The notes under the pieces: generated by a model
What the model was told of the DNA's origin: nothing
Seen by the model: the letters and a program-made list of their open reading frames with translations, nothing else
The model's database searches: none
Part shown: piece by piece, positions 1 through 64,000 of the stretch
How positions within the stretch are numbered: position 1 is the first letter of the stretch
Layout of the letters: each line of letters starts with the position of its first letter
Position numbers and translations under genes: made by a program
Source: a virus
Taxonomy: Duplodnaviria > Heunggongvirae > Uroviricota > Caudoviricetes
IMG/VR virus record: IMGVR_UViG_3300038968_000013
Span: 49,317 to 113,316 of that record
Direction: 5' to 3' (one strand)
DNA length: 64,000 bases

Positions 1-3000
1 GACGTTCGACGGCGTATCGATCTTCGCAAGCGAGAGCTTCAGAAGCTCGATCGAGGTGGCTGCGTTTGCTCCACCCTCGGCGAGAGACCCGAGCATCGCG
101 GCAATGGTTGCAAAGTCACGCTGCGACTGGTTGCCACCCTTGTCACCAATGATAGAGGTCTTGAAGACAAACCCTAGCGCCTCAAACTGCTTGATCTGCT
201 TGTCGGAAAGCCCGATGCTTTGACCCTGCAGCTTGATGAATTCACGAAGTCCTTCAGTGAACGTTCCTTGCCCACTGCTCTCGAAGTCCTTCGCGAAGTC
301 CTGTCCGAGGCTGCGATCGAAGTTACCCTTGATCCACTCCCCGTCCTGCCATACGGGGACGTTCCCCCAGAATGGCGCGAACCGACGCGACTCGTGCTTG
401 CGGCCCTTATCTTCAAGGAAGCCTTCAAATAGGTTACGGGTGACCGTTCCGCCTGTCTTCGGCTTTGTGAACATCGAGAAGAAGTACAGCGGGAGGATCA
501 TACCGGCGAGCGGGTTGCCGGGGTTCAGCGTCAGGAAGAGGTTTGCCCAGTCCATTGCACCAGCTCCACCGAACTGAGTGCGCTGGAACGAACCAAGAAG
601 GTTGCTCGCGTTGCTTCCACCACCGGGGCTTGTGCCACCGCCCCAGAATCCACCGCCCATAAATGACGACAGCGACCCAAGGCCCGCAGTGAAATTCGCA
701 ACGGCCATGGTGAACTTATCAAAACCACCCATGAAGAGCTTGCGCGTTCCTTCGTTACCGAAGACATTACCACGCCCCTCTTCAAGGGAGTTTAGCCCCA
801 TAAAGGCTTCGACCGCAGCAACGATCGCGGTAAGGATGCCGAAGCTTGCCCATGTGGTGTAGCTCGTTAGCGCATTCGCAATTCCACCAATGACACCAAC
901 CTGGGTTGCACCTTGTGTTCCCATTGCAACAGCTTCAGCCCCACTTGTTGCGCCAACGGGAACCGTCGAAGCCCCAAGCACCGCATCGCTGTACCCAACA
1001 AATCCGGGAGCGATATTCGCGAGACCTTCACCAACGGCACCGGCAATCTGAGACGAGGCACCACCGATCGCGACGTTAAACGCCTCGGTAATTGTGGCTC
1101 CACCGCGCCAAGCGTTGAAGCCGTTGTAGATGCCCTTGAGCACGGACACGACGGAGCCGGTATTCGATACGACCTGACCAAGGTTGCCGTTGACCGCGCC
1201 GAGACCAAACTGCGCAAGGCTGCCAGCTCCTTGAACCGCCTGGCCAGTCTGTCCAGTAAGGCCAAAGATACCGGCGATTGATCCGATGCCGTTTGCAACC
1301 TGACTCCAGCCGCCACCAGAACCATCGCCCCCGGTGCTCATTCCACCGAAGAGTCCGTTCCAGATACCACCAATGATATCAGCGCCACCCTTCACCATCG
1401 CGGGAAGATCGTTGAGGAAGTTCGCGCGGAACTTACCATCGAAGCCAAGCTTGTCCTTCAGCATCCCCTTCAGCATGTCGCCGAAGATTGCCTGTCCAGA
1501 CCGCTTGAAGATCTCCATCGCATCGAGACCCTTGTTGGTGCCCTGAAGGATACCGTCTACAAGGCCGTCGATGATGTTGTTGATCGACTCACCAAGATCA
1601 ATCGTGGTGTCCTCGATCTTCTTGCGCAGCTTTTCGATCGCCTGCTCTTGACGTGCAAGTAGCTCGACGTTTTCACCAGTCTGCCCATTTGATTCAGCCT
1701 GTGCCTTTGCCAGCTGAATCTCTGCTTCCTCCATCGAAAGCTTTCCGGCATGAACAAGTGTAAGAAGATCCAGCTCCTTCGCACGTAGCTCGATCGACTT
1801 ATTGACGCTTGCGTTTTCCTGCTGGGCGCTGCTGAGAATAGACTCCTGGTTCTCAAGGGTCGCCTTAGTGACCGCATCGCGAAGCAGCTGTTCCTTCTGT
1901 AGTGCAGGAATAGTCTTTGCGCGCTCTGCGAGTACCTTGGCTTCGGCAAGAGCTTCCGCCTTCTTAATGTCGACTGCCTTTACCGTCGACTGGTTGAGGG
2001 TCTGTAGCGCAACGATACGCGCCTGGATCATCTGGATATCGCGTGGTGTATCGTACAGAAGATCCTGAACCTTCTTCAGGTCAGCTTCAGCCCGCTGGAT
2101 CTCGATCAGCGCAACCTTCTCCTTCGCTAGCTGTGCCGCTAGCTCTGCGGACTTTGCGGACACACCCTTCTTGCCAGCGGCAACCAGAGCATCCGTCTCG
2201 GCCACAAGGCGAGCCTGCGCGATTCCTTCCTCGCGGATCTTGATCTCTAGCCGTGTGGCTTCGATCTCTTCCTTGAGGGAGTCGAGTGCATCGTTGGTCT
2301 TGGGCTTGTCCTTCGGAGGGTCGGTGCGCTTACCTTCTGGCGCAGGGGGTCCGTACGCGCCGATGGCGATACCAGGGATGGAGTTGGCAGCTGCGAGCGC
2401 CATGTTGTCGAGCGCCACACCAGCAGCAACAGCCTTGTTGTAAACGTCAAGAAGGTAGGTCTGGAGATTCTGGAAGTAGGTTTGCAGCGCCTGCTGCTTC
2501 TCTGGGTCCATCTCAAGGCTAAGCCCATCGAACACACCCAGCTCTTCGGCGGTCTTTTGGAGAGCGTCTACGCTGTTCTTAAACTCGGTGTTAAGGTTGA
2601 TCGAGTTGTTGACAAGATCCTTGATTCCCTGCGCAGCGTTCAGCGCATCCTGGCGTACCGCCTTCAGCGCCTCCTGCATCTCCTTCGAGGTTTGCGCAAA
2701 CTCGTTACTGCCATCTCCAACGTCCGTTAGCTTCTCGACGAGCCCATCAAACACGCCCGTGAGAGAGAGCGCGGCGGTGATCGCAATTGCGGCAAGCGCA
2801 GCAAGACGTCCCCACGGCAGCGCAAGAAAGGCTGCCCCGGTTTCGAGGATCGCGATACGGAGATTAGTGAAAGCAACGGTGAGAAGGATGATAAGTGTCT
2901 GCGCCCCCGCATACAGAATAGCGGTTTGTGCAATGGCGCTAGCGAGACCACCCATTGCCTTGATGACGTTATACATCATCTCAGCAAACTTACTCAGGGC

Positions 3001-4017
3001 AATCACACCATCCAGGATTAGGTCAGTGAGGTTAAAGAATCCGTTTGCAAGGGACGGAAGGAGATTCGCGAAGCCCCGGAGCGCGGTGTTCGCGGCTTGG
3101 TCGAAGATGTCGCGCATTCCGGCGACCTTCTCTGTGAGACCGATGACCTCCTTAACGCCACCACGGAGCGCGTTGACGAAGTTCTCGTTTTCGACGACCG
3201 ACTTACCAAACTCCTCGGACAGCGCCCCGAGCATCTGGGAAAGGATGCCCATCTGTCCAGAGTAGTTCTGAACCTGCGCTGCTGCTGATCCACCGAAGCG
3301 TGCCTCGATGATCTTCAGCGCCTGCTCAAGCTTATGCGCCTTCGTGGCACCTTCATCCACCACGATGCCGAAGCGCGAGAGCGTGGCAAACTGACCTTGG
3401 AGTGCCTTACCAATAAGGAGAGCCGCCGCATTGACGTCCTTACCCATCGCAGTTGACAGGTCGAGGGATGCCTTTGTCAGTCGCTCGATATTTTCTTTGG
3501 TTGCACCGAACGCGGTAAGCTGGCCGCTAATGTTGACAATGACATCATCACCGACGCCAGTTAGTCGCTGATACTCGGTTGCCAGCTCTAGGATCTTGTC
3601 CTTGAGTCCGGTTGTGCCTTCCCCTACGTTACGGAGAAGAACGTCGAGCTTCGCAACGGCAACCTGCTTCTCTGAGGCGGCGGTAACGGCGCTGCGAACC
3701 GCATCAGCAAAGAGAGAGAACCCGCGCTGAATCTGAACCAGGGTACCGCGTAGTGTGAAGAACGCGAGGTTCCCCTGGAACACGCCGCGAGTCAGATCGG
3801 TAACCGACGCCCCAGTCTTCCGTGCCGCATTCGAGGCGCCGTTAAGGGCATTCGACGTTTGCTGGACGGTTGTAGTGTGGACCTTGATGTTGCCGCTAGT
3901 CTTCGCAATGGCGTTAGAGAGGTTGCCAATCTCCTGGGTAAGCCTCTGCACTTCAGCAGCACTTGCGCCTACATCAACTCGGAGATTAACTGTAACGTCA
4001 TTGTTGGCTGCAGCCAT
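1..4017 (-). CDS. tail tape measure protein (partial; C-terminus lies beyond window start)
   Basis: Minus-strand ORF from ATG at 4017 stays open to position 1 (>1330 codons), so it is absent from the track. Translation is Ala/Gly/Gln-rich with long coiled-coil-like stretches and Gly-rich hydrophobic segments. It sits directly downstream of the G/G-T chaperone pair. Confidence 0.85.
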   Translation of the reverse strand, partial: MAAANNDVTVNLRVDVGASAAEVQRLTQEIGNLSNAIAKTSGNIKVHTTTVQQTSNALNGASNAARKTGASVTDLTRGVFQGNLAFFTLRGTLVQIQRGFSLFADAVRSAVTAASEKQVAVAKLDVLLRNVGEGTTGLKDKILELATEYQRLTGVGDDVIVNISGQLTAFGATKENIERLTKASLDLSTAMGKDVNAAALLIGKALQGQFATLSRFGIVVDEGATKAHKLEQALKIIEARFGGSAAAQVQNYSGQMGILSQMLGALSEEFGKSVVENENFVNALRGGVKEVIGLTEKVAGMRDIFDQAANTALRGFANLLPSLANGFFNLTDLILDGVIALSKFAEMMYNVIKAMGGLASAIAQTAILYAGAQTLIILLTVAFTNLRIAILETGAAFLALPWGRLAALAAIAITAALSLTGVFDGLVEKLTDVGDGSNEFAQTSKEMQEALKAVRQDALNAAQGIKDLVNNSINLNTEFKNSVDALQKTAEELGVFDGLSLEMDPEKQQALQTYFQNLQTYLLDVYNKAVAAGVALDNMALAAANSIPGIAIGAYGPPAPEGKRTDPPKDKPKTNDALDSLKEEIEATRLEIKIREEGIAQARLVAETDALVAAGKKGVSAKSAELAAQLAKEKVALIEIQRAEADLKKVQDLLYDTPRDIQMIQARIVALQTLNQSTVKAVDIKKAEALAEAKVLAERAKTIPALQKEQLLRDAVTKATLENQESILSSAQQENASVNKSIELRAKELDLLTLVHAGKLSMEEAEIQLAKAQAESNGQTGENVELLARQEQAIEKLRKKIEDTTIDLGESINNIIDGLVDGILQGTNKGLDAMEIFKRSGQAIFGDMLKGMLKDKLGFDGKFRANFLNDLPAMVKGGADIIGGIWNGLFGGMSTGGDGSGGGWSQVANGIGSIAGIFGLTGQTGQAVQGAGSLAQFGLGAVNGNLGQVVSNTGSVVSVLKGIYNGFNAWRGGATITEAFNVAIGGASSQIAGAVGEGLANIAPGFVGYSDAVLGASTVPVGATSGAEAVAMGTQGATQVGVIGGIANALTSYTTWASFGILTAIVAAVEAFMGLNSLEEGRGNVFGNEGTRKLFMGGFDKFTMAVANFTAGLGSLSSFMGGGFWGGGTSPGGGSNASNLLGSFQRTQFGGAGAMDWANLFLTLNPGNPLAGMILPLYFFSMFTKPKTGGTVTRNLFEGFLEDKGRKHESRRFAPFWGNVPVWQDGEWIKGNFDRSLGQDFAKDFESSGQGTFTEGLREFIKLQGQSIGLSDKQIKQFEALGFVFKTSIIGDKGGNQSQRDFATIAAMLGSLAEGGANAATSIELLKLSLAKIDTPSNV

Positions 4018-4047
4018 AGCAACAGTCCTATAGTGTGGGGTTAAGGT

Positions 4048-4913
4048 TTAGACATCATCCTCGTCATCGAGGACAATGATTTCATCTTCGCCGTTCAGGA
4101 TTTGAAGTGCGAGCTGAATACGGGAGAAGATGCGTTCCCGGTCTTGCCCTTCGATGTTGTACGTGGTGTACGCAAAGAGCATGCGGTCGGTATCGAGGTA
4201 CCAACGCGAGGTTTTGTCTTTGGGATCGGTGTGCTTGGCGCACGCGAGACGGAAGACCTTCAGAGCGAAGTTTCCGGCCTCTCCCGCAGCGATGAAAGGA
4301 CAGAGGTCACAGTCCTCATCTTCGGGGTGCTCTCCCACGCAACATGCGCGGCAGAGCCCTGGTCGCGGCGAAAACCCGTTGGCTGTCTTTCGTTCGCAGT
4401 CAAAACAGTCAACGGGCTTTGTCGCATTTTGGAGGTAGCGGAAGAGGCGGACTATTTTCCCAGGTCGTCTTCGTCCTGGGCCTTGTCCTCTTCGTCCCAT
4501 TCATCCATGACTTCCTTGATGCGGTTAGCATACTTGTCCGGAAGCGCATTCAGATAAATGAGTTCACTGTCTGCTTGGTTGAAGGGAAGCTCACCACCGT
4601 TCGACTCCTGGACCTTCTTCAGCTCCGTGAGTGCGTCCGGATAGATCGCAATCTTCAGTGGCCCGGTCAGCGTATCGATCGTGAGACCGCGCCAGCCCTT
4701 AACCACACGACGTGTGTACGCACGCGCATGCTTCTCGCGGTCGACTTCCGCCACACCCTTACGGCCTGGGGCGATACACGCCTTACCAATCATGTCTCGC
4801 TCTTTTGGAGAGAGCCAGTGAATGTTTACAACAAACTTGTCCGCGATTACGACTTCCTTCTCGCGGTCTGGGATCTCGTTTACCTTCCCAGAAAGAAAAC
4901 CACCAACTGCCAT
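4048..4913 (-). CDS. tail assembly chaperones G (4452..4913) and G-T fusion (T part 4048..4461, reached by -1 frameshift)
   Basis: Two overlapping minus ORFs, with the downstream one in the -1 frame. A GGGAAAA heptamer lies just before the upstream stop codon, and both have acidic C-termini. The position between the major tail protein and the tape measure protein matches lambda G/GT. Confidence 0.7.
4455..4461 (-). other. programmed -1 ribosomal frameshift slippery heptamer G_GGA_AAA
   Basis: Minus strand reads CTG GGA AAA TAG. Slipping back 1 nt gives GGG AAA ATA GTC CGC CTC TTC, i.e. G K I V R L F, which matches the downstream ORF translation exactly. Confidence 0.7.
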
Positions 4914-5008
4914 GTTACTTTCCTACCTGTACCTAGATAGAGTATGGTGGGGCAGGATGAACGCTCACGGTATGGTTTACGCCAGAGCCTGCCCCGATGT
5001 TTTGATGC

Positions 5009-6034
5009 TTAGGTGAAGACGAGCGTTAGTTCGCTGTCGTCGTTACCTGTTCCTACCGCTAGATTGTACTGCAGCTGCAGGGTGAGAAGACCAACGTCGT
5101 CTGCCTGCGTGACACTTTGCAGCTGACCCTTAGCAATCATCTGCATGCGCTTTCCAACTCCAGACCCGTGAGTAAAGTTGATGGTCTGGATGAAGCCGGT
5201 GCGAAGGTCATCGTAGAACTGCTGCGCATTAGCCGAGTCACAACCGATCGTGATCTGCAGCGTCGGTGAGCGCCCTACAATCAGCAGACCGTATAGACCG
5301 TCCGCTGAGTTCGCATCCTTATCTTCCTGAACGTCGATACCCGCATCAAGCGAGAACGACTTAAACTTCAGAGATGCCGCTGCAATTGTTCCCACGTTTG
5401 TGGTGATAGTGCAGCCCGAGCTTTCCATTGTTTCGGAAGTGTTACCCGCTGACTGGAAGTGCGCCGAGGTGACATTTTGTGCTGTCGTTACCGTGGGGTT
5501 ACCGTTAATGACACCCGTTAGCGTTGGATCAACCGTAATAACCTGACCCGCCGATCCAGCCATTGTGTACGTACCGAAAACACCCTTTAGCTTGTAAAGA
5601 AGTGCATTCGTGCCAACATCGGAACGCTGAACTTCGACAAGGCCGTCCTCGAAACCAGACGAGCGGAAGGTGTAGGTAAGCGAAGAAGATCCGGCCGATG
5701 CCGACTCAGACATACCGCACATGCGGAGAATGCGGCCAAGACGGAACTTCGGAGACTCGACTGTACCAGGGATCTGCGCCCCGCTGTTTCCGATTCCGAT
5801 AACCACAAGGCCAGGCGTCAGACGATAAAGCTGACGACCAACCGCATCGGAAGTCTTCGACATCGACTGACGAAGCTCCTGCAGGTTTACAAGGTCCGTA
5901 TCAATCTGAACCGGAGTGGTGTTCCGGAACTGATGGATACAGCTTGACATGTTGGGAGAGGTGCCGCCCCCATAGGTTGCCGTGGAGTTTACAGCCACAC
6001 TCATCGCAACGATACGTGATAGATGTGATGCCAT
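5009..6034 (-). CDS. major tail (tube) protein, putative
   Basis: 341-aa ORF immediately upstream of the chaperone pair, Gly/Thr/Ser-rich and beta-type in composition. The call rests on synteny. Confidence 0.6.
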   Translation of the reverse strand: MASHLSRIVAMSVAVNSTATYGGGTSPNMSSCIHQFRNTTPVQIDTDLVNLQELRQSMSKTSDAVGRQLYRLTPGLVVIGIGNSGAQIPGTVESPKFRLGRILRMCGMSESASAGSSSLTYTFRSSGFEDGLVEVQRSDVGTNALLYKLKGVFGTYTMAGSAGQVITVDPTLTGVINGNPTVTTAQNVTSAHFQSAGNTSETMESSGCTITTNVGTIAAASLKFKSFSLDAGIDVQEDKDANSADGLYGLLIVGRSPTLQITIGCDSANAQQFYDDLRTGFIQTINFTHGSGVGKRMQMIAKGQLQSVTQADDVGLLTLQLQYNLAVGTGNDDSELTLVFT

Positions 6035-6047
6035 ATTTCATTCCCCT

Positions 6048-7130
6048 TTACATAACGCCACTGCGTTTCATGTAGTTGGTAAGTGAGTTTGCGACTTGTC
6101 TCCCGGTTGACTCCCACGTCAAGTGTTGGATGGACCGTGATGCGCGCTTCCCCATTTGTAGAGCGCGTCGATAATCGCGCATGATTGATTCCATAGCCTC
6201 AATGGTGTCTGGAATACTTGCCAGCGCACTATTGAGAACTGTCTCTAAACCGTCGATCGTTGCATACCGATTGTTGTACGGCTGCCACGATACATATTTC
6301 ACCGTCTCGCTCGACGTGAAATCTAAGACACCACTGTACTTCGTAACGATGCACGGAAGCCCGGTGGACATTGCCTCGATCAGCGTCAAACCAAATCCTT
6401 CCGCTGCTGTCGGGAAAACGAACCCGTGGCTGCGGTGATAGGTTTCTGCGAGGTCTTTGACGTGCAGCTTCCGGAAATCGAGGACGATGTTATCCTTCCA
6501 AACGACTCCGGGTGAATGCTGCGTATACCCGTCTAGTAGCGCGCGACCAACCGCAGGTTCATAATCAGCGGTGGTCAGCTTGCAGTACAGGTGGCAGTCT
6601 TTCCTGCCGTAGAACTTCTTATTCCAGACAGCCTCGATAACGTCATACCCCTTACGAGCTGACGGGCTGCCAACAATGAGCCACTGGAACGAATCTCCCG
6701 CAGCCCAGGTCCGCTTCTTGTAGGGGAAGTTTTCGTGCTCCACCCCGAGCGGAATGATCTCGATGTCACACCCGACGTGCTTGCGAAAAATGTCGTAGCA
6801 AAACTGCGTCGGGACAATCAGGTGATCCGCGTTCCACAGATACGGTCGGTGCTCCTCTGGGAAATCTGCGGATTCCCACATCGAGAAGAGCACATTCTTC
6901 TTACCGCGAATCGGTCGGAAGTTGCGCGGCGAAGCAACGTGAAAGGCTACCTCGCTGCGCGGGTTGAGGGTGACGCCGTACTTCCGTACCGTAGTCAGCA
7001 GATGGCGGTTTGTCTCACACCATCCAAGATCCCACGTTTGGCCCTCGATATTGCGGTTGGTCCAGTGTACGCCAGGCATTACTGAAACAGCATTCCCAGC
7101 GCATCTTGCAGACGCTTCGTGCGAACCCAC
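6048..7130 (-). CDS. glycosyltransferase, GT-B fold (GT4-like)
   Basis: Motif EGFGLTLIEAMSTGLPCIVT matches the GT4 E-x7-E region. A likely internal start at M18 (7079) abuts the upstream gene with a 1-nt overlap. Confidence 0.8.
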   Translation of the reverse strand: MGSHEASARCAGNAVSVMPGVHWTNRNIEGQTWDLGWCETNRHLLTTVRKYGVTLNPRSEVAFHVASPRNFRPIRGKKNVLFSMWESADFPEEHRPYLWNADHLIVPTQFCYDIFRKHVGCDIEIIPLGVEHENFPYKKRTWAAGDSFQWLIVGSPSARKGYDVIEAVWNKKFYGRKDCHLYCKLTTADYEPAVGRALLDGYTQHSPGVVWKDNIVLDFRKLHVKDLAETYHRSHGFVFPTAAEGFGLTLIEAMSTGLPCIVTKYSGVLDFTSSETVKYVSWQPYNNRYATIDGLETVLNSALASIPDTIEAMESIMRDYRRALQMGKRASRSIQHLTWESTGRQVANSLTNYMKRSGVM

Positions 7131-7813
7131 TTCTCGAAGAACACCTTCGCGTTCTTTGGGTCCAGCACGTTCATGTCACGCGTGCCGCCGAAATTGTGCG
7201 TGACCTTCGCGTCGTACACCATGAGTGGATATTGACCGAACGCCTCAACTTGGCGCAGACAGTAATCCACATCTTCAAACGAGTAGAAGTACTCGGTGCT
7301 CAGTCCCCCGAGCGAGTCCCACGCATCCTTACGGACCAGAACACAGGCAAACGTCACCCACGGGCAGTATAGCGACTTGACCACATTCTCCGGGTCGATT
7401 CCCGCTTGAATGTGTACCGGCATCATATCACTGTGCCGGAAGCCGCAGCCCGCATGAATGAGCTGATTTTTCGTCGTAACGATCTTACAGCCCAAGAGAG
7501 GTAGCGCGCGCTGTTTCCATAGCGCATCAATACAGTCAGGGTCTACGATGACATCATTGTTGACGAGGAGAAGGTGTGACCCTATCGCCCCCCGTGCCCC
7601 GATGTTGTTCCCTTCCGAGAACGACGTATTGTACCCCGGCGTAATGATGGTCCATCCGTATTCACAGGCAATGTCGACCGTTTCTTGGTCGGTGCCATTT
7701 TGAATCAGGATCTTCTCCACAACCGGGAAACGATCCGGGATGGATGCCGCGAGACGTGCAAAGTAATCTGGCCGATCCTTCGACAGGCAGACTACGGTAA
7801 TACCTTCAACCAC
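7079..7813 (-). CDS. glycosyltransferase, GT-A fold (GT2-like)
   Basis: N-terminal VVCLSKDRPDYF is a typical GT2 start. LVNNDVIV provides a DxD-type motif. Confidence 0.7.
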   Translation of the reverse strand: MVEGITVVCLSKDRPDYFARLAASIPDRFPVVEKILIQNGTDQETVDIACEYGWTIITPGYNTSFSEGNNIGARGAIGSHLLLVNNDVIVDPDCIDALWKQRALPLLGCKIVTTKNQLIHAGCGFRHSDMMPVHIQAGIDPENVVKSLYCPWVTFACVLVRKDAWDSLGGLSTEYFYSFEDVDYCLRQVEAFGQYPLMVYDAKVTHNFGGTRDMNVLDPKNAKVFFEKWVRTKRLQDALGMLFQ

Positions 7814-7915
7814 TCCACAACTTCCATGTACCTAGAAAAGAGCCCCGTGTTGGAGTTTCACCACCAGTACGGTCCCTAATCAGGGGACCATACGCAAATG
7901 GCCAGGGCGTAAAAG

Positions 7916-8395
7916 CTAGCTCTTAACGTATGCTTCGCGGGGATTACCCAGCACGGTCGAGAATCGGGCTACGAATTGCACGTAGGCTCCGGGCTGAAAC
8001 TCATCGACCTCTGAAACCGCGACCATCGTTTGGTAGGGGACCAGATCTACTGATGCCCCACCAATGCTCCAAGGTGTGCCGGAAAGAAGAACTTGCTTCA
8101 CATCGGCTGCCATCTCGGCACCAACTTCTGCAGCAGAATAGCATGTTTGGCCACTGATTACAAGGTGTATGTCAAGTTCGGATTGGACCCCATCTACCCA
8201 AGTATTGAGGTTTTCTTCCTCGACGCCGCCCCAAATAAAGATACAGGGCTGAGCCGTCTGGGAATCGAGGGTAGCCTCATTAGGCATCAGCTCGTAGACT
8301 TCCCGGCAGTTAAACGAGTGACCGTTGGCCACCGAGATATTTCGGAGCGCAGCGGCTAGATCCTTGACGATTTGTGTACGAATTGACAGTGCCAT
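7916..8395 (-). CDS. tail terminator / tail completion protein, putative
   Basis: 159-aa ORF between the neck genes and the tail genes. Called by synteny only. Confidence 0.35.
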   Translation of the reverse strand: MALSIRTQIVKDLAAALRNISVANGHSFNCREVYELMPNEATLDSQTAQPCIFIWGGVEEENLNTWVDGVQSELDIHLVISGQTCYSAAEVGAEMAADVKQVLLSGTPWSIGGASVDLVPYQTMVAVSEVDEFQPGAYVQFVARFSTVLGNPREAYVKS

Positions 8396-9081
8396 TACTT
8401 CAAGTTCCCTAGGTCTAGGAGGTCGACTAGACGGGTCGCAATCGCGGGGCCGACATCAGGAACGATCCGGTCCCGAGCCTCCTGCAGGTAGCGGCGCCCA
8501 ACGCCCTTTCCTCCACCAATCTTCACATGGGTTGCCGCAGCAAAGAGCGGAATGACCTTATCCCGCTGTTGCCCACGACCCCGGTCTTCCCCACGGGTGC
8601 GGCGTCGCTTCCCGCGACCCTTAAGGGCCTTGACGCCGTAAAGCACGTCATTCCACCAGAAGGTCCGATCGAATAGCTCGCGAGCCTGGAGTGCGGTGAA
8701 CTTCGGTACCCCAGCTGCCGTCATAGCAGCCTTAAGGGGAATCGTCATGACCTTCGCCTTACGGGGCTCCGCGTCAGCTCCAAACTCCTGCGCACCACCG
8801 TAGATCGGAATCTTGCCATTCTCAGGCTTGAGGATTCCGAGCTTCGCCGTGATCGTGTCGTTATCCTTTTCGACCTTACCCATGATCGAGGCACGCAGCT
8901 TACCGGTGCGTGGGGTAAGGATCTTCCGCGTTAGGTTGTCCTTCGCGTACACTTCCGCCAGCTTCATCGACGCGCGCAGCGTATCTTCGGTCGCCTTGAC
9001 GATCTTCGTATCGATCGTCTTCAGGCGACGAACCAGCGCCTTGAGCGGCTTCAGGTCGACGGCGACCTTCACACTCGCCAT
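8395..9081 (-). CDS. head-tail joining (neck) protein, putative
   Basis: 228-aa ORF downstream of the gp6-like adaptor. It carries an Arg/Lys-rich insert. Called by synteny only. Confidence 0.3.
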   Translation of the reverse strand: MASVKVAVDLKPLKALVRRLKTIDTKIVKATEDTLRASMKLAEVYAKDNLTRKILTPRTGKLRASIMGKVEKDNDTITAKLGILKPENGKIPIYGGAQEFGADAEPRKAKVMTIPLKAAMTAAGVPKFTALQARELFDRTFWWNDVLYGVKALKGRGKRRRTRGEDRGRGQQRDKVIPLFAAATHVKIGGGKGVGRRYLQEARDRIVPDVGPAIATRLVDLLDLGNLK

Positions 9082-9659
9082 TACAGTCGAACCACCGCGT
9101 AGGCAGACAGAATCGAGTTCACTGCCGGAAGAAACTCCAGCGACGTGTAGGACGCAGAACTATTCCCAGTGCCCTGTGACTGCAGCCCCGACTTACTGGC
9201 TAGCTCGATCTCATGCCCCGCCTGTAGGATGCACGCGAACTTGATGTCGTCCGGAATCGGATCAAAGCCACCCACGTAGATTACCTGGACCGTGTTAAAT
9301 CCCTCAAGAAACGCGGTGTAGCGCAGCTTGAGAATTCCCGCCTCGGTGTCAACGCCGTACGACGTGGTGGACATGGCTGCAGCGGTTGAGAAATCACTCG
9401 TTGACGATTCCTTCACAGACGTCACGCTGGCAATCGGAAGTGCATGCAGCTGGAGCACTGACTGCTCTGCTGCTGGTGAGAAGTACTCCGTGTACGTATC
9501 CTTCGTGAACCGACGTCCGATCTTCTTCTCGAAGCGACTCGATACCGACTTGATCGCGAGCTGGTAGAATTCTTCGTCCGCAACATCGACCGTCGCCGCG
9601 CGAATCTTACGGAAGGATGGATGCAGCTTCAGTTCATCTAGTGTGCAAAACTCTGCCAT
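9081..9659 (-). CDS. head-tail connector (gp6-like adaptor) protein
   Basis: N-terminus CTLDELKLHPSFRKI resembles the gp6-like connector family start (..LDE.K.HLRI..). The position in the operon fits. Confidence 0.5.
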   Translation of the reverse strand: MAEFCTLDELKLHPSFRKIRAATVDVADEEFYQLAIKSVSSRFEKKIGRRFTKDTYTEYFSPAAEQSVLQLHALPIASVTSVKESSTSDFSTAAAMSTTSYGVDTEAGILKLRYTAFLEGFNTVQVIYVGGFDPIPDDIKFACILQAGHEIELASKSGLQSQGTGNSSASYTSLEFLPAVNSILSAYAVVRL

Positions 9660-10051
9660 TACGAGGTTACCTTCCGTAGGTTCTCAACGCGGAAACGAAC
9701 TTCGTGGGCGCCCTGCTTCGTTGGAGAGCCGTAGAAGAAATCGAAGCGCGCGATGTGCAGCTCTGTATTAAAACGCTCGTCGATGATTGGGTTGTCCGCT
9801 GACTGCATATTCCACGTCAGTAGCCCCGAGGTTGGATGGATCTCGACGTTGTTTGTGTTCTTGACGTCCTGCTCATTCCGCCCGTTGATGATATTCGCGG
9901 TCAGGGGTGACGGTTCGGGAACATCAGCATTGAACAGTGTCAGCGTAATCGCCGTAAGCGAGGCGAGCGGGATCACTGTCCCCGTCTCATCCTTGAGCGT
10001 GGCGGTATAAATTGCTGCGGTATCCTGTTTGACGCGGAAAGTATTGACCAT
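9659..10051 (-). CDS. hypothetical virion-module protein
   Basis: 130-aa ORF, translationally coupled to its neighbours. Confidence 0.4.
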   Translation of the reverse strand: MVNTFRVKQDTAAIYTATLKDETGTVIPLASLTAITLTLFNADVPEPSPLTANIINGRNEQDVKNTNNVEIHPTSGLLTWNMQSADNPIIDERFNTELHIARFDFFYGSPTKQGAHEVRFRVENLRKVTS

Positions 10052-10054
10052 GGG

Positions 10055-10486
10055 TTACTCTGTCAGTTGGTCGAGGGAGGTCTGAAACACCGTCTGCTTC
10101 TTTGCGGCTTCTTCGTCGGAGAGAGCAGAGCGATACAGATGCTCCGTTGAGCAGGCGGGACACAGGACGGTGTGACGCTCACCATCATATGGCGGCGCCC
10201 CAATTAGCTCTGAAATGTCCTGCCCGCAGTGTGTGCGGAGGTCCATCAGCTTTACGAGGCTGGTGTTCCACGCACCAAGCGTGTCTTCCGTGGGCAGCTC
10301 CGAAGCTCCGAGAATTTCGTTGAGCGCAATCGTCAGCTGCTTCAGCCCATGCCAATCCTGTTCGTCGATAAGGCGATGACGCTTGGCATTGATTGCACGC
10401 ATCCGATCTTCATGGAGACGGCGCGGCCCACGGCAGTAAACCTTGAGGAATCCCCTATTGAATTCCTGTTGCTGTGCATTCGTCAT
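10055..10486 (-). CDS. hypothetical virion-module protein
   Basis: 143-aa ORF in the same operon. Confidence 0.4.
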   Translation of the reverse strand: MTNAQQQEFNRGFLKVYCRGPRRLHEDRMRAINAKRHRLIDEQDWHGLKQLTIALNEILGASELPTEDTLGAWNTSLVKLMDLRTHCGQDISELIGAPPYDGERHTVLCPACSTEHLYRSALSDEEAAKKQTVFQTSLDQLTE

Positions 10487-11301
10487 TAGGTGCTGCTACC
10501 TACAATCTGTAGCGTGAACGTGCTCTTGAGCGCGCCCGTGCTATTCGAAAGCGTCTGCTTGATCCACAGACCTGAGGCTTCTCCCGCCGCGAGAACGCCC
10601 GCTGCTGCCACTTCACCAGACACCGCAGGAATCTGTGTTGCGGCATTCGTGGTGATGAAGGTGACGGAGCTTGGGCTAGACGGCGCCGTGAGACGGTTGG
10701 TTGTGGACTGCGCCGAACCGGTCGCAAATCCCCACTCGATTACGGTGTCCGGATCAGCGGTACACGCGATCGTGGCATTCGTAAGCGAGAGGGTTCCGTG
10801 ATTGTTCTTCGCGTAGATCTTTTCGTAACGATCGACAGGGGAGCCGGTGGGAGTCTGCGAGTCGTAGAACAGCACGCGCACGGCACGCTCACCCGCAGCG
10901 ATAGTCGTGAAATCCGGGGTGTCCCCATCATCCCTTATTGTAATCGTTCCCACCGCGTTGGTGAGTGCGGACCCAGATTGAAGGCGAACCTCCGCAAGTA
11001 GGATGCGCTCAAAGACCTTTGCACCTGTGGTAAAGGTGTTGGCGCTTGCTGAGATGTTGATGTCCTCAGTGTCAATAACACCGGTCGCGAGACGTCCAGT
11101 GATACGAACCTTCTTGTCGCCGTCGCTTGTTCCACTCGATGCCACCTCAACGGCGGTTCCCGTAGAACCAGGGATCTGTCCGGTCGAGAAGACTGGACGA
11201 GTCTTGGTTGTCGTTTCGATAGCGCCACCCGACGTTCCGCTGTCGGACGTCGGCATATTCGCGCTGGTGTAAAGTACTAGATCAGTAGCTGCGATACTCA
11301 T
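10486..11301 (-). CDS. Ser/Thr/Gly-rich beta-type structural protein (decoration or fibre candidate)
   Basis: 271 aa, very S/T/G-rich. The start overlaps the upstream stop codon. Confidence 0.4.
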   Translation of the reverse strand: MSIAATDLVLYTSANMPTSDSGTSGGAIETTTKTRPVFSTGQIPGSTGTAVEVASSGTSDGDKKVRITGRLATGVIDTEDINISASANTFTTGAKVFERILLAEVRLQSGSALTNAVGTITIRDDGDTPDFTTIAAGERAVRVLFYDSQTPTGSPVDRYEKIYAKNNHGTLSLTNATIACTADPDTVIEWGFATGSAQSTTNRLTAPSSPSSVTFITTNAATQIPAVSGEVAAAGVLAAGEASGLWIKQTLSNSTGALKSTFTLQIVGSST

Positions 11302-11313
11302 GTTGTTACTCCG

Positions 11314-12720
11314 TTAGTTCAAGACATCCTCGTCCGTAATGTCTGCGACAGTGACAGATTCGTCTGTGAAAGTTGCCATCTTTAGTTCTTCGGTAGCAGT
11401 AGCTAGCGTCAAAGCTTCCCCACTGATGGTGAGAACCTGTAGTGACTCTAGAACCATCTCCGCTGCACGGACCATCTCGTTTGTGAACTTGATGAACCGA
11501 ATCAGCGAGGGAAGGCCGATAGCCTCAAAAGGGATACCCTTAGAGCTAGCAACCTTTTGTAGGTTCTCGTAGGCTAGCTCGAAGGCTTTGATATTCTTCG
11601 TCAGGTTTTCAAAAGCCACCTGACTATCAGACCGTAGCGTTACTAGAGCTTCGATCTGAACGGCGCGAGACGCCGAGATAAGGCCCCCGCGTGCTTCGTA
11701 CGGAACCTCTGACGTCGATTGCACACCCGTCACGTTTTCAACGGGTACAATAAGGGAGGATGTACGGCTCCCGAGATTTTCTAGCGCGACATCGATCCCG
11801 TGCTGGATCTTAGAGACCGCCTCTAGGGCTGCCTGGCGAGACGCCTGGAGTCCTACCAGCGCCTCATACGCTCCGACCACACTTACCGCCGAAGTCTTAA
11901 GTGCCTCAAATTCTACCACAAATTGCACCGAAAGCATAGAAGATGTTGCTTCAAATGCTACCGGAACGCCCCGTGCTAGCCCGCTAAGGTTTTCCCAATG
12001 CGCCTGGACCGTAGCCTGGAGGGCTATGATGTTCTCGATCGTGGCGTCATGGGTAGAAACGACCTTCGCCAGCGCCTCGTAGGACGTGGCAAGATCCTTG
12101 GCAATTTGCTTCTTTGCCTCAAAGCTTACTGCCGAGCTGTTCATGGTGCCTGCGACCGCCTCCAGAAGAGGGGTCTGGGTGACCAGAATCCCGACAAGCG
12201 CCTCGAAGCTAATGTCCTGTGCCCGCGCCAGGGTGACCAGCGACTCAAAGCTTACCGTGCTTGGCTGGACCGCCCGGAGCAGGGCTTCAAATTGGTTCAC
12301 CCGGCTGGCCGCGAGCCCAACCACGTCCTCGTACGACGGGGTTAGACTCGTAGCCAGTGAGACCAGGGCTTCAAGAACGGCAGGTTGATTTGCCGCAACC
12401 GTATTCGTAGCTTCGTAGGAAACCTGCAGCGCCTTCGCCAGGCCGACGATATCCTCGTGTGAAACATCACTAGAGAGCGAGACTTTAACCAGGGCTTCGT
12501 AAACAGCCTGGAGCCCAAACGCGAGCGAGGTCAGGTTCTCAATACCTACCGTACTGCTGGCTACTTGCCCAACCAGTACCTCATACGCGATCGGAGAGAC
12601 GGTCGAGATCCCGACGATGTTCTCGTAGGCGACGCTGCGGGTCTGTTCTAGCTTGACGATGTTTTCGAAGACAGTCTGAACTTCGGTACCAACGTCGTTG
12701 TCATCAATCAGTAGTAGCAT
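11314..12720 (-). CDS. tandem 14-residue-repeat protein (x-S/A-Y/F-E-A/N-L/I core), function unknown
   Basis: About 30 consecutive repeats are visible in the translation (VAYENI, IAYEVL, AVYEAL, VSYEAT, PSYEDV, NQFEAL, VSFESL, ISFEAL...). Confidence 0.6.
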   Translation of the reverse strand: MLLLIDDNDVGTEVQTVFENIVKLEQTRSVAYENIVGISTVSPIAYEVLVGQVASSTVGIENLTSLAFGLQAVYEALVKVSLSSDVSHEDIVGLAKALQVSYEATNTVAANQPAVLEALVSLATSLTPSYEDVVGLAASRVNQFEALLRAVQPSTVSFESLVTLARAQDISFEALVGILVTQTPLLEAVAGTMNSSAVSFEAKKQIAKDLATSYEALAKVVSTHDATIENIIALQATVQAHWENLSGLARGVPVAFEATSSMLSVQFVVEFEALKTSAVSVVGAYEALVGLQASRQAALEAVSKIQHGIDVALENLGSRTSSLIVPVENVTGVQSTSEVPYEARGGLISASRAVQIEALVTLRSDSQVAFENLTKNIKAFELAYENLQKVASSKGIPFEAIGLPSLIRFIKFTNEMVRAAEMVLESLQVLTISGEALTLATATEELKMATFTDESVTVADITDEDVLN

Positions 12721-15700
12721 TAGTCAAAGTCACAAAAGTAGTAACCACACTGCTTATCCTGCGAGCATGGGAGTCCAATCTTACTATCTGCACCAGCTGA
12801 GCAAGCATAACAATCGGCTGCCGTAGAGCAGGCACGTCCCTTTAGAAAGCCACTCTGGCAGGTAGTGCTACAGGTCGGCGCAGTGTTGCAGACACCATCT
12901 GTCTTCTTCCCCAGGTTCCCAGCGAAATCCACATTTGCAGCACAGGCGCTAAGGAGATCACAGTAGGCGCTTGACCCCTCCTGAGTATAATGGACCTTAT
13001 CAGCCAAGTATGGGTGCGAGGCGTCCTTCGTAAGGATTGAAGCGCCACCCTTGTCAATGAAGTACTGGAACGAATCGACAAAATTTCCACCTGTCGCGAT
13101 TTGCTCGGCTACTAGCCAAGATCGCCAGGAAATGACATCTTGAGTTCCTTCAAACCACCCAGTCTGCTTCCCGTTTTCTACGCCCGAATTAGTCGGAGCT
13201 GAGGTCACCCAAACGTTCTCAACCACCTTACAGACTCCGCTATCGCATTGTCCACCGGAGCTACATGTTTGGCCATTCTGTGTCCCACCGCGACAGCGCA
13301 TCGTTGCCTTATCGTCAATTGATCGCTTGCCCCGAATCATACGCGCAAGGGTATTAGACGTTGCACAGATACCGCTACAGCCAACTGCTCCCGTGGCTGG
13401 GGTACACCCGCTGTAGGAGTCCGCATGAGTAGCCGCTGACGCGGTTGCGACTACGCTGGACCGTGCTGTTACGCAGACGTTAGAGCTACATGTCGTTGTA
13501 GTGATAGTGCCACAGGTACCACTTGGGCAGTCTGCTGGCTTTGTGCAGGAGAGCCCATTGTTTGCGCCGCCGGAGCACGTCGAGGGAAATGGGCCCGCAC
13601 CACCGAGGTGGCACTCTGAGCTTGAAGAGCAGGAGCAGGGCCCAGAGATGTTTGCTAACCCGAATGAGGTTGAGTTCTTAGCCATAGCGCAGAACGCCAC
13701 AAACGGGTAATCCTCTGAGTCCCAATTTGACGTCTCGGGACAGGAGCACTCTTTTCCCTGGTCGGTGCCGTACCCGCCAGCAGCTGTCCACGACTCACAG
13801 AACCCATTCTTTAAGATTCCCCCGTAGGACGAATTATTATAGGGAGCCGCCGTCGCAACCGGGTGAACCGTGTTGTTAGCGATCTGAATGAACGCTACAT
13901 CAATGGCTAGTCCACCTGTTCCAGTAATTGGAATGGTTGTGATCTTGTTTCCGGTTCCACTTTGCCCAGCCGCAAGCGTGTAGAAATCGCGATCGATGTC
14001 TCCCATGGAAGCACCGCCACGGGCCTGATCGTAGATAGCCGAAGCCTCAATCATGCTCGCCGCGCATGCAACCTTAACAGTAGATTGATCGGTTCGCGAA
14101 TCACCCATTAGGCCAACTCGCTTGTCACCCGGCAGCACATCGGAGGGGATCGGCGTGGGGCTTTGACTTACAACCTCTAGGTCCGCAAAAGTAATACGCG
14201 CCTGGTCCCCATTTTTGTGAAAAACGGTCTTATGAACCTCACCGATATAGTCATCAATCCCAGCATAGCTAATAGTGCTATTGTCGGGGTTTGTATTGAT
14301 GAGAAAAGGCACCGGGAAGTACAGCGTATCGCCAGTTCCGTCGTCTGGAACAAAGTTGTTCAGATCAAAGGATGTGCCAGTCTTAACGTTCGGCGTTCCG
14401 GCGATATCGCGGAGGCTGAGTTGCACGCCAGCCCCTAGGGTGTCGCTCCCCTCTGTGTCTTGCGCCGCAACATTAAAGACCGCAGCAAGCGGCGTAAAGC
14501 TACGGCTCGTTGGCTCCTGGAATTCAACCTCGCGGAGCCAGTCGGCATCATCGACACTAGTGTTTTCTGAAATACGAGTGGTGTTTCCATCCGGCTCGTT
14601 CGCAACGGTTCCGTTTCCGGTTAGACACTTATACTCATTGCCAGCCCCAGAGCACCCAGTCCCGACCCATCCTAGGTCCGCTCCGTTAGCGTCTACCCAC
14701 AGGGATTCAGAGACCCAGTTTGTTGATGGCGAGCTGCCTGTTTGCACAATCAGATTGTCACCAAAAACGCGCGAACGCTCTCCACTGTCATCCGGCCCAA
14801 AGAGCACACGATCCGGGGAAACAAGGCTGGTGTATGGACTTGTGAGGCCAGTTGTCGTACAGGATGCGTTAACGCATGACCCAGCAAGAGAGCAGTTGTT
14901 GCTATTGCAGTCCCCGTTTACAGTACAAGTCGCACCAGCGTTTGTGCCGCCAACGCAAGCCTTCATGAGGTTGTAAGTAGGCCACGTTGTGTTACACTCA
15001 CAGTCGGTATTCGTCGCGCAGGCTAGGTTCAGCGTTCCTCCGTTTGCCAGGCGGGAACGAATAGAGTCTCCCCCTGTGCATTTCCCCACCCGTTGAGTTC
15101 CAAGTCCGCGCTGATAAACGACGGGTAGATTGCTTGTGCATACGCCTCCGGTCCCGCAGTCTGCGTTGACGTTGCATACTGACCCGCTAGGGGCCGTTCC
15201 GGCAGTGCAGAGCTTGCCAAACTCGCCGCTATAGAACTTACAGGTTACTTCACCGGTTCCGTTTACCTGCTCAACTGCCATTACGTTTTGGCTGTTTTGC
15301 GCACGGGAAATTAGACCAAAGTAAGAGGGGGAGCACTTCGCCTCATTTGGGCGAAGCTCATCGCATTCGTTAATGCAGTGACAATCGCTTCCGTCGCAAC
15401 TAAGGGTTTCGTTTTCATCGCGAACGCACGCCGTTGGGTTGCTTCCCATTGAAAGGTAATCGGGACGGCCAGGTAGGCAATCCGCGACTGTAGTACAGGA
15501 TTGCCCGCATACGGTATCCACCATTTCAACCGACTGCTGGCATCGACCAACGACCTCCTGCGCATTCCCGTAAAGTACGGCAAAGTGCTCAAGGGGCTGA
15601 GAGCAAGCACCAGAGATAGTATTTAGACCCTGGTCTGTGCATGTCTGCCAATGATAAAGCGAACACCCCTTTTCGGTGCTTGTGGCAAGGGAGATAAGGG

Positions 15701-16157
15701 GACGACGCTGTGGCTTGCAGTACCCGCTTCCGCAGTTTGCTGCCGAGTTGCATGGGGAACCATTACGGGTCGGACCAACGCAAATGGGCATAGCCCCCAG
15801 CATAGGGAGCGTGTACATTCCGGCTAGGAGTTGCGTGTAAGTCGACCCGAGAAGCACGGTGCCGTTAGAATTGACTCCATCCGCGCTGCTACTGTCAAAG
15901 TCAATCAACATGCGGTTATTCACAGCCGACGTAAACAATGTTGTGTTGAGACTTGGCCAGTACGGATTAGTACTAGCAGAAATCGCGACGCTGTTAGAGC
16001 GATATCGCGGCGCTGTCCCTCCGACCCCACCTGTAAAGACCGAGGTCTTAACCGGCGTGTCGTTTGTTGCAACGTCCGATCCGGCAAAGAACTGAGTTGT
16101 TGCAGCTTGCGCAGGCGAAGCAAACAGTAAGAAGAAGTAGAGAATGATCCAATACAT
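12720..16157 (-). CDS. 1145-aa secreted Cys-rich protein
   Basis: Classic Sec signal peptide MYWIILYFFLLFASPAQA|AT. Many CxxGxC / CxSGxC-type Cys pairs (CGSGYC, CGTGGVC, CNSNNC, CDSGVC, CPSGTC). The start overlaps the upstream stop codon. Confidence 0.65.
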   Translation of the reverse strand: MYWIILYFFLLFASPAQAATTQFFAGSDVATNDTPVKTSVFTGGVGGTAPRYRSNSVAISASTNPYWPSLNTTLFTSAVNNRMLIDFDSSSADGVNSNGTVLLGSTYTQLLAGMYTLPMLGAMPICVGPTRNGSPCNSAANCGSGYCKPQRRPLISLATSTEKGCSLYHWQTCTDQGLNTISGACSQPLEHFAVLYGNAQEVVGRCQQSVEMVDTVCGQSCTTVADCLPGRPDYLSMGSNPTACVRDENETLSCDGSDCHCINECDELRPNEAKCSPSYFGLISRAQNSQNVMAVEQVNGTGEVTCKFYSGEFGKLCTAGTAPSGSVCNVNADCGTGGVCTSNLPVVYQRGLGTQRVGKCTGGDSIRSRLANGGTLNLACATNTDCECNTTWPTYNLMKACVGGTNAGATCTVNGDCNSNNCSLAGSCVNASCTTTGLTSPYTSLVSPDRVLFGPDDSGERSRVFGDNLIVQTGSSPSTNWVSESLWVDANGADLGWVGTGCSGAGNEYKCLTGNGTVANEPDGNTTRISENTSVDDADWLREVEFQEPTSRSFTPLAAVFNVAAQDTEGSDTLGAGVQLSLRDIAGTPNVKTGTSFDLNNFVPDDGTGDTLYFPVPFLINTNPDNSTISYAGIDDYIGEVHKTVFHKNGDQARITFADLEVVSQSPTPIPSDVLPGDKRVGLMGDSRTDQSTVKVACAASMIEASAIYDQARGGASMGDIDRDFYTLAAGQSGTGNKITTIPITGTGGLAIDVAFIQIANNTVHPVATAAPYNNSSYGGILKNGFCESWTAAGGYGTDQGKECSCPETSNWDSEDYPFVAFCAMAKNSTSFGLANISGPCSCSSSSECHLGGAGPFPSTCSGGANNGLSCTKPADCPSGTCGTITTTTCSSNVCVTARSSVVATASAATHADSYSGCTPATGAVGCSGICATSNTLARMIRGKRSIDDKATMRCRGGTQNGQTCSSGGQCDSGVCKVVENVWVTSAPTNSGVENGKQTGWFEGTQDVISWRSWLVAEQIATGGNFVDSFQYFIDKGGASILTKDASHPYLADKVHYTQEGSSAYCDLLSACAANVDFAGNLGKKTDGVCNTAPTCSTTCQSGFLKGRACSTAADCYACSAGADSKIGLPCSQDKQCGYYFCDFD

Positions 16158-17479
16158 TACATCACCGGAATAAAGTAAGTTGCGTTAGCTGACCCAGCAT
16201 TCGACCACGCGCACTGCACCCAAACGTCCGCAATATCCATCGCAGCTCCACTTGCAGAGGCGCTTTTATACCCACCAACCTCTAGGCCGTTAAGGTAATT
16301 AAGCCGCGTTGAAACCCCTGATCCGAACCCAGTGATGATGATGTTAAAGGTACTGTAGGTCTCGGCAGAGAGCGTAACTTGGGTATCGACAGGCGTCGGA
16401 GTCGCAGCTGGCGCCGTTGGACTTGGTGCAGGAATCGCAATATAGCGAAGCTGGTAAGTTCGATTCGTACCAGTAGTGCGTCCCGCCCTGGCTTGATAGC
16501 GGCACCCGTGAATAAAATCGACACCAGCTGCCGAAGCTGGAATTGCCGGGGTTGGCGTACCTGAGTCCCACGCCGCGAGACCCATGGTCTGTCCTGTGGT
16601 GTCGTCGCCTGCGTTTGACTGCGCATAGTTGTTGTCTGAGGTAGTCCCATCGTGATTCGCTGCCCAGACGTAGGACGCTGGCGAAGATTCCCATACCGCC
16701 CAAATGTTCGACGATCCGGTTCCGTTGTTAACCTTAGTAGAGGCTGGCCAGTTGTTGTACGTCCCGTTCGAGTCACCTTTTCGAATATTTACGTAGGTGT
16801 TCGGCGTCGGCATATCTCCGGTTCCGATGTAGAGGTCGTCAAACTTTTGATACTGGAAGTGATTACCAGAAACCGTTAGCGCAGCCGAGAGGGTAAGGGC
16901 ATCGATGTTCGTAATAGTACGACCAGTGTGAGTAGACCCAAGCTGGGACCACGTACCACCGGACTCTTGGTACCATTTTGTAGAGCCTGATCCGCTTCCC
17001 GTTACCACCTCAATTAAGAAGGGCACCCAGGTATTCGTTGGAAGGGCGTAAGTGTTTCCTGACTGCGCCCCATTTGTTTCTAGCGTTAGCGTGTAATCGG
17101 TTGTGCCGTTGGGGCAACTAAACTTTAGCTTGATGTCTCCCCAATCGGCAATCGCGCCGGTTGGGGTATTCGTGCAAGTTGTAAACGGGGTAACTTGAAT
17201 GCGGAAAAACAGGTAAACCGTTCCCGTAGCCCCAAGCCCTGTAACAACAGAACAAGTCCCGGATGTCCCAGACGACTTCTCCATGAGCACAAAGTAGTCA
17301 CCTGAAGCGGCCGACCCGCTATTGATCTTGGTCTGGGATAGTCCGGTATTACAGGCAAGGCCCTTTTCCCCCTGCTCAAAGCCTTCAGCCCAGAGCATCC
17401 CTGCTTGTACGTTCCCGCACAGAGTTAAAACAAAAAGAACTGCGGCAATTAGTCCGCGTCGACAGTGTAGGAAAAGCAA
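16157..17479 (-). CDS. 440-aa secreted protein
   Basis: Signal peptide ...AAVLFVLTLCGNVQA|GM. The body is Thr/Gly/Ser-rich. Confidence 0.55.
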   Translation of the reverse strand: MLFLHCRRGLIAAVLFVLTLCGNVQAGMLWAEGFEQGEKGLACNTGLSQTKINSGSAASGDYFVLMEKSSGTSGTCSVVTGLGATGTVYLFFRIQVTPFTTCTNTPTGAIADWGDIKLKFSCPNGTTDYTLTLETNGAQSGNTYALPTNTWVPFLIEVVTGSGSGSTKWYQESGGTWSQLGSTHTGRTITNIDALTLSAALTVSGNHFQYQKFDDLYIGTGDMPTPNTYVNIRKGDSNGTYNNWPASTKVNNGTGSSNIWAVWESSPASYVWAANHDGTTSDNNYAQSNAGDDTTGQTMGLAAWDSGTPTPAIPASAAGVDFIHGCRYQARAGRTTGTNRTYQLRYIAIPAPSPTAPAATPTPVDTQVTLSAETYSTFNIIITGFGSGVSTRLNYLNGLEVGGYKSASASGAAMDIADVWVQCAWSNAGSANATYFIPVM

Positions 17480-18942
17480 ATGTTGATCCGTTTCGCGTTA
17501 GAACCTGACACGTAGTCCAGGTCGATTTCATCACCAACGGCCACCTTACCCTCCGCTGCTTGGATAGTGGTCGTACACGCCCCACCTGTTGAGGTAGAGC
17601 AAGCAAGATCGCTTGTCGCAATATCGGCGGGAGAGCCGTCATCGCGTTGAATGTTGATTGTAGCTGCCGCTGAAGCCTCGCTACTAATCTCGCAACACAG
17701 CTGCGTGATTGTAATCGCACGAGCCTTATTCATCCAGATGGATGGAATATCGAGAGTGGCTGGATTAAGGGCCGAGGTTTCGTTGAAGATTGTAAAACAC
17801 GCCTGCTGCGTCTTCATGGCCACAGAGGCATAAGTGCTGTCGATGTCAACGCATGTCGGAGCTGCGTTGTCCGTAAGTGTTTGGGCAACTGTTCCAGCGC
17901 CACAGGCCCCCGCACCCGCCGCCGCTACGGATGAGGTTGCGAAGGTGGTCCCCGTCCCGCGTAAATAGCGACCGGAGGTTGCAGTGTTGTTGGCACCAGT
18001 GCCACCGTACGATTCGTCTAGTGGGGTGGAAATCTTGAGGCCCGTGAGGATACTTACCTCTTGGCCATCAAACTCAAGGTCGTTAAGCGTAGAGTCGTAT
18101 TCAATCGACATCTGTTGAGTTGTACCGAAGTACTTCTTAACGTCGTTCAGCATCCAAGTAGCGGGCATATTTCCGGTAGCAATTGGATCTGTAACCCGCA
18201 GTAGATTGGCCCCAGCGGAAACAGTCAGAACCCCTCCGGTTGCCGAACCAGAGAAATCCCCCGTGGTGAATTCGATTTTTTCTACCCGGTCGCCTGGAGA
18301 TACAACACCAATAGAGGCCCGGATGCTTGGAATTCGCCAACCGTAAGTAGAGCTTCCAAGGTACGAGCAGTAAAAGAAGCTCTGCCCATCCGTAGTAAGA
18401 TCATTGTCGATGCAGACGCGCCCAACCTCATCCGCAGCATCACAGTTGGCGGAAGAACAGGAGGTTGCATTTGGGAGTTCGACTTGCGCTGCGCCAAAGT
18501 CCTGCACCGTTGCCCCGTAGGTGTTAGCCTCATCCTCATAGCAAATCGCCGAGGGGAGCTTAGATCGTGTTGTGATGCCACTCGCATCAATGTCTGCATC
18601 CGCAACGGTCCCATTTGCAATCTCTGCGGTTCCAACAGCACCCGTTGCGATCTCTGTCGCGGTTACACCATCGGCCTTGATGCTGATAGCACCACTCGAC
18701 GCTGAGAAGTTGTTTGTGTTGAATGACGCGGCGCCCTTCTGAGAGGTCGAGGCATCGGGGATCGAGATGCTACACTGCCCTCCGCTAACACTTCCGGTCA
18801 GCGGAGGCGTGATGCTCGTTTCGAAGCAGGTATCGTACGCTCCACCGTAACTAATCGATGGAGGCGGATAACTGATCTGCGCCCACCCTGGCGTTGCGAG
18901 TAGGAGAACGAAAAGAATGACCAGGAGGTAACGCTTTACCAT
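17449..18942 (-). CDS. 497-aa secreted protein with fibre-like GTAEIANGTVADADI repeats
   Basis: Signal peptide MVKRYLLVILFVLLLATPGWA|Q. Contains the phage-fibre-like repeat IKADGVTATEIATGAVGTAEIANGTVADADI. Confidence 0.55.
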   Translation of the reverse strand: MVKRYLLVILFVLLLATPGWAQISYPPPSISYGGAYDTCFETSITPPLTGSVSGGQCSISIPDASTSQKGAASFNTNNFSASSGAISIKADGVTATEIATGAVGTAEIANGTVADADIDASGITTRSKLPSAICYEDEANTYGATVQDFGAAQVELPNATSCSSANCDAADEVGRVCIDNDLTTDGQSFFYCSYLGSSTYGWRIPSIRASIGVVSPGDRVEKIEFTTGDFSGSATGGVLTVSAGANLLRVTDPIATGNMPATWMLNDVKKYFGTTQQMSIEYDSTLNDLEFDGQEVSILTGLKISTPLDESYGGTGANNTATSGRYLRGTGTTFATSSVAAAGAGACGAGTVAQTLTDNAAPTCVDIDSTYASVAMKTQQACFTIFNETSALNPATLDIPSIWMNKARAITITQLCCEISSEASAAATINIQRDDGSPADIATSDLACSTSTGGACTTTIQAAEGKVAVGDEIDLDYVSGSNAKRINICFSYTVDAD

Positions 18943-19358
18943 TTTTGCACCCGGAGGGTCTTGTTGTTGGTTGTAGCTACACAGTAAACGTTCCCAGTAA
19001 AAATACCTGGACCATTCTGCTGATAGGAACCATTGTTTGGAATAGGAATCCCGTTGGTTGAGGCAACCGAGGAGTGGAATCCCATGTAGATTGTCGCGCC
19101 GGAATTGTTGTAGATGAGCCAGCCCACCTTCGAACCAGCCGCGACTACGATCTCAGGCGTATTGGCGGTATCAAGGGTTAGCTCGACGGGAGCTGTTTGT
19201 GTGGCGCCCGCCGTAACATTGCCGCCGTCTGGATCATCGAGAGAAACGCGCTGCACATAGCGAGTAACGGGCCCAGGGTCCGACACCTGATATGTCGCAA
19301 CGTTGTGGGTCGTCCCGGCTGTTGCGGTCCCCTTAACTACACTCGCCTTTGTTGCCAT
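18936..19358 (-). CDS. hypothetical small beta-rich protein (decoration candidate)
   Basis: 140 aa, Thr/Gly/Asn-rich, sited between the GT4 gene and the secreted-protein genes. Confidence 0.45.
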   Translation of the reverse strand: MATKASVVKGTATAGTTHNVATYQVSDPGPVTRYVQRVSLDDPDGGNVTAGATQTAPVELTLDTANTPEIVVAAGSKVGWLIYNNSGATIYMGFHSSVASTNGIPIPNNGSYQQNGPGIFTGNVYCVATTNNKTLRVQKW

Positions 19359-19361
19359 ACG

Positions 19362-20351
19362 TTACAGATCCTTAATGATATCAATGATACCTTGCGCGGA
19401 TCGTTCCCACGTAAACGCTTGAAGGTCTTGGTGAGCACGCTTTCCGACGATGAGCGAGTTGTCGTAATCGTGCATCACCGCTGCCATCTGCCTTGCGAGG
19501 CCCGGAAGATCCACGATCGCAAACTCGTACTTGCCTGTTGGGTTCGTAACTGCGGGGCCACCCATTGACGCTTCGATCCGCTCTAGCTTGTGCGGAGCAA
19601 AGAAGCAGTTACGGCGATTCGCAAACTCCAGCATCCCAGAGTACTCAGTGGTAATCGTGGGAAGCCCAGAGGACATCGCCTCGGCAACGGTCAAACCCCA
19701 GCCTTCGCCCATGGTCGGCATCACGAAACAGTGCGCCGAATGATACAGCTCGATCATTTCCTCGCGTGTAACATTTCGCCCATCCGTGATGGTGTTGCCA
19801 CGCTTGAAAACGTTCTGAAGATCTGGGTTGTGCGAGGTAGTTTTGATGTACAGTTCAACGAAGGGAATCTCTTTGAAGAAGTGATCCCAGACCACTCCTA
19901 GATTCCACCACCCCTTACGAGCATTAAAGGCGCCCACCCACAAGAAACGAAACTTCTCGTTCTGATCTTGTGAAATCGAGCGCCTTACGTAGGGGACATG
20001 ATCTGTCCCGAGAGGCACCACCTCCACGCGCTTCCCCGTCCACTTACGAAAGTATCGCTGGCAGAACTTGGAAGGCACGATGATAAGGTCGGCCTTGCGC
20101 ACCCGATCAAGCACATCTTGCGTGCAATCGGGTGTTTCGTACATCGTGATCAGAACATTAAACTTGCCTTGAAAGTGCTCAAACGCGTGCGGAGCACAGT
20201 AGGAAATATGAATGGGGCTGCGCCCGGAGATCTGAACCCCAAGCTTTTGAAACGCGGACTTCGTTCGAAAGATCGCGTTGTGATACCCGTAGTAGTTCCC
20301 GCCAGGAAGGTACTCGCCTTCCTTCGTGAACCACGAAACACTGACTGCCAC
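19362..20351 (-). CDS. glycosyltransferase, GT-B fold (GT4-like), paralog of 6048..7130
   Basis: EGWGLTVAEAMSSGLPTITT motif. Overall collinear with the 6048..7130 protein. Confidence 0.8.
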   Translation of the reverse strand: MAVSVSWFTKEGEYLPGGNYYGYHNAIFRTKSAFQKLGVQISGRSPIHISYCAPHAFEHFQGKFNVLITMYETPDCTQDVLDRVRKADLIIVPSKFCQRYFRKWTGKRVEVVPLGTDHVPYVRRSISQDQNEKFRFLWVGAFNARKGWWNLGVVWDHFFKEIPFVELYIKTTSHNPDLQNVFKRGNTITDGRNVTREEMIELYHSAHCFVMPTMGEGWGLTVAEAMSSGLPTITTEYSGMLEFANRRNCFFAPHKLERIEASMGGPAVTNPTGKYEFAIVDLPGLARQMAAVMHDYDNSLIVGKRAHQDLQAFTWERSAQGIIDIIKDL

Positions 20352-20382
20352 TCACTGAAGCCTGATCGTACCCAGATTAGGT

Positions 20383-20622
20383 TTAGCGACGGTTTTGACG
20401 CGTCATCATGCGGTGGTTCGGAGGAAAATCATCAGCCGCTGTCCCTGCCTTTGGAGGCGGTGGCGGTGCTGGCTCTTCACTCTCGAAAACTTCGAGCCGA
20501 ACGACTAGCTGTCGAATCCGCAGCTCTTCAGCTAGTGGGACCACGAAAATCGATCCCTTGGGATGCCAGACGCCATCGGCTGTCGCGACCGGCAGGATTG
20601 CTTGAACTTTGCTTAGTTTCAT
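20383..20622 (-). CDS. hypothetical small Pro-rich protein
   Basis: Track ORF 20383..20646, with the likely start at the internal MKLSKV. Confidence 0.3.
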   Translation of the reverse strand: MKLSKVQAILPVATADGVWHPKGSIFVVPLAEELRIRQLVVRLEVFESEEPAPPPPPKAGTAADDFPPNHRMMTRQNRR

Positions 20623-20694
20623 AACACAACAACGGGGGAAGAGCAAGAAATTCCCACTCTTCCCCCGCTTCCTGTTTTGATTCCCTACGACGGA

Positions 20695-22020
20695 TTAGCT
20701 GTAGGTCTTAGCGACCGACCACGAACCCGTGTTAGATCCATCAGCCTGATTTACGCAGACGAAAGCGAAACGCTCCATCACACGCATCACAAGCTCGCCA
20801 GTGGTGAAACCGGCGTGAGGCGAAATGTCGATCGACATACGCTTGCGATCACCGAAGATCGCGTGCTTGAAGTCACCGTAGATCAGGAACTTCGAGCCCG
20901 AAGTGTCATCCGCAGCCTTCGGCATCACTGTCGAAGTGTAAACCGGACGACCAAGCAGACGGCGAGGCGAGGCTTCCGTTACAGAAGACACGTTGTCCGC
21001 AAGGTTGAACGGACGACCGTTGTTGTCGACCATAGCGGTCTGGATCTGGTTCCACACGTAGTTGGACATGACCCATACGCCATTCTCCTGAAGCTTCTCA
21101 TCGACCTTATTGTAGATTGCAATCAGGTCGTTCCACTTGATGTTCTTGAACGAGGTAGAACCGGAAGGAAGGGTATGGATACCCGCCGTACCAGTCTCGA
21201 CCATTACACCAGTGAACGGAGTGTGGTCGGCACGAAGCACCTGGAAGTCTTCCGCAAGGGCCACAGCCTCTGCGAATACGTCGACCAGGAAGGACATCAG
21301 ATCCGGAGTCGAATCCTCGTCCACTTCGAGCGAGATGTTGTCCAGAGCCATGAGGCGAGTTGCCACCATCTCTGGACGGGTGAACGCCTGAGTCGACTGA
21401 CCTACGCCACTCGCTTCAGTTGTCACCGCCTTGTTTGCGCCAGACGACGTGATGTTCTGGCCTACAAGAGTCGTAGGGCCATAGGTCGCGACCGGTAGAC
21501 GCATGACCTCACGGGTCATCGGCATGATGCGGCAGAGCTTGCGAGCAAGACCAAAGTTGCTCACAAGGCGGATGATTTCGTTGGCCTGCTCCGGTGGAAC
21601 AAGCACACCACCGCCCGCGTCAGGAGTACCGCCAGTGTAGACGTTACCTTCCTTCTGCGTACGTGCGTTCTTCCAGAAATCATACTTCTCATCGAGGCCG
21701 CGAGCCTTGCGAGCAAGGTCCACAACCATCATTCCTACACCCTCACGGGCGCGCGCACGGGCATCTTCCCCATTAGCAGCGGTGTAGTGCTTTTCACCGC
21801 GAGGAAGCTGCTTGTCCATCTCGTCCATGCGCTTGTTGACGTTCTCTAGAAGCCCACGGGTCTGCTCAAGGGCCGCACGAACTTCGGCGGTTTCCTTATC
21901 AATCGCAGCTCCCTTGGACTCAAACTCACGGAGGGCGGTTTCTACCTTCTCCGTCTGCTCAAGAACCGCATCCTTCAGCTTGTAAAGGGGGTTCTCGTCC
22001 TTAACATGAATGTCAGCCAT
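20695..22020 (-). CDS. major capsid protein, HK97 fold, with N-terminal coiled-coil (delta/scaffold-like) domain
   Basis: 441 aa. The N-terminal 100 aa are coiled-coil. The position after the protease and the composition are typical of HK97-family MCPs. Confidence 0.75.
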   Translation of the reverse strand: MADIHVKDENPLYKLKDAVLEQTEKVETALREFESKGAAIDKETAEVRAALEQTRGLLENVNKRMDEMDKQLPRGEKHYTAANGEDARARAREGVGMMVVDLARKARGLDEKYDFWKNARTQKEGNVYTGGTPDAGGGVLVPPEQANEIIRLVSNFGLARKLCRIMPMTREVMRLPVATYGPTTLVGQNITSSGANKAVTTEASGVGQSTQAFTRPEMVATRLMALDNISLEVDEDSTPDLMSFLVDVFAEAVALAEDFQVLRADHTPFTGVMVETGTAGIHTLPSGSTSFKNIKWNDLIAIYNKVDEKLQENGVWVMSNYVWNQIQTAMVDNNGRPFNLADNVSSVTEASPRRLLGRPVYTSTVMPKAADDTSGSKFLIYGDFKHAIFGDRKRMSIDISPHAGFTTGELVMRVMERFAFVCVNQADGSNTGSWSVAKTYS

Positions 22021-22107
22021 TGCTGTATTTCCTAGTTGTTGTCTATGGCTGGTAGTTAACCAGCGAGTAAGAGTTTCTTGGTTCTTTGCCTACAAAAGAA
22101 CTGGGAG

Positions 22108-23322
22108 CTACCCGTTCTTTGAGCGAGCCTTAGTCTTCGTGACCAGCTCGCCGAGAATGTCCGCTGCGAGACTGCGCTGACGGATCTCTTCCTTGCGCGC
22201 ATTCATCGCTGAGCGAATGTCTTCGATATCTTCAAACTTAAACTCAGGCTCCTTAGGAGTCTCTGATTCACGCTTCCCCTCAGGCTCTGCGGCTGACTTG
22301 CCGGTGTCGGCGTCGCCATCAGCTTCCTGTGGCCCTGCGTTACGAAGCACTGCGGCGATCAGCTGCATTGCGTCCGTTAGCGCCTTGCGGTTTGCGGAGT
22401 TGAGCACCGCACCCTTGCGATTCTCCCCAACGGGGATCTCGTCAATGCGCTTCTCTAGTGACTCAAAACGAGCACCAAATTCCTTCATCAGCTTCTCTAG
22501 ATCCATGACTGTCTCGTCCTTGGTTCCCTCGGCTGCCAGATCAACGCCGACCTCAACAGGGGCCCGCTGTTCGTTCTCTGGGTCCGCATCGACCGTTTCG
22601 TCATCGTCACTCTCTACGATGCGCCACTCACCCGCCTTGAATTCATCAGGCAGGGTCTCGCGTACCTCGTAGATTCCACGCTCATTCTTGGTGGCCACAA
22701 ACCGCTCTGGGTTTAGTCCACGTTCACGAATGTTCGTGATCAGCGCATCAGGGTCCGCTGGGACCGGAACAACGCTGGTCTCCATCGCGTCAGTGCGAAT
22801 GAAGTTCCATCCCGTGTAGTAGCCGTCGCCATCGCGAATCGGCTCAGCTTCAAGGGTGCGCCACCCAAACGACACTGTGCGTAGATCGCCATTCACCAGC
22901 ATCTCAAAAATACTATCGGCGAAACGCTTGTGCTCCGTGTCAGTCGTAGTCTTGAGCGGGGTGAAGCGGATCTTCAGCACCTTCCCAAGCCCCTCAACGT
23001 TCGTCTTGCGGAAATCCACAATGCGACCGATCGGTGGCTGGTCATAACGGTGCGCCCACATCAGGACCGGGTTGGCCTTCAGATTACGAAGGTCAATGCC
23101 CTTGACCTGGATAGTGCTGCCGTCGCGCTTGATTCCTTCGCTAACGGCAATCGCCTCCACGACGGGGCCTGAGCTGGTCTCGTCAACCTTGCGTGCGCCG
23201 AACGCACTGTAGTTGGTCGCTACCGGCTGCTTATTGTCAGCAAGCGCCTCGGCAAAGCGAAGCGTCGCCATCTTGTCCCCATCAGGGGTATCCTTACGAA
23301 ACTTTAGATCCGTGATCTTCAT
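22108..23322 (-). CDS. prohead protease (HK97/S78-like) with C-terminal scaffold-like coiled coil
   Basis: Likely start MKITDLKF with an AGGAG RBS 6 nt upstream. Motifs PVLMWAHRYDQPPIGRIVDF and LRTVSFGW match the protease family. The C-terminus is acidic coiled-coil. Confidence 0.6.
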   Translation of the reverse strand: MKITDLKFRKDTPDGDKMATLRFAEALADNKQPVATNYSAFGARKVDETSSGPVVEAIAVSEGIKRDGSTIQVKGIDLRNLKANPVLMWAHRYDQPPIGRIVDFRKTNVEGLGKVLKIRFTPLKTTTDTEHKRFADSIFEMLVNGDLRTVSFGWRTLEAEPIRDGDGYYTGWNFIRTDAMETSVVPVPADPDALITNIRERGLNPERFVATKNERGIYEVRETLPDEFKAGEWRIVESDDDETVDADPENEQRAPVEVGVDLAAEGTKDETVMDLEKLMKEFGARFESLEKRIDEIPVGENRKGAVLNSANRKALTDAMQLIAAVLRNAGPQEADGDADTGKSAAEPEGKRESETPKEPEFKFEDIEDIRSAMNARKEEIRQRSLAADILGELVTKTKARSKNG

Positions 23323-23626
23323 TGATGCTCCTGTGATACTGTTCCTCGCGCGTGGCGATCGTATGGCAATTCGCGCAAAGCAAAGTGAGTTCCCCAAGGA
23401 GGAACCGTTGTAAAATGCGTTGCGCTTGTTGCAGATTTACTGCCGTCGCGCGGAAACCACGTCGCCGATCTTCAGCTCCGTCGTGGTATCGATGGTGAAA
23501 CTCTAACGCCCGCCAGTCTGAAAACCGGCATTGGGAGCATCTTCCACCGACTTGCTCAATGATCCACTGTCGGTATTCAAACCGACGTTCATGAGCCTGG
23601 GACTTCTCTTCCGCGCTATTAAACAC
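23294..23626 (-). CDS. HNH endonuclease
   Basis: EFHHRY...LLCANCH motif pair. Confidence 0.65.
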   Translation of the reverse strand: MFNSAEEKSQAHERRFEYRQWIIEQVGGRCSQCRFSDWRALEFHHRYHDGAEDRRRGFRATAVNLQQAQRILQRFLLGELTLLCANCHTIATREEQYHRSINEDHGSKVS

Positions 23627-23659
23627 TAATTACTGACAAAAATCAAGTGATTTACGTAT

Positions 23660-25957
23660 TTACTCGTCGTCATCGCCGCCCGCAGGGACGGTGGTGCAAC
23701 GACAGTTGCAAACATCAGCTGCCGACCCGAGGACATCACCTGGCCAGCGAAGCCCGTTACTGAAGGTTTCCCCAACAACGACAACCTCATAGTCGATATC
23801 GTGTCCAGCACGAACGAGGTCATCTTGACTTGAAAGCCAGCCATGGCGCTCGACACCCTGCTCTGCGTATTCAAGCGAACGCGCCTCGTTTACCGCCGAC
23901 AGCATTTCTGTCCGCGCGATGCGGTTTGCCCGCGAGGTTGTGAGGGTCATCACTTCCTTCGTGGCATCCTCCAGCGCCGCCGCTTGCTGGTTGATCGTAA
24001 GCCCTTCCATAGCGGTCTCAGCGAGCGAGGCCTGCAGCAGTTTACGTACCGTCTTTTCAATGTCCTGTGGCACCTGGCGAATCTGAATGACGCGCGTATC
24101 CAGCAGCGTCTTCATCTTGTGCGAGTCAATGGCGATGGGATCTTCGCCGAGCGTCATCGCGGCAGACTTGATACCCAGCTCAATGGCTGCCTTGTAGTGC
24201 TTACGCGAGAACTCCTCGATCTGGCTCTGCGCCTTTGGAACGTCAAACATGATGCCGTCAAGAAGATCATCAAGCACACCGCGCTTCTGCATGCGTACCG
24301 TCTTCTTGACCTTAGCGAGCATTTCCTTCCGCAGCCCGTAGAAGAAGTTATGCAGCTTGCGATAGAAGGCGTGCTCTAGCGGCACCAGCATGCGCTCAAA
24401 ATCCTCGGCCAGCTTGGCGCGGCGAGCTGAGCGAGTCTTGCCCTTGAAAGACTTCTCTCCGACCGCCTTCTCGACGGCCTTGTCCTTCTTCTTTTTCTTC
24501 TTGGCGCTCTCTACGGCGTCGTCAATTTCCTTCTGTTCCTTCTCGTCGTCATCCATCACGGCGTCATCAGTGGCGCCGTTCGACTGATCCTCAAGAAGGA
24601 GATCGTCCCCAAGCCCTGCCGGGTCACCAAGACCCATCACCATCGCCATGCTGGCTTGCTCACCAGCAAGCATACGGGCAGGAACGAGGTTGTTGGCCAC
24701 GAGCCAATCGTCACCCCATTCGACACTTTCGAAGCCAAGTGAAAGCACCCGATTGATCTGGTTGATCGGCCAGCCCATCTGGAAGAACTTCATGGCAATC
24801 TCTGCCTTCTCTCCCATGTCCTCGCGCATCGCGGGGATCTCATCGATGGCAAACCCAGCAACCTTCCCTGGTGCGTACGACTTCACCAGCGTCTTTTGCA
24901 GCACAGACGACAGACGGTTGATCTTCGGCACGATGTTGTTTTCGAACAGCATGCGCTGCGCCGACTCAACACCATCACGGCTCAGTCCTGCGCCCTGGAA
25001 GTCATTTAGTAGGGGCACAGGTACACGGAAGCAGGCAGCGATCTCCTGACGGGACCACTTACGCCCTTCCACAAAATCCATTTCTTTCTGCGAGAGACCA
25101 AGCTCTTCGAGCTGCATCCCCCCGTGAACAATGGCGACCTTGTGAATGTTGCGCGGCCCACCCCACTGGTCCTCGATACCCATACGAATCTGACGCATCT
25201 GCTCTTCCGTAAGGAAGATGTCATCCGGACGTGTCTCCGGTGGCGTGAAGGTCAGCTTCAGTGACGGGCTTGATCCGTTCAGAAAGAACTTCTCGTCGAA
25301 CACCTGGCGCGCAATGTCCGCACGAATAGACTTCATCGCGGCCTGCAGCGGCCCAATGCCCATGATCTGATTGTGTGATGCGGGGTCGGTGTACTTGAGG
25401 TGAATCAGCGAATCACCAGGGACGTTAAACGCCACCTTGCCAATCTTGACGGACCAGCTAACGAACTTCCCTGACGCATGCTCATAGTTCGGCGACACAT
25501 GCTGCACCCCGAGGGCGAGCAGTGAGCGAGGAAGTCCCCGCGAGTTGGGAAGGTCTGGCATGATCCAGGCATTCCCAGCCGCCTCTAGGTAGAGCGCAAT
25601 AGTTTCGATGAACTGACAGAAGTCGGCGTAGATGCCGGGGTAGGGGTCCGCAAGGAGGTCGAGCAGCGGGTCTTCCTTCACCGCAATCGGCAGCCCATCT
25701 TCGTCAGGCTGCTCTAGGTACATACGGTAGGGAACAGACGCCATCGCCTGCGAAATGATCGTCATACAGGCGTAGGTTGTGCTGTGATTGGAAAATGGGT
25801 CGCGGTAACCGGACTCGCCGCCGTAGGTCTGAATCTCACGACCCTCAATAAAGGCACGCTGGATTTCAGCTAGGCTCGTCGAACGCTGCTGTGGTGCAGG
25901 CGTCTTCGGTGCGAAGAACGGAAGGTTCTTTATAGTAGTTCGAAGGCGATCAAACAT
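23660..25957 (-). CDS. portal protein fused to MuF-like minor head protein domain
   Basis: 765 aa. The N-terminal ~430 aa are portal-like. A poly-Lys linker (KKKKKKDK) separates them from a C-terminal domain ending RAGHDIDYEVVVVGETFSNGLRWPGD, typical of Mu gpF / SPP1 gp7 domains. Confidence 0.75.
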   Translation of the reverse strand: MFDRLRTTIKNLPFFAPKTPAPQQRSTSLAEIQRAFIEGREIQTYGGESGYRDPFSNHSTTYACMTIISQAMASVPYRMYLEQPDEDGLPIAVKEDPLLDLLADPYPGIYADFCQFIETIALYLEAAGNAWIMPDLPNSRGLPRSLLALGVQHVSPNYEHASGKFVSWSVKIGKVAFNVPGDSLIHLKYTDPASHNQIMGIGPLQAAMKSIRADIARQVFDEKFFLNGSSPSLKLTFTPPETRPDDIFLTEEQMRQIRMGIEDQWGGPRNIHKVAIVHGGMQLEELGLSQKEMDFVEGRKWSRQEIAACFRVPVPLLNDFQGAGLSRDGVESAQRMLFENNIVPKINRLSSVLQKTLVKSYAPGKVAGFAIDEIPAMREDMGEKAEIAMKFFQMGWPINQINRVLSLGFESVEWGDDWLVANNLVPARMLAGEQASMAMVMGLGDPAGLGDDLLLEDQSNGATDDAVMDDDEKEQKEIDDAVESAKKKKKKDKAVEKAVGEKSFKGKTRSARRAKLAEDFERMLVPLEHAFYRKLHNFFYGLRKEMLAKVKKTVRMQKRGVLDDLLDGIMFDVPKAQSQIEEFSRKHYKAAIELGIKSAAMTLGEDPIAIDSHKMKTLLDTRVIQIRQVPQDIEKTVRKLLQASLAETAMEGLTINQQAAALEDATKEVMTLTTSRANRIARTEMLSAVNEARSLEYAEQGVERHGWLSSQDDLVRAGHDIDYEVVVVGETFSNGLRWPGDVLGSAADVCNCRCTTVPAGGDDDE

Positions 25958-25968
25958 CCAGGTGGTCC

Positions 25969-27441
25969 TTACATAACTCGGATTGACGCCGAGTAGTCAT
26001 ACTGTCGTTGGTTGGTGACCGTCGCAAAAGCTAGTAGTAGCGCGTCGGCACGATCGGGTGAGGGCAGTCCTCGCTTGAGAAGTTCATCCTTAGTTTCGAC
26101 ACGCCGTTGCGTTCCGTTACGTGCATAACGCACTTCCCGGTTACACAGCTGGTGCTGTAGCTCCTCGTCTCGTTGAGGGATGGAGATGCGGTCCATTGCA
26201 AGCTTACCGTCCACGAACCAAAGCTCATCTCCCCGACTGGCATAATGCTTAGGGTTCCGTGGCTTTGATCCGTTGTTAATTCCAGAGACAGTCCATCCCT
26301 GACTACGGAGAGCATCAATCACTCCTCCACCAATCCCGACTTCATCAACCACAATCAGCGTGTCATCCTGGCACTTCAGGAAGGCGTCTGGATCAAGGTC
26401 AAACTTATTCGGGTTCCCAAAGGGCTGCCGCCACCACATGGTTGCCGCCTGTACCGTCATCCCCGCAACTGACATCAGGTCGAGGCGCTTGTAGGTCTGA
26501 ATGTCCAGCACAAGGTTGCCGCGACGAACGAGGATCACGGTTTCACAGTCCCCGTACCGGGCAACGTCTACCCCAATCTGAATCGGGAGCAGCGGCATAT
26601 CCTCGCAGAAGCGGTCAAATGCCTGCTCCACCTCATCGTAACCGAAGATCGTCTTTCCCTCTGCGATCATCGGGAAGAGCCCATGGACCTTCGCCTGCAC
26701 AATCGGGGAATCTTCACCGTGTAGATCAATCAGGCGCTGGCTCGCTTCGGGGTTCACAAATGAAGACTCCCGTTGATCTACGTGCCGTGTAATCCAGTAC
26801 TTTTTGTATGACGGCTTGGTGAAGATCTCGTAGAAACGACCCGAGCGCCGTTGCGGGTTTCCAATGCAGAGACAGACGTTCCGAATGCCGCCCGTGAGAG
26901 TCGCCATCTTCGCGTCGAATTGTGCATCATCGACCCCGCTAGCCTCACTGATGACAATAAGAAGGTAGTCAGCATGGAGTCCCTGACCAGCTTCGGCATG
27001 GGCGTCCCCGGTTACCGCTGAGACACGTTTAGCCGCGATCGACTGGAAGGCCCGCCACCGCTCACCATATCCACGCACCTTTATTGTAGAGGGAGTCCAC
27101 TCCAGGAGCTGCGGTAGGTACTCAGAGTCGGAAATAACGCGTTGGATCTCCATCCAGAGCGATACTTGGATTTGCTGGGCACTCGCGGACATCGCCGCAA
27201 CCTTCGCGTACGGATGCACGAGCAGGAACCACACAATGGCCACCGACGCGAGGAAGTCTTTACCGACTCCTGTTCCCGCCGCGACCGCGACAAGATCGTT
27301 CGTGGCAAGAGACATCAGTACTTCCTCTTGCCACTTATCGAGCTTCTTTACTTGAGCAACTTCATAGGCAAACTTGACGGGATCTTTGCGGTAATCTTCC
27401 CATCGTGCCTGTAGTAGCTCTAGATCACTACTTTGACTCAC
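25969..27441 (-). CDS. terminase large subunit
   Basis: 490 aa with a P-loop-like AAGTGVGKD. The length and the position upstream of the portal fit TerL. Confidence 0.75.
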   Translation of the reverse strand: MSQSSDLELLQARWEDYRKDPVKFAYEVAQVKKLDKWQEEVLMSLATNDLVAVAAGTGVGKDFLASVAIVWFLLVHPYAKVAAMSASAQQIQVSLWMEIQRVISDSEYLPQLLEWTPSTIKVRGYGERWRAFQSIAAKRVSAVTGDAHAEAGQGLHADYLLIVISEASGVDDAQFDAKMATLTGGIRNVCLCIGNPQRRSGRFYEIFTKPSYKKYWITRHVDQRESSFVNPEASQRLIDLHGEDSPIVQAKVHGLFPMIAEGKTIFGYDEVEQAFDRFCEDMPLLPIQIGVDVARYGDCETVILVRRGNLVLDIQTYKRLDLMSVAGMTVQAATMWWRQPFGNPNKFDLDPDAFLKCQDDTLIVVDEVGIGGGVIDALRSQGWTVSGINNGSKPRNPKHYASRGDELWFVDGKLAMDRISIPQRDEELQHQLCNREVRYARNGTQRRVETKDELLKRGLPSPDRADALLLAFATVTNQRQYDYSASIRVM

Positions 27442-27664
27442 TCTTTACGTTCTTCTCCCCGGCTGCGACCATCAGCGCCAGCGCAGAGATAAACGGGCCC
27501 AGCTTCTGCCCGAGTCCTTCAATACCGGTAGGGATGGTGCCGTTGCGTACTAGCTCTCCCGCTAGGAAGACCGTCATACGAAAGCACCGCTCGAAGAACG
27601 TCTCGTCGTAGAGAAACTTCTTAATCCATTCAAGCATCGCTCTTCTTCTTTCCCCCGGCACCAA
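27428..27664 (-). CDS. hypothetical protein
   Basis: 78-aa ORF between the TerS candidate and TerL. Confidence 0.3.
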   Translation of the reverse strand: MVPGERRRAMLEWIKKFLYDETFFERCFRMTVFLAGELVRNGTIPTGIEGLGQKLGPFISALALMVAAGEKNVKSESK

Positions 27665-28109
27665 TCGCTAGCGCGAGAATGTCCAGCGCCTTACTGTTCT
27701 GGGCATCGCCCGCACGCTGAACGTGACCGAGATCCTGTGCCAGTTCCTTCAGCATCTCGGTCGTCTTATTCGCACCAGAGACATCGCGCTTTTCGAGCGC
27801 CATGTCGTAATTTGCACGTAGCTGTGCAATTAGCTGGCCGACGAGTTCGGCCCCGATTTCCCCATGCTGCATCGCCTTCGCCATCCCGATGTTCACGACG
27901 CGGAGGTCCGCGTTCACGATGCCTTCGGACGTCTTCAGGATGCGAGCAATCTGGCGTACCGCGTAGCGCATTTCGTATCGCAGAAACTCGACGCAGAGAC
28001 GCCGATCCTCGACAGAGAGCGTCTTCGGATCAACCTGATCCTTCGCAATCTGCTCGATGGTTTCACGAATAGAATTTAGCTTCTGTTGCTTGTCGCTGGT
28101 ACGCGCCAT
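27630..28109 (-). CDS. terminase small subunit, putative
   Basis: 159-aa helical protein directly upstream of TerL. Called by synteny only. Confidence 0.35.
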   Translation of the reverse strand: MARTSDKQQKLNSIRETIEQIAKDQVDPKTLSVEDRRLCVEFLRYEMRYAVRQIARILKTSEGIVNADLRVVNIGMAKAMQHGEIGAELVGQLIAQLRANYDMALEKRDVSGANKTTEMLKELAQDLGHVQRAGDAQNSKALDILALAIGAGGKKKSDA

Positions 28110-28112
28110 TGG

Positions 28113-28742
28113 TTATCTTTCGATGTCGTACTGCCGGTTCACAGCAGTCATGACAATTTCGGTGATGTCGACTTGTCCGTACGCATCACCGAGTGCGCGA
28201 ATCTTCGCTTGGAAGTCCGCGTGTTGGTCACTAGGTACCCACAGGATCACACGCTCAATGGGTGTTTCCTGCGGCTTGTTCTTTTCCGATTCGGGCGAGA
28301 TCGGGTCGTTCGGATCAAGCTGCTCCTTCTCTAGGAGATAGGTCAGCTCATCTTCGCCCCAGAGCCCCTTGAGGGAATTCTCATCCTCGTGGAGTAGGTC
28401 TTTCAGCACGTCGGTATTCCATCCGCCGCCTACTTCCTGGGAGCGATTGTCGAGCAGCGCCATGCGGACCTTCTTCTTGCCCTTGAGATCCTTGCGCCGC
28501 ACCGCGATGATTTCTGATCCGTCCGTGTCGACAACACGAACCTTGGTGATCCCTGCAGCCGTAGCCGCTTCGACCACACCGTTGCCAGCGATCAGTTCAC
28601 CGTCTTCGTCGATCAGAACTGACCGACCCATGCCCACTTCATGCACGCCGTCAATCAGCATGCTGATATTCTTCTCGGTATGAATCCGAGCATTCTTCGG
28701 ATCGTACTTCAGATCCTTAACTGACTTAATGTCCTTTGCCAC
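28113..28742 (-). CDS. ParB-like nuclease domain protein
   Basis: N-terminal KYDPKNARIHTEKNISMLIDGVHEVGMGRSVLIDEDGELIAGNGVVEAA resembles the ParB/Srx fold. Such proteins often sit near phage terminases. Confidence 0.55.
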   Translation of the reverse strand: MAKDIKSVKDLKYDPKNARIHTEKNISMLIDGVHEVGMGRSVLIDEDGELIAGNGVVEAATAAGITKVRVVDTDGSEIIAVRRKDLKGKKKVRMALLDNRSQEVGGGWNTDVLKDLLHEDENSLKGLWGEDELTYLLEKEQLDPNDPISPESEKNKPQETPIERVILWVPSDQHADFQAKIRALGDAYGQVDITEIVMTAVNRQYDIER

Positions 28743-28995
28743 GCTTTACCTCTCCACACGTTGGGAAGGGAACTTCCCCACGATCCATCCGGGCCAATCC
28801 GGAAAGATCCATGACCTCCACCGGCACTCCGTAGTTGTGGTACTTCCGATACGACAGTCGATACTCGATCATGAACGCCGGTTCGTGCCCGCGTTCGTGA
28901 CAGTAGTGACACATCCCAATCGTCATCGGGCCCAACCGCGACGCATACGTATTCACTGCGCCGTTCGGTGCTCCACAGCAGTCGCATTTACCCAA
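28726..28995 (-). CDS. hypothetical Cys/His-rich small protein
   Basis: 89 aa with a CDCC..CHYCHERGH pattern. Confidence 0.3.
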   Translation of the reverse strand: MGKCDCCGAPNGAVNTYASRLGPMTIGMCHYCHERGHEPAFMIEYRLSYRKYHNYGVPVEVMDLSGLARMDRGEVPFPTCGEVKRGKGH

Positions 28996-29848
28996 GGAGC
29001 TTCACCACTTCCTGGACAACTTCCTCCACGGACACATAGGTCGGACATGGATTGCGAAAGCCGTTACAGACTTCCTCGCAGTTACACCCGGTTCCCGGAT
29101 TCACGGGGTAGGTATTGCTGTAGGCGCGAAGATTTGAATCCTTCGGGCCAAAGACAATCACCTGAGGGGTACCCATGGCGGCTGCAACATGCATCAGTCC
29201 CGAATCTTGTCCGAGGTACAGGGAGCACCAGTTGAGTAGTCCCGCTGTCTCGCGCACCGAGAACGTGTCGATGTAACACGCGTCGGTGTCTTGTAGGATC
29301 TCGGTGCGACGTTGCCCAAAGCAATCGGGCGTTGAAGCACCAATCTCAATGATTGGATACGACTCACGCAGCTCCGACACGACCGCCTGCCACATGTCGA
29401 AGGGCCAACGACGCGACGGCCATCCTGCCCACGTATCGATGGCGATGGTGCCAGGGGAGATGTCACGACCGACTTCGAGTTCCTTATCGGTCAGAAACAG
29501 CTCAGGCATGCGGTACTCGTCGCGTGGGGTGAGCCCACACGCGGCAACGTACGCATCCACCATGTGCTGGTGACTATTGCCACCTAGCGGTAGCTCCACC
29601 TTTCGGGGAAGCTGCAGCATTTCGTGCGTCCCGTTGAATCGAGGGCTATGACTGAAGATCCAAGGACGACGAACGTTGACCTCGATCTTGAGGTCAGGGT
29701 ACGTGTGTCGTAGCGCACGTACAGCGCCGGTTACTGCTATCTCGTCACCGAGAGAGCCAAACAGTTCTAGAAGCATCGCTCCAGCCAATCGCTCATCACG
29801 ACTACAGCGTTGGCATAGGAATACGGTGATCCGTACTGCTTGTCCCAA
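28988..29848 (-). CDS. glycosyltransferase family 9 (heptosyltransferase-like)
   Basis: GQDSGLMHVAAAMGTPQVIVFGP matches the GT9 signature region. LLELFGSLGDEIAVTGAVRALRHTYPDLKIE matches the GT9 N-terminus. Confidence 0.7.
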   Translation of the reverse strand: MGQAVRITVFLCQRCSRDERLAGAMLLELFGSLGDEIAVTGAVRALRHTYPDLKIEVNVRRPWIFSHSPRFNGTHEMLQLPRKVELPLGGNSHQHMVDAYVAACGLTPRDEYRMPELFLTDKELEVGRDISPGTIAIDTWAGWPSRRWPFDMWQAVVSELRESYPIIEIGASTPDCFGQRRTEILQDTDACYIDTFSVRETAGLLNWCSLYLGQDSGLMHVAAAMGTPQVIVFGPKDSNLRAYSNTYPVNPGTGCNCEEVCNGFRNPCPTYVSVEEVVQEVVKLLG

Positions 29849-30393
29849 TTCTCCTTGCCCACCTCGTATACCTTGGGAGCAAGTTGATGCAGCATGATGC
29901 GCGGCGCGTTAGATTTTTGTGCCGCTTTGTCTAGCTCTCGATTGAAGCCCACTGGCCAAGTGAGACAGTAGTGAGAGCTGTTTACAATAATAGAGTGAAG
30001 TGTTTCAGCCGCTTCTTCGGGTCGATGTTTCTGGGCACCCGATCCGCCATAGTGGCTCTCGTCAACCCCGATGTGCTCTAGCGTTGAAATCGAGAGGACC
30101 GTGAGCCCCGTAAAATCGAAGCCTACCGCGTCAACCCGTTCGGCCTTGATGTACGGGTCATACGGGTCGAGCACCCGGTGCGGCACAATCGCGGCATCCG
30201 CGTTCGGCAGCACCTTCAGCGCGCGGCGATAGGGCACGTTAGGATCGTACCAGTACGGGGTCACAGCCCCGACTTCCACGATGTCCCACGGCTCTTTCAG
30301 GTCGCCGTACCACTCGGCCACGATGGGGATCTCAACCGCTCGCTCCCCTTCATTTACCGCGTAGCTTAATTCTTTGCCACGGAACAAAAACAC
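29767..30393 (-). CDS. putative SAM-dependent methyltransferase
   Basis: Weak motif I (DIVEVGAV) and motif LTVLSISTLEHIGVD of the class I MTase type. Confidence 0.3.
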   Translation of the reverse strand: MFLFRGKELSYAVNEGERAVEIPIVAEWYGDLKEPWDIVEVGAVTPYWYDPNVPYRRALKVLPNADAAIVPHRVLDPYDPYIKAERVDAVGFDFTGLTVLSISTLEHIGVDESHYGGSGAQKHRPEEAAETLHSIIVNSSHYCLTWPVGFNRELDKAAQKSNAPRIMLHQLAPKVYEVGKENWDKQYGSPYSYANAVVVMSDWLERCF

Positions 30394-31004
30394 TACAGCT
30401 TCTCAAATACCGCGATACCGCCCCAATTCAGGGACTCGTCGATCGCCATCTTCACGAGGCGCCAGTCGCTGCGGAGTTCCGGGAAGAGCCCGAGCTTGCG
30501 CAGAGCTTCCCGCGTCGCGGTGCCAAAGTCGACGTGATCCTTCGGACCACTACCTTGCCAGTCCATCTTGTTCTGGGCTGCAGGGGAGACGTCATGGAAC
30601 AGCATGAGCCCGCCCTTTTCTACCTTGTCGCCGTAGTGAAGCGCGTCGAGCATCACATGCGTGATGTCGTGCCCGCCATCCACGAACAGGAACTGCAGCG
30701 GAGCTGGGACGTGCATGTACACGTACTCTGACTCACCCTGCACAACGTTCGCGCCAGGGAACGGAGGTTGCTTCGCGCAGATAGCGCCAGCAGCGCCGTC
30801 GCGGTCATTGTCCACACCCCAATACTCAAACTCACGCCCGAGATCCTGGAGGTGCTGGGCGATACCACGAGAGGTGTCGCCGTGACAGATTCCAATCTCA
30901 CACACGCGCAGCTTCTGATCAGGAAAGCGACGCGCCACTTCTTCCAACGCCTCGGCTACTGCCGCCGCGTCGGTTGCACTAATGATTCCGTATGACTTGA
31001 GCAA
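30393..31004 (-). CDS. class I SAM-dependent methyltransferase (Methyltransf_24 / TylF-like)
   Basis: VCEIGICHGDTS ... LFVDGGHD motifs. Confidence 0.55.
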   Translation of the reverse strand: MLKSYGIISATDAAAVAEALEEVARRFPDQKLRVCEIGICHGDTSRGIAQHLQDLGREFEYWGVDNDRDGAAGAICAKQPPFPGANVVQGESEYVYMHVPAPLQFLFVDGGHDITHVMLDALHYGDKVEKGGLMLFHDVSPAAQNKMDWQGSGPKDHVDFGTATREALRKLGLFPELRSDWRLVKMAIDESLNWGGIAVFEKL

Positions 31005-31773
31005 CTTTTTCCACCACTTCTTCTACCGAGATTTCTTCGAGGCACGGGGCAATCCCGTGTACCGCCACATCACAATCCAACTTCCAGCACGGTGAGCAAA
31101 CAATCTGCGACTCGCACCACACGTCGTCAGGGTACCCCACGACGCTGCGCTGCTCCCGTCCACCAGCGATCACGACTGACCGAGTGCCAACGGCGTTCGC
31201 GAGATGCATTGGGCCACTGATAGGGCCAACGTGGCACAATGCATCTGCAAGCATAACGAGTGTTTCGGGTAGCGGCTTCCCCATACAGAGCGAGAGGCAC
31301 CCGATATCTGGGTCCGTGAGTCCACCAATCTGAACTACGTAGACGCCTAGGTCACGTACGTCACTAACAAGCTTCCGCCACTTCTCTAGCGGCCATCGCT
31401 TGGTATTCCCTGCCCATGCCCCTGCGGTGCTCTGCACGGTCACGTAGCGGAATTCCGAGAAGGCGTGGTTGCCTTCTACGCGCGCGAACAGCTGCACGCG
31501 CCCTGGAGGTTCAAGCCCCAGCTTGCGACACATGAACACAACCATGTGCTCATCGCCGCAGACCCGCATATCATCCAACTCCGGGAAACTTCTGGCGCCA
31601 TCCCATGGCACCGCTTCTCCGATGTAGGGGTTCCCGGCAAACAGTTCCGGGTATGCGGATGAAACTACCGGTCGAACACCACGCTGCTGATAAATCTCTC
31701 GCGCCACTGCCGAGAGAAGTATTGCATCGCCGATACCGGGACCGCCCGCGCTAATCCTCTCATACGAGAGCAT
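30979..31773 (-). CDS. glycosyltransferase family 9 (heptosyltransferase-like), second copy
   Basis: GIGDAILLSAVAREI N-terminus and GPISGPMHLANAVGTRSVVIAGG signature. Confidence 0.65.
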   Translation of the reverse strand: MLSYERISAGGPGIGDAILLSAVAREIYQQRGVRPVVSSAYPELFAGNPYIGEAVPWDGARSFPELDDMRVCGDEHMVVFMCRKLGLEPPGRVQLFARVEGNHAFSEFRYVTVQSTAGAWAGNTKRWPLEKWRKLVSDVRDLGVYVVQIGGLTDPDIGCLSLCMGKPLPETLVMLADALCHVGPISGPMHLANAVGTRSVVIAGGREQRSVVGYPDDVWCESQIVCSPCWKLDCDVAVHGIAPCLEEISVEEVVEKVAQVIRNH

Positions 31774-32383
31774 TGTAGGCGCAGAGAGGTCGATTCACGA
31801 ACAGAAACTCAAGGGGCTTCTTGTTGTAGATCGCCTGGTAGAACTCGCCGTCGTTCACGGACGAATTCACATTCCAGCGTTCGTCGCCCACTAGCTCGAT
31901 CGGGATGCAGCCTTGTGCCGTATCGATCCCGCATGGACGCACATTCTGTGGAGCCGCGATGCAGCGATACGAACCATCGAGGTTCACCTGATCGTAGAAG
32001 AAGCCCTTGCTAGGAAACTCCTTCATCAGGAACTGAATCGTCTCAAGATAGCTCGTGAGCATCAGGTTGTCGTCATCAAGGAAGCAGATGCGACACTTTC
32101 CACGCTCCGTGAGGTAGTCGAGGACTTCGTTACGCTCCGCTGTCCCGCCGATACCGGGAGACTCGCAGCGCGTCTTCACGACGTATATACCGTCTTCCCA
32201 TCCCTGCTTCTCTTGCAGGGGGATAAAGTGCGCATGCGACTGCCACCAGACAATCGGCAGCGTGCTCTTCTCCATCGACATGCGAATCGACTTCTCTACG
32301 AACGGCAGGTTGTCGAGGCGTGTTACCGGCGTGATGATGACGAACGGGTATTCAAACTCGTGTAGATTTACATCTAGCTTCAT
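31760..32383 (-). CDS. glycosyltransferase, GT-A fold
   Basis: Likely start MKLDVN. FVIITPVTR is a GT2-type N-terminus. CFLDDDN provides a DxD motif. Confidence 0.5.
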   Translation of the reverse strand: MKLDVNLHEFEYPFVIITPVTRLDNLPFVEKSIRMSMEKSTLPIVWWQSHAHFIPLQEKQGWEDGIYVVKTRCESPGIGGTAERNEVLDYLTERGKCRICFLDDDNLMLTSYLETIQFLMKEFPSKGFFYDQVNLDGSYRCIAAPQNVRPCGIDTAQGCIPIELVGDERWNVNSSVNDGEFYQAIYNKKPLEFLFVNRPLCAYNALV

Positions 32384-32880
32384 GGTTGCTTCTGCCCCTC
32401 GATCTTGCAGTGCCCCTCGATCCACCCTGAGGCAACCTCGCGCGTCTCCGGTGAGAGAGATTGGACTAGAGAGAACGGCGCAAACTCAGCGAGGATGATC
32501 ACCATGGCTGTAATTGCCGCTGCCTTATCTAGCGAGGCGTCTTCCGTTAGGATCTCAGCATGGGCCGCGAGCTTAAACATGTACCGCTCTGACAGCACAC
32601 AGCTTGGCGTGATGAATGCCGAGACACGCGCGACCGCAGGGTTGTTGAAGAATGTTGTGGACTCTTCGCCCCCAAGGTTGTTGCGCGCCGCTTCTTTCAC
32701 CATCCAGCGTTGGAAGAAATCCGAAGCGAGATACTTGACGTTCTCGTAAAAAACAGAGTCGAGATACTGACCTAGGTGGTCTTCCCCGGTGCCAGATCCT
32801 TGCGCAGATGGAAGCCATCCAACACTTGGCTCCATGCACCGACTCGCCGATTCGCTGAGACCACTGCCGCTAATCCACAT
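32380..32880 (-). CDS. hypothetical protein
   Basis: 166-aa ORF within the glycan island. No motif recognised. Confidence 0.3.
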   Translation of the reverse strand: MWISGSGLSESASRCMEPSVGWLPSAQGSGTGEDHLGQYLDSVFYENVKYLASDFFQRWMVKEAARNNLGGEESTTFFNNPAVARVSAFITPSCVLSERYMFKLAAHAEILTEDASLDKAAAITAMVIILAEFAPFSLVQSLSPETREVASGWIEGHCKIEGQKQP

Positions 32881-33386
32881 AGACCACCCTTACCCACGTA
32901 CGCTTTCGCGCCGAGCACCACTCCAGCTTGTAGAGTCGCAAAGTCACATACGCGTGCTTCCGCTCCTACAATGACACCTGACCCGATCATCACATGGCTG
33001 CCGAGTTCGGCACCGTCCATGATCAGGGCTCCAGGCATGACAATACTACCGACCCCGATCTTTGCTGAAGAGGCGATGACAGCCGTTGGCGCCTTCACGC
33101 TCCTGATCGGCCAAACCCGCTTCTCCTGACGGGCACTCAGCACAGGCGTAAGAGCCGCCGCGCGTTGCACCGGATCAGGATTCGTAAAGACCAGTTGCCC
33201 GGTGACGGGCATTTCCGCTAGCGCCTCGGTGAACCCGATGATGCGCAGCCCGTGAAACGTTGTCCCGATTTCGCCGTACCCGCGATCCGCGAGTACTTCA
33301 ATGTCCACCAACGGATTCGCATCCATCAGCAGATTTGCAACTGTGCGTGCTTCTTGGCTCGCTCCTACAAGAAAAACCTTCGACAA
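32772..33386 (-). CDS. sugar acetyltransferase, NeuD/PglD-like (left-handed beta-helix)
   Basis: N-terminal Rossmann-like MSKVFLVGAS... followed by hexapeptide-repeat stretches (IGVGSIVMPGALIMDGAELGSHVMIGSGVIVGAEARV). Confidence 0.6.
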   Translation of the reverse strand: MSKVFLVGASQEARTVANLLMDANPLVDIEVLADRGYGEIGTTFHGLRIIGFTEALAEMPVTGQLVFTNPDPVQRAAALTPVLSARQEKRVWPIRSVKAPTAVIASSAKIGVGSIVMPGALIMDGAELGSHVMIGSGVIVGAEARVCDFATLQAGVVLGAKAYVGKGGLCGLAAVVSANRRVGAWSQVLDGFHLRKDLAPGKTT

Positions 33387-33391
33387 CGGAC

Positions 33392-33775
33392 CTACCTCAG
33401 ACCCGCAAGAAGGTAGCTAACTGCGCTAGCTAGAACCTCAGGCTTGTCATGGAAAAACGCGATGCCCGTATTACACTTACGACACAGGAGACCACGCACT
33501 CGACCAGTAGCATGACAGTGGTCCACCGCAAGACGACCATTCTTAGCGCGCTCAGGGGACTTACAGATCGCACAAACGTGCCCCTGTAGCTTTAGGAGCG
33601 TTTCGTACTCAGCAAAAGATATCCCGTATCGCTTAACCTCAACCGCAATACGACACTGACCGCACTTGACGTGATTAGGGTTTTCCCTGCTGATGTATTT
33701 ATACTTTGCGTCGTGACCCTTCGCGCATGGTGTCTTCAGCTTACGAAGGATGCGACCCCGAACCGGTGCATCCAT
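33392..33775 (-). CDS. recombination endonuclease VII (Holliday junction resolvase)
   Basis: CAIC...LAVDHCHATGRVRGLLCRKCN matches the Endo VII zinc/HNH-like core. Confidence 0.65.
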   Translation of the reverse strand: MDAPVRGRILRKLKTPCAKGHDAKYKYISRENPNHVKCGQCRIAVEVKRYGISFAEYETLLKLQGHVCAICKSPERAKNGRLAVDHCHATGRVRGLLCRKCNTGIAFFHDKPEVLASAVSYLLAGLR

Positions 33776-33818
33776 TTACGCCGGTAGTTTCTCACAGAAC
33801 CCATTGAAAGTCAAGGAA

Positions 33819-34349
33819 TTACATGAGGTTTTTCCATGAAACCCGGTCGATGATGTTCGCGATGGTTTTGCGGGTCACCTTGTATTGTCGCGCAAGGTCG
33901 CCGAGCGTAAAGAGCTTCGAGGCGTACTTCTTTCGGATCGTCAATACTTCGGCCGGTCCCAAAGTAGCGCGGGGTTGTCCTGGACGACTGCCTGGACGCC
34001 CGCGTCCTTTAGAATAGCAGTCACGAATGTTAGCCTTTCGGGAGTCAACACGGATATGAGCTGGATTAACGCATAGCTTATTATCGCAAGCATGAAGGCA
34101 GTCTTGAGTACGCGGAATACTTGCAACATTATGTTCCAGCATGTAGCTGAACCGATGAGCCCCGAGAAGTCGCGGTCGTCCACTTGGCGTTTGTTCTCCG
34201 GTGTACGCGGCGCCGTAACCATCAGAGCTAACCGCGCCTTGCCACCACCAGCAGTCTGTTGTCTTTCGTACCTTCGCATAGAACCGATCCTTGATCAGCG
34301 ACGGCCATACCTTGGTTTCTATGGCGTACCCGTTGGGTGGTACCCGCAA
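33819..34349 (-). CDS. HNH homing-type endonuclease (HNH_3-like)
   Basis: HRFSYMLEHN ... CLHACDNKLCVNPAHIR. Confidence 0.6.
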   Translation of the reverse strand: MRVPPNGYAIETKVWPSLIKDRFYAKVRKTTDCWWWQGAVSSDGYGAAYTGEQTPSGRPRLLGAHRFSYMLEHNVASIPRTQDCLHACDNKLCVNPAHIRVDSRKANIRDCYSKGRGRPGSRPGQPRATLGPAEVLTIRKKYASKLFTLGDLARQYKVTRKTIANIIDRVSWKNLM

Positions 34350-34771
34350 AACTCACAGTCGCTATAACCGTGTCGAGTACAGACCGACATCATGGGGTCG
34401 CGCGGTTGTGGTCGCTCGATCGTTACCGTTGGTACTCCACCAAACCATGATGCTGACGAAAAAATCTGCGATGCCGGTGGCCCCGCATGTAGCTTGCATT
34501 CCTTCCGCTCGATCTCCGGATCGCAGATGATCTTCTGAAGGCCCATCAGGGCACGACATGCCCCGTGTGCTGCTTCCGTCTCGGCGCCATCTTCGGCGTT
34601 ACGAATGGCCACACTGAAATGCACAATCGCGCGTAGCAGATGTTCCTGCCACGTTTGATCGAGCCACTTGTGACCCTTGTTGCTATCGTGTGCTTCGAGT
34701 AGTTCGTCGACCCGCGCTAGTGCATCAACCAGCTCTGGCCCCAAAATTCGTGTTCTCTCTTGCTTCAGCAT
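34319..34771 (-). CDS. hypothetical protein
   Basis: Track ORF 34319..34864, with a likely internal start at MLKQER. Confidence 0.3.
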   Translation of the reverse strand: MLKQERTRILGPELVDALARVDELLEAHDSNKGHKWLDQTWQEHLLRAIVHFSVAIRNAEDGAETEAAHGACRALMGLQKIICDPEIERKECKLHAGPPASQIFSSASWFGGVPTVTIERPQPRDPMMSVCTRHGYSDCEFCGYHPTGTP

Positions 34772-35204
34772 CTTTCCTCTTCTTCCGCTCCTCAGCCTGT
34801 ACGATCTTTTTCGCATCCGCTTGCAACCGCTTAATGAACGCGTCTGCCTCAGGGGTACGGTCACCCTCTTTCAGGATGCGATACATCGTCCGCACCTCGT
34901 CCTTGCACCGCTCCACCCGTAGCTTCCAGATTGCCTCACGCAGCGCCGTGATCTTCGCACCACCAAACGAAATGATGCCGATGTCTTCCACGACGTCGAT
35001 TGCGGCGTTCTCTAGTCCGAGCCACGCCTTCTCGTATTCGTCTGACTGCTCCGGGTAGGTGTTCTTCCACATAGGCTCCGGAAGGACGATTTTCTTCTTT
35101 GGCTTACTTGCCACGACTCCACCTCTTCCGCTTCTTCTGTGTTCCGTGCTTCTTGTGATGCTTCCGGTTCTCGCCGCGATTCGGAGGACAGAGCGCGCAC
35201 CCAA
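34725..35204 (-). CDS. hypothetical protein
   Basis: 159 aa, helical and Lys/Glu-rich C-terminus. Confidence 0.3.
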   Translation of the reverse strand: MGARSVLRIAARTGSITRSTEHRRSGRGGVVASKPKKKIVLPEPMWKNTYPEQSDEYEKAWLGLENAAIDVVEDIGIISFGGAKITALREAIWKLRVERCKDEVRTMYRILKEGDRTPEADAFIKRLQADAKKIVQAEERKKRKDAEARENTNFGARAG

Positions 35205-35242
35205 GGTTCAATTGCCTACGGATGCGGTCATCCATCTGCGAG

Positions 35243-35653
35243 TTAACGTCTTCGGCCTTTAGTAGCGTCTTCGCCCGGTGGATCATACTCGACTACGAAT
35301 TCCTCCGTGGGCTTGCCGAGTTCTGCTGCGCGGTCGCGGGTCCAACCGCTTCCGTAAGATTTGGATCGGGACCAGGCGATACGAACCAGCCGCTCACATC
35401 GTTCCGCGATTTCTCGATTTCGAGACATATATCCGCGAAGTTTGCCTCGATTACCCCACTGCGCGACTTCGGGTAGAAAGATACATGTAGGGATTCCGCG
35501 TCGCGTGGCGGCTTCAGCTGCCAACGTGTCAACGCCCAGAGCCCCGCCAGATACCACCTCAGAAGGCTGATATTTGTCCAGAACCTCTTCCACAATCCGT
35601 TTCGCTTCTTCACTCTCACCTAACGCCACCGATCCTACGATTGCTAGTCGCAC
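35243..35653 (-). CDS. SLOG / DUF2493-like Rossmann protein (DprA-LOG superfamily)
   Basis: MRLAIVGSVALG...VVSGGALGVDTLAAEAA matches the pattern. Confidence 0.45.
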   Translation of the reverse strand: MRLAIVGSVALGESEEAKRIVEEVLDKYQPSEVVSGGALGVDTLAAEAATRRGIPTCIFLPEVAQWGNRGKLRGYMSRNREIAERCERLVRIAWSRSKSYGSGWTRDRAAELGKPTEEFVVEYDPPGEDATKGRRR

Positions 35654-35856
35654 GGAATCGCCTCCTCTAGTTGGATGCTCACCCGCAGGATCTGCGCGCC
35701 CTTATAGTGATGGCACCGCACCGCAGACTTCGCGTGGTTGATCTGGCGATACACCTTTGCGCGCTCGATCTTCTTGGTCAGCTTATGACCGCGCCCGCCG
35801 CAGAAGTATTCGCCGTTGTGCTCAACGATGTATCCCTTGAACGTCTCGTCAAACAT
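35644..35856 (-). CDS. hypothetical protein
   Basis: Likely start MFDETFKGY, which contains CGG..H.. Cys/His. The upstream part of the track ORF looks like non-coding shadow. Confidence 0.3.
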   Translation of the reverse strand: MFDETFKGYIVEHNGEYFCGGRGHKLTKKIERAKVYRQINHAKSAVRCHHYKGAQILRVSIQLEEAIPCD

Positions 35857-36061
35857 TATTGTTCCAGTGCTGCTGTCTGTGGAGAGCATCCTGGTCCATC
35901 TGGGTGACGTACACCATTTCGACGGTCCATAGCTCTGCGTAGTTGTCTCCGGACATCGTAAGCTGCGCGCCTGAGTGAATACCACTCCGCATCGGCAGCC
36001 ACACGACGGCCCGCTCGTCTCCTTTACGGAGCATGACTTGTTTCATTCGTTGGTTGGTCAT
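35849..36061 (-). CDS. hypothetical protein
   Basis: 70-aa ORF with protein-like composition. Confidence 0.3.
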   Translation of the reverse strand: MTNQRMKQVMLRKGDERAVVWLPMRSGIHSGAQLTMSGDNYAELWTVEMVYVTQMDQDALHRQQHWNNNV

Positions 36062-36303
36062 AAGAAAGGTGCCCCTTGCAGTATTGCGCCTCCGGTTTCA
36101 GCCGTCGCTTACTCCTGCTAGTTTTGATAAGGAGGAGGGGCTAGCTCTAAAGATTCCCGTACTCGATACACCAGTCGTACGCGTCGCGGTGCTCTACACG
36201 ATCCTGCCAGTCTTTTGGCTTCTCGGTATAGCGACGTTCGCGGTAGGTGTTGCCCTTGCCGCAGACCGGACAGTAGGCATACGTGATGTGGTACCAGTGC
36301 GGC

Positions 36304-36660
36304 CTAGGCGTGGGCATAGATGGTTTCTTTCCAGGCGAAAGGTAGGTCGTAGACGAAGTGGTAACGTTGCTTCAGGATCTCGACCATGCGCTTCCTGCCA
36401 TCCTCGTTGATCGAGTGGCAGATCACCGACACGCCGAACTTTGCGACGTCAGGGTTCCCGATCATCCACTGCGCGAGACCGGTGCCGTCCATTTCCGTGC
36501 CGAGGTCGTGATCGAGCATGATCACGTCGTACGGAAACGACATCAGCAGCCGTTGCGCGTGGTAGGGATTCTTCGCGTAGTCCGTCTCGTGGTGTGGATT
36601 ATTCCACGAGTACTCTTTGAACCGCTCGACCTCATCGTCCACAAACAACACCCGCATCAC
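36304..36660 (-). CDS. orphan response-regulator receiver (REC/CheY-like) domain protein
   Basis: MMRVLFVDDE...YDVIMLDHDLG shows the acidic pocket and phospho-acceptor Asp context of REC domains. No output domain is present. Confidence 0.5.
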   Translation of the reverse strand: MMRVLFVDDEVERFKEYSWNNPHHETDYAKNPYHAQRLLMSFPYDVIMLDHDLGTEMDGTGLAQWMIGNPDVAKFGVSVICHSINEDGRKRMVEILKQRYHFVYDLPFAWKETIYAHA

Positions 36661-36944
36661 ACCACCCCGTACTCGATCTTCAGGTTCTCGTCGCGCATCA
36701 TGTCATCCACGCGCGCATCGATTGACTCGTACCCACGAAGCCGCGCCGCTGTTTCCATCCGTAGCCAAGTTTGGAATTGCTTACTCTTAGCCATGCGGAG
36801 AAACGCGAGGCGCTTGTTCTCGTGCTGAGAACGCGTATCCTGCGCCGTGCCTACAGCTCCGCTAAAGACGGTGGCGACACCGACAGGCTGAAGACGTCTT
36901 CTGCTTCTTCTGGCCACCGTGACCAGATCCACGGAAGAATTCAA
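36657..36944 (-). CDS. hypothetical protein
   Basis: 95-aa ORF. Confidence 0.25.
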   Translation of the reverse strand: MNSSVDLVTVARRSRRRLQPVGVATVFSGAVGTAQDTRSQHENKRLAFLRMAKSKQFQTWLRMETAARLRGYESIDARVDDMMRDENLKIEYGVV

Positions 36945-37092
36945 ACTCTAGGTCTTTCGACCCCACACTAAAAAGTAGCTCTTTCATGCTTAGTCCGTTG
37001 TTACTGCTACCGCGATGTCGATAATCGCCTCACCGAGGCAGAAGAACATTTCCGCCACCTCGATCAATCCTCGCCACACCCATCCGCCGCGC

Positions 37093-37347
37093 TTAGGCTT
37101 TTTCATCTTCCCAGACGATCTCGGTTGCCCCATCGTGCCCATGGATTGCTTCAAGCACAGAGATGGAGTCGTAGATTGCCACACAGCTGGTCGGCTTTAA
37201 CCAGCTGAGGGCGCATTTCCCGTTCGTGAATTCGATTCCTTCCGCAACGACACCAGTTCCCGATACTCCGGAGATATCTTCGTTGCGTTGAAGCCAGAAT
37301 CTCTTGTTGGTCACCTTAGGTTTGTTACTGGTTTTCGATCGCCCCAA
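37093..37347 (-). CDS. hypothetical protein
   Basis: 84-aa ORF. Confidence 0.25.
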   Translation of the reverse strand: MGRSKTSNKPKVTNKRFWLQRNEDISGVSGTGVVAEGIEFTNGKCALSWLKPTSCVAIYDSISVLEAIHGHDGATEIVWEDEKA

Positions 37348-37747
37348 GCGTTACCTCGATGGATGCTACCGTTGCCTCGGTGACACTGATACTCTCCGAG
37401 GTGCCCGTCAGTACTACGTCGTCCTTCGTCCAGGTGACGATGACAGCGCACATACCAGCCGCCTTGCCTACAAGCTTCGGTACACCCAGCTCGTCTACCA
37501 CTTCGCCTACGTTCGAATCGTTGACGGAGTAGGCAAGCGTCCCGCCATCAAGCGAAACCACCTTCCCTGCCGCCGACTTCCCTGTCACTACAACGGTGAC
37601 CTTCTGCTCTGTGCTGATTGTTGCCATAGGATATCCTTTGTCGTCTAAGAGTTTAACTACAATGTATGCCGGTTCTGCATATGCGCGCGCGATGATGATA
37701 AGACACAGCAGGAACAGGCATACGGCGAGCGCCACCAGTTCGAACAT
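37325..37747 (-). CDS. membrane-anchored Ig-like (Big_2-type) protein
   Basis: Likely start MFELVALAVCLFLLCLIIIARAYA (TM or signal sequence) followed by a beta-rich Ig-like region. Confidence 0.35.
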   Translation of the reverse strand: MFELVALAVCLFLLCLIIIARAYAEPAYIVVKLLDDKGYPMATISTEQKVTVVVTGKSAAGKVVSLDGGTLAYSVNDSNVGEVVDELGVPKLVGKAAGMCAVIVTWTKDDVVLTGTSESISVTEATVASIEVTLGAIENQ

Positions 37748-37917
37748 GTTAGTGGGCGCAGTTACGAAACACAGGGGCACCACCCCATGTGATCTGAGGT
37801 ACTACTCGCATACCCCACTCACGCTTGCACGAGGTGCAATAGCGGACCTGGCATGTGTAGCAGTACACAATCGATGGATGCAGACAGTGCCAGTGGGTGT
37901 GGGTATGGTGCTGATGG

Positions 37918-38211
37918 TTATGCGTATAGGTCATCGTCTTCTTCTAGTTCCTTTGCTAGCTCTGCAGGGATCTCTGGACCGATCTTCACGGGGAACCCTT
38001 CCGGTTCCCACTCAGGGAAGAGTACTTCGCCTACCATGCAGAAAAAGTTATGCAGCCATGCTGCGGGTGGGATGAGCCAGTCGTAGACGACGTTCGTTCC
38101 GCGAAGGAAGTTCTCGCCGTCCTTTTCCCCGAAGTAGCAGGGGATTCCGTAGAAGCTGGCGTAATTCTGATACCTGTATGTTCGTCTCAAGTGCGCTCCA
38201 CGACTCGCCAT
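37918..38211 (-). CDS. hypothetical protein
   Basis: 97 aa with an acidic C-terminus. Confidence 0.3.
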   Translation of the reverse strand: MASRGAHLRRTYRYQNYASFYGIPCYFGEKDGENFLRGTNVVYDWLIPPAAWLHNFFCMVGEVLFPEWEPEGFPVKIGPEIPAELAKELEEDDDLYA

Positions 38212-38484
38212 TTCTTGAGAAGGCGGTCGACCAGCTCCTGGACGGAGGTGGTATGGGTATTGACAAGGAATTCAACGAGTTCTACGTATGACGCGTCGCG
38301 GTGGAGGCACCAGAAAGACATAGGTTGTGTAGTATTTTCATCCATGTTCTACAATATGCCGTGTGCGTTCCGCACTACTACTCTCACCTATTTCCGGGGC
38401 TTGCGCAGATCAGAAGGTTCCGCTAGCTATTCATCATCACGAAAGGAGGACGGTATCGCCAGCACGCGAACCGTTACATGAACA

Positions 38485-38841
38485 ATGCCGAAAACCATCA
38501 CATTCACCGAACAGCAGCTGCTGACGCTTCTTCGGGGAATCGCACCACAGCGCCAGACTAAGCTTTCCGTGAAAGACCTCGTACGTCTTTCTGGAAGCGC
38601 CGACCCCAACCTTCAGCTGTCGATTCGCGAAGCCATTCGCGCGACGCTGGAGGAACACGGGGAGTTGAAGTCTCGCGACATCAACTACCATCTGAAGCGC
38701 GACAACCTGCCTCTCGCTACCGCATCCACAAACCTCCCTGCACTCATTCAAACCACCCTCGGAACGATGCAAGCGAACAAGGAAGTCGTCCGACGTGGAA
38801 AGCGTGGACGCTCGACCTACCGACTCGCGAAAGCAGCGTGA
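38485..38841 (+). CDS. hypothetical DNA-binding-like protein
   Basis: 118-aa plus-strand ORF that converges on the terminator at 38937..38973. Confidence 0.4.
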   Translation: MPKTITFTEQQLLTLLRGIAPQRQTKLSVKDLVRLSGSADPNLQLSIREAIRATLEEHGELKSRDINYHLKRDNLPLATASTNLPALIQTTLGTMQANKEVVRRGKRGRSTYRLAKAA

Positions 38842-38936
38842 AGGGGGCGCTTCGAGAGACATACTAGCACCCCCACCACCACCCGTCAAGAAAAAGCGTG
38901 TGCGTGGTCTCGCCCCCCGTGCTGCGCACAAGAAAA

Positions 38937-38973
38937 GGGCCGGAACCCATCAGGGAACCGGCCCTTTCTCTTT
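38937..38973. terminator. bidirectional rho-independent terminator
   Basis: GGGCCGG(38937-43)...CCGGCCC(38958-64) stem with an inner CCC/GGG pair, followed by TTTCTCTTT. It is preceded by AAAAG, so it also works for the minus strand. Confidence 0.55.
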
Positions 38974-39318
38974 ACCGCTCCACATTGCCACCCCACCGGG
39001 CTGCAGCCGGGTGTGTGGACTGGACCCTCGTCATGGTCACACCGTCCGCGTTTCAACCCCTTCGCACTCGATCCTTCTCAGCTACTCCTTAGGACTCACC
39101 TTTTAAGGGCTTTGTTGGCCCTGCCAGCTGCAGGCTGGCGATGACCATCCCGTTTGGCTCCAGACCGAACACTACTCTTGGTGCGGATTTCCCTAGGCGT
39201 CCCTAGGGCATTGCTGTTGAAGGTCCTGCCCCCGTAGGGCTGCAACTAGCTCACCGGGCGACCTAGGCGCCTAGTACCCGTGTATTTTGCCGTGCAGCTG
39301 CCTACGGGGCACAGCTCG

Positions 39319-39542
39319 TTACGCCGCAGCCTGCGCCTTGGCTTCCTTCTTCTGCTTGTCGAACTCGTCGCAGCCGTCCGTGAGCATTGCCATCACGACG
39401 TCACGCTTGGTCACGCCCTGCGGACAGGACTTCGCGATCTTGCTGATGCGATCGAACAACGCGGGCGGGATCTTCACCGCCAGCAGCTTGTCTTCGTTCT
39501 CTTTCGCTTCCTTCTTCGTGAGCAGTTCCTTGATGTTCTTCA
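39319..39542 (-). CDS. ribbon-helix-helix (Arc/CopG-like) regulator, putative
   Basis: GTG start with a GGGAGG RBS 7 nt upstream. KLLAVKIPPALFDRISKIAK...VTKRDVVMAML fits an RHH beta-alpha-alpha layout. Confidence 0.4.
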
Positions 39543-39731
39543 CCGTGGTTCCTCCCTTTCGTGAGTGAGCTGCAACAGCTGACCACCGTACTACTACAGG
39601 TATGCTCAACTGTCAAGCCCAGAAAGCATGCCCCGGTCACTTCGTTTGCGACCGTCCAGGTGCGACGTACTCTCGCATACGTGAAACCATCTGTCAAGAG
39701 CGAAGAATTCATCAGCCATTCACCAGGGCAC

Positions 39732-39760
39732 TTGACACGGTGCGCCATATCCGCTAAAAT
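39732..39760 (+). promoter_or_regulatory. sigma70-like promoter TTGACA-N17-TAAAAT
   Basis: TTGACA at 39732-37, 17-nt spacer, TAAAAT at 39755-60. It lies upstream of the small operon ending at the terminator 40548..40599. Confidence 0.55.
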
Positions 39761-39791
39761 GGCTGCGAATACAGAGAAAAGGAGAATACAC

Positions 39792-39887
39792 ATGACGAAG
39801 ACAGACTCAATGGGAATCTTCGGAGTCGCATGGCTCGTCGTGCTGCTTGCATTCACGGTTTCTGCACGGTATGCTTTCCTTCCGTAA
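39792..39887 (+). CDS. small membrane peptide (31 aa)
   Basis: AGGAG RBS 8 nt before the ATG. MTKTDSMGIFGVAWLVVLLAFTVSARYAFLP has a single TM segment. It is below the track's length cut-off. Confidence 0.35.
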   Translation: MTKTDSMGIFGVAWLVVLLAFTVSARYAFLP

Positions 39888-39899
39888 GGAGGAAGCACC

Positions 39900-40196
39900 G
39901 TGCGATTCAAGACCCGCCCAAAAAAGACCAAGGCACTCCGGGCGCACGCAAAGCTCCGTGCGCTCCAACGCTACGACCTCGATCTCACCGCGAAGATGCG
40001 GCGCAAGATCATCGAGGAGATTCAGCAGCAACGTAGCATCCATCTCGAAACGCAATCCAATCGCGTCTCGATACACCTCGTCGAGATAGAGCAGCGCGAT
40101 ATCCGTGTGGTATACGACCGCACGCGCAAAGAAATCATTACCGTGCTGCCCCCGGAGAACGAGCATGCTCAAGTGGCTACCTGTCACGCTCTGTGA
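39900..40196 (+). CDS. hypothetical protein
   Basis: GTG start with an AAGGAGG RBS 7 nt upstream. 98 aa. Confidence 0.4.
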   Translation: MRFKTRPKKTKALRAHAKLRALQRYDLDLTAKMRRKIIEEIQQQRSIHLETQSNRVSIHLVEIEQRDIRVVYDRTRKEIITVLPPENEHAQVATCHAL

Positions 40197-40512
40197 TCCG
40201 CCACACTCCGTGTCGAGACCGAATCAGGTCGTCGATCTCGCAAACGACTTCCACGAAACCGGCTGGTATGGTCCCGCGCTCGTTGGGTATCCGCTCAACG
40301 GACGCATCCAGCTCCTGACCGGTTCGCATCGGTACGCTGCAGCTCGTCTCAGCGAGAAGGATCAGCTCCCCGTCTACTTGGTCTCACTCGCCGAGGTCGA
40401 GGCATTCTGGGGCAACGTCGGCCAATGGAAGCGCATTCTGAACAGCGCACCGCACGTCATCGCAGGATTCCCCGGCAAGCACTTTGTCGACCGTAAAGCG
40501 ATTCAACGCTAA
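40165..40512 (+). CDS. ParB-like (sulfiredoxin-fold) domain protein
   Basis: Likely start MLKWLP. LLTGSHRYAAARL resembles the ParB GxxR box. Confidence 0.45.
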   Translation: MLKWLPVTLCDPPHSVSRPNQVVDLANDFHETGWYGPALVGYPLNGRIQLLTGSHRYAAARLSEKDQLPVYLVSLAEVEAFWGNVGQWKRILNSAPHVIAGFPGKHFVDRKAIQR

Positions 40513-40547
40513 GGACGGACTCACCGGTCCCTGGCCAAAACTAGAAA

Positions 40548-40599
40548 AGCCTATCTCTCATTGGTGCGGTGGTTTCGCTACCAGAGAGATAGGCTTTTT
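40548..40599. terminator. bidirectional rho-independent terminator (long composite hairpin)
   Basis: AAAAGCCTATCTCTC ... GAGAGATAGGCTTTTT. The stem is 12 bp and encloses a structured 24-nt loop. It is flanked by an A-run and a T-run. Confidence 0.6.
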
Positions 40600-40798
40600 G
40601 CGTATTGGTACAGAAATAACGTACTACACGATGTGCGATCGATGCTACGCGGTATTCGCGTTGTCCTTGCTGTAGCACTCGTAGCAGCGCACCGGGTACC
40701 CACACCAACGGTGTGTCAGTGTTCCACACCGACAGCATCGTTTACGGCGGTACCCATAGCGACAGTCTTCGCAGGTTGCTGGATTGTGTTTCATAGAG

Positions 40799-40872
40799 CG
40801 GAACCGAGGGGGATCGAACCCCTAACCTTTCCCGTGACAGGGGAGCGTTCTAGCCAATTGAACTACGGCTCC
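40799..40872 (-). tRNA. tRNA-Asp (GTC)
   Basis: Manual fold. Acceptor GGAGCCG/CGGTTCC, D-arm GTTC..GAAC, anticodon loop CTGTCAC and T-arm AGGGG TTCGATC CCCCT. Confidence 0.6.
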
Positions 40873-40877
40873 GTGAG

Positions 40878-40951
40878 AGTCGATACCCGGATTCGAACCG
40901 GGACCGCTAGTTTGGAAGACTAGCATGCTAACCGTTGAACACTACATCGAC
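40878..40951 (-). tRNA. tRNA-Gly (TCC), probable
   Basis: Manual fold. Acceptor GTCGATG/TATCGAC, anticodon stem CTAGT/ACTAG with loop CTTCCAA, and T-arm CCCGG TTCGAAT CCGGG. The D-stem is weak, and the 5' end overlaps the ORF 40928..41182. Confidence 0.45.
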
Positions 40952-41182
40952 ATTGATATGACCGCCATCTGCGGTGGTATAGGGGGCGCAGGTTCTGATG
41001 TGGAACCCCTCGACCGTCTTGCCACTTCCCTCATGTATTGTACGGAAGTACTTCTGAGCCGCTTGGCAAGCACTGAGGACGTCTAGCGCCACTACCCTTA
41101 CGATTCGATTAACCGTCGAAGGCATACGACTGTCCGTAACCCTTGCCTCACACTCCACCACGTATACCTTCATTGTCATCAC
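40928..41182 (-). CDS. hypothetical protein (doubtful 3' end)
   Basis: 84-aa ORF. Its last 24 nt overlap the predicted tRNA-Gly. Confidence 0.25.
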   Translation of the reverse strand: MMTMKVYVVECEARVTDSRMPSTVNRIVRVVALDVLSACQAAQKYFRTIHEGSGKTVEGFHIRTCAPYTTADGGHINVDVVFNG

Positions 41183-41397
41183 TCAATCAACCCCGCTGCC
41201 TTACACCGCGCCTCGAATTCCCGCGACAAAATGCGGCATCCCTCCAGCTGTCGCTTCACGAACTCCCTATCCTCGATCAACCTAGCCGTTGGACATGGGC
41301 TGAGATTCGCACACCCACGGCAGAACTTCGGATTGGATGGCATCGCCTGATGGTACCCCCTGAGTACCTTCAACTCCTCGTCCGTGATCAAATCCAT
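41179..41397 (-). CDS. hypothetical Cys-containing small protein
   Basis: 72-aa ORF downstream of the minus-strand promoter at 41517..41546. Confidence 0.35.
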   Translation of the reverse strand: MDLITDEELKVLRGYHQAMPSNPKFCRGCANLSPCPTARLIEDREFVKRQLEGCRILSREFEARCKAAGLIE

Positions 41398-41516
41398 CCA
41401 CCCCTCTTCTGCAGGCTAGCTCGCTTGACATGGATTTGGGCAACCATGTCGTATTCAGGATTCGCTTCTGAGCTATCTGCCTCGTCGCCCGAAGTACAAG
41501 CGAATCGGCAAAAGGC

Positions 41517-41546
41517 ATTATACGCACACCCTCAAGAAGGCGTCAA
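41517..41546 (-). promoter_or_regulatory. sigma70-like promoter TTGACG-N18-TATAAT (minus strand)
   Basis: Reverse complement of 41517..41546 reads TTGACGccttcttgagggtgtgcgTATAAT. Confidence 0.55.
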
Positions 41547-41614
41547 GGTGTTTTTTAGCAGCAATTCCGCGTATTTAGGCCCAACCTCGCGGAATCGTTG
41601 AGGAAAATCGATTT

Positions 41615-41626
41615 TTCCCTAGGGAA
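41615..41626. promoter_or_regulatory. perfect 12-bp palindrome TTCCCTAGGGAA (candidate operator, copy 1)
   Basis: Exact palindrome followed by TCAAC. An identical copy lies 105 bp away. Confidence 0.45.
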
Positions 41627-41719
41627 TCAACGTGAGGGGCGCATCCCAAGAAGACGTGAGAAAAAACTCACCCCTTTTCCCTATATGACCGGGAAAAGTT
41701 CCCTATGCCTGCGTAAGTA

Positions 41720-41731
41720 TTCCCTAGGGAA
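41720..41731. promoter_or_regulatory. perfect 12-bp palindrome TTCCCTAGGGAA (candidate operator, copy 2)
   Basis: Identical to copy 1 and also followed by TCAAC. A CTTTTCCC/GGGAAAAG inverted repeat lies between the two copies. Confidence 0.45.
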
Positions 41732-41938
41732 TCAACAGGTCTGTTTTGTGGTCCCGTGCTTTAGGGCTTTGTTCATGGCGCGTTCAGACTCTCGAATCAA
41801 GGCACCCACAGCCTTGCCTATACGTTCGCGCTGAGCGTAGGTGAACGGATCGTTCGTCTCTACGCTGGCGAGTAGGAGCACGAGGCTCTGTACGTGAGTC
41901 TCGACCTTTTCTAGGTAGTCTCTGACGGTACGTGCCAT
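41732..41938 (-). CDS. hypothetical protein
   Basis: 68-aa ORF. Confidence 0.3.
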   Translation of the reverse strand: MARTVRDYLEKVETHVQSLVLLLASVETNDPFTYAQRERIGKAVGALIRESERAMNKALKHGTTKQTC

Positions 41939-42150
41939 AGCGTTACCGGATGCTTCGGGAAGAGGACGAACGACTGCAGCGGGAACTGTAGCTCAGTATC
42001 CCAAGCGACGGGCGTACCATTGACCACCACAGCCTTATTGTTGAACCATCGGCGTAGTTCGGACCCAGAAGCCTCGCCACGTTTCGCGCCCTCACGAGTT
42101 TGAAAGTGACAGACCTCATGCAGTTCCTTTAAGAAGTCGAGCGCCCTCAT
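41911..42150 (-). CDS. hypothetical protein
   Basis: 79-aa ORF. Confidence 0.3.
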   Translation of the reverse strand: MRALDFLKELHEVCHFQTREGAKRGEASGSELRRWFNNKAVVVNGTPVAWDTELQFPLQSFVLFPKHPVTLWHVPSETT

Positions 42151-42223
42151 TCCTCGAATGTACCATAAAAGCTAGCTGGGTACAATAGGTGGAGAAGGTT
42201 ACTTGTATGCCGGGTTCCCGGTT

Positions 42224-42502
42224 TTACTGCCAGACCGGCTTCGACATGTCGAGGATCTGTCCGAACTGATTGCGACAGTCTGCCAGACATGCCGGGGCCT
42301 TCTCGTGTTTGAACCGGATGATCTTCGCGACCCGTGCCGCCTGTGCCGCCAGCGCCACGCTGTTGGCGCGAGAGCAGAGATCCACCAGATACCGACATTC
42401 CGCTTCCTCGTTCGGAAGCGTCGCCGCCACCGTCTCTGGGTCTGCCTGTGCCGTTGCTGCCGTGAAGAGCACCATTGCTGCCGCGAGTATGATCTGCCTC
42501 AT
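42224..42502 (-). CDS. secreted 92-aa four-Cys protein (paralog A)
   Basis: Signal peptide MRQIILAAAMVLFTAATAQA. Near-identical to 45127..45405. Confidence 0.5.
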   Translation of the reverse strand: MRQIILAAAMVLFTAATAQADPETVAATLPNEEAECRYLVDLCSRANSVALAAQAARVAKIIRFKHEKAPACLADCRNQFGQILDMSKPVWQ

Positions 42503-42630
42503 GATGGTTCCTCCCTTTCGTGCGTCTTACTTCATTCCGAAGTACTGCTTCAACCGCTCCGGAAGCAGAATGATTGAATACCCGATGTAGAGCACTAAGC
42601 CAAGAGCAAACCAGCGAGCCTTGCGGACCA

Positions 42631-42867
42631 TCACACTCCCCACTCGTACCCGTCGTGAGAGTGCGCGGCTAATGCCTGGTACATGTTGTCGAAAAACTTC
42701 TTCCACGCAATGCGCCTACCCTCCGTAAGACCTATCGTGTCTATGGTCTCACGTACCCGTTCTTCGCTAAACAGATGTAGCAAGTGCCCTAGTTCCTTCT
42801 CGGACTGCACCGTGATGCTGATAGTGATGTCCTGAAAGGGGGTTTCAGGTGCGCGACGGAACTTCAT
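42631..42867 (-). CDS. hypothetical protein
   Basis: Likely start MKFRRAPETPF within the track ORF 42631..42942. Confidence 0.3.
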   Translation of the reverse strand: MKFRRAPETPFQDITISITVQSEKELGHLLHLFSEERVRETIDTIGLTEGRRIAWKKFFDNMYQALAAHSHDGYEWGV

Positions 42868-43223
42868 ACCAACACCCACGCCAGGAAGAAGTAGGTCAGC
42901 GCATGAAGGTACTGATCGAACCCCAGCAAGATCCAGAACCACTCGCTATTGTTCGGCAGTAAGCCGTAATGCGCACCAACGTTCATCTTGGCCCAATCGA
43001 TGTGGTAGTGAGCTACCCCGTCGACCACCATCGACAACATAGCGAGCGTCACGCTATCGCAGCACGAGAGCACAACCCAGAACGTTGCCAGCGCATGCAG
43101 CCCCGCGTGGAGAATTCCGCCAGGGTGACCGTACGTACCCTTATTGGTGTACATGTACGGATGCGCCTGCATCGGAAAGTCCACGATGAAATGCTTCGTG
43201 AATAGCCAGAAGAGTAGCGTCAT
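42864..43223 (-). CDS. polytopic membrane protein, His-rich
   Basis: 119 aa with 3-4 hydrophobic helices. Confidence 0.4.
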   Translation of the reverse strand: MTLLFWLFTKHFIVDFPMQAHPYMYTNKGTYGHPGGILHAGLHALATFWVVLSCCDSVTLAMLSMVVDGVAHYHIDWAKMNVGAHYGLLPNNSEWFWILLGFDQYLHALTYFFLAWVLV

Positions 43224-43954
43224 TAGCCCTCCATCCCCATGTCATACCCCGGATGATCCGGAATCAGGCTACCGAGATATGCTCGGTCCTGCGTGAAAAC
43301 CGGAGGACACCCATTTGTTCCCCAACCATGCGACAGGCACTCGCGCCAATACTGCTGCACACGACCGCGACGAAAGCCTTCCGGATGATTGTTCCAGTTG
43401 TCACCCTTCGCGTGAATCATGTCGTGTAGGTCGGGCGACTTCTTCCCGTGCAGTTCCTTGTGCGAGTAGTAGTGCTGCGCCAGCATCTGCAGGGAATTGC
43501 GTTCCGCATCCTGCTGCCGCCAGATGAAGTAGTTCATGACCTCGGTGCGATCTGGGATCACGAACACGCGCGCATCGAAGACAGCCGCCATGTCGACGCC
43601 CCAGCACCGGTTGAACGCGACCGATGCCGTTGCCGCCGCGATCGAGCACATTTTCTGCAGGTTGCCGTCGAACCACGCGTCGGTCTGAATCGAGTCGAAG
43701 TCCGTCAGGAGTAGCGAGATTTCGTCCGACTGCGTGAAGGCGAATTGGGTACCCTGAATGCTTTTGCAGAGCGCCAACGCGGTGACGTCCATCGCGTTCA
43801 TGAAGCCCTTATCGTATGGCTTCTCCATGTGACGAGTCAGCGTGTGAAACGCTTTCCCGTCGACACGGATGACGGTGTAGGTGCGCCGAGGAAGGGAAAT
43901 GCGGTACCGATCTTCGTACTGCTCCTTCATGCGATCACCTAGCGAGTCAGGCAT
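43223..43954 (-). CDS. tRNA-His guanylyltransferase (Thg1-like protein)
   Basis: YEDRYRISLPRRTYTVIRVDGKAFH, EKPYDKGFMNAMDVTALAL and AFTQSDEISLLL align with the Thg1 family blocks (..VVRLDGRGFH.., ..KPNDERALNLMN.., ..YGYSDEYSFVF). Confidence 0.65.
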   Translation of the reverse strand: MPDSLGDRMKEQYEDRYRISLPRRTYTVIRVDGKAFHTLTRHMEKPYDKGFMNAMDVTALALCKSIQGTQFAFTQSDEISLLLTDFDSIQTDAWFDGNLQKMCSIAAATASVAFNRCWGVDMAAVFDARVFVIPDRTEVMNYFIWRQQDAERNSLQMLAQHYYSHKELHGKKSPDLHDMIHAKGDNWNNHPEGFRRGRVQQYWRECLSHGWGTNGCPPVFTQDRAYLGSLIPDHPGYDMGMEG

Positions 43955-44249
43955 CCATTACCTCTTCCGCAACGTCGAACAGGTGGAAAACCAGCGGGCT
44001 GCCATCCTCGATGAACTGCACCGTTCCGATGAACTTCGAGACGTCAGGAACGTTGCAATGAAACCAGCCGGTTCCGAGGATCTTCACGATCCGATGTACC
44101 TTCTCCGCTTCTGGATCGACCCTCGCCCAGAGCACGATATCGTTGCCCTGCGCTCCGACCGAAAGAAGCTGCGCCCCCTTCGGCATAGTGATCGCCGAAT
44201 CTTGCAGAAACGGATTCGGGACCGGAACGATGTACTTGAAAATGACCAC
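43947..44249 (-). CDS. hypothetical protein
   Basis: 100-aa ORF. Confidence 0.35.
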   Translation of the reverse strand: MVIFKYIVPVPNPFLQDSAITMPKGAQLLSVGAQGNDIVLWARVDPEAEKVHRIVKILGTGWFHCNVPDVSKFIGTVQFIEDGSPLVFHLFDVAEEVMDA

Positions 44250-44250
44250 G

Positions 44251-44571
44251 CTACTCCCTCCCCTTCGTACGCTCTCCGATGACGCCGCCTTTCTTCACGA
44301 GCATGAAGCTCATTCCGTACGGCGACGCGAACCGGATGCCGTCCTGAGGATGACCGTGCGGCGGGATGCCAAGAATGCTGCGGCGCCCACCACAGGTGAA
44401 ATCCTTCCCGACGAACTCGATGTAGTCTTCGGGAAGACCACCAACCTCGGCGGGATCGGCCCACCGAATGTCGACCAGCTCAGTCTCCGCGAGCGCAGGA
44501 GAATCGCAATCCTCCTCGATCAGCCAGCCACCGATCCAGTCTGCTTTCTTGTCGATCAGATCCTGCCACAT
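44251..44571 (-). CDS. hypothetical protein
   Basis: Likely start MWQDLIDKK within the track ORF 44251..44733. Confidence 0.3.
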   Translation of the reverse strand: MWQDLIDKKADWIGGWLIEEDCDSPALAETELVDIRWADPAEVGGLPEDYIEFVGKDFTCGGRRSILGIPPHGHPQDGIRFASPYGMSFMLVKKGGVIGERTKGRE

Positions 44572-44602
44572 CAGTGCATCCTCCCTGATTCTTTCCTGAG
44601 TG

Positions 44603-44935
44603 TCAAGCCTTGAAGCAGTCGGGCACCGGAACGTCCGTCTCGTTCCCGTCGTCGTCCGGAGGGCCCACGAGAAACACGTCGCCCGCCAGGTAATCGCCAG
44701 GACGGAGATTGCGTCCCGCCATCTGCGTCGCACGGCGGTTGAGCGGCAACCCTTCCAGCTTTCCCTCTTCGTTACAGAAGAGAGAAACCTCGTGCCGAGT
44801 CCCCGCGAGGTTGAGCGTCATGGGAACCAGCTCGATGTAGCCACCGACCACCTTCTGCATAGCGTCGAGACCGTTCAGCTCTTCGAACCGCACCGGCTGG
44901 GTTTCGTCTGCCGGGATGATCATTGCCTTTGCCAT
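44603..44935 (-). CDS. DUF3846-like protein
   Basis: MAKAMIIPADETQPVRFEELNGLDAMQKVVGGYIE resembles the DUF3846 N-terminus common in phages and plasmids. Confidence 0.35.
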   Translation of the reverse strand: MAKAMIIPADETQPVRFEELNGLDAMQKVVGGYIELVPMTLNLAGTRHEVSLFCNEEGKLEGLPLNRRATQMAGRNLRPGDYLAGDVFLVGPPDDDGNETDVPVPDCFKA

Positions 44936-45126
44936 CGCGTCACACCTCCTTAGTGAATGACTGATGCTTTACTAGCGGTACCAGGGCTTCGTGTCAAGCC
45001 CCTTGATCAATCCGTAGAATCCGCCATCGCCACCGGCCCAACGGAAGATATGTCCCGTGCGTGTGTCGAGCGTATCTCCGCTGTTGAAGTACACCTTCGT
45101 GCCGATGATCATGTAGATGCCGAGGT

Positions 45127-45405
45127 TCACTTCCAGACCGGGGCGTTCATGTCGAGGATCTGGCCGAAGTTATTCCTGCAGTCGGCCAGGCACGCGGGAG
45201 CCTTCTCGTGCTTAAATCGAATAACCTTCGCGACTCGTGCCGCCTGTGCCGCGAGCGCCACCGAATTCGCGCGAGAGCACAGGTCCACCAGAAACTTGCA
45301 CTCTGCTTCCTCGTTCGGAAGTACCGCAGCTACCGTTTCGGGATCTGCATGCGCCTTCGATGCCAAACTGATGGCGAGAGCTACCGCCAGAATGATCTTT
45401 TTCAT
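45127..45405 (-). CDS. secreted 92-aa four-Cys protein (paralog B)
   Basis: Start MKKIILAVALAISLASKAHA inside the track ORF 45127..45621. The mature parts are ~90% identical to paralog A. Confidence 0.5.
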   Translation of the reverse strand: MKKIILAVALAISLASKAHADPETVAAVLPNEEAECKFLVDLCSRANSVALAAQAARVAKVIRFKHEKAPACLADCRNNFGQILDMNAPVWK

Positions 45406-45788
45406 CGCGTCTCCAATTCTTGTGTGATTTTGTTGATCCACTCTTGAAGGGAACGTCCCTCGTGATCTACCGGTTCCTCTGGTGCTTCCCCTGCTGCCAC
45501 TAACTGCTGACTGTACCATGTAAGGTACACTTGCTGAGACTGCAACTGCTCGCGAAGGATGATCAGGGAGCGCCCGTCGATCTTCTGGAGCCCGTACTTC
45601 GTGATCCAGCAGACCGGGCACTTACAAGAGAGCTTCTGAAAGACTTCTTCAGGCTTTCGCATTCCACAGACCTCGACCGCCCACTGTGCCGCATTGCAGA
45701 CGCGGTACACTTCGTCCTGGATAGGACCGTGAGCTGCAGCTGCGGACACGTACATGATGTCGTCGAGAACGGGCCAGCCTTCACTCAT
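45402..45788 (-). CDS. hypothetical Cys-rich protein
   Basis: Likely start MSEGWPVLDD. Stop and start overlap (ATGA) with paralog B. Confidence 0.35.
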   Translation of the reverse strand: MSEGWPVLDDIMYVSAAAAHGPIQDEVYRVCNAAQWAVEVCGMRKPEEVFQKLSCKCPVCWITKYGLQKIDGRSLIILREQLQSQQVYLTWYSQQLVAAGEAPEEPVDHEGRSLQEWINKITQELETR

Positions 45789-45982
45789 CGCTGCGCCTCG
45801 ATTGCGCCCAGCACTGCACGACACGCGGCTTCCAATTGCTCTCGTGCTGTTGCGTCCATTTCCGACAGCACCCGATCGGCCTGGGTATGGCCATCGGTAC
45901 GCATGAAGGCGATCAGAACGTCCTCGAAATCACGCCCGACTGCATGAATCCTGCTGACGATACCAAGAACCCCTCGCGGCAT
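45785..45982 (-). CDS. hypothetical protein
   Basis: 65-aa ORF. Confidence 0.25.
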   Translation of the reverse strand: MPRGVLGIVSRIHAVGRDFEDVLIAFMRTDGHTQADRVLSEMDATAREQLEAACRAVLGAIEAQR

Positions 45983-46185
45983 AACCCTTACCTCCCTTTA
46001 TTGTACGTTTAGGCTAGAGCGTTTACGGGGAGCCTTGCGCGACACAATGGAGACACGCGACCACTCACTCCCACTCCGATGTTGACATACGAAGTTGGCA
46101 GCTGCCGAGACCGAACGAAACGGACCTACTCGGCTAAACTGCGCTGCCTTTGAAACGACGAACCACTGTCTGTCGAATGTCATTG

Positions 46186-46431
46186 TCAGATAACCCGAAG
46201 GTGTTCGCAGAAAACGTACAGATTGTGCTTCACTGACGGGTGGTCCATCTTCACCGTTGCGCATTTCCCGTCGAGAGCAATCACGGTACCGTACTTCGCG
46301 CCGCGCATCCACAGGTCGCAAGCCGGATGCAACTCGATTCGATTCCCTACAGTAACCGTCTTTCCTTGGTAGTCCGTCATAGTCACCCCTCCAGTGCCCA
46401 AATCCATATCGACCTTCTCGGATTCTGTCAA
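46186..46431 (-). CDS. hypothetical protein
   Basis: 81-aa ORF, the last minus-strand gene before the repeat region. Confidence 0.3.
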   Translation of the reverse strand: MTESEKVDMDLGTGGVTMTDYQGKTVTVGNRIELHPACDLWMRGAKYGTVIALDGKCATVKMDHPSVKHNLYVFCEHLRVI

Positions 46432-46439
46432 GCTTTTTC

Positions 46440-47980
46440 TGGATGGATTTCTGATGATTCGTTATTTGTTCAACTTGGTAGCTAACTTAGGCGACTTGCC
46501 AGAGACGCTACTTTGGGCTGGATCAATTTGAAACTGGGTGGGTTATACATATGCGGGACTTTGGGGAGGAGCTATTCAGGGAAACGTGAAATATTATAGC
46601 GCGGGGGTACACTACAGAATAAGCTAACTCATTGATCCGACTGGGAAAACCAAATTGCCCAATGTTTTCGCGGGGTTAGGGGCTGGACAAGATCCGTGCC
46701 AGCCGATTGGCACGGGACTTGCTAGCGATCGTTGGCATGCGGATTATCCCTGCTAGATCGCGGGGTTACGCGCTTCCCCAAAACATGAGGGGTATCGCGG
46801 ACTTAGGGCACCTAATGAAATCAGGTACTTAGCGCCAATGTCCGATAATGTTCTATTATGTCAACTCGCCACTCCAATTAAATCAGGTACTTAGTTAGGC
46901 TCGCCGAATATTATTAGGTCGCGGGGCCGTTACGCCTAACGCGCTTTTCGGCCAGGTGTGGCATAATCCTTGCTAGAACCGACGCGTAAGGCGTTGGCAT
47001 GATTCTTGCAGGGTCGGGGATCGCTAGGGTGGCCCCCCCCTGTATCATTTCGTTACACCCTGTCTCATTTTAACACATATCGACCCATCCCTTAGTGCGT
47101 CATTATGTCGCACCTACCTTAGGCGAAAGTCGCTTCCTTAACAATTCCGGGCACTTACCCGAGCTGGCACGATTCTCGCGTATCTGATTCTTCTTTACTT
47201 TCGCGCACTTAGGTCTGGTATGGTACTAGTGACATAGGCGAAAGTAGGGCAGATTTTGACGGCGTGCGTCATTTTTCGCTAAACTTTCGCTTTTCTGGAC
47301 CATGCGCTAATCGAGCGGAAACCGGCATAGGCAACGCGTCAAGGTCGGTTGATACATTGGCATGGTCTCAGGGTTGCGCGTGTCCTAGGGCAATTGTGGA
47401 CGTTCTAGACCTACGTTCCGAATGACATAGGTTGTTTCGGTTGCTATCTATTAAGGGCGGTTCCCGGTTCGCCCGGTTGGTTCCCGTTCCCGTGGCCTCG
47501 GCGCGGTTGGCCACGGTTCCCGGTTCGCTCATGGTTCCCGGTTGAATTGGCCACGGGTCGCGGTTGGTTTTCTGGGCTAGACGCGCGCCCGCTAGCGTCT
47601 AATCGGGCGCGAATTTTCCCGGTTGGTAGCGGATTATGCGCTAAGTACCCGGAAACATTAGAAAAGAAAAATTACGATTGACGCATTTTTTTTGTTGACA
47701 ACCGCTTGCGGTTTCCTTAGGATCGGTTCCGTTGATAGCGCAACCCCGCATGACGGCGGTTCGCGGATTCCGTAGGGTGCAAGGTTGTTCGCCGTTTCGC
47801 ACGCGGTTCAACGGAACGTGCGTTAAGGTTCGCGGCGCGCTAATCCGTAGGCTTTGACGTCGGAACGTTGCCCGGTTCCGATACCATGCCACATAGGGCG
47901 GAAACATTGGGAACGCGGTTGACCCTCACTGCTAAACCGCGCGGAATTAACCGCGCCGTTTACCTAGGAGGGTTTCACCA
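46440..47980. repeat. 1.5-kb repeat-dense non-coding region (candidate origin / partition / control region)
   Basis: No credible ORF. Direct repeats TTGGCA(C/T)G..TGCTAG x4 (46700-47030), AAATCAGGTACTTAG x2 (46815, 46882), TAGGCGAAAGT x2, and CGGTTCC/GGTTCCCGGTT x>8 (47460-47900). Palindrome CCGTGCCAGCCGATTGGCACGG (46693-46716). Also contains a C8 tract (47035-42) and T8 tracts. Confidence 0.6.
47695..47723 (+). promoter_or_regulatory. sigma70-like promoter TTGACA-N17-TAGGAT preceded by an A/T-rich UP-like tract
   Basis: TTGACA at 47695-700, 17-nt spacer, TAGGAT at 47718-23. It points into the plus-strand module. Confidence 0.45.
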
Positions 47981-48153
47981 TGGCAAAGGTTGTCGGCAAG
48001 GTTGTTTTGCGTAACGGTAAGGTTGCAACGCACGGCGGTTGCGCGTTGCTGCGTCGTTCCCTTTCCGGTCTCACGGTTCGTGTCATGACGTCGCCGAACA
48101 TTCGGCGCGAAACCGTCATGGCGCACGCGTTGCGGTTGGCGGTTGCCCGGTAG
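47980..48153 (+). CDS. small hypothetical protein (57 aa)
   Basis: AGGAGG RBS 8 nt before the ATG at 47980. Translates MAKVVGKVVLRNGKVATHGGC... and is below the track's length cut-off. Confidence 0.3.
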   Translation: MAKVVGKVVLRNGKVATHGGCALLRRSLSGLTVRVMTSPNIRRETVMAHALRLAVAR

Positions 48154-48264
48154 GTAGCAAGTAGGACGCTCGCGCGGTTCGGAGCGTCTTACATGATATC
48201 AACCGGTCAAGGTTGGTTTCCCGTGTCGCATGGTGCGGCATAGTATCTAGGAAAGGTTCGAACA

Positions 48265-49188
48265 ATGGCGCACGAATTGGAAATGAACAACGGCGAAGCT
48301 TCCATGATCTATTCTGGCGAGCTTCCGTGGCATGGTCTCGGTTTTCGGATTCCGCGAAACGTTCCGTGGGAAATTGGTTTCGTGAAATGCGGCGCCGATT
48401 TTCATGTTCAGCGTGCGAAGCTTCAAACGGAAACCGGTTCGCACGTTCCGGGTCATTTCGCGTTGCAACGCACGGATACCGGGCGCGTGCTTTCCGTGGT
48501 CTCGGATCGGTATTCGGTGATTCAAAACGTGGACGCGTTCCGGTTGTTCGGCGAAGCATTCGGAAGCGCGGCGGTTTTGCATACTGCCGGGGTTTTGCGG
48601 CATGGCGCGGAAGTTTGGGGGTTGGCGGAATTGCCGCCCATGGCCATCGTCTCGCGCGAGATTCATCGTCGTTTTTTGCTGGTCACTACTGGCCACGGTT
48701 CGCGCAAAGCGTTGAAAGTGATTCCGACCGCAACGCGCGTCGTTTGCGCGAATACTCTCGCGGTTGCGCTCGGCGGTTCCACGGATGGAATTACCATCCG
48801 GCATTCCGGCGACGTCAACGCGAAGCTTGCCGCCGCTGGCGAAGCGTTGAACGCGGCATATGCCGAATTCAACGCCTATGCCGAAACGGCGGAACGGTTG
48901 GCAAATAAGACGTTGACCAATGGCGAGCGAACCGAATTGCTCGAAACGGTTTTCGGCGACAATTCGGAAGCGATCGACCGTTGCAAATTCCTTGCGGTTC
49001 ACGGCAAGGGTCAACGCGGTTCTGATATCGTCGGGAGCGCATACGCGTTGCTGGCGGGAATCACGGATTACGTAGACCACGAAACCCGTGCGGCGCGTTC
49101 CCGGAACGTCAACCGTCGTTTCGCGGTTGCGACGCTTGGCGCGGGCGCGCGCGTCAAGTCAAAAGCGTTGCAATTGCTCGCGGCGTAG
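48265..49188 (+). CDS. DUF932-like phage/plasmid protein
   Basis: 307 aa. N-terminal MAHELEMNNGEASMIYSGELPWHGLG is typical of the DUF932 family found in ICEs and phages. Confidence 0.5.
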   Translation: MAHELEMNNGEASMIYSGELPWHGLGFRIPRNVPWEIGFVKCGADFHVQRAKLQTETGSHVPGHFALQRTDTGRVLSVVSDRYSVIQNVDAFRLFGEAFGSAAVLHTAGVLRHGAEVWGLAELPPMAIVSREIHRRFLLVTTGHGSRKALKVIPTATRVVCANTLAVALGGSTDGITIRHSGDVNAKLAAAGEALNAAYAEFNAYAETAERLANKTLTNGERTELLETVFGDNSEAIDRCKFLAVHGKGQRGSDIVGSAYALLAGITDYVDHETRAARSRNVNRRFAVATLGAGARVKSKALQLLAA

Positions 49189-49191
49189 TTT

Positions 49192-49266
49192 GAACGCTAG
49201 ACGCGTGCGCTCGCATAGGCGCGCGTCTAGACGTTTGCACTAACGCGAACGGGAAAGGTTTAGACG
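49192..49266 (+). repeat. conserved intergenic cassette, copy b (GC-rich imperfect palindrome + GTTTGC-ACTAAC-GCGAAC hairpin + GGGAAAGG RBS)
   Basis: Shares about 60 bp with copies c and d. It ends 6 nt before the ATG at 49267. Confidence 0.6.
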
Positions 49267-49662
49267 ATGATTCAACGCATGTCGGAACCGGAATTGTTGG
49301 AACGGGCGGCAACCGCCGCACGGTTGGCAATGCGGGCGCGAACCGGAAACGGTTTCGCCTATTTTTTTCGCATGGCGGTTGAAACCGACCGCGAATTACA
49401 GGAACGCGCCGCAACGCGGGCGGTTGTTTCGGCAATGCTCGCAAGCGTTCCGGAAAACAACGCGCGCGCGCTGGCAACGCTCGCGGCATTCGGGCGCGCG
49501 TTCACCATGACGGCGGCAACCGAGACCAACGGCGACAACGGAAGCGACAACGGCGACGGCGGGTCAAAGGTTCGGCGACGAAAACCGCGACCGCAACCGC
49601 CATCGGGAACGCTCGCGGAATTGTTCGCGGCGAAGCTTGCGACCGCGAACGGGAAAGGTTGA
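49267..49662 (+). CDS. hypothetical protein
   Basis: 131-aa, Ala-rich ORF preceded by cassette b. Confidence 0.4.
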   Translation: MIQRMSEPELLERAATAARLAMRARTGNGFAYFFRMAVETDRELQERAATRAVVSAMLASVPENNARALATLAAFGRAFTMTAATETNGDNGSDNGDGGSKVRRRKPRPQPPSGTLAELFAAKLATANGKG

Positions 49663-49665
49663 CCA

Positions 49666-49890
49666 ATGAGCTATACCCTCACGAAACGGCAATTGACAAC
49701 GCTTCGCGCGGGGTTGACCCGCGCTATTGGTTCGGGCGATGCGGCGAAAGTAGCAAAGCAGGTTCGCGGCGCCCGCGTTGTTTTCGACTCGTTCGGCTAT
49801 CCCGATTGTTGGTCAAATTGGCAACGCGCATGGGACGATTTCTGCGCGAATGATGTTCGCTTTTTCGGCGAACCTAACCCGATGCATTAA
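49666..49890 (+). CDS. hypothetical protein
   Basis: 74 aa. Its GCGAACGGGAAAGGTT RBS module is embedded in the 3' coding end of the previous gene. Confidence 0.4.
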   Translation: MSYTLTKRQLTTLRAGLTRAIGSGDAAKVAKQVRGARVVFDSFGYPDCWSNWQRAWDDFCANDVRFFGEPNPMH

Positions 49891-49974
49891 ACGTGAAACC
49901 GCTAGACGTTGCGGAATCCGCGTTTATTGCGTGGTATGCCGCATGGGTTGTCGGCAACCTGCTTTTCTAGTGTC

Positions 49975-50056
49975 AACGTCGGGCGCGTGCGCTAGTCTCG
50001 GCGCGCGTCCTATCGTTTGCACTAAACGCAAACGGGAAAGCGAGACCGAAACGAAT
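49975..50056 (+). repeat. conserved intergenic cassette, copy c (hairpin GTTTGC-ACTAAAC-GCAAAC)
   Basis: Same architecture as cassette b. It precedes the ATG at 50057. Confidence 0.6.
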
Positions 50057-50797
50057 ATGGGAAAACTTTTGACCCTTGGAAGCTGCAACGCAAAAACCGT
50101 GAAAGGCGAAGCATTCGGGGTTTTGACCGGGATTCTTCACCTTGCGCCGGAACGCGCCAGCGGTTTCAATGTTTGCGCCTATGCGGGCGCGTGCGTCGCG
50201 CCATGTCTTAACACTAGCGGGCGCGGTCGACCCGAAACCCCGCTAGGTGAACGGATACAATCGGCGCGGTTGCGTAAGACGGCGCGGTTTTTTTCCGACC
50301 GCGCCGAATTCATGCGAGACCTTGTGCGCGACGTTGCGGCGGTTGAACGCAAAGCGAAACGGCGCGGCATGGTTCCGGCAATTCGGTTAAACGGAACGTC
50401 GGATATTCCATGGGAACGCGTAGCGGTTGGCGCGGCGCCGAATATCATGGCGTTGTTTCCTGACGTGCAATTTTACGATTACACGAAATACCCGGTAGCG
50501 CGGCGGTTGCTGCTTCCGCCGAATTACCATTTGACGCAATCGCTGGACGTTGGCCACAATTCGGAACGCGAAGCGTTGACCGCGCTTTCCATCGGGCGAA
50601 ACGTGGCGGTTGTTTTTCCCGTGGCGCGTTCCGGACCTTTACCCGAAACGTTTACGCTAGGCGCGTCAACGTTCCCGGTAATCAACGGCGACGCTTCCGA
50701 CCTTCGATTTACTGACCCGGTTGGCGTTATCGTGGGGTTGCGTGAGAAAGGTCGGGCGAAGCATGACGCAAGCGGATTCGTGCGGGCGGTTGCCTAA
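50057..50797 (+). CDS. conserved phage hypothetical protein
   Basis: Start MGKLLTLGSCNAKT inside the track ORF 49778..50797 and preceded by cassette c. 247 aa. Confidence 0.45.
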   Translation: MGKLLTLGSCNAKTVKGEAFGVLTGILHLAPERASGFNVCAYAGACVAPCLNTSGRGRPETPLGERIQSARLRKTARFFSDRAEFMRDLVRDVAAVERKAKRRGMVPAIRLNGTSDIPWERVAVGAAPNIMALFPDVQFYDYTKYPVARRLLLPPNYHLTQSLDVGHNSEREALTALSIGRNVAVVFPVARSGPLPETFTLGASTFPVINGDASDLRFTDPVGVIVGLREKGRAKHDASGFVRAVA

Positions 50798-50877
50798 ATG
50801 ACCGACGCAATGCGCGTTGTCTGGAATTGCGTTAAACTTGCCGTTGCGTTGTATCTGCTAGGACGGTTGACCCGGTA

Positions 50878-50955
50878 GCGTAAACGCTAGGCGCGTGCGC
50901 TGGTCTCGGCGTGCGTCTAGACGTTTCCACTAACGGAAACGGGAAAGGTTGCACG
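50878..50955 (+). repeat. conserved intergenic cassette, copy d (hairpin GTTTCC-ACTAAC-GGAAAC, compensatory change)
   Basis: The stem changes G-C to C-G at the same pair relative to copies b and c. It precedes the ATG at 50956. Confidence 0.6.
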
Positions 50956-51207
50956 ATGAATGTTCCTGAGATTGTTTGCGGCAATTGCGACCAATGGAAA
51001 CACGCAACGGGAAACGACGCGGCGCCGTTTGATTGCGTCAACCGTTGCACGGAACGCAAACTAGATCCGGTCTCGCGTTGCCGAACATGCGAGACGAAAC
51101 TTGACGCGCGTGCGCATGTGGACATGCGTTCCGACAATCGCGGCGCCTATTGCTCGCGCGTATGTTTGAACGGCGCGACGAAACTACAGGAAAGGTCGGG
51201 ATACTGA
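50956..51207 (+). CDS. Cys-rich zinc-finger-like small protein
   Basis: MNVPEIVCGNCDQW...CVNRC...CRTCE...CSRVC. Confidence 0.4.
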   Translation: MNVPEIVCGNCDQWKHATGNDAAPFDCVNRCTERKLDPVSRCRTCETKLDARAHVDMRSDNRGAYCSRVCLNGATKLQERSGY

Positions 51208-51210
51208 ACC

Positions 51211-51456
51211 ATGGAAATTTTCTATTCTGACGGTGGACACGGCGGACCTTACCCTAGCGTCTATGCCGCAGAATGCGCCGCTCGCGTCTATGTGAAACGG
51301 AACGCGCGTCTAGGTCGCAAAGTCTCGGTTCAAGTAAGACGGTCGACCACGGAAACGGAACCGGTTTCCACGGTTGACGTCAAAACGTGCATTGTGACGG
51401 CGGCAATTGACGGCGACGTCGAGACCGTGCGCAAATTGCTCATGGTGCTTTCATGA
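51211..51456 (+). CDS. hypothetical protein
   Basis: 81-aa ORF. Confidence 0.35.
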   Translation: MEIFYSDGGHGGPYPSVYAAECAARVYVKRNARLGRKVSVQVRRSTTETEPVSTVDVKTCIVTAAIDGDVETVRKLLMVLS

Positions 51457-51722
51457 GTCGACCACGGGTCAAACAATGGGAACGGTTGCCGTCATGGGAA
51501 CGCATGCCGGGTCAACCGAGACCGGAACCGGAAACGGAACCGCCGCTATGCTTCGCGTGCGGCGCGGCGTACGTTGACGCGGTTGGCGTTGCGTGCGGCG
51601 GTTGCGTGGACGATTGCGTTGCGTGTCGATACTGCCGAACCGCATACGCGTTGAGCAACCGCGACGATTGCGCCGAATGCGCGTTGACGGCGGCAATGTC
51701 GCGGCATGAATCCGAACGATAG
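51453..51722 (+). CDS. Cys-rich small protein
   Basis: 89 aa with multiple CxxC pairs. Confidence 0.35.
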   Translation: MSRPRVKQWERLPSWERMPGQPRPEPETEPPLCFACGAAYVDAVGVACGGCVDDCVACRYCRTAYALSNRDDCAECALTAAMSRHESER

Positions 51723-51749
51723 ACCACGGGCGGAACGCTTTGACCCTAA

Positions 51750-51780
51750 CCGGGCGAAGCGTTCCGCCCGGTTTTTTTTT
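51750..51780 (+). terminator. rho-independent terminator
   Basis: CCGGGCG(51750-56) AAGCGTTC CGCCCGG(51765-71), a perfect 7-bp stem, followed by T9. Confidence 0.65.
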
Positions 51781-52277
51781 GCCTACCAACCGCCAACCGC
51801 TAACCGCGCCAACCGCGAAACCCTACCTAGAACGCGCCACGTTGACCGTAGACGCGCGCGCGCCCTATCCCCTACCCTATCCCCTACCCTCGCCGTTGCG
51901 TTGCTCTAATCGAATCCTAGGACGTCGCCTAATAAATCGCGGGTCGCCGCGACCACGCACCTTTCGTGCCAACCTGATTCCCATTATTAAGAATGGGAAT
52001 GTAAATGTAACAATGACAATGTAATTCTTACATGTAGGAATGTAAGTTTTACAACGGGGGGTCGCGCAGGGAGGCAGCGCGGCGCAATAGCCCAAAAATC
52101 GCTTCGAACCGCTGGGAAAAATGACCTCTTTGGACCAACCGCCTAACCCTGTAAACAAACTCAACTTTTCGCAATTTTCGTTTTGAAAGTTTTCGTTTTG
52201 AAATTTCTTCACGAAAAATTTGCGGAATCGTGATATAATTATTGCGAATAATTGAGAGAGGGGGGGGGTGTTTTGAG

Positions 52278-52748
52278 ATGCCTTACCGAACAGCAGAGGA
52301 ACGAAAGCAATACGCGAAGCGTTGGAGAGAGCAGAACCCAGACTACTATAAGCAATGGAGCGAAAGGGTAAAGTTAGGTGAGCGCACGGTTAAGCCACAG
52401 GCGCGTGTGCCTTATTCAGCTAAAGGCAAGAATAAGTGGATTGAGCGGTATCCAGAGAAGTACAGGAAGCAGATGGAAGCCCAACGTGAGCGCAGGCTTG
52501 AGAACAAGAGGAAGCTTGTAGAAATGTTTGGCGGGAAGTGTGAGCTATGCGGGTACGACAAATACCTCGGCGCGCTGGACTTTGATCACATAGATCCAAG
52601 CACTAAGTCATTTAGTATCGGTGGACTTCTCCACGCTAGCCTTGAGAAGTGTGTCGAGGAGGCAAAGAAGTGTCGCCTTCTCTGCGCAAACTGTCACCGT
52701 GAGCACGGAGCCCGTCCGAAGCTGGACAAGTACAACGCTCTACAATAG
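52278..52748 (+). CDS. HNH endonuclease (homing-type), AT-richer than its surroundings
   Basis: GGKCELCGY...DFDHIDP...LLCANCHR. Likely ATG at 52278 (MPYRT); the track shows an upstream TTG start. A G9 tract lies inside the RBS region 52262-70, and a TATAAT box at 52233-38. Confidence 0.6.
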   Translation: MPYRTAEERKQYAKRWREQNPDYYKQWSERVKLGERTVKPQARVPYSAKGKNKWIERYPEKYRKQMEAQRERRLENKRKLVEMFGGKCELCGYDKYLGALDFDHIDPSTKSFSIGGLLHASLEKCVEEAKKCRLLCANCHREHGARPKLDKYNALQ

Positions 52749-52993
52749 AGGTGAGGGTTTCAATTTCCTGCTCCCTATCGGCTATCGACTTGAGGTGTGG
52801 ACTCGGTATCACCACCACACCATACGGCCAATCTTGCCTCACTTTATCGTGCGATCCTTAGCTATACACAATAGCCCAATCGCGAGCGTCAAAGCCAGGA
52901 AAAATGCATGCCCGTCTATCTCCGGAGCAGCGTTGCCCGATTGTGCTACGTGGTGACTGTTCTCACAGAACCAACCAAACCAATCGCACAGCA

Positions 52994-53452
52994 TTACTTT
53001 TCCTCGCAGTCTTTCGGTTGCCACTGGATACGCGGTACCCGATCTTCTTCATCGTGTCGTGCCACGACTAGCCGATTACACTTCGGTGGCCAGTACATCA
53101 CCAGCGGTACGTCAGCGTCGACAGGATTTGAGGCTTGCGAATCAAGTGTCGGTCGTTCCCCTACTGCCTTGAGCCAGTAGCGACGGTTCCCGAAGGCTTG
53201 GATCACGACGTCGCTAGTTGTACTCAGCTCACAATGCACTTGGCCATCGTTTGGAATGACCGCATCGCTTTGGGCTTGCGCCAAACTAGGCTCAGGCTTG
53301 CGTGTCGTGATTGGTGCCGAGAGGACTTCCCACCCTATTGTACGCTCACAATCCACCGGTTGGCTCCAGGTGAACGTCATAGGGATCGAAACAGGATTAG
53401 CGGCTGCCACCGACGATGCGAGGGCGGCAGCCGCGATTGACTTGAGAAACAT
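52994..53452 (-). CDS. secreted hypothetical protein
   Basis: Likely start MFLKSIAAAALASSVAAANP (signal peptide) inside the track ORF 52994..53524. Confidence 0.4.
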   Translation of the reverse strand: MFLKSIAAAALASSVAAANPVSIPMTFTWSQPVDCERTIGWEVLSAPITTRKPEPSLAQAQSDAVIPNDGQVHCELSTTSDVVIQAFGNRRYWLKAVGERPTLDSQASNPVDADVPLVMYWPPKCNRLVVARHDEEDRVPRIQWQPKDCEEK

Positions 53453-53453
53453 G

Positions 53454-53969
53454 TTAGTTGCTGGGCTCGACGCCATGGAGGATCGGCGGGGCGAGACGCG
53501 TTGGCGTCGGCGTCGGCGTAGCACTCCGAGTAGGCGTTGTTGTTGCCACGGGCGTTACCGTCCGCGTGCTTGTTGGCGTTGCGGTGGCTGTTGCGGTTGG
53601 CGTTGGTAGCGTCGCGAATCGGTCTGGCGTATCACACGGATCGACGCCACCACACCCGGTACACGATTCACCCGCTGTGTTTGATTGGCACAGGCGGAAA
53701 CGAATAGTGTCACCCGGTGAAGCAAGCGTAGAGAAATCTGCGCAAAGCACGCCCGGTTGTGGTGAAGGGCAAGGTGCTTGAACCGCCAGAACGTTCGTAA
53801 TGACGGTCTGTTGCGTTGGCGTGAGGCGCAGTAGTCGCGCCCCCGTTGCCGAGGAATCGAACGGAGCAAACCTCGCACGAAAGTTTTGATTGGTTTGCGC
53901 GTTAGCAAACTGCGCGAGGTATAGAATGAAAACGATGATCGCAGCTAGTGCGAAAAACAGCTTACGCAT
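53454..53969 (-). CDS. secreted protein with Thr/Pro-rich linker
   Basis: Likely start MRKLFFALAAIIVFILYLAQFANA|Q. The C-terminal stretch is TPTATATATPTSTRTVTPVATTTPTRSATPTPTPT. Confidence 0.4.
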   Translation of the reverse strand: MRKLFFALAAIIVFILYLAQFANAQTNQNFRARFAPFDSSATGARLLRLTPTQQTVITNVLAVQAPCPSPQPGVLCADFSTLASPGDTIRFRLCQSNTAGESCTGCGGVDPCDTPDRFATLPTPTATATATPTSTRTVTPVATTTPTRSATPTPTPTRLAPPILHGVEPSN

Positions 53970-54444
53970 GTGGCTTCTCCATGATCGACTGCACGATCGC
54001 GAGGGAGTTCTTTGCATTGATATGCAGCACGAACAATCCATTCGCCTCGATCCAGTCTTTGGCGTACTTGAGGTAATCGTCCACGAGGATATCTCCCGCG
54101 TGGCAGTATTTGTTCTTCAGGAACGAGCGCCCCACGGTACACATAGTGAAGCCCTTGAAATGCTCCTGGCCCCACGCGATCTTTTGCGCCTCGGACCACC
54201 CACCTTCTGGGCATCCGGTCAGGATCACGGGGCGGTACTTTTGTAGCCCGCGCATGAGATCCCAGGCGTCGGGCATAACGGGCAGCTCCGCGTAGAAGTT
54301 TGGCGCCTTCTCGCGAAGCTTAGCCCAGGCTTCTTCCCAACCGAGTTTTTCCTCGGTTTCCTTCATGGAGCCACCCATGAGGTCGGCGTACGCGCGGTCG
54401 AAATCCGCGAGCACGCCGTCACAGTCGATGAAGATCCGGCGCAT
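53962..54444 (-). CDS. HAD-family 5'(3')-deoxyribonucleotidase-like
   Basis: Likely start MRRIFIDCDGVLADFD, a HAD motif I of the NT5C type. Confidence 0.55.
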   Translation of the reverse strand: MRRIFIDCDGVLADFDRAYADLMGGSMKETEEKLGWEEAWAKLREKAPNFYAELPVMPDAWDLMRGLQKYRPVILTGCPEGGWSEAQKIAWGQEHFKGFTMCTVGRSFLKNKYCHAGDILVDDYLKYAKDWIEANGLFVLHINAKNSLAIVQSIMEKPHA

Positions 54445-54582
54445 TACCAAAGCTTGTTCCAGATCTTGCGGTACCGAGCTGCGAGAGTATCGTTGGTGCG
54501 ACCGTCGAACGTTTCGAGCGACCACACGACGATGACGGCGAGGTTCGCCACCACGAATGCTGCACCGATGAATCCCACCATG

Positions 54583-54711
54583 TTACTGTCCTCCCATCCC
54601 TACGATGATGTACTTGAAGTAAGCCGCGCCCGAGATAAACCCGAGCGCGACTCCCACACCCACCGCCACCCCAAACACCACCGACCGAAAAAACGTCTTT
54701 ACGTTGTCCAT
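54583..54711 (-). CDS. small membrane peptide
   Basis: MDNVKTFFRSVVFGVAVGVGVALGFISGAAYFKYIIVGMGG. The start overlaps the SPFH gene stop codon. Confidence 0.3.
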   Translation of the reverse strand: MDNVKTFFRSVVFGVAVGVGVALGFISGAAYFKYIIVGMGGQ

Positions 54712-55796
54712 TACTGTGCCTGCTTCAAGTCGACCATGGGCATCGCGGGACCGGAGACGAGGGAGAGTTTTCCATCCCACTTCCGAATACGTTCCCACTC
54801 GACCAGTGTCGGCGTGATTGACTTGGCGAGGATTTCGTTTGCTTGTGCCTCGGCCTTGGCGCGGATCAGCTGTGCATCGGCTTGTCCTTGAGCGAGCGCC
54901 TTAGCCTGGTCACCCTCGGCTTGCTTGGCGCGCACCATGTTCTCGGCTTGGATTGCAGCCTGTGTCGCGGCGATAGCCTGGTTGACTGCCTGCATGACCT
55001 TATCGTCGACCCGCAGTCCCGAGACGAAGGCGAACGATTCCACCTTGATACCGTCCGGTGCCATACGAGTCTGCAGCTCCTTGAGCACGTTGGCCTCTAG
55101 CTCGCGGCGCCCTTCTCCGAGAATGAGCATCGTGTCCATCGTCTGGCCATAGTGGGCCACGATGTCACGAATCTGAGAGCGCATGTATGTGTGTGTGATG
55201 CGTCCGATGTCCTGGCGGAACTTCACGAAGAGCTGCGGAATCTTCTCCGGTTCCAGCGAGTAGGCCAGGAAGACGTCGGCGTTCACGAGGCTCGACTGCT
55301 TCGAGTTGAACGTGATGCTCTCGTCGCCGGGGGACTCTGGGGTATCGTCCTTGGTGAATACCTGCTGCTGCAGGAAGATCGGGAACAGATGAATCTCGGT
55401 CTTGAAGGGGTTGTACACCTGAATGCCAGTAACGGCAGTCGCGTTAGCAACGCCCTTATCTGAGCCCCAGAGGTTCACCTTGACGCCTACGTAGCCAGGC
55501 GGCACCCGTGTATATCCACAGCCGCTACCTGTCAGCAGAAACGCGGACAGCGCCAGCGGCAGCAGCACGGCGGGGAACGATACCTTACCCACGTTCTCGG
55601 TGAGCCAGGCGAATCCCATGTAGAGTAGCGTCGCGGCCAGCATGAAATCGGCCAGACACACGAGCAGCCCAAAGATAGCGAGGAACGTGCTCTTCGCGGA
55701 CCACATTTCGATCCCGAGCGTCCACACCCCCACGACCACGAGTAGCGCGCAGATGACGCTACCTACGACTTGAACGAGAAACCGCAATCCACTCAT
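54711..55796 (-). CDS. SPFH/band-7 (flotillin/HflK-like) membrane protein
   Basis: N-terminal TM helices followed by an SPFH-like core, then an Ala/Gln-rich coiled-coil tail (AQAENMVRAKQAEGDQAKALAQGQADAQLIRAKAEAQA). Confidence 0.65.
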   Translation of the reverse strand: MSGLRFLVQVVGSVICALLVVVGVWTLGIEMWSAKSTFLAIFGLLVCLADFMLAATLLYMGFAWLTENVGKVSFPAVLLPLALSAFLLTGSGCGYTRVPPGYVGVKVNLWGSDKGVANATAVTGIQVYNPFKTEIHLFPIFLQQQVFTKDDTPESPGDESITFNSKQSSLVNADVFLAYSLEPEKIPQLFVKFRQDIGRITHTYMRSQIRDIVAHYGQTMDTMLILGEGRRELEANVLKELQTRMAPDGIKVESFAFVSGLRVDDKVMQAVNQAIAATQAAIQAENMVRAKQAEGDQAKALAQGQADAQLIRAKAEAQANEILAKSITPTLVEWERIRKWDGKLSLVSGPAMPMVDLKQAQ

Positions 55797-55822
55797 ACCA
55801 TCCTCCCCTTATTGTACTCGGT

Positions 55823-57544
55823 TTACTTAGCCTGCATTCGATACCGCAACTCCGACTCGTGCTGACTTCTCAGCGCGGTAAGGACTTGCGCAGAGTCGAT
55901 TGGAGTGTATAGCTCCCGAACCATGGCGACTCTTTCGTCCCAGCTGCGACTACGAAACGCCTCTGGCTTTTCGTACCATTCTTCGGGCACGTCGAAATCG
56001 CTAGCATTCGCGAGTACCGTATCGATAGTGTTTTTGATTGAACGTCCGGTGAAGTGTTCACTTTGCTTCCTGAAATCCTCGCACTCCATCCCGAGGTCGA
56101 GCCACGTATCCGCCATGTCAAAAGCGGGAGCCTTGTGCTTCGTCTGCGCCCTACGTGGACGGGACAGTGGCTCGTATCTCGTTGATGGAATCTTGACGAT
56201 ACCCTGTTTGGTGGCTTTGCGCAAGAGGAGCGCGATCAGATCCGCGTAATCCTCTGGCGTCTCCGGTCCCATGACTGGAAAGCGCGCGACGAATCGCTGA
56301 CGGAGAGCCGCGTCGGTGGCGGTCGGAGCATTCGTGGCTGCAATTGTGATGTATGAGCCCGAATAGGCTGAACCGACACCAGAGAAGAAATCCATCAGCC
56401 CCTTGAGAATGTCACGATCGCCGCCACCCATGCCGGGAGAGGAACGATCGCCACCCGCGAAGAGCAGATCCACGTCGTCGAGACACATGATCGAGAGACG
56501 ACCCGGATCTCTCAGGTCGTTCAGTAGATCATTTAGAAGCGTAGCTGTTTTGCCATACCATTCCGACTTCACGTCCGATGCACCCAGCGACTTGAAGTAG
56601 GTTGGCATACCGATTTGGTCAGCGCGACGCTGTAGCAGCGTCATCGCCATCCTCATGATACTGCTTTTACCAGTGCCCGGAGGTCCGTCCAGGAGGATGC
56701 TTTCGAGAATACCCCCCATTTCACAAAATGGATTCTTCCCGAGCTGTGGGTCGTAGCACGCGAGACGATCCATTTGCCGCCTGAGCTGTAGTACCGCAGC
56801 GTCGTTGCCGACGATCTCTTCCGGTTGAACCGGGACAAAGGAAACACTTGTAGCATCTTTTGCTTTCTCTACCGTTGTTCCCGTGATGGTGAACTTCTGG
56901 TATCGGAAGGTGACTTGATCGAGAGACGATCCGAGTGTCTTATGAGCACGGGCTTTAATCCGAGCTTGTTCAGCAACCCAGCTCCAGTAGTCGCGAGAAA
57001 TACTAAGCTCGTCGCCAACGATATGGACGATAGGATTGCCGTGCTGATCTTTTGCTTGAATGGCATCGATGTACCGTGCAAGGCAAAGCCCGAGGTCGCC
57101 GTCGATAGATCCACGGATATCTAGCTTCAGGATGCTTGTGTCGAGAGTTGCGAATTGACCTTCCCGACGTCGCAGCAGGCGAGCCGCTTCCACTTGAATG
57201 AAGCTCGCTGCTACGAACGTCGAGTAGGCAGAAATGAATGCTGCGCGTTCTTGAATCTCCGGAGAGATAACGCCACCGCGTGCTTGAAGCTCTTTGGCAG
57301 CCTCGCGCTGCCCGGTGCGTTCCATCAGATGGTCCACGAACCAGTAGTAGAAGCACACGGCTTGCCGAATGAGGAAAACGAGAGCCATTTCCTCAGGCAG
57401 GACTCGCCAGGTCTCTTGTGGCGAGAGGTCTTTCAGAATGTCTTCGAGGTCGCGTTCACCGTCGATCTTGGAGAGCGCCCGTTCGGCGGTCGCAATCCAC
57501 TTATCGAGGTCTTCAGCCTTGATGGGGAGGGCTTCGCGTTCCAT
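55823..57544 (-). CDS. AAA+ ATPase (classic-clade AAA domain) with ~330-aa N-terminal domain of unknown function
   Basis: Walker A LLDGPPGTGKSS, Walker B IMCLDDVDLL and sensor/Arg-finger region IAATNAPTATDAALRQRF. Confidence 0.7.
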   Translation of the reverse strand: MEREALPIKAEDLDKWIATAERALSKIDGERDLEDILKDLSPQETWRVLPEEMALVFLIRQAVCFYYWFVDHLMERTGQREAAKELQARGGVISPEIQERAAFISAYSTFVAASFIQVEAARLLRRREGQFATLDTSILKLDIRGSIDGDLGLCLARYIDAIQAKDQHGNPIVHIVGDELSISRDYWSWVAEQARIKARAHKTLGSSLDQVTFRYQKFTITGTTVEKAKDATSVSFVPVQPEEIVGNDAAVLQLRRQMDRLACYDPQLGKNPFCEMGGILESILLDGPPGTGKSSIMRMAMTLLQRRADQIGMPTYFKSLGASDVKSEWYGKTATLLNDLLNDLRDPGRLSIMCLDDVDLLFAGGDRSSPGMGGGDRDILKGLMDFFSGVGSAYSGSYITIAATNAPTATDAALRQRFVARFPVMGPETPEDYADLIALLLRKATKQGIVKIPSTRYEPLSRPRRAQTKHKAPAFDMADTWLDLGMECEDFRKQSEHFTGRSIKNTIDTVLANASDFDVPEEWYEKPEAFRSRSWDERVAMVRELYTPIDSAQVLTALRSQHESELRYRMQAK

Positions 57545-57663
57545 TAGTACGCCAGGAAGTAGTACACGTTAAGACTGCACGAGCCGAGAAGTAGGAGAAG
57601 CGAGACGCCCGAGACCCACATGAGGGTCGTAAGCGCATCCCCGATGCCACGTCCGTCCATTAC
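57544..57663 (-). CDS. possible 39-aa membrane peptide
   Basis: MDGRGIGDALTTLMWVSGVSLLLLLGSCSLNVYYFLAY sits between the coiled-coil and AAA genes. The upstream part of the track ORF is antisense shadow. Confidence 0.2.
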   Translation of the reverse strand, partial: VMDGRGIGDALTTLMWVSGVSLLLLLGSCSLNVYYFLAY

Positions 57664-58772
57664 TCGTGCCGTACGCCTTCGTGAGCCTCGCGCTCGACGT
57701 CCGCAAACTCTTTGAGGAAGTCGTTGACGTGACCGGTAAGCTGTTGCAGCAGCTCCCGCGAACGCTCTGGGCTGATTGCCGCGTGCTTGAGGCGCTGTGC
57801 CGCGATTTCGAGTGCCGCTCCTGCCACCGCCACGTTGTGATCCGTGATCACTTCCACGGAACGGTTGAGCGCAGGATCGACCGCCTGGTAGCGTTCCAGC
57901 TGAGCGCGCGCACGCACTGCCGTCATGGAGTTTTCGAGCACGACGGCCAGGTTCTGCCACTTCTCCAGCAGGTTCCGACGCATGCCGTGAACCGACTCGA
58001 TGGAGAGCGCAGCTGCATCCTTCGACTTCTGCAGCGTGGGGATGGCGCGCTGAGCCTCGGTGACGATGGTAATGAATTCCATCACGTCGAGACGCACCTT
58101 CTCCAGGTCACGCTTCAGAGCTTCGAATTCGGCTTCCTTCGCGGGCCGATCCTTCTGCTCGATGGTTCCGGACTTCAGCTCCAGGTCGAGCGCATTGTAG
58201 CGCCCTTCCAGCTCTGCTCTGCGCTGTTCCGCTTGGAGTTGACGCGGGGTCGCTTCCTTGAGCTTGGACAATACGGTATCGATGCTCTTCCCGTACGACT
58301 CGACGTTGGACACGTACTCCGCTTCTACCGTCCCCAACTTCTCGATCGTCTCCTGCACGAAGGTCTCGACTTCGCGACACGCCTCTTCGACCGAGGCAGT
58401 GTCGAGCCGCGAAACACGGAGCGCCTGAGCCTTGTTCATCGCCTTGTCGGAGAACTGCCCGAGGAACGCCAGGGTCTTTTCCTTGACGCCCCGGAATTCG
58501 CCCGACCGCGCGATTTGCAGCCCGATGGCCTCGATGCGCTGAATCACGTCAGAGCACAACGCCCGAAGCTCCTGCTCCATGGCGGCGCCCTTCTCGTGTG
58601 CGTCGGCCAACTTCTGGCTACCGTGCGTGACGCGTTGCTTGCCCTGCTTGACCTCGGTGGCTTGCCGTTCCTGCTTGATGTCCAGGTCCGAAATCACCGT
58701 GTCGTTCTGCAGCGATTCGCGGATAGCTGCCCGCCCGGTACGCTGCGCCGTTTGTTCCCTCACTTGCGCCAC
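57660..58772 (-). CDS. all-helical coiled-coil protein (TelA/YaaN-like?)
   Basis: 370 aa. GTG start with a GGAGGTGG RBS. Long heptad-like Glu/Arg/Leu-rich segments. The family assignment is tentative. Confidence 0.45.
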   Translation of the reverse strand: MAQVREQTAQRTGRAAIRESLQNDTVISDLDIKQERQATEVKQGKQRVTHGSQKLADAHEKGAAMEQELRALCSDVIQRIEAIGLQIARSGEFRGVKEKTLAFLGQFSDKAMNKAQALRVSRLDTASVEEACREVETFVQETIEKLGTVEAEYVSNVESYGKSIDTVLSKLKEATPRQLQAEQRRAELEGRYNALDLELKSGTIEQKDRPAKEAEFEALKRDLEKVRLDVMEFITIVTEAQRAIPTLQKSKDAAALSIESVHGMRRNLLEKWQNLAVVLENSMTAVRARAQLERYQAVDPALNRSVEVITDHNVAVAGAALEIAAQRLKHAAISPERSRELLQQLTGHVNDFLKEFADVEREAHEGVRHE

Positions 58773-58799
58773 TGTGCCACCTCCGTTTGATAGTATGCG

Positions 58800-58925
58800 A
58801 ACATGTTGTTTGTGACCATCTTTTTACCGGTGCTCTAACACTGAGCTACTTCCACATGTGGAAGGCTGGACTTTAACCAGCGACCCCCGGTCCTTCATGA
58901 GAACAGTCAACAGTCGGCTCGCAAG
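58800..58925 (-). ncRNA. Y RNA-like permuted tRNA mimic, E1
   Basis: Reading 5' to 3' on the minus strand, in order: leader GCGAGCCGAC, anticodon-stem 3' strand ACCGG, variable loop GGGTC, T-arm GCTGG TTAAAGT CCAGC, acceptor 3' strand CTTCCAC-A, a 1-nt link, acceptor 5' strand GTGGAAG, TA, D-arm GCTC AGTGTTA GAGC, A, and anticodon-stem 5' strand CCGGT. The 7-bp acceptor and 5-bp anticodon stems are perfectly complementary between the two halves. Confidence 0.5.
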
Positions 58926-59109
58926 CCGTTAACATTGGTCCCGATGCCGTGGACACAACCCCCGGCTCTCCCGCACCAACGCGGTTGTTCTGTGTACATG
59001 TCGGGCTACACCGAATCGTGCTGCCCCGGCCGGGTCAACAGCAGAGATTCATCTGGCAGACATTTAACCAACACGGTCTAGTTTCTGAACTACATCGGGA
59101 AAAGAAAAA

Positions 59110-59246
59110 GCGAGCATGTAGCTTCTTTGAGGAGTGTATTTTTGACGGTTGCTCTACCAACTGAGCTACATTCTTGGTTGCCCTTGAATGGCTGGATTCG
59201 AACCAGCGACCCACTGTGTGTGATAACCCTCAAACGTTCGGCTCGC
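59110..59246 (-). ncRNA. Y RNA-like permuted tRNA mimic, E2
   Basis: Same order as E1. T-arm GCTGG TTCGAAT CCAGC, acceptor halves CATTCAA / AAGAATG (5 of 7 bp) joined by a GGGCAACC loop, and D-arm GCTC AGTTGGTA GAGC. Leader GCGAGC pairs with trailer GCTCGC. Confidence 0.5.
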
Positions 59247-59328
59247 GAAAAATGACCCCGAAGTCATGCTAATTATGCATGAATACTCAGCCTCGATGAG
59301 CATCGGGGAGAGAAGCTGTTTCAAAAAG

Positions 59329-59411
59329 TACCGGTGACAGGATTCGAACCTGCAAGAGTTTCCCCTACTAGTTCCTAAGACTAGCGTGTACGCCAATGCC
59401 ACCTCACCGGC
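59329..59411 (-). tRNA. tRNA-Leu (TAG), class II
   Basis: Manual fold. Acceptor GCCGGTG/CACCGGT, anticodon arm CTAGT CTTAGGA ACTAG, a 13-nt variable arm and T-arm GCAGG TTCGAAT CCTGT. Collinear with E. coli tRNA-Leu. Confidence 0.6.
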
Positions 59412-59421
59412 AAAAAGAAAG

Positions 59422-59531
59422 TGGGTAGGGGTGGAGTTGAACCACCAAGTAAGCTCTCAAGTAGGCATACTCAACTAGTATTTTCAGCCCACCATCCAGC
59501 TATTCTCTGTACAACAAATGTACACCTACCC
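59422..59531 (-). ncRNA. 110-nt tRNA-like RNA (perfect 7-bp acceptor + T-arm, ~35-nt extra internal sequence)
   Basis: 5' GGGTAGG ... GGTGG TTCAACT CCACC CCTACCC A 3'. The D-arm is a 4-6 bp palindrome (G)TGTACA..TGTACA. No canonical anticodon arm could be placed by hand. Confidence 0.35.
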
Positions 59532-59595
59532 ATAGTCTCGGACAACGGATTGCGGTCTCACTGTACCGCGCTTAATCCCCGAGCTTAAAACGGTT

Positions 59596-59650
59596 GGGGC
59601 CAGGCTGGATTCGAACCAGCAGAGAGGGATGGCAAATCCCCCACGAACTG
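59596..59650 (-). ncRNA. tRNA-like 3' module (anticodon-like hairpin GGGGA TTTGCCA TCCCT + T-arm GCTGG TTCGAAT CCAGC + CTGGCCC)
   Basis: No matching 5' acceptor strand either upstream or downstream. It shares a GCTGGCAAAA submotif with E4. Confidence 0.3.
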
Positions 59651-60100
59651 AGCGGATCAAAGCGTGCAAGCTTTTGCCAGCTCAGCGACACTACCCGGTC
59701 TAGACTTCCTCAGCCCGCCGCCATTGCCAACCATGCGACTTACTGACCCCAGAAAACTAACCACGAACATAAAAGTGAAGAGCGAGCTGTCAGCTGGGTA
59801 CCCTTGATCTACTCGTACCGCCCCATTGATGCGAAGGCTTATCAGCTTCGTAGAGGGTATCACCCCAGGTGACTTGTCATCCATCTTACACCCCGGATGC
59901 ATAGGTGTGCTGCCTTCATCGGTGGACCTGACCTTTTCACTACTCAGTTAAACGTTGTTTCGAGGGCGCCTTGTCCGGTCTCCCCCTGGCTTTTTTATCA
60001 AAGTAGAGAACACTCTTCGATTGGCTCGTGGTTCTTGTCCCAGCAATCCTACCCCTCAGTGTGCTAATGAGTCTCAGATCTCAGCCGGGACCAAAACTAT

Positions 60101-60235
60101 ATACCCTGAACGTATGGGCGTCGATGCGGTTTAACGCTCTGCCATTGAGCTAACTCTGCAGGTTAGTGCAGAGCCTGGGACTCGAACCCAGATCTTTCGA
60201 TTATCATTCGAGAACACACCAACAGTCGGCTCAGG
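60101..60235 (-). ncRNA. Y RNA-like permuted tRNA mimic, E3
   Basis: Leader GTTTCACCCTGAGCCGACTGTTG..., T-arm CTGGG TTCGAGT CCCAG, acceptor 3' strand GCTCTGC-A, loop CTAACCT, acceptor 5' strand GCAGAGT, TA, D-arm GCTC AATGGCA GAGC. Head ACCCTGA pairs with tail TCAGGGT. Confidence 0.45.
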
Positions 60236-60284
60236 GTGAAACTTAGATTGTCAAAGAACAAGGTGGAGAACGAGTTACAGAAAG

Positions 60285-60365
60285 CAGGGATTAGTGGGAT
60301 TTGAACCCACATCAGCCGGTTTTTGCCAGCTTCGTCATCCAGTAGCGATAACCCTGCCTAGTTCG
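60285..60365 (-). ncRNA. tRNA-like module E4 (shared leader + T-arm GTGGG TTCAAAT CCCAC)
   Basis: Leader GAGAGCCGAAC matches those of E1-E3. The tRNA-like features are incomplete. Confidence 0.3.
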
Positions 60366-60380
60366 GCTCTCCGGATCTTT

Positions 60381-61043
60381 TTACAGCGCCACTTCGCGTG
60401 GCGTGTGAACTGACGGCATCGTAGCACCGATGGATGGCTTTGTCAAATCCTGATGCTTTGCCATCCAATCCTGCACGAACCAGAGCTGTCCACAGCCGCC
60501 GCCGATGTCGTCCTGTCCCGCAGGATCGAAGCAGCGCACCGAGTACCCGATCGTCTTCATCATGTCCATGAAGTTGGTCGCGAGGGTCCGCTGACGATGA
60601 TTCGCCGCAGCCACGCTCTCGTCCCGCTCACAGATGACGCTGATCGTTGCTTCCCACGTATCCGGGTGAAACAAGCGGCGCAGGTTGTTGACGTCCTGCC
60701 ACGATACGTTACCCGGATGCGCGCAGTAGTTGAAGAACGGGCGGCGCCCGGTGACGTTGTAGAAGCGATTGCCTTGGTACGCGATCTGCGCGAGGTTCAG
60801 CTTTGCCTTGAACGGAATGAGCTGATCGCGCTTCTCGTCGGTGCTCTCATGAACCGAGAATTGCAGCCCGATGGTAGGAATCTTCCGCGCCGCTTCCATG
60901 ATCGGGTCGTAATCGACGTCCGGAGCACTCGTGGAAATGAGCAGCGAGAAGTTCGGGTAGAGGAAGTACAGGTACTCCATCGCCCTGATCAGTTCCTTTT
61001 GGTTGAGCATTTGTTTACACCAATTGTAAGTAAGATAACCCAC
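60381..61043 (-). CDS. hypothetical protein downstream of rsr
   Basis: 220-aa ORF. No motif recognised. Confidence 0.4.
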   Translation of the reverse strand: MGYLTYNWCKQMLNQKELIRAMEYLYFLYPNFSLLISTSAPDVDYDPIMEAARKIPTIGLQFSVHESTDEKRDQLIPFKAKLNLAQIAYQGNRFYNVTGRRPFFNYCAHPGNVSWQDVNNLRRLFHPDTWEATISVICERDESVAAANHRQRTLATNFMDMMKTIGYSVRCFDPAGQDDIGGGCGQLWFVQDWMAKHQDLTKPSIGATMPSVHTPREVAL

Positions 61044-61160
61044 TACCCGGTCGGCTCACCGTATGCCGTTATGTCTGAGACGCGAACATGTAGACGCCTA
61101 GGGCTGTTTTCATTTAGGCAATGGTAACCCTAGAGCTATCGGCTCGCGCGTATCTTGTCG

Positions 61161-62777
61161 TTACAGACCCTTCGCGAACTCCGAGATTAGCTGCGGGGTG
61201 GCAGTGTCGAAGCCCACCACGTCGAGCTGACCCGGATCGTTTGGATCTGCGATGGTGAAGTTGGTCGCAGTCATGCCGACCGTTACCATCTTGCAGTCCT
61301 TCTTGTTCATGCGCGTACGGAACTGGCGCAGAGCAGTGCTCGCGTGCGTGTTCCCGGCCCAAACCTCGTTGTCCGTGATGATCACGAAGCAATCGACGTC
61401 GAGGCTATGCTGCATCGCGTACTTCATTGCGACCGCACCGTCCGTACCACCGAAGTTGGCGTCCTGAGCAGCGCGCGCAGCATCACGGAGCGACATGCCC
61501 GGATGGATACGAAGATCCTTGAAGTGATGCGCGAATCCACCGATGAAATAGTTGCTCTCGGTGTTTGCGATCACGAGCGCCATTGCTGCTGCGCCGATGC
61601 ACGGAGTCAGACCCGGCACGCCCGCGATGCTGCCGCCCGCCATCGAGCCCGAGACGTCGACTCCCAGGAAGAAGTTCTTCCCGGTCGGCTCGACCGCCTT
61701 GAACGCGAGGTAGAACGCCTCGTCGAGGGCCTTGACCACCTTCTGCGAAGGTGTCCAGGTCTTGGACATGTCGCGGGCACCACGCCCCGCCGCGTACGTC
61801 AGGTTCGCAGCCAGGATCTGAATCGGATGCACACGGCCCTTGATGATCGCGTCCTGGTTGCCCAGAAGCTTCACGATGTCCTTCTCGGCCTGCGACAGCG
61901 GCTTCAGCAGTCCGACACGCGTCATGGTCGCCAGGTTGCGGATGACCATGGTGATCCCGCCCGTCGACAGCAGCGCCTCCCAAACCTCTGGAGCGTTCAG
62001 CAGCTGCGTCGGGATGATCTCGCGCGGCAGGTTGAAATCGGTGATCAGCTGCACCGCAGTCTTCACGTCGGCCTTGGTAGCCCCCGTGATTGCCTGCATG
62101 ACACGCGCACCCTCGATCATGTCCGGACCCTTGGTGAAGTCTTCCTTCTTCAGGGCGAACTCGAAGACAGCACGGCGCATAGCATCGTCGGTCTTCGGAT
62201 GCGTCAGACGCAGGAGGTCACGATGCGACCAACCGTCACGCTGCTGGTACTTCACGACCTGCAGTGCCAGCTTGTCGACCGGCTTGGCAAGGTACCAATC
62301 ACGCACCGCGTTCTTCAGCGCACGACCCCAGCCACGATACTGGCGGGCGAAGGCGATGAAATGGAACAGATGCGTTCCAGTACGCGCGACCTTGTGCAGA
62401 TTGGCGAGCGCGTAACGCTTCACGTCGTCGCTACCCTCGGAGGCAGCGTATGCCAGTGCCAGCAGCGCCGGATCGTTCTTCGGCGCGCGACCGTCCTGCG
62501 AAATCTGGACGATCTCGTTGACGAGACGCATGCCATCCTCCAGGAGGCACGCCTTGACGGCGTTCAGGCTCTCCTTGGTGTGCTGGCGCTGGTCAGCGTA
62601 GTACGTCCCACCCTCGGTGCCGAGGATCAGGAAGCGACGCAGATGCATCCAATGCCCGGTGGCAAAAACGTAACCACCCGCATGGTTCTTCACCTGGCGC
62701 GCGTCCAGCGGCTCCGACTCCGGAACCGGCTTCGAAATCTCGTTCAGTAGATAGCTTCCCTTGCGTCCCATCGTCAT
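61161..62777 (-). CDS. rsr: Ro60/Rsr ortholog (TROVE domain + C-terminal vWA/MIDAS domain)
   Basis: GGYVFATGHWMHLRRFLILGTEGGTYYADQRQ...ISQDGRAPKNDPALLALAYAAS aligns with the N-terminus of the Ro sixty-related protein (..RFLILGSEGGTYY..RAPKND). GVDVSGSM is a MIDAS motif. Confidence 0.85.
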   Translation of the reverse strand: MTMGRKGSYLLNEISKPVPESEPLDARQVKNHAGGYVFATGHWMHLRRFLILGTEGGTYYADQRQHTKESLNAVKACLLEDGMRLVNEIVQISQDGRAPKNDPALLALAYAASEGSDDVKRYALANLHKVARTGTHLFHFIAFARQYRGWGRALKNAVRDWYLAKPVDKLALQVVKYQQRDGWSHRDLLRLTHPKTDDAMRRAVFEFALKKEDFTKGPDMIEGARVMQAITGATKADVKTAVQLITDFNLPREIIPTQLLNAPEVWEALLSTGGITMVIRNLATMTRVGLLKPLSQAEKDIVKLLGNQDAIIKGRVHPIQILAANLTYAAGRGARDMSKTWTPSQKVVKALDEAFYLAFKAVEPTGKNFFLGVDVSGSMAGGSIAGVPGLTPCIGAAAMALVIANTESNYFIGGFAHHFKDLRIHPGMSLRDAARAAQDANFGGTDGAVAMKYAMQHSLDVDCFVIITDNEVWAGNTHASTALRQFRTRMNKKDCKMVTVGMTATNFTIADPNDPGQLDVVGFDTATPQLISEFAKGL

Positions 62778-62927
62778 CCCCTCACATTCGGTTATCGGCT
62801 CACACGGTAGGTTTTAAGACACCACTTACCCGGCCCAGCCACGCTTGCGCTTTCGATTCGGCCCGTGTGCTCAGGAAACAGAGCTTATGCTATCCTGATG
62901 GTTGTGTCAAGCGGTCGCGCAGATTTT

Positions 62928-63098
62928 TTAGCAGTCGTCTTCTTCGAGAGCAGCGGCCCACGCGTCTTCGAGGTCGTAGGTGTCGAAAATTTCACCGCAG
63001 TTGTTGCATTCGAACTCGTAGACTTCACCGTCGATGTCGTCTTCCAGATAGTCCGACTCGACGTCTCTCGATCCACATTCGATACACCGCACCGCCAT
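62928..63098 (-). CDS. small acidic zinc-ribbon protein (56 aa)
   Basis: MAVRCIECGS...CNNCGEIF... has two CxxC pairs. It is below the track's length cut-off. Confidence 0.4.
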   Translation of the reverse strand: MAVRCIECGSRDVESDYLEDDIDGEVYEFECNNCGEIFDTYDLEDAWAAALEEDDC

Positions 63099-63099
63099 G

Positions 63100-63738
63100 T
63101 CATCCCCCTTGAATGATCGACAGGATATGTTGAGCGGAAATCGGCGCGTAGTTCCACACGTCGACTCCGACGTTGATACGCTTGTCGAGAACCTTCCAGG
63201 CTTCGTGAACGTGGCCGCAGAGCAACCACTGGTTCGGGTTGTACTCCGGACGAAACTCTTCGAACCGCACTTCGTCGGAATGATCCGCGTTGACGCGCGC
63301 TTCCAGATCCGGGAGGTGGGCGAGAGTTACAACGGGACCATCGATTCCCAGCTGCAGCTCCAGAGGTGGCTGCCAGATTTCAGAAATGCCACCCCACTCC
63401 TTGTATTGTGCTTCGTGCTTGTCGCGATGCTTCGTGGAATGCCCGTCGCGCCCCTTGTCCCAGCAGTTGTCATGGTTGCCAGGAACCACGATCTTGGTAC
63501 CCCGGCACCAGCTGAGCCACGGGACCGTTTCGGCACGCTTCCCCATGGCAACGTCGCCGACGTGAATGACGGTTGCACCTTCCGGAACAACCGCATTCCA
63601 GTTGAGCACAAGACCCTTGTTCATGCTGGGTACATCAGCCCATGGCCTCGTGCAGTACGTGAGGATATTGCCATGCCCCCAATGTGTGTCGGAGGTAAAG
63701 TAAAGCTTACTAATATCCTCCCATACTTTTCTGATCAT
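63100..63738 (-). CDS. calcineurin-like metallophosphoesterase
   Basis: FTSDTHWGH, IHVGDV, GNHD and GHVH form the dimetal phosphoesterase motif set. Confidence 0.65.
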   Translation of the reverse strand: MIRKVWEDISKLYFTSDTHWGHGNILTYCTRPWADVPSMNKGLVLNWNAVVPEGATVIHVGDVAMGKRAETVPWLSWCRGTKIVVPGNHDNCWDKGRDGHSTKHRDKHEAQYKEWGGISEIWQPPLELQLGIDGPVVTLAHLPDLEARVNADHSDEVRFEEFRPEYNPNQWLLCGHVHEAWKVLDKRINVGVDVWNYAPISAQHILSIIQGG

Positions 63739-64000
63739 CTACTTAGACTCCGTAGCCCCAGGACTATTATCAGCCCAACCAAGGCGAGTAAGAAGGCGTC
63801 GTTGTTGACTATGCCTCTGGTAATTGCGGCGCTGCCTCTCTCCCACCAAGTCAGAGAGGTCTTGTTTCTCGGCGGGACTGCGATCACTCTTCGCCTCGTA
63901 CGCTTTGATCGCTTGATCCAACGTCGAGTCCTGCATCCACCGCACCAGCAGCCTTCCCATCTTCCCTCCAAGGAAACGATATTTGGTTGATGCTGTCGTC
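63739..64000 (-). CDS. hypothetical protein (partial; the frame is open to the window end)
   Basis: The ORF has no stop between 63960 and 64000. Its stop overlaps the start of the phosphoesterase gene. Confidence 0.25.
   Translation of the reverse strand, partial: TTASTKYRFLGGKMGRLLVRWMQDSTLDQAIKAYEAKSDRSPAEKQDLSDLVGERQRRNYQRHSQQRRLLTRLGWADNSPGATESK

What the first reader, a model, noticed from the sequence alone, without database searches (positions are those of the whole stretch)
59422..59531. 110-nt tRNA-like RNA with perfect acceptor and T-arm but ~35 extra nucleotides
GGGTAGG pairs with CCTACCC, the T-arm GGTGG TTCAACT CCACC is good, and the D-arm is palindromic TGTACA, yet the span is 110 nt. 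It could be an intron-containing tRNA, a tRNA-Sec-like gene, or another tRNA mimic.
Basis: seen in the sequence. Interest (0 to 1): 0.5.

Follow-up and report, generated by a model that had tools for sequence, protein, structure and literature searches.

The report
tRNA-shaped RNA beside phage Ro60
The 110-base element is a real, strongly conserved RNA gene that keeps two tRNA arms but replaces the anticodon arm with a long rod, and it lies in a phage cluster of Y RNAs beside their partner protein Ro60, so it is most likely a new tRNA-mimicking Y-type RNA rather than a working tRNA.

Summary
There is a perfect 7-bp acceptor stem with A73, a T arm GGUGG-UUCAACU-CCACC, a 6-bp/5-nt D hairpin, and a 61-nt rod in place of the anticodon arm. 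ARAGORN and the Rfam tRNA, YrlA and tmRNA models do not call it. It is not an intron-containing tRNA or a tRNA-Sec.

The window is a phage. The element sits 1.6 kb downstream of a Ro60 gene (TROVE+vWA), inside a 2.4-kb array of Y-RNA-type genes. The array holds three YrlA-like units, plain Y RNAs, a second odd 157-nt tRNA-like RNA and a true tRNA-Leu.

The rod carries a bulged helix, GGGC(U)GA / UAUGCCU. It matches the putative Ro60-binding helix of this phage's own Y RNAs, GAGC(C)GA / CAUGUUC.

The acceptor and T arm are identical to those of a metagenomic tRNA-Tyr, so the element is tRNA-derived. In a relative with 89%-identical Ro60 it is 110/110 identical, while neighbouring RNAs are 75-87% identical.

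Best reading (about 0.5): a Ro60-bound tRNA mimic with normal tRNA topology, which is a new variant of the Y RNA/YrlA kind. Ro60 binding and processing are inferred, and no covariation data exist for this element.

The parts
59525..59531 (-). Acceptor stem, 5' strand (GGGUAGG)
   Evidence: Pairs perfectly (7 Watson-Crick bp) with 59423-59429. The same stem occurs in a metagenomic tRNA-Tyr, L092 271-349.
59508..59524 (-). D-position hairpin UGUACA-UUUGU-UGUACA: 6-bp stem, 5-nt loop, no 8-9 linker, no G18G19
   Evidence: MFE fold. It is non-canonical for a tRNA. A similar 6-bp D stem placed directly after the acceptor is seen in L067 2976-3095.
59447..59507 (-). 61-nt rod replacing the anticodon stem-loop. 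Layout: GAG/CUU, 3x2 loop, AGCU/AGCU, 4x4 loop GGAU/UGAG, GGUGGGC/GCCUACU, 5-nt bulge UGAAA, AUACU/AGUAU, loop AGUUG
   Evidence: MFE equals the centroid, and the fold is unchanged when flanks are included.
59484..59493 (-). 5' strand of the Ro60-site-like bulged helix: GGU-GGGC-(U)-GA
   Evidence: Matches the pattern RRGC-(Y)-GA of this phage group's Y RNAs, GAGC(C)GA. It is one of only 5 descriptor hits in the window, and 4 of those lie in the Ro60 cluster.
59460..59469 (-). 3' strand of the bulged helix: UAU-GCCU-ACU
   Evidence: Matches YAY-GYYY of the Y RNAs (CAU-GUUC, UAU-GUUC), with the same G.U and A.A positions next to the bulge.
59430..59446 (-). T arm GGUGG-UUCAACU-CCACC, with U54, U55, C56, A58 and G53-C61 present
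   Evidence: Read directly from the sequence. My class model R1 recognises only this part of the element, at 7.7 bits. It is identical to the T arm of the L092 tRNA-Tyr.
59422..59429 (-). Acceptor 3' strand CCUACCC plus discriminator A (59422). No CCA is encoded. A 10-nt U-rich spacer follows, then tRNA-Leu.
59534..59585 (-). 52-nt bulged hairpin immediately upstream (CUCGG-GGAUU-AAGC-GCGGU-loop-ACCGC-AAUCC-GUUGU-CCGAG), co-conserved with the 110-nt RNA
   Evidence: Fold. It is 49/50 identical in L005, and the single change falls in a bulge. Its function is unknown.
61161..62777 (-). Context: phage Ro60 gene (TROVE + Ro60 vWA domains), the presumed protein partner
   Evidence: Pfam PF05731 at 2.2e-42 and PF25045 at 8.5e-49. 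PHROG 850. 42-48% identical to Ro-like proteins of actinophages.
59329..59411 (-). Context: genuine tRNA-Leu(UAG), 10 nt downstream of the element
   Evidence: ARAGORN. Rfam 45.1 bits.
59594..59750 (-). Context: second non-canonical tRNA-topology RNA (157 nt). It has an 8-bp acceptor, a D arm with GG, a T arm, a long variable arm, and a 72-nt arm carrying Y-RNA sequence.
   Evidence: Fold. ARAGORN calls it only with intron mode at a relaxed threshold. It shares the 12-mer GACCGGGUAGUG with a plain Y RNA unit.
58794..59249 (-). Context: two YrlA-like Y RNAs (about 59249-59107 and 58925-58794)
   Evidence: Rfam YrlA at 35.9 and 40.4 bits, below the gathering score of 69. Ro-helix descriptor.
60103..60374 (-). 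Context: two further Y RNA units (about 60374-60262 with an inner T arm; 60237-60103 YrlA-like)
   Evidence: Rfam YrlA 26.5 bits, weak tRNA and Deinococcus Y RNA hits. GAGCCGA motifs. Descriptor.

Best explanation
The element is a tRNA-derived, non-decoding small RNA gene that belongs to the phage's Ro60/Y-RNA module.

It keeps the tRNA acceptor stem, discriminator A73 and T arm, which are identical to those of a phage-type tRNA-Tyr found in a metagenome. It has a compact D hairpin. Instead of an anticodon stem-loop it has a 61-nt rod containing a bulged helix of the type that Ro60 proteins recognise in Y RNAs.

Proposed mechanism:
1. It is transcribed with its neighbours as part of the ncRNA array.
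2. Host RNase P cuts at its 5' end and at the 5' end of the tRNA-Leu 10 nt downstream. The 3' trailer is then trimmed and CCA may be added.
3. The phage Ro60 ring binds the bulged helix GGGC(U)GA/UAUGCCU in the rod.
4. The tRNA-like end is left free to engage a tRNA-recognising factor. The RNA would then act like other Y RNAs, as a tether, gate or decoy that directs Ro60 (and possibly host PNPase) or protects the complex.

Shown here: the structure, the tRNA ancestry, the genomic context, the motif match and the extreme conservation. Inferred: expression, processing, Ro60 binding and the partner of the tRNA-like end.
For: - Real structure: the cloverleaf-plus-rod MFE has z = -3.67. The descriptor's false-positive rate is 0.03 per window.
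- Context: Ro60 (TROVE+vWA) lies at 61161-62777 on the same strand. Sub-threshold YrlA hits lie at 58806-58901, 59123-59234 and 60115-60214. Six of the 11 GAGCCGA matches in the window lie on the minus strand between 58.9 and 61.2 kb, and a seventh lies just upstream of Ro60.
- Literature fit: Y RNAs are known to be encoded within about 2 kb of Ro60 and to mimic tRNA (PMC4201824). A phage Ro60 has been shown to bind phage Y-like RNAs and host PNPase (PMC12135203).
- Motif: the Ro-helix descriptor gives 5 hits in the window, 4 of them in this cluster and one inside the rod. Random windows give 0.87 hits, or 0.18 when the two strands are at most 60 nt apart. The helix shares the bulge, the G.U and the A.A positions with the phage's own Y RNAs.
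- Precedent for the architecture: about 11 of 80 IMG/VR Ro60 loci carry 120-170-nt RNAs with open acceptor stems, canonical D and T arms, and a Ro helix in the anticodon arm. In those, 6 of 7 acceptor pairs show compensatory changes.
- tRNA descent: the acceptor, A73 and T arm are the same as in the L092 tRNA-Tyr.
- Constraint: the element is 110/110 identical in L005, against 86.7% for tRNA-Leu and 74-85% for the Y RNAs.
Against: - There is no covariation evidence for this element. Its only homolog is identical, and pattern scans of IMG/VR, JGI metagenomes and GTDB genomes found no other copy.
- It fails every model tried: Rfam tRNA and YrlA and my model of the open-acceptor class.
- It lacks the GGUUAUC box that follows the Ro motif in the other units.
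- Its bulged base is U rather than C.
- The helix has the opposite polarity, relative to the tRNA body, to that in YrlA and in the IMG/VR class.
- The Ro-helix descriptor was written after I had seen the element, so its statistics are optimistic.
- The 100% identity could reflect a recent recombination block rather than selection. The identity continues 24 nt into tRNA-Leu and starts exactly at the upstream hairpin.
- Expression and binding are untested.
Confidence: 0.5

Rival explanations
1. A tRNA-derived mimic that works independently of Ro60. It could be a decoy for host tRNA-directed defence nucleases or tRNA-binding enzymes. It could also be simply an RNase P / 3'-processing 'punctuation' element that releases the neighbouring Y RNAs and tRNA-Leu from a long precursor.
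For: - The acceptor and T arm are intact and tRNA-derived.
- It abuts a real tRNA.
- It fails the YrlA and open-acceptor class models and lacks the GGUUAUC box.
- The Ro-motif evidence is post hoc.
Against: - A pure processing signal would not need a 61-nt rod conserved base for base.
- The rod's bulged helix matches the local Y RNAs in four specific features.
- The element is embedded inside the Ro60 array, not in the phage's other tRNA group at 40.8 kb.
Confidence: 0.27
2. A decaying tRNA pseudogene: a former tRNA-Tyr that suffered an insertion in the anticodon arm and has no function.
For: - It shares acceptor and T arm with a tRNA-Tyr.
- It has lost the canonical D loop and anticodon loop.
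- No tRNA tool calls it.
Against: - It is 110/110 identical in a relative where the functional tRNA-Leu next to it has 11 substitutions.
- The inserted segment forms a stable, almost continuous helix (z = -3.67).
- Phage genomes rarely keep dead sequence.
Confidence: 0.08
3. A decoding tRNA after all: intron-containing, tRNA-Sec-like, or a tRNA with an elongated anticodon stem whose apical loop UAGUUGA would read as GUU.
For: The apical 7-nt loop UAGUUGA has Y32, R37 and A38 and could be read as anticodon GUU (sequence).
Against: - Position 33 is A, not U.
- The anticodon would sit about 16 bp too far from the elbow for the ribosome.
- ARAGORN in intron mode and the Rfam tRNA model find nothing for this element.
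- The arrangement is 7/5 rather than 8/5, with no UCA anticodon and no variable arm.
- Forty nucleotides cannot be a group I intron, and bacteria lack the bulge-helix-bulge splicing system (established knowledge).
Confidence: 0.03
4. A DNA-level or chance feature: an inverted-repeat-rich recombination or attachment site, or a mosaic junction block, with no RNA product.
For: - The block of identity with L005 starts at a mosaic junction and ends inside tRNA-Leu.
- Phage attachment sites often overlap tRNA-like sequence (established knowledge).
Against: - The combination of T-loop consensus, a 7-bp acceptor immediately after the T stem, and A73 is specific to tRNA-like RNAs. It is expected 0.03 times per window.
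- It lies on the same strand, and in series with, eight other RNA genes.
Confidence: 0.05

Closest known systems
YrlA (Rfam RF02553), the tRNA-mimicking bacterial/phage Y RNAs bound by Ro60/Rsr (Chen et al. 2014, PMC4201824; Wang et al. 2018, bioRxiv 10.1101/312249)
   Same: - It is encoded within 2 kb of a Ro60 gene, on the same strand, alongside other Y RNAs.
- It contains a tRNA-type T arm and acceptor helix.
- It carries a bulged helix of the Ro-binding type.
- It has no anticodon.
   Different: - YrlA is a circularly permuted tRNA: the acceptor is closed by a loop and the 5'/3' ends form the Ro-binding stem. Here the acceptor is open, as in a real tRNA, and the Ro-like helix sits in a hairpin-closed anticodon arm.
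- The polarity of the helix relative to the tRNA body is reversed.
- The D arm is non-canonical, whereas YrlA has GCUCAGUUGGUAGAGC.
- There is no GGUUAUC box.
- The RF02553 model gives no match for it in the E<=10 search.
Open-acceptor, tRNA-topology Ro-helix RNAs next to Ro60 in IMG/VR phage contigs
   Same: - Normal tRNA order: acceptor, D, long arm, T, acceptor.
- The long arm replaces the anticodon stem-loop and carries a Ro-type bulged helix.
- Placed in tandem arrays beside Ro60.
   Different: - In those RNAs the helix reads CUUGCCC-cap-GGGC(C)GA...GGUUAUC, so the side where Y RNAs have their termini is capped.
- They have canonical D arms and are 120-170 nt long.
- They lie upstream of Ro60.
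- The model built from them (R1) matches only the T arm of the 110-nt element.
Deinococcus radiodurans Yrn1 (Rfam RF01053)
   Same: It is a Ro60-bound RNA with D-like then T-like arms in tRNA order and a stem-loop at the anticodon position, as described in PMC4201824.
   Different: - In Yrn1 the Ro-binding stem is formed by the RNA termini, at the acceptor position. Here the termini form a plain 7-bp acceptor and the Ro-like helix is in the arm.
- RF01053 gives no match for the element.
Canonical tRNA, specifically the bacterial/phage tRNA-Tyr (L092 271-349)
   Same: The acceptor stem, A73 and T arm are identical.
   Different: - There is no anticodon loop and no variable arm.
- The D hairpin is 6 bp with a 5-nt loop and lacks G18G19.
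- There are 61 nt where a tRNA has 17.
- It is not matched by RF00005 or called by ARAGORN.

Membership tests
tRNA (RF00005 / ARAGORN) | Scores above threshold with a tRNA covariance model or ARAGORN | tested here: not met
   ARAGORN at default makes no call. Rfam at gathering threshold gives no call. No Rfam tRNA match for the element with E up to 10 in the search of 58800-60400.
tRNA (RF00005 / ARAGORN) | 7-bp acceptor stem followed by a discriminator base, and a T arm (5 bp, loop UUCRANN) directly 5' of the acceptor 3' strand | tested here: met
   GGGUAGG/CCUACCC plus A; GGUGG-UUCAACU-CCACC.
tRNA (RF00005 / ARAGORN) | 5-bp anticodon stem with a 7-nt loop containing U33 and an anticodon | tested here: not met
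   A 61-nt rod occupies this position. The apical loop is AGUUG, or UAGUUGA with A at position 33.
tRNA (RF00005 / ARAGORN) | D arm with a 3-4-bp stem, A14 and G18G19 for the elbow | tested here: not met
   6-bp stem UGUACA/UGUACA with loop UUUGU, no 8-9 linker and no GG.
Intron-containing tRNA | Removing an insert at or near position 37/38 leaves a canonical anticodon arm, and the insert is a group I intron or bulge-helix-bulge substrate | tested here: not met
   ARAGORN -i at default gives nothing. At relaxed thresholds it gives only an unrelated 85-nt call. The insert is about 40 nt with no residual anticodon arm (sequence).
tRNA-Sec | 8/5 (bacterial) acceptor/T arrangement, UCA anticodon, long variable arm | tested here: not met
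   The arrangement is 7/5, there is no UCA loop, and no variable arm lies between the rod and the T arm. The 6-bp D stem is the only shared trait.
tmRNA | tRNA-like domain plus a tag-peptide reading frame, detected by ARAGORN or RF00023 | tested here: not met
   ARAGORN -m gives nothing even at ps80. No RF00023 match here.
YrlA (RF02553) | Matches the YrlA covariance model | tested here: not met
   No match for this element at E up to 10, although three neighbouring units match at 26-40 bits.
YrlA (RF02553) | Permuted topology: acceptor-like stem closed by a loop, with the 5'/3' ends forming the Ro-binding stem | tested here: not met
   The acceptor is open and the arm is closed by a loop.
Y RNA (functional class) | Encoded close to (within about 2 kb of) a Ro60 gene | tested here: met
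   1.6 kb downstream of Ro60, on the same strand, inside the array.
Y RNA (functional class) | Conserved bulged helix recognised by Ro60: 5' GGUC(C)GA / 3' UUGACC in animals, the GNCGAA motif in bacteria | tested here: inconclusive
   GGGC(U)GA / UAUGCCU matches the local consensus GAGC(C)GA / CAUGUUC in the core pairing, the single-base bulge, and the G.U and A.A positions.
Y RNA (functional class) | Physically bound by Ro60 | not testable with these tools
   Needs EMSA or RIP with the protein encoded at 61161-62777.
   Only a T-arm fragment matches, at 7.7 bits and E = 3.3.

The most novel reading that the evidence does not exclude
The 110-nt RNA, its 157-nt neighbour and the IMG/VR open-acceptor RNAs together define an undescribed architecture: a true-topology tRNA whose anticodon arm has been replaced by a Ro60-binding helix. 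The ends would be processed by RNase P, CCA would be added, and the RNA might even be charged, given that its acceptor and A73 are those of a tRNA-Tyr. Such an RNA would physically couple the phage Ro60 ring, and the nucleases it recruits, to the host's tRNA-handling machinery: synthetase, EF-Tu, CCA-adding enzyme, or tRNA-targeting defence nucleases. That would give Y RNAs a defined effector partner and give phages a way to sense or counter tRNA-directed immunity.
Probability: 0.25. Interest if true: 0.75.

Novelty: new variant of a known kind. Interest (0 to 1): 0.55.

Why it matters
The function of the tRNA-like module of bacterial Y RNAs has been an open question since 2014. The known examples (YrlA) are permuted tRNAs without free ends. 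That led to the view that they cannot behave as tRNAs in processing, CCA addition or charging.

An RNA with a normal open acceptor stem, tRNA-Tyr ancestry and a Ro-type helix in place of the anticodon would be a natural test case. Its ends can be mapped. Its charging can be assayed. Its Ro60 binding can be mutated at one bulged base.

There is also a practical point. About one in seven IMG/VR Ro60 loci carries long RNAs that the Rfam tRNA model scores as tRNAs with large insertions. Annotation pipelines may label these as intron-containing tRNAs or miss them altogether.

If the Ro60 link is wrong, the element is still an unusually conserved phage tRNA mimic of unknown role.

Tried and rejected
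- **Standard tRNA, intron, tmRNA and mitochondrial modes of ARAGORN**. Only relaxed thresholds gave calls, and those had different, unconvincing boundaries. Rejected.
- **Rfam, gathering and E<=10 modes**. Nothing matched this element, so a known family is rejected.
- **Sequence homologs.** blastn against INPHARED phages found only the tRNA-Leu. nhmmer against 80 IMG/VR Ro60 loci found only L005. Exact or degenerate pattern scans of IMG/VR, JGI metagenomes and GTDB genomes found nothing for the rod or the hairpin. The T-arm pattern found four contigs, of which only the L092 tRNA-Tyr is related. As a result no covariation test was possible.
- **Hypothesis that the element is a circular permutation of YrlA**, i.e. 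a member of the 'capped' class seen in IMG/VR. Rejected because the helix polarity is opposite and model R1 does not match.
- **Finding more relatives through neighbouring proteins.** The 370-aa protein has no informative homologs. Ro60 has only three relatives at 65% identity or above.
- **The L003 relative (Ro60 65% identical).** It has no copy of the 110-nt RNA. Its possible homolog of the 157-nt RNA is too diverged to align reliably.
- **Cultured phages** Catera, Sparky, Cashline and Phosso. None has a long tRNA-topology element beside Ro60 by my descriptor.
- **The 55-aa ORF on the plus strand (59421-59588)** that overlaps the element. I regard it as spurious, because coding constraint would not give 100% nucleotide identity.
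- **Promoter and terminator scans** were uninformative.

Full report

Yes, but the RNA reads on the minus strand. From 59531 down to 59422 the sequence is:

GGGUAGG | UGUACA-UUUGU-UGUACA | 61-nt arm | GGUGG-UUCAACU-CCACC | CCUACCC | A

- The acceptor is seven perfect Watson-Crick pairs.
- The T loop has U54, U55, C56 and A58, and the T stem has G53-C61.
- The T stem abuts the acceptor 3' strand exactly as in a tRNA.
- RNAfold returns this cloverleaf with a long rod as both the minimum-free-energy structure and the centroid. Energy is -42.5 kcal/mol, z = -3.67, and no shuffle of 200 folds as well.
- The fold does not change when flanks are added.
- A descriptor of my own (7-bp acceptor, adjacent T arm with UUCRA, a D stem, 95-200 nt overall) gives 0.03 hits per random window counting both strands.

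The feature is therefore not a chance arrangement.

**2. It is not a standard or intron-containing tRNA, a tRNA-Sec, or a tmRNA.**

- ARAGORN finds three tRNAs in the window: Asp, Gly and Leu(UAG). Leu lies at 59329-59411, only 10 nt downstream of the element. ARAGORN does not call the element.
- Intron, tmRNA and mitochondrial modes also fail. Only at relaxed thresholds does ARAGORN offer a different 85-nt call.
- Rfam gives nothing at gathering thresholds. It also gives no tRNA, YrlA or tmRNA match for this element with E up to 10.
- The extra nucleotides are all in the anticodon arm, which is an almost continuous helix:
  - GAG/CUU
  - a 3x2 internal loop
  - AGCU/AGCU
  - a 4x4 internal loop GGAU/UGAG
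  - GGUGGGC/GCCUACU
  - a 5-nt bulge
  - AUACU/AGUAU closed by AGUUG
- There is no 7-nt loop with U33, no variable arm and no UCA.
- The acceptor/T arrangement is 7/5.
- The D hairpin (6 bp, 5-nt loop, no G18G19) is non-canonical.

**3. Context decides the reading.**

The window is a tailed phage, with portal, large terminase and major head protein identified.

The ORF at 61161-62777 on the minus strand is a Ro60 protein. It matches Pfam TROVE at 2.2e-42 and Ro60 vWA at 8.5e-49. It is 42-48% identical to the 'Ro-like RNA binding proteins' of Gordonia, Mycobacterium and Microbacterium phages.

The 2.4 kb downstream of it, on the same strand, is an array of small RNA genes.

- Rfam in E-value mode finds three sub-threshold YrlA matches: 58806-58901 at 40 bits, 59123-59234 at 36 bits, and 60115-60214 at 26.5 bits.
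- Reading the sequences of this phage and two relatives shows the unit signature:
  - The 5' strand is NN-GAGC-(C)-GA[A/C], followed 7-12 nt later by GGUUAUC.
  - The 3' strand is C-A-[U/C]-GUUC-NN.
  - This is the bulged helix that Ro60 recognises in animal Y RNAs: GGUC(C)GA / UUGACC, followed in hY1 by GGUAGUGAGUUAUC. Those sequences are from my own knowledge. The role of the helix and the CGAA motif is described in PMC4201824 and PMC12135203.
- The units lie at about 61151-61079, 61062 onward, 60374-60262, 60237-60103, 59249-59107 and 58925-58794.
- Between them lie a 157-nt odd tRNA-like RNA (59750-59594), a 52-nt bulged hairpin (59585-59534), the 110-nt element, and tRNA-Leu.

**4. The rod carries a Ro-type helix.**

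Within the 61-nt arm, GGU-GGGC-(U)-GA (59493-59484) faces UAU-GCCU-ACU (59469-59460).

This reproduces the local Y-RNA helix feature by feature:
- a four-pair core;
- a single bulged pyrimidine;
- a G.U pair next to the bulge;
- an A opposite an A;
- the YAY triplet;
- a three-pair extension.

I ran a descriptor encoding those features over the whole window. It found nothing on the plus strand and five hits on the minus strand. Four of them are in the Ro60 cluster, and one is inside this arm. Random windows give 0.87 hits, or 0.18 if the two strands are at most 60 nt apart.

I wrote the descriptor after seeing the element, so I treat this as suggestive support and not proof.

Differences from the other units:
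- the bulged base is U, not C;
- there is no GGUUAUC box;
- the helix is oriented with the tRNA body on the side where Y RNAs have their termini. This is the opposite of YrlA.

**5. There is precedent for tRNA-topology RNAs with a Ro helix.**

I fetched 80 IMG/VR loci encoding Ro60. In them the tRNA-topology descriptor found many 120-170-nt elements just upstream of Ro60, on the same strand and often in tandem.

Each element has:
- its own 7-8-bp open acceptor stem;
- a canonical D arm (GCUCAGUUGGUAGAGC);
- a T arm;
- a long arm reading ...CUUGCCC-cap-GGGC(C)GA.G...GGUUAUC...

About 11 loci have such elements. In an alignment of 11 of them, six of the seven acceptor pairs show compensatory double changes.

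The Rfam tRNA model scores several of them as tRNAs with large insertions.

[quoted passage not shown] In four literature searches I found no description of the open-acceptor form. One preprint does speculate that some annotated tRNAs next to the Ro60-like gene of phage Bas63 may be Y RNAs (PMC11482910). The library I could search is incomplete; for example, the 2020 Annual Review on bacterial Ro60 was not held.

A covariance model of this class (R1) matches only the T arm of the 110-nt element, at 7.7 bits and E = 3.3. The element is therefore not a member of that class. It shares the design principle, but with the helix polarity reversed.

**6. Origin.**

A scan of JGI metagenomes for the T arm plus flanking bases returned four contigs. 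One of them, L092, holds a tRNA-Tyr(GUA) that passes the Rfam threshold at 37.3 bits. It has the same acceptor stem, the same A73 and the same T arm as the element. The six further matching bases beyond the search pattern would be expected by chance about once in 1000, given four hits.

The element is therefore most simply a tRNA (Tyr-like) gene whose D arm and anticodon arm were remodelled.

**7. Conservation.**

Only three Ro60 relatives at 65% identity or above exist in the 5.8-billion-protein collection.

- Contigs with the identical protein carry identical DNA.
- In contig L005, whose Ro60 is 89% identical, the identities are:

| Segment | Identity to L005 |
|---|---|
| 110-nt element | 110/110 |
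| Upstream hairpin | 49/50 (the change is in a bulge) |
| tRNA-Leu | 86.7% (compensatory changes in its anticodon stem) |
| Y RNA units | 74.5-84.9% |
| 3' end of the Ro60 gene | 90.4% |

At 10% divergence the chance of no change in 110 nt is about 1e-5. This points to strong constraint.

A recent recombination block is the alternative. The identity starts exactly at a mosaic junction and continues through the first 24 nt of tRNA-Leu.

Because the only homolog is identical, no covariation test of the rod is possible. The more distant relative L003 lacks the element.

**8. Mechanism proposed.**

Shown here:
- a tRNA-derived fold with an open acceptor stem;
- a position in series with Y RNAs and a tRNA, 1.6 kb from Ro60;
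- a Ro-type bulged helix in the arm;
- extreme conservation.

Inferred:
1. Co-transcription with the array. A weak promoter-like site lies at 59793-59766.
2. 5' maturation by RNase P, and release from tRNA-Leu by RNase P cleavage 10 nt downstream.
3. 3' trimming and CCA addition. [quoted passage not shown]
4. Binding of the phage Ro60 to the bulged helix.
5. Presentation of the tRNA-like end to a tRNA-recognising partner.

A phage Ro60 is known to bind phage Y-like RNAs and assemble with host PNPase (PMC12135203). A tether or decoy role during infection is therefore the most economical guess.

I put about 0.5 on this full statement. I put about 0.85 on the weaker statement that this is a functional, non-decoding, tRNA-derived RNA gene of the Ro60 array.

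**9. Rivals.**

| Rival | Confidence |
|---|---|
| Ro60-independent tRNA decoy or processing element | 0.27 |
| Decaying tRNA pseudogene | 0.08 |
| DNA-level or chance feature | 0.05 |
| Decoding, intron-containing or Sec tRNA | 0.03 |

The evidence for and against each is given in the Rival explanations section.

**10. Verdict.**

The element is a new variant of a known kind, the Y RNA / tRNA-mimic family. It has an architecture I could not find described: normal tRNA topology, with a Ro-type helix of reversed polarity in place of the anticodon arm.

Interest is moderate to good. It offers a directly testable handle on what the tRNA-like part of Y RNAs is for. The key steps, expression and Ro60 binding, remain untested.

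Noticed in passing
window 59594-59750 (minus strand): A second non-canonical tRNA-topology RNA of 157 nt. It has an 8-bp acceptor GGGGUCAG/CUGGCCCC, a D arm with GG, a T arm GCUGG-UUCGAAU-CCAGC, and a long variable arm. Its 72-nt anticodon arm has a base, GGGCUGAG/CUCAGUUC, that looks like a Ro helix without the bulge. The arm contains the 12-mer GACCGGGUAGUG, shared with a plain Y RNA unit (window 61057 onward; L005 1776 onward). It looks like a Y RNA grafted into a class II tRNA. It is absent from L005, and a diverged possible homolog lies at L003 10133-10268.
   Followed up: partly
window 59534-59585 (minus strand): A 52-nt three-segment bulged hairpin lies directly upstream of the 110-nt RNA. 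It is 49/50 identical in L005, and the one change is in a bulge. Its base, CUCGG(G)GA / UGU-CCGAG, faintly resembles a Ro helix. Pattern scans found no copy elsewhere.
   Followed up: partly
window 58794-61151 (minus strand): The whole 2.4-kb stretch downstream of Ro60 is an array of at least nine small RNA genes: plain Y RNAs, three YrlA-like units below the Rfam threshold, two tRNA-topology oddities, a hairpin and tRNA-Leu. Another GAGCCGA motif lies at 62795-62801, just upstream of the Ro60 start.
   Followed up: partly
window 60381-61062 (minus strand): The 5' half of a Y RNA (GGUGAGC(C)GACCGGGUAGUGGGUUAUC..., 61062-61011) is followed at once by a 209-aa ORF with no known domains. A sequence able to form the matching 3' strand (CGUCAGUUCACACG) lies near the ORF's end, at about 60398-60412. 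In L005 the same Y RNA is intact and the ORF is absent. Either the ORF was inserted into a Y RNA gene, or an mRNA is flanked by a Ro-binding stem.
   Followed up: no
L010-L089 (IMG/VR Ro60 loci), e.g. L067 2976-3746, L043 3433-3837, L022 1663-2016, L046 3532-3804, L060 3507-3628, L066 3195-3317: About 11 of 80 viral Ro60 loci carry tandem 120-170-nt RNAs with open, covarying acceptor stems, canonical D and T arms, and an anticodon arm reading CUUGCCC-cap-GGGC(C)GA..GGUUAUC. This is a tRNA-topology (un-permuted) form of YrlA. The Rfam tRNA model scores several of them as tRNAs with big insertions. I found no description of this form in the searchable literature.
   Followed up: partly
L092 271-349: A metagenomic phage-like contig has a tRNA-Tyr(GUA) with exactly the acceptor stem, A73 and T arm of the 110-nt RNA. 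ARAGORN misses it at default settings; Rfam scores it 37.3 bits.
   Followed up: yes
L090 6336-6513: Inside a 14-tRNA array of a JGI contig lies a 178-nt tRNA-topology element (acceptor UGAGAGG/CCUCUCA) with the same T arm as the finding. Its roughly 100-nt insertion contains GGCGAAAG and GGUUCUAUC motifs reminiscent of Y RNAs. The 7.6-kb contig holds no Ro60 gene.
   Followed up: no
window 59329-59411 versus L005 2676-2758: Between the two phages, all 11 differences in tRNA-Leu(UAG) are packed into 45 nt: the anticodon stem (fully compensatory, GCUAG/CUAGU versus GUCGG/CCGAU), position 37, the variable arm and the T loop. The rest of the tRNA is identical. This is an unusually localised pattern for a tRNA that keeps the same anticodon.
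   Followed up: no
window 53454-58772 (minus strand): Downstream of the RNA array lie a 370-aa protein with no detectable family, an AAA ATPase (573 aa), an SPFH/Band 7 protein (361 aa) and an NT5C-like nucleotidase. The SPFH and NT5C genes recur next to the Ro60/Y-RNA module in the 65% relative L003, so they may form one functional island.
   Followed up: no

What the first reader, a model, noticed from the sequence alone, without database searches (positions are those of the whole stretch)
60101..60235. E3: third permuted tRNA-like module, flanked by a 7-bp head/tail helix
The T-arm and acceptor 3' strand GCTCTGC-A are followed by loop CTAACCT, the complementary acceptor 5' strand GCAGAGT and a D-arm. 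Head ACCCTGA and tail TCAGGGT are complementary. The leader shares GAGCCGACTGTTG with E1.
Basis: seen in the sequence. Interest (0 to 1): 0.65.

Follow-up and report, generated by a model that had tools for sequence, protein, structure and literature searches.

The report
Phage Y RNA with tRNA-like module
This 135-base stretch encodes a YrlA-type Y RNA: a small non-coding RNA shaped like a circularly permuted tRNA on a stem that binds the Ro60 (Rsr) protein, whose gene lies just upstream in the same phage genome, so it is a new example of a class described in 2014 rather than a new kind of element.

Summary
E3 has a T arm, a closed 7-8 bp acceptor-like hairpin, U8-A9, a D arm, an extra hairpin, a 10-bp inner stem and an outer terminal helix.

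It lies 924 nt downstream of a Ro60/Rsr gene (61161..62777) on the same strand, in an uncultured tailed-phage genome. This is the published architecture of YrlA RNAs (Chen 2014; Wang 2018), which those authors describe as circularly permuted tRNAs with a closed acceptor stem.

A covariance model built only from other phages' YrlAs, none from this phage, scores E3 at 67.9 bits (E about 1e-18). It matches full length, with every modelled pair canonical. The helices covary across 100 phage sequences.

Rfam's YrlA model scores E3 below its threshold. It also scores below threshold the YrlA-type matches next to Ro in two cultured actinophages.

E3 is one of at least six or seven Ro-stem RNAs in a 2.4-kb array that also holds a tRNA-Leu.

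Verdict: a real feature and a new member of a known kind. Expression and Rsr binding are inferred, not shown.

The parts
60103..60237 (-). E3: complete YrlA-type Y RNA gene, about 135 nt from the first to the last paired base of the terminal helix
   Evidence: Sequence read. RNAfold z = -3.79. Independent covariance model R2 gives 67.9 bits, E 1e-18, full-length match over 60235..60105.
60226..60237 (-). Ro-binding helix, 5' strand: ACCCUGAGC, bulged C 60228, G 60227, A 60226. It contains GCCGACUG, a one-mismatch version of the GNCGAAN0-1G motif.
   Evidence: Motif definition from Chen 2014. Covariation.
60103..60112 (-). Ro-binding helix, 3' strand: C-GUUCAGGGU. C60112 pairs with G60227, and 60111..60103 pair with 60229..60237.
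   Evidence: Column pairs 2-8/159-165 and 10/158.
60215..60224 (-). Inner stem (stem 2), 5' strand UGUUGGUGUG. It occupies the position of the YrlA 'anticodon stem'.
   Evidence: RNAfold. The same stem topology appears in most of 17 phage YrlAs folded one by one.
60119..60128 (-). Inner stem (stem 2), 3' strand CGCAUCGACG
   Evidence: In the L002 copy the stem keeps pairing through G-C to G-U and G-U to A-U changes.
60197..60211 (-). 'V' hairpin UCGA-AUGAUAA-UCGA: 4-bp stem with a 7-nt loop that resembles an anticodon loop
   Evidence: Rfam's tRNA model aligns it as an anticodon arm at a sub-threshold 22.2 bits.
60192..60196 (-). 5-nt variable-loop equivalent AAGAU. It carries G46 and U48 equivalents, and U48 can form the Levitt pair with A15.
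   Evidence: Sequence. The Levitt pair covaries, C:G in 13 and U:A in 4 sequences. Tertiary-contact definitions from Wang 2018.
60175..60191 (-). T arm CUGGG-UUCGAGU-CCCAG
   Evidence: The stem covaries.
60153..60174 (-). Closed acceptor-like stem-loop (AS): GCUCUGC-A-CUAACCU-GCAGAGU. Seven tRNA-like pairs plus an A-U closing pair.
   Evidence: All six modelled AS pairs covary across phages. AS length is 8 contiguous pairs.
60136..60152 (-). U8-A9 linker and D arm GCUC-AAUGGCA-GAGC
61161..62777 (-). rsr: Ro60 ortholog (538 aa), the presumed protein partner, 924 nt upstream of E3 on the same strand
   Evidence: Pfam TROVE 2e-42 and vWA_Ro60 8.5e-49. NCBIfam Rsr 558 bits. PDB 2nvo (D. radiodurans Rsr) E 1e-129 and 1yvp (Xenopus Ro60) 4e-98.
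58796..58923 (-). E1: sister YrlA-type unit of the same array
   Evidence: R2 76.2 bits. Rfam YrlA 40.4 bits.
59109..59247 (-). E2: sister YrlA-type unit of the same array
   Evidence: R2 72.5 bits. Rfam YrlA 35.9 bits.
60265..60372 (-). U3: neighbouring Ro-stem unit (GGAGAGC[C]GA ... UCGUUCUCC) that encloses a non-permuted cloverleaf
   Evidence: R2 23.2 bits. RNAfold z = -3.54.
61081..61148 (-). U1: short Ro-stem hairpin RNA (YrlB-like) directly after the rsr stop codon
   Evidence: R2 21.4 bits.
59328..59411 (-). Genuine tRNA-Leu(UAG) embedded in the array
   Evidence: ARAGORN. Rfam tRNA 45.1 bits.

Best explanation
E3 is a gene for a YrlA-class Y RNA of an uncultured tailed phage.

Proposed mechanism:
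1. It is transcribed on the minus strand, probably as part of a long transcript that runs from rsr, or from a promoter-like site at 60446..60418, through an array of Ro-stem RNAs and a tRNA-Leu. It is then trimmed to about 135 nt.
2. Its 5' and 3' ends pair into a helix with a bulged C (ACCCUGAGC[C]G / CGUUCAGGGU). The phage Ro60 ortholog Rsr binds this helix, mainly through the 5' strand GAGCCGA.
3. The rest of the RNA folds into a tRNA-shaped module: T arm, closed acceptor stem, D arm, 5-nt variable loop, and a Levitt pair A15:U48.
4. By analogy with studied Y RNAs, that module is the effector end. It would gate access to the Rsr ring and tether Rsr to a tRNA-recognising or RNA-degrading partner.

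Shown here: the anatomy, the linkage to rsr, family membership by an independent covariance model, and covariation of the helices. Inferred: transcription, processing, Rsr binding and the tethering role.
For: Gene context: a Ro60/Rsr gene lies 924 nt upstream on the same strand. This meets the published criterion of within 4 kb and on the same strand.

Architecture matches YrlA as published:
- 5' motif, V hairpin, T arm, closed AS, UA, D arm.
- The tertiary-contact nucleotides are in place: U8, A9, A14, A15:U48, G18 G19, A21, G46, and the UUCGA T loop.

Thermodynamics: the minimum-energy fold gives this architecture with z = -3.79.

Independent model: R2 was built from 20 YrlA-type sequences of other phages, three of them from the cultured phages Koguma and Cashline and none from this phage or its relatives. 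It scores E3 at 67.9 bits, E about 1e-18, full length, with no non-canonical pair.

Covariation:
- In 17 sequences, 98.5% of cells are paired against 28-47% when partners are slid, and 0 of 500 shuffles reach the observed values.
- In 100 distinct phage sequences, 94.8% of cells are paired, and 94.6% in the Ro helix.
- One Ro-helix pair alternates A-U (8), G-C (7) and G-U (2).

Strand bias: all 109 model hits in 82 phage rsr loci lie on the rsr strand.

Nearest relative (L002, Rsr 89% identical): its E3 copy has an entirely different acceptor-stem sequence that still pairs, and a compensatory C-G to G-C change in the T stem.

Coding potential: no gene is called in the 1.6-kb array on identical public contigs, and only ORFs under 60 aa overlap E3.
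Against: - There are no expression, processing or binding data of any kind.
- Rfam RF02553 scores E3 at only 26.5 bits against a gathering score of 69. This is weak counter-evidence, because the model scores the YrlA-type matches in Koguma and Cashline at 36-42 bits.
- The 5' motif departs from GNCGAAN0-1G at one position (GCCGACUG).
- E3 has GUUCUC where most YrlAs have GGUUAUC.
- The only ortholog found (L002) looks decayed. The 3' strand of its Ro helix is missing or displaced by an inserted ORF fragment, and one D-stem pair is broken. This particular unit may therefore be dispensable.
- The outer three pairs in my seed alignments were chosen by pairing, which inflates their covariation counts.
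- The alignment of 100 sequences was fitted to the model's structure.
Confidence: 0.87

Rival explanations
1. E3 is a decaying or redundant copy in a fast-turnover array. It is a YrlA by descent but is no longer bound by Rsr or no longer functional.
For: - The array is in flux between close relatives. L002 lacks the 209-aa ORF and the units between E3 and the tRNA-Leu region. Its E3 copy has a defective Ro-helix 3' strand and a broken D-stem pair.
- E3 scores lowest of the three window YrlAs in every model.
- E3 departs from the GGUUAUC and GNCGAA consensus.
Against: - In the window copy every modelled pair is canonical and all tertiary-contact positions are intact.
- The fold is far better than shuffles.
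- Three independent public contigs carry it unchanged.
Confidence: 0.08
2. E3 is a remnant of two adjacent tRNA genes, the T arm and 3' end of one plus the 5' end and D arm of the next. Alternatively it is a genuinely permuted tRNA gene that is processed into a decoding tRNA, as in Cyanidioschyzon merolae.
For: - The models also hit a real tandem tRNA junction at 40844..40902, at 25-28 bits.
- Rfam's tRNA model gives 22.2 bits to 60167..60235 and reads the hairpin loop AUGAUAA as an anticodon loop, anticodon GAU.
Against: - In tandem tRNAs the two acceptor strands are not complementary. Here they form a perfect 7-8 bp hairpin.
- The element is enclosed by a conserved Ro-type helix and sits next to rsr.
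- ARAGORN calls no tRNA there, and the tRNA score is below the gathering score of 29.
- The anticodon-like loop is not conserved in the L002 copy, where it is UUGAAC, 6 nt.
- From general knowledge, permuted-tRNA maturation needs a bulge-helix-bulge motif and the archaeal/eukaryal splicing endonuclease. None is evident here.
Confidence: 0.02
3. E3 is a cis-acting structure of a long mRNA, for example a stabiliser, processing signal or Rsr-responsive regulator of the downstream ORF370/AAA-ATPase/SPFH genes. In this reading it is not a free small RNA.
For: - No intrinsic terminator was found on the minus strand between rsr and ORF370.
- E1 ends about 20 nt before the ORF370 start.
- The rsr 5' UTR itself carries a GAGCCGA motif beside the ribosome-binding site, which hints at Rsr-mRNA interactions.
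Against: - E3 is 1.3 kb from the next ORF, with several other units and a tRNA in between.
- Characterised Y RNAs are routinely excised from polycistronic precursors, so co-transcription does not argue against a free RNA.
- The self-contained terminal helix is repeated at every unit. That is what a set of excised RNAs would look like.
Confidence: 0.03

Closest known systems
YrlA RNAs (Rfam RF02553; S. Typhimurium, M. smegmatis, mycobacteriophages; Chen et al. 2014, Wang et al. 2018, PDB 6cu1)
   Same: - Encoded near rsr on the same strand.
- 5' GNCGA-type Ro motif.
- Same order: V hairpin, T arm, closed acceptor stem, UA, D arm.
- Levitt pair and base-triple nucleotides are present.
- A 7-bp acceptor stem, as in M. 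smegmatis YrlA.
- A model that includes the Koguma and Cashline matches scores E3 at 67.9 bits.
   Different: - Scores below Rfam's gathering threshold, 26.5 against 69.
- GUUCUC instead of GGUUAUC.
- One mismatch to GNCGAAN0-1G.
- The 3' strand of the Ro helix is recognisable and covaries, whereas the papers state that only the 5' strand is conserved in bacteria.
- It sits in an array of at least six or seven Ro-stem RNAs.
Deinococcus radiodurans Yrn1/Yrn2
   Same: - Ro-binding helix with both strands retained.
- Encoded beside rsr.
- Co-transcribed with a tRNA in a polycistronic precursor.
- Yrn1 has a T arm.
   Different: Yrn1's tRNA-like part is in the other orientation and lacks a convincing D arm. 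E3 is the YrlA orientation. The neighbouring unit U3 (60372..60265), not E3, resembles the Yrn1 arrangement.
Metazoan Y RNAs (hY1-5, Xenopus Y3)
   Same: A terminal helix formed by the 5' and 3' ends, with a bulged C in G-N-N-C-[C]-G-A paired to a Y-G-N-N-C 3' strand. E3 has GAGC[C]GA/ACGUUC against GGUC[C]GA/UUGACC.
   Different: - Metazoan Y RNAs have no tRNA-like module.
- They have a pyrimidine-rich internal loop and a Pol III oligo-U end.
- In E3 the A after the bulge faces an A rather than a U.
- No Rfam Y_RNA match appeared in the permissive scan.
Circularly permuted tRNA genes (Cyanidioschyzon merolae) and two-piece tmRNA
   Same: The 3' half of the tRNA-like fold is encoded upstream of the 5' half.
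   Different: Those yield a functional acceptor end after processing. E3's acceptor stem is closed by a loop, no bulge-helix-bulge or tag-coding features were seen on reading the sequence, and ARAGORN finds neither tRNA nor tmRNA there.

Membership tests
YrlA (bacterial/phage tRNA-like Y RNA) | Encoded within about 4 kb of a Ro60/Rsr (TROVE) gene, on the same strand | tested here: met
   The rsr stop codon is at 61161 and the E3 5' end at 60237, both on the minus strand, 924 nt apart. Criterion from Chen 2014.
YrlA (bacterial/phage tRNA-like Y RNA) | GNCGAAN0-1G motif near the 5' end (putative Ro contact) | tested here: inconclusive
   E3 has GCCGACUG, that is GNCGA followed by C instead of A. 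The same C occurs in E1 and in L108, and 11 of 17 aligned phage YrlAs have A there.
YrlA (bacterial/phage tRNA-like Y RNA) | Near-invariant T arm and D arm, with a closed acceptor-like stem-loop between them and a UA linker | tested here: met
   CUGGG-UUCGAGU-CCCAG, then GCUCUGC-A-CUAACCU-GCAGAGU, UA, and GCUC-AAUGGCA-GAGC. All pairs are canonical under model R2.
YrlA (bacterial/phage tRNA-like Y RNA) | Nucleotides for tRNA tertiary contacts: Levitt 15:48, U8-A14-A21, A9-U12-A23, C13-G22-G46, and G18 G19 with the T loop | tested here: met
   All are present in the sequence, including A15:U48 and G46 in the linker AAGAU (definitions). The Levitt pair covaries C:G (13) / U:A (4). The three-dimensional fold itself was not tested.
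YrlA (bacterial/phage tRNA-like Y RNA) | Reaches the gathering score of Rfam RF02553 | tested here: not met
   26.5 bits against 69. The test is uninformative here: the YrlA-type matches next to Ro in the cultured phages Koguma and Cashline reach only 36.1 and 42.2 bits.
YrlA (bacterial/phage tRNA-like Y RNA) | Significant match to a covariance model built from independent family members | tested here: met
   R2 was built from 20 sequences of other phages, three of them from the cultured phages Koguma and Cashline. It gives 67.9 bits, E 1e-18, over model positions 1-131.
YrlA (bacterial/phage tRNA-like Y RNA) | Bound and stabilised by Rsr, and carries tRNA modifications (pseudouridine 55, dihydrouridine) | not testable with these tools
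   Needs RNA from infected cells or in-vitro binding.
Y RNA in the broad sense (Ro60-binding RNAs) | Terminal helix formed from the 5' and 3' ends, carrying the conserved bulged-C Ro site | tested here: met
   ACCCUGAGC[C]G / CGUUCAGGGU. It has 9 contiguous pairs against a shuffled-flank mean of 4.0. The helix is 94.6-98.5% paired with covariation across phage sequences.
Canonical tRNA (RF00005) | Cloverleaf with an open acceptor end and an anticodon arm, detected by tRNA finders | tested here: not met
   ARAGORN calls nothing there. Rfam's tRNA model gives 22.2 bits against a gathering score of 29, with mismatched acceptor pairs.
Permuted tRNA gene (C. merolae type) | The halves re-join into a decoding tRNA, with a bulge-helix-bulge processing motif and an intact anticodon arm | tested here: not met
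   The termini form a Ro-type helix rather than a bulge-helix-bulge. The anticodon-like hairpin has a 4-bp stem and is not conserved in the L002 copy. Processing itself could not be tested.

The most novel reading that the evidence does not exclude
The rsr locus of this phage may be a toolkit of at least six or seven Ro-stem RNAs that each present a different tRNA mimic.
- E1-E3 are permuted YrlA-type modules.
- U3 is a non-permuted cloverleaf.
- Further tRNA-like RNAs and a real tRNA-Leu lie in the same array.

E3 is the unit closest to a full tRNA. It has a 7-bp acceptor stem with a discriminator-like A and an encoded C, a 5-nt variable loop, and an anticodon-arm-like hairpin (loop AU-GAU-AA). 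RNase P could cleave it and a CCA tail could be added, as happens to M. smegmatis YrlA. In this reading the set serves the phage as Rsr-tethered decoys or adaptors for host enzymes that recognise tRNA, such as anticodon nucleases, modification enzymes and RNA-repair enzymes. That would be a role beyond general RNA decay.
Probability: 0.12. Interest if true: 0.65.

Novelty: new member of a known kind. Interest (0 to 1): 0.3.

Why it matters
The job of the tRNA-like module of YrlA RNAs is still unknown. The published work says its interaction partner has not been identified.

E3 adds nothing categorically new, but the locus is useful comparative material:
- It lies in a phage with no close cultured relative. 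The closest large terminase subunit (TerL) among sequenced phages is 33% identical.
- It carries three YrlA-type RNAs and several other Ro-stem RNAs behind one Rsr gene.
- Across 80 IMG/VR phage rsr loci such arrays are common, with 1 to 6 model hits per locus.
- In phages both strands of the Ro helix are conserved. This sharpens the model of what Rsr recognises.

These points would help to build a better covariance model than Rfam's, which scores below threshold even the YrlA-type matches in two cultured actinophages. They would also help to choose phage systems in which the function of Ro/Y RNPs can be tested.

Tried and rejected
Searches that found nothing useful:
- Close relatives by exact peptide or DNA patterns: Rsr peptides in IMG/VR and GTDB genomes found nothing.
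- The pattern GAGCCGANNGTTN{4,6}GTTCTC in IMG/VR gave 41 hits, all chance, none with a T or D arm.
- GAGCCGACNGTTGNTGTGTTCTC in JGI metagenomes gave one chance hit inside a coding region.
- Only Logan and ENA contigs found through the protein look-up were informative.

Tests that were not usable:
- Rfam at gathering threshold shows only the three tRNAs. I rejected it as a membership test after seeing that it scores below threshold the YrlA-type matches in two cultured actinophages.
- A naive test for a 5-bp partner of the Ro motif did not beat shuffles. On average 73% of shuffles reached the observed value. I replaced it with contiguous-helix length and with covariance models.
- Stem 2 could not be put into the models, because MAFFT misaligns it by about 2 columns between sequences. 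It rests on single-sequence folds and on the L002 comparison.

Ideas followed and left as leads:
- That the 'V' hairpin is a conserved anticodon-arm mimic. About ten or more phage YrlAs have 7-nt YU-NNN-AA loops, but loop sizes range from 3 to 9 nt and the L002 copy of E3 differs.

Readings considered and rejected:
- Tandem-tRNA junction, genuine or permuted tRNA, tmRNA, and protein-coding.

Full report
**1. The observation**

Read on the minus strand, 60237..60103 is:

ACCCUGAGCCGACUGUUGGUGUGUUCUCGAAUGAUAAUCGAAAGAUCUGGGUUCGAGUCCCAGGCUCUGCACUAACCUGCAGAGUUAGCUCAAUGGCAGAGCGUUAAACCGCAUCGACGCCCAUACGUUCAGGGU.

- T arm CUGGG/UUCGAGU/CCCAG.
- Acceptor 3' strand GCUCUGC plus A, loop CUAACCU, acceptor 5' strand GCAGAGU.
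- UA, then the D arm GCUC/AAUGGCA/GAGC.
- Head ACCCUGA and tail UCAGGGU.
- The 13-mer GAGCCGACUGUUG, which is shared exactly with E1 (58920..58908) and occurs nowhere else in the window.

The stated coordinates are right to within two bases, but the strand is minus.

RNAfold returns exactly this architecture at -51.5 kcal/mol. The z-score is -3.79 and 0 of 200 shuffles fold as well.

It has nine contiguous pairs (ACCCUGAGC/GUUCAGGGU), then a bulged C (60228), then G60227-C60112. With the 3' flank shuffled, the best helix averages 4.0 pairs and reaches nine in 1% of trials.

No ORF of 60 aa or more overlaps it.

**2. Context**

The window is a tailed-phage genome. PHROGs finds a portal protein, large terminase, major head protein and head protease. 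The terminase is at most 33% identical to that of any sequenced phage.

The 538-aa ORF at 61161..62777 (minus) is a Ro60/Rsr ortholog:
- Pfam TROVE and vWA_Ro60.
- NCBIfam Rsr, 558 bits.
- D. radiodurans Rsr 2nvo, E 1e-129, and Xenopus Ro60 1yvp, E 4e-98.

E3 starts 924 nt downstream of its stop codon on the same strand.

The stretch between rsr and the next sizeable gene (ORF370, 58772..57660) is about 2.4 kb. It holds only one called ORF, of 209 aa.

GAGCCGA occurs nine times on the minus strand of the whole window. Eight of these lie between 58920 and 62801.

Pairing each GAGCCGA with a downstream AYGYUC gives a series of self-contained units, each closed by the same helix:
- U1, 61148..61081.
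- U2, starting near 61060 and truncated.
- U3, 60372..60265.
- E3.
- U5, 60033..59759, with the variant motif GAGCCAA.
- E2, 59247..59109.
- E1, 58923..58796.

A genuine tRNA-Leu (59411..59328) and two further tRNA-like folds lie between the units.

**3. What it is**

Chen et al. 2014 defined YrlA RNAs by these features:
- Encoded within 4 kb of rsr on the same strand.
- A 5' GNCGAAN0-1G motif resembling the GGUCCGA contacted by Xenopus Ro60.
- A central module of V hairpin, T arm, closed 'acceptor' stem-loop and D arm.

Wang et al. [quoted passage not shown]

E3 has all of these parts in the same order. It also carries the nucleotides needed for the tRNA tertiary contacts (definitions):
- U8, A9, A14 and A21.
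- A15 with U48, the U just before the T stem.
- G18 and G19.
- G46 within the 5-nt linker AAGAU.
- The UUCGA T loop.

In a permissive Rfam scan the only families that match here are YrlA and, more weakly, tRNA. YrlA scores 26.5 bits for E3, 40.4 for E1 and 35.9 for E2. tRNA scores 22.2 bits.

All the YrlA scores are below the gathering score of 69. That threshold is not informative for phages. The YrlA-type matches next to Ro in Mycobacterium phage Koguma and Gordonia phage Cashline reach only 36.1 and 42.2 bits.

**4. Independent test of membership**

I fetched 80 of 259 IMG/VR loci that encode an Rsr relative. I also fetched the two nearest relatives of this phage: L002 (Rsr 89% identical) and L001 (65% identical).

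Model R2 was built from 20 YrlA-type sequences of other phages. Three came from the cultured phages Koguma (one) and Cashline (two), and none came from the window, L001 or L002. Its scores over the 64-kb window were:
- E3: 67.9 bits, E about 1e-18, full length, no non-canonical pair.
- E1: 76.2 bits. E2: 72.5 bits.
- The short or divergent units U3, U1 and U2: 18.7 to 23.2 bits.

The calibration was shortened, so these E-values are rough.

An earlier model, R1, which did include E1-E3, found 109 hits in the 82 loci. All 109 were on the rsr strand, with one to six hits per locus in 45 loci. Arrays of Ro-stem RNAs are therefore common in phages. This window, with six model hits plus U5, is at the upper end.

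**5. Structure support**

RNAalifold on 17 trimmed units predicted the terminal helix, T arm, acceptor stem and D arm without guidance.

Pair counts on that alignment:
- 98.5% of cells form standard pairs, against 28-47% when the 3' partners are slid by 1-3 columns.
- 15 of 24 pairs change on both sides.
- No shuffle out of 500 reaches any of the observed measures.
- Within the Ro helix, the second variable position is A-U in 8 sequences, G-C in 7 and G-U in 2.
- The pair after the bulge is G-U in 15 and G-C in 2, one of which is E3.
- The Levitt pair is C:G in 13 and U:A in 4, one of which is E3.

On 100 distinct phage sequences aligned to the model, 94.8% of cells pair, and 94.6% in the Ro helix.

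Two caveats apply. I chose the ends of the 17 seed sequences by their pairing, which inflates the outer three pairs. The 100-sequence alignment is fitted to the model.

Folded one at a time, most of the 17 sequences give the same topology as E3: terminal helix, internal loop, a second stem of 8-10 bp, and a multiloop with four hairpins.

**6.

It does.

E3 has G-A-G-C-[C]-G-A paired with A-C-G-U-U-C. The pairs are G-C, A-U, G-U, C-G, bulged C, G-C, and then A facing A. Other phage YrlAs read GGGC[C]GA/UUGUCC or GAGC[C]GA/UUGUUC. Vertebrate Y RNAs have GGUC[C]GA/UUGACC. That 3'-strand pairing is quoted from my own knowledge of the Xenopus Y3 structure, and the 5' motif is.

The published view is that only the 5' strand is conserved in bacteria. 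In these phage sequences both strands are recognisable.

**7. Likely mechanism**

Shown here: the anatomy, the linkage to rsr, family membership, and covariation of the helices.

Inferred from the studied systems:
- Transcription with rsr or from a nearby promoter. A sigma-70-like site lies at 60446..60418, and no minus-strand terminator was found in the array.
- Excision from a polycistronic precursor. D. radiodurans Yrn1 and Yrn2 are excised together with tRNA-Asp, and here the companion is tRNA-Leu.
- Binding of Rsr to the bulged helix.
- Use of the tRNA-shaped end to gate the Rsr ring or to tether it to a partner. That partner is PNPase in D. radiodurans and Salmonella, and unknown for the tRNA-like domain itself.

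E3's acceptor stem has seven tRNA-like pairs, then A, then C. M. smegmatis YrlA also has a 7-bp stem, is cut by RNase P and gains CA, so the same could happen to E3. Stems of 7-8 pairs are the commonest length among phage YrlAs, so this does not set E3 apart.

**8. Evidence that tempers the conclusion**

Nothing is known about expression.

The only ortholog, in L002, keeps the T arm and has a wholly different but still pairing acceptor stem. However, the 3' strand of its Ro helix is missing or displaced by an inserted ORF fragment, and one D-stem pair is broken. It scores 54.8 bits. The array clearly gains and loses units between close relatives, so any one unit may be dispensable.

**9. Verdict**

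It is a new, divergent member of a known kind: phage-encoded YrlA-type Y RNAs.

Interest is modest for E3 itself. The locus as a whole is a useful, unusually rich example. It combines several kinds of tRNA mimic on Ro stems, a Ro helix conserved on both strands, and a Ro motif in the rsr leader.

Noticed in passing
window 60265-60372 (minus): Unit U3 has a Ro-type terminal helix (GGAGAGC[C]GA ... UCGUUCUCC). It encloses a non-permuted cloverleaf: a GCAGGG/CCCUGC 'acceptor', two hairpins, and the T arm GUGGGUUCAAAUCCCAC. RNAfold z = -3.54. This resembles the D. radiodurans Yrn1 orientation, right beside YrlA-type units.
   Followed up: partly
window 59759-60033 (minus): Unit U5 is about 270 nt and is closed by CACGAGCCAA ... 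AUGUUCGUG, a GAGCCAA variant of the Ro motif. Its interior matches no model, and its fold is no better than shuffles (z = -1.2). The region is absent from the relative L002.
   Followed up: partly
window 59596-59752 (minus): A tRNA-like fold with an 8-bp acceptor stem (GGGGUCAG/CUGGCCCC), the T arm CUGGUUCGAAUCCAG, a long central arm and a variable-arm-like hairpin. It has no Ro motif. ARAGORN and Rfam do not call it. Its nature is unknown.
   Followed up: partly
window 59420-59531 (minus), just upstream of tRNA-Leu: A second uncalled tRNA-like RNA: acceptor GGGUAGG/CCUACCC, T arm GGUGGUUCAACUCCACC, then A. RNAfold z = -2.7. The surrounding 260 nt is 95% identical in L002, the best-conserved part of the array.
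   Followed up: partly
window 60381-61010 (minus): The product of a 209-aa ORF inside the array weakly resembles the C-terminal half of the RlmN/Cfr radical-SAM RNA methyltransferases (E 2e-7, far below the cutoffs). It interrupts unit U2 (5' end near 61060). L002 lacks the ORF and has U2 intact, so it looks like an insertion.
   Followed up: partly
window 62795-62801 and 62880-62910 (minus); L001 5850-6000; L002 1-60: The rsr 5' UTR carries the Ro 5'-strand motif GAGCCGA just before the ribosome-binding site. The same is true in both relatives (GGGCCGAAAAGGA and GAGCUGAA). A promoter-like TTGACA-17-CATAAG is conserved between the window and L001. This may indicate autoregulation of rsr by its own product.
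   Followed up: partly
L048-L127, L128, L129 (phage rsr loci): In phage Y RNAs both strands of the Ro helix are conserved and covary (GNNC[C]GR with YYGNNC). The literature states that only the 5' strand is conserved in bacteria. Arrays of 2 to 6 Ro-stem RNAs per phage locus are common, always on the rsr strand. In Koguma the YrlA match (L128 4201-4342) overlaps two annotated hypothetical CDSs.
   Followed up: yes
window 60197-60211 (minus) and the equivalent hairpin in L053, L057, L066, L086, L106, L112, L117, L118: The 'V' hairpin of many phage YrlAs has a 7-nt loop of the form YU-NNN-AA followed by an AGGUC-like 5-nt linker. That looks like an anticodon arm plus a class I variable loop rather than a class II variable arm. 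E3 has AU-GAU-AA plus AAGAU. This is not universal (loop sizes 3-9 nt) and is not kept in the L002 copy of E3.
   Followed up: partly
window 40844-40902 (minus): Both covariance models give 25-28 bits to the junction of the tandem tRNA-Gly and tRNA-Asp genes (T arm of one, D arm of the next). This is the expected false-positive type for YrlA searches.
   Followed up: yes
window 54711-58772 (minus); L001 9624-10862: Downstream of the array lie a 370-aa ORF with no family match, an AAA ATPase (573 aa) and an SPFH/Band-7 protein (361 aa). An SPFH protein also follows rsr in the 65%-identical relative L001. It may be a conserved functional neighbour of the Ro/Y RNA module.
   Followed up: no
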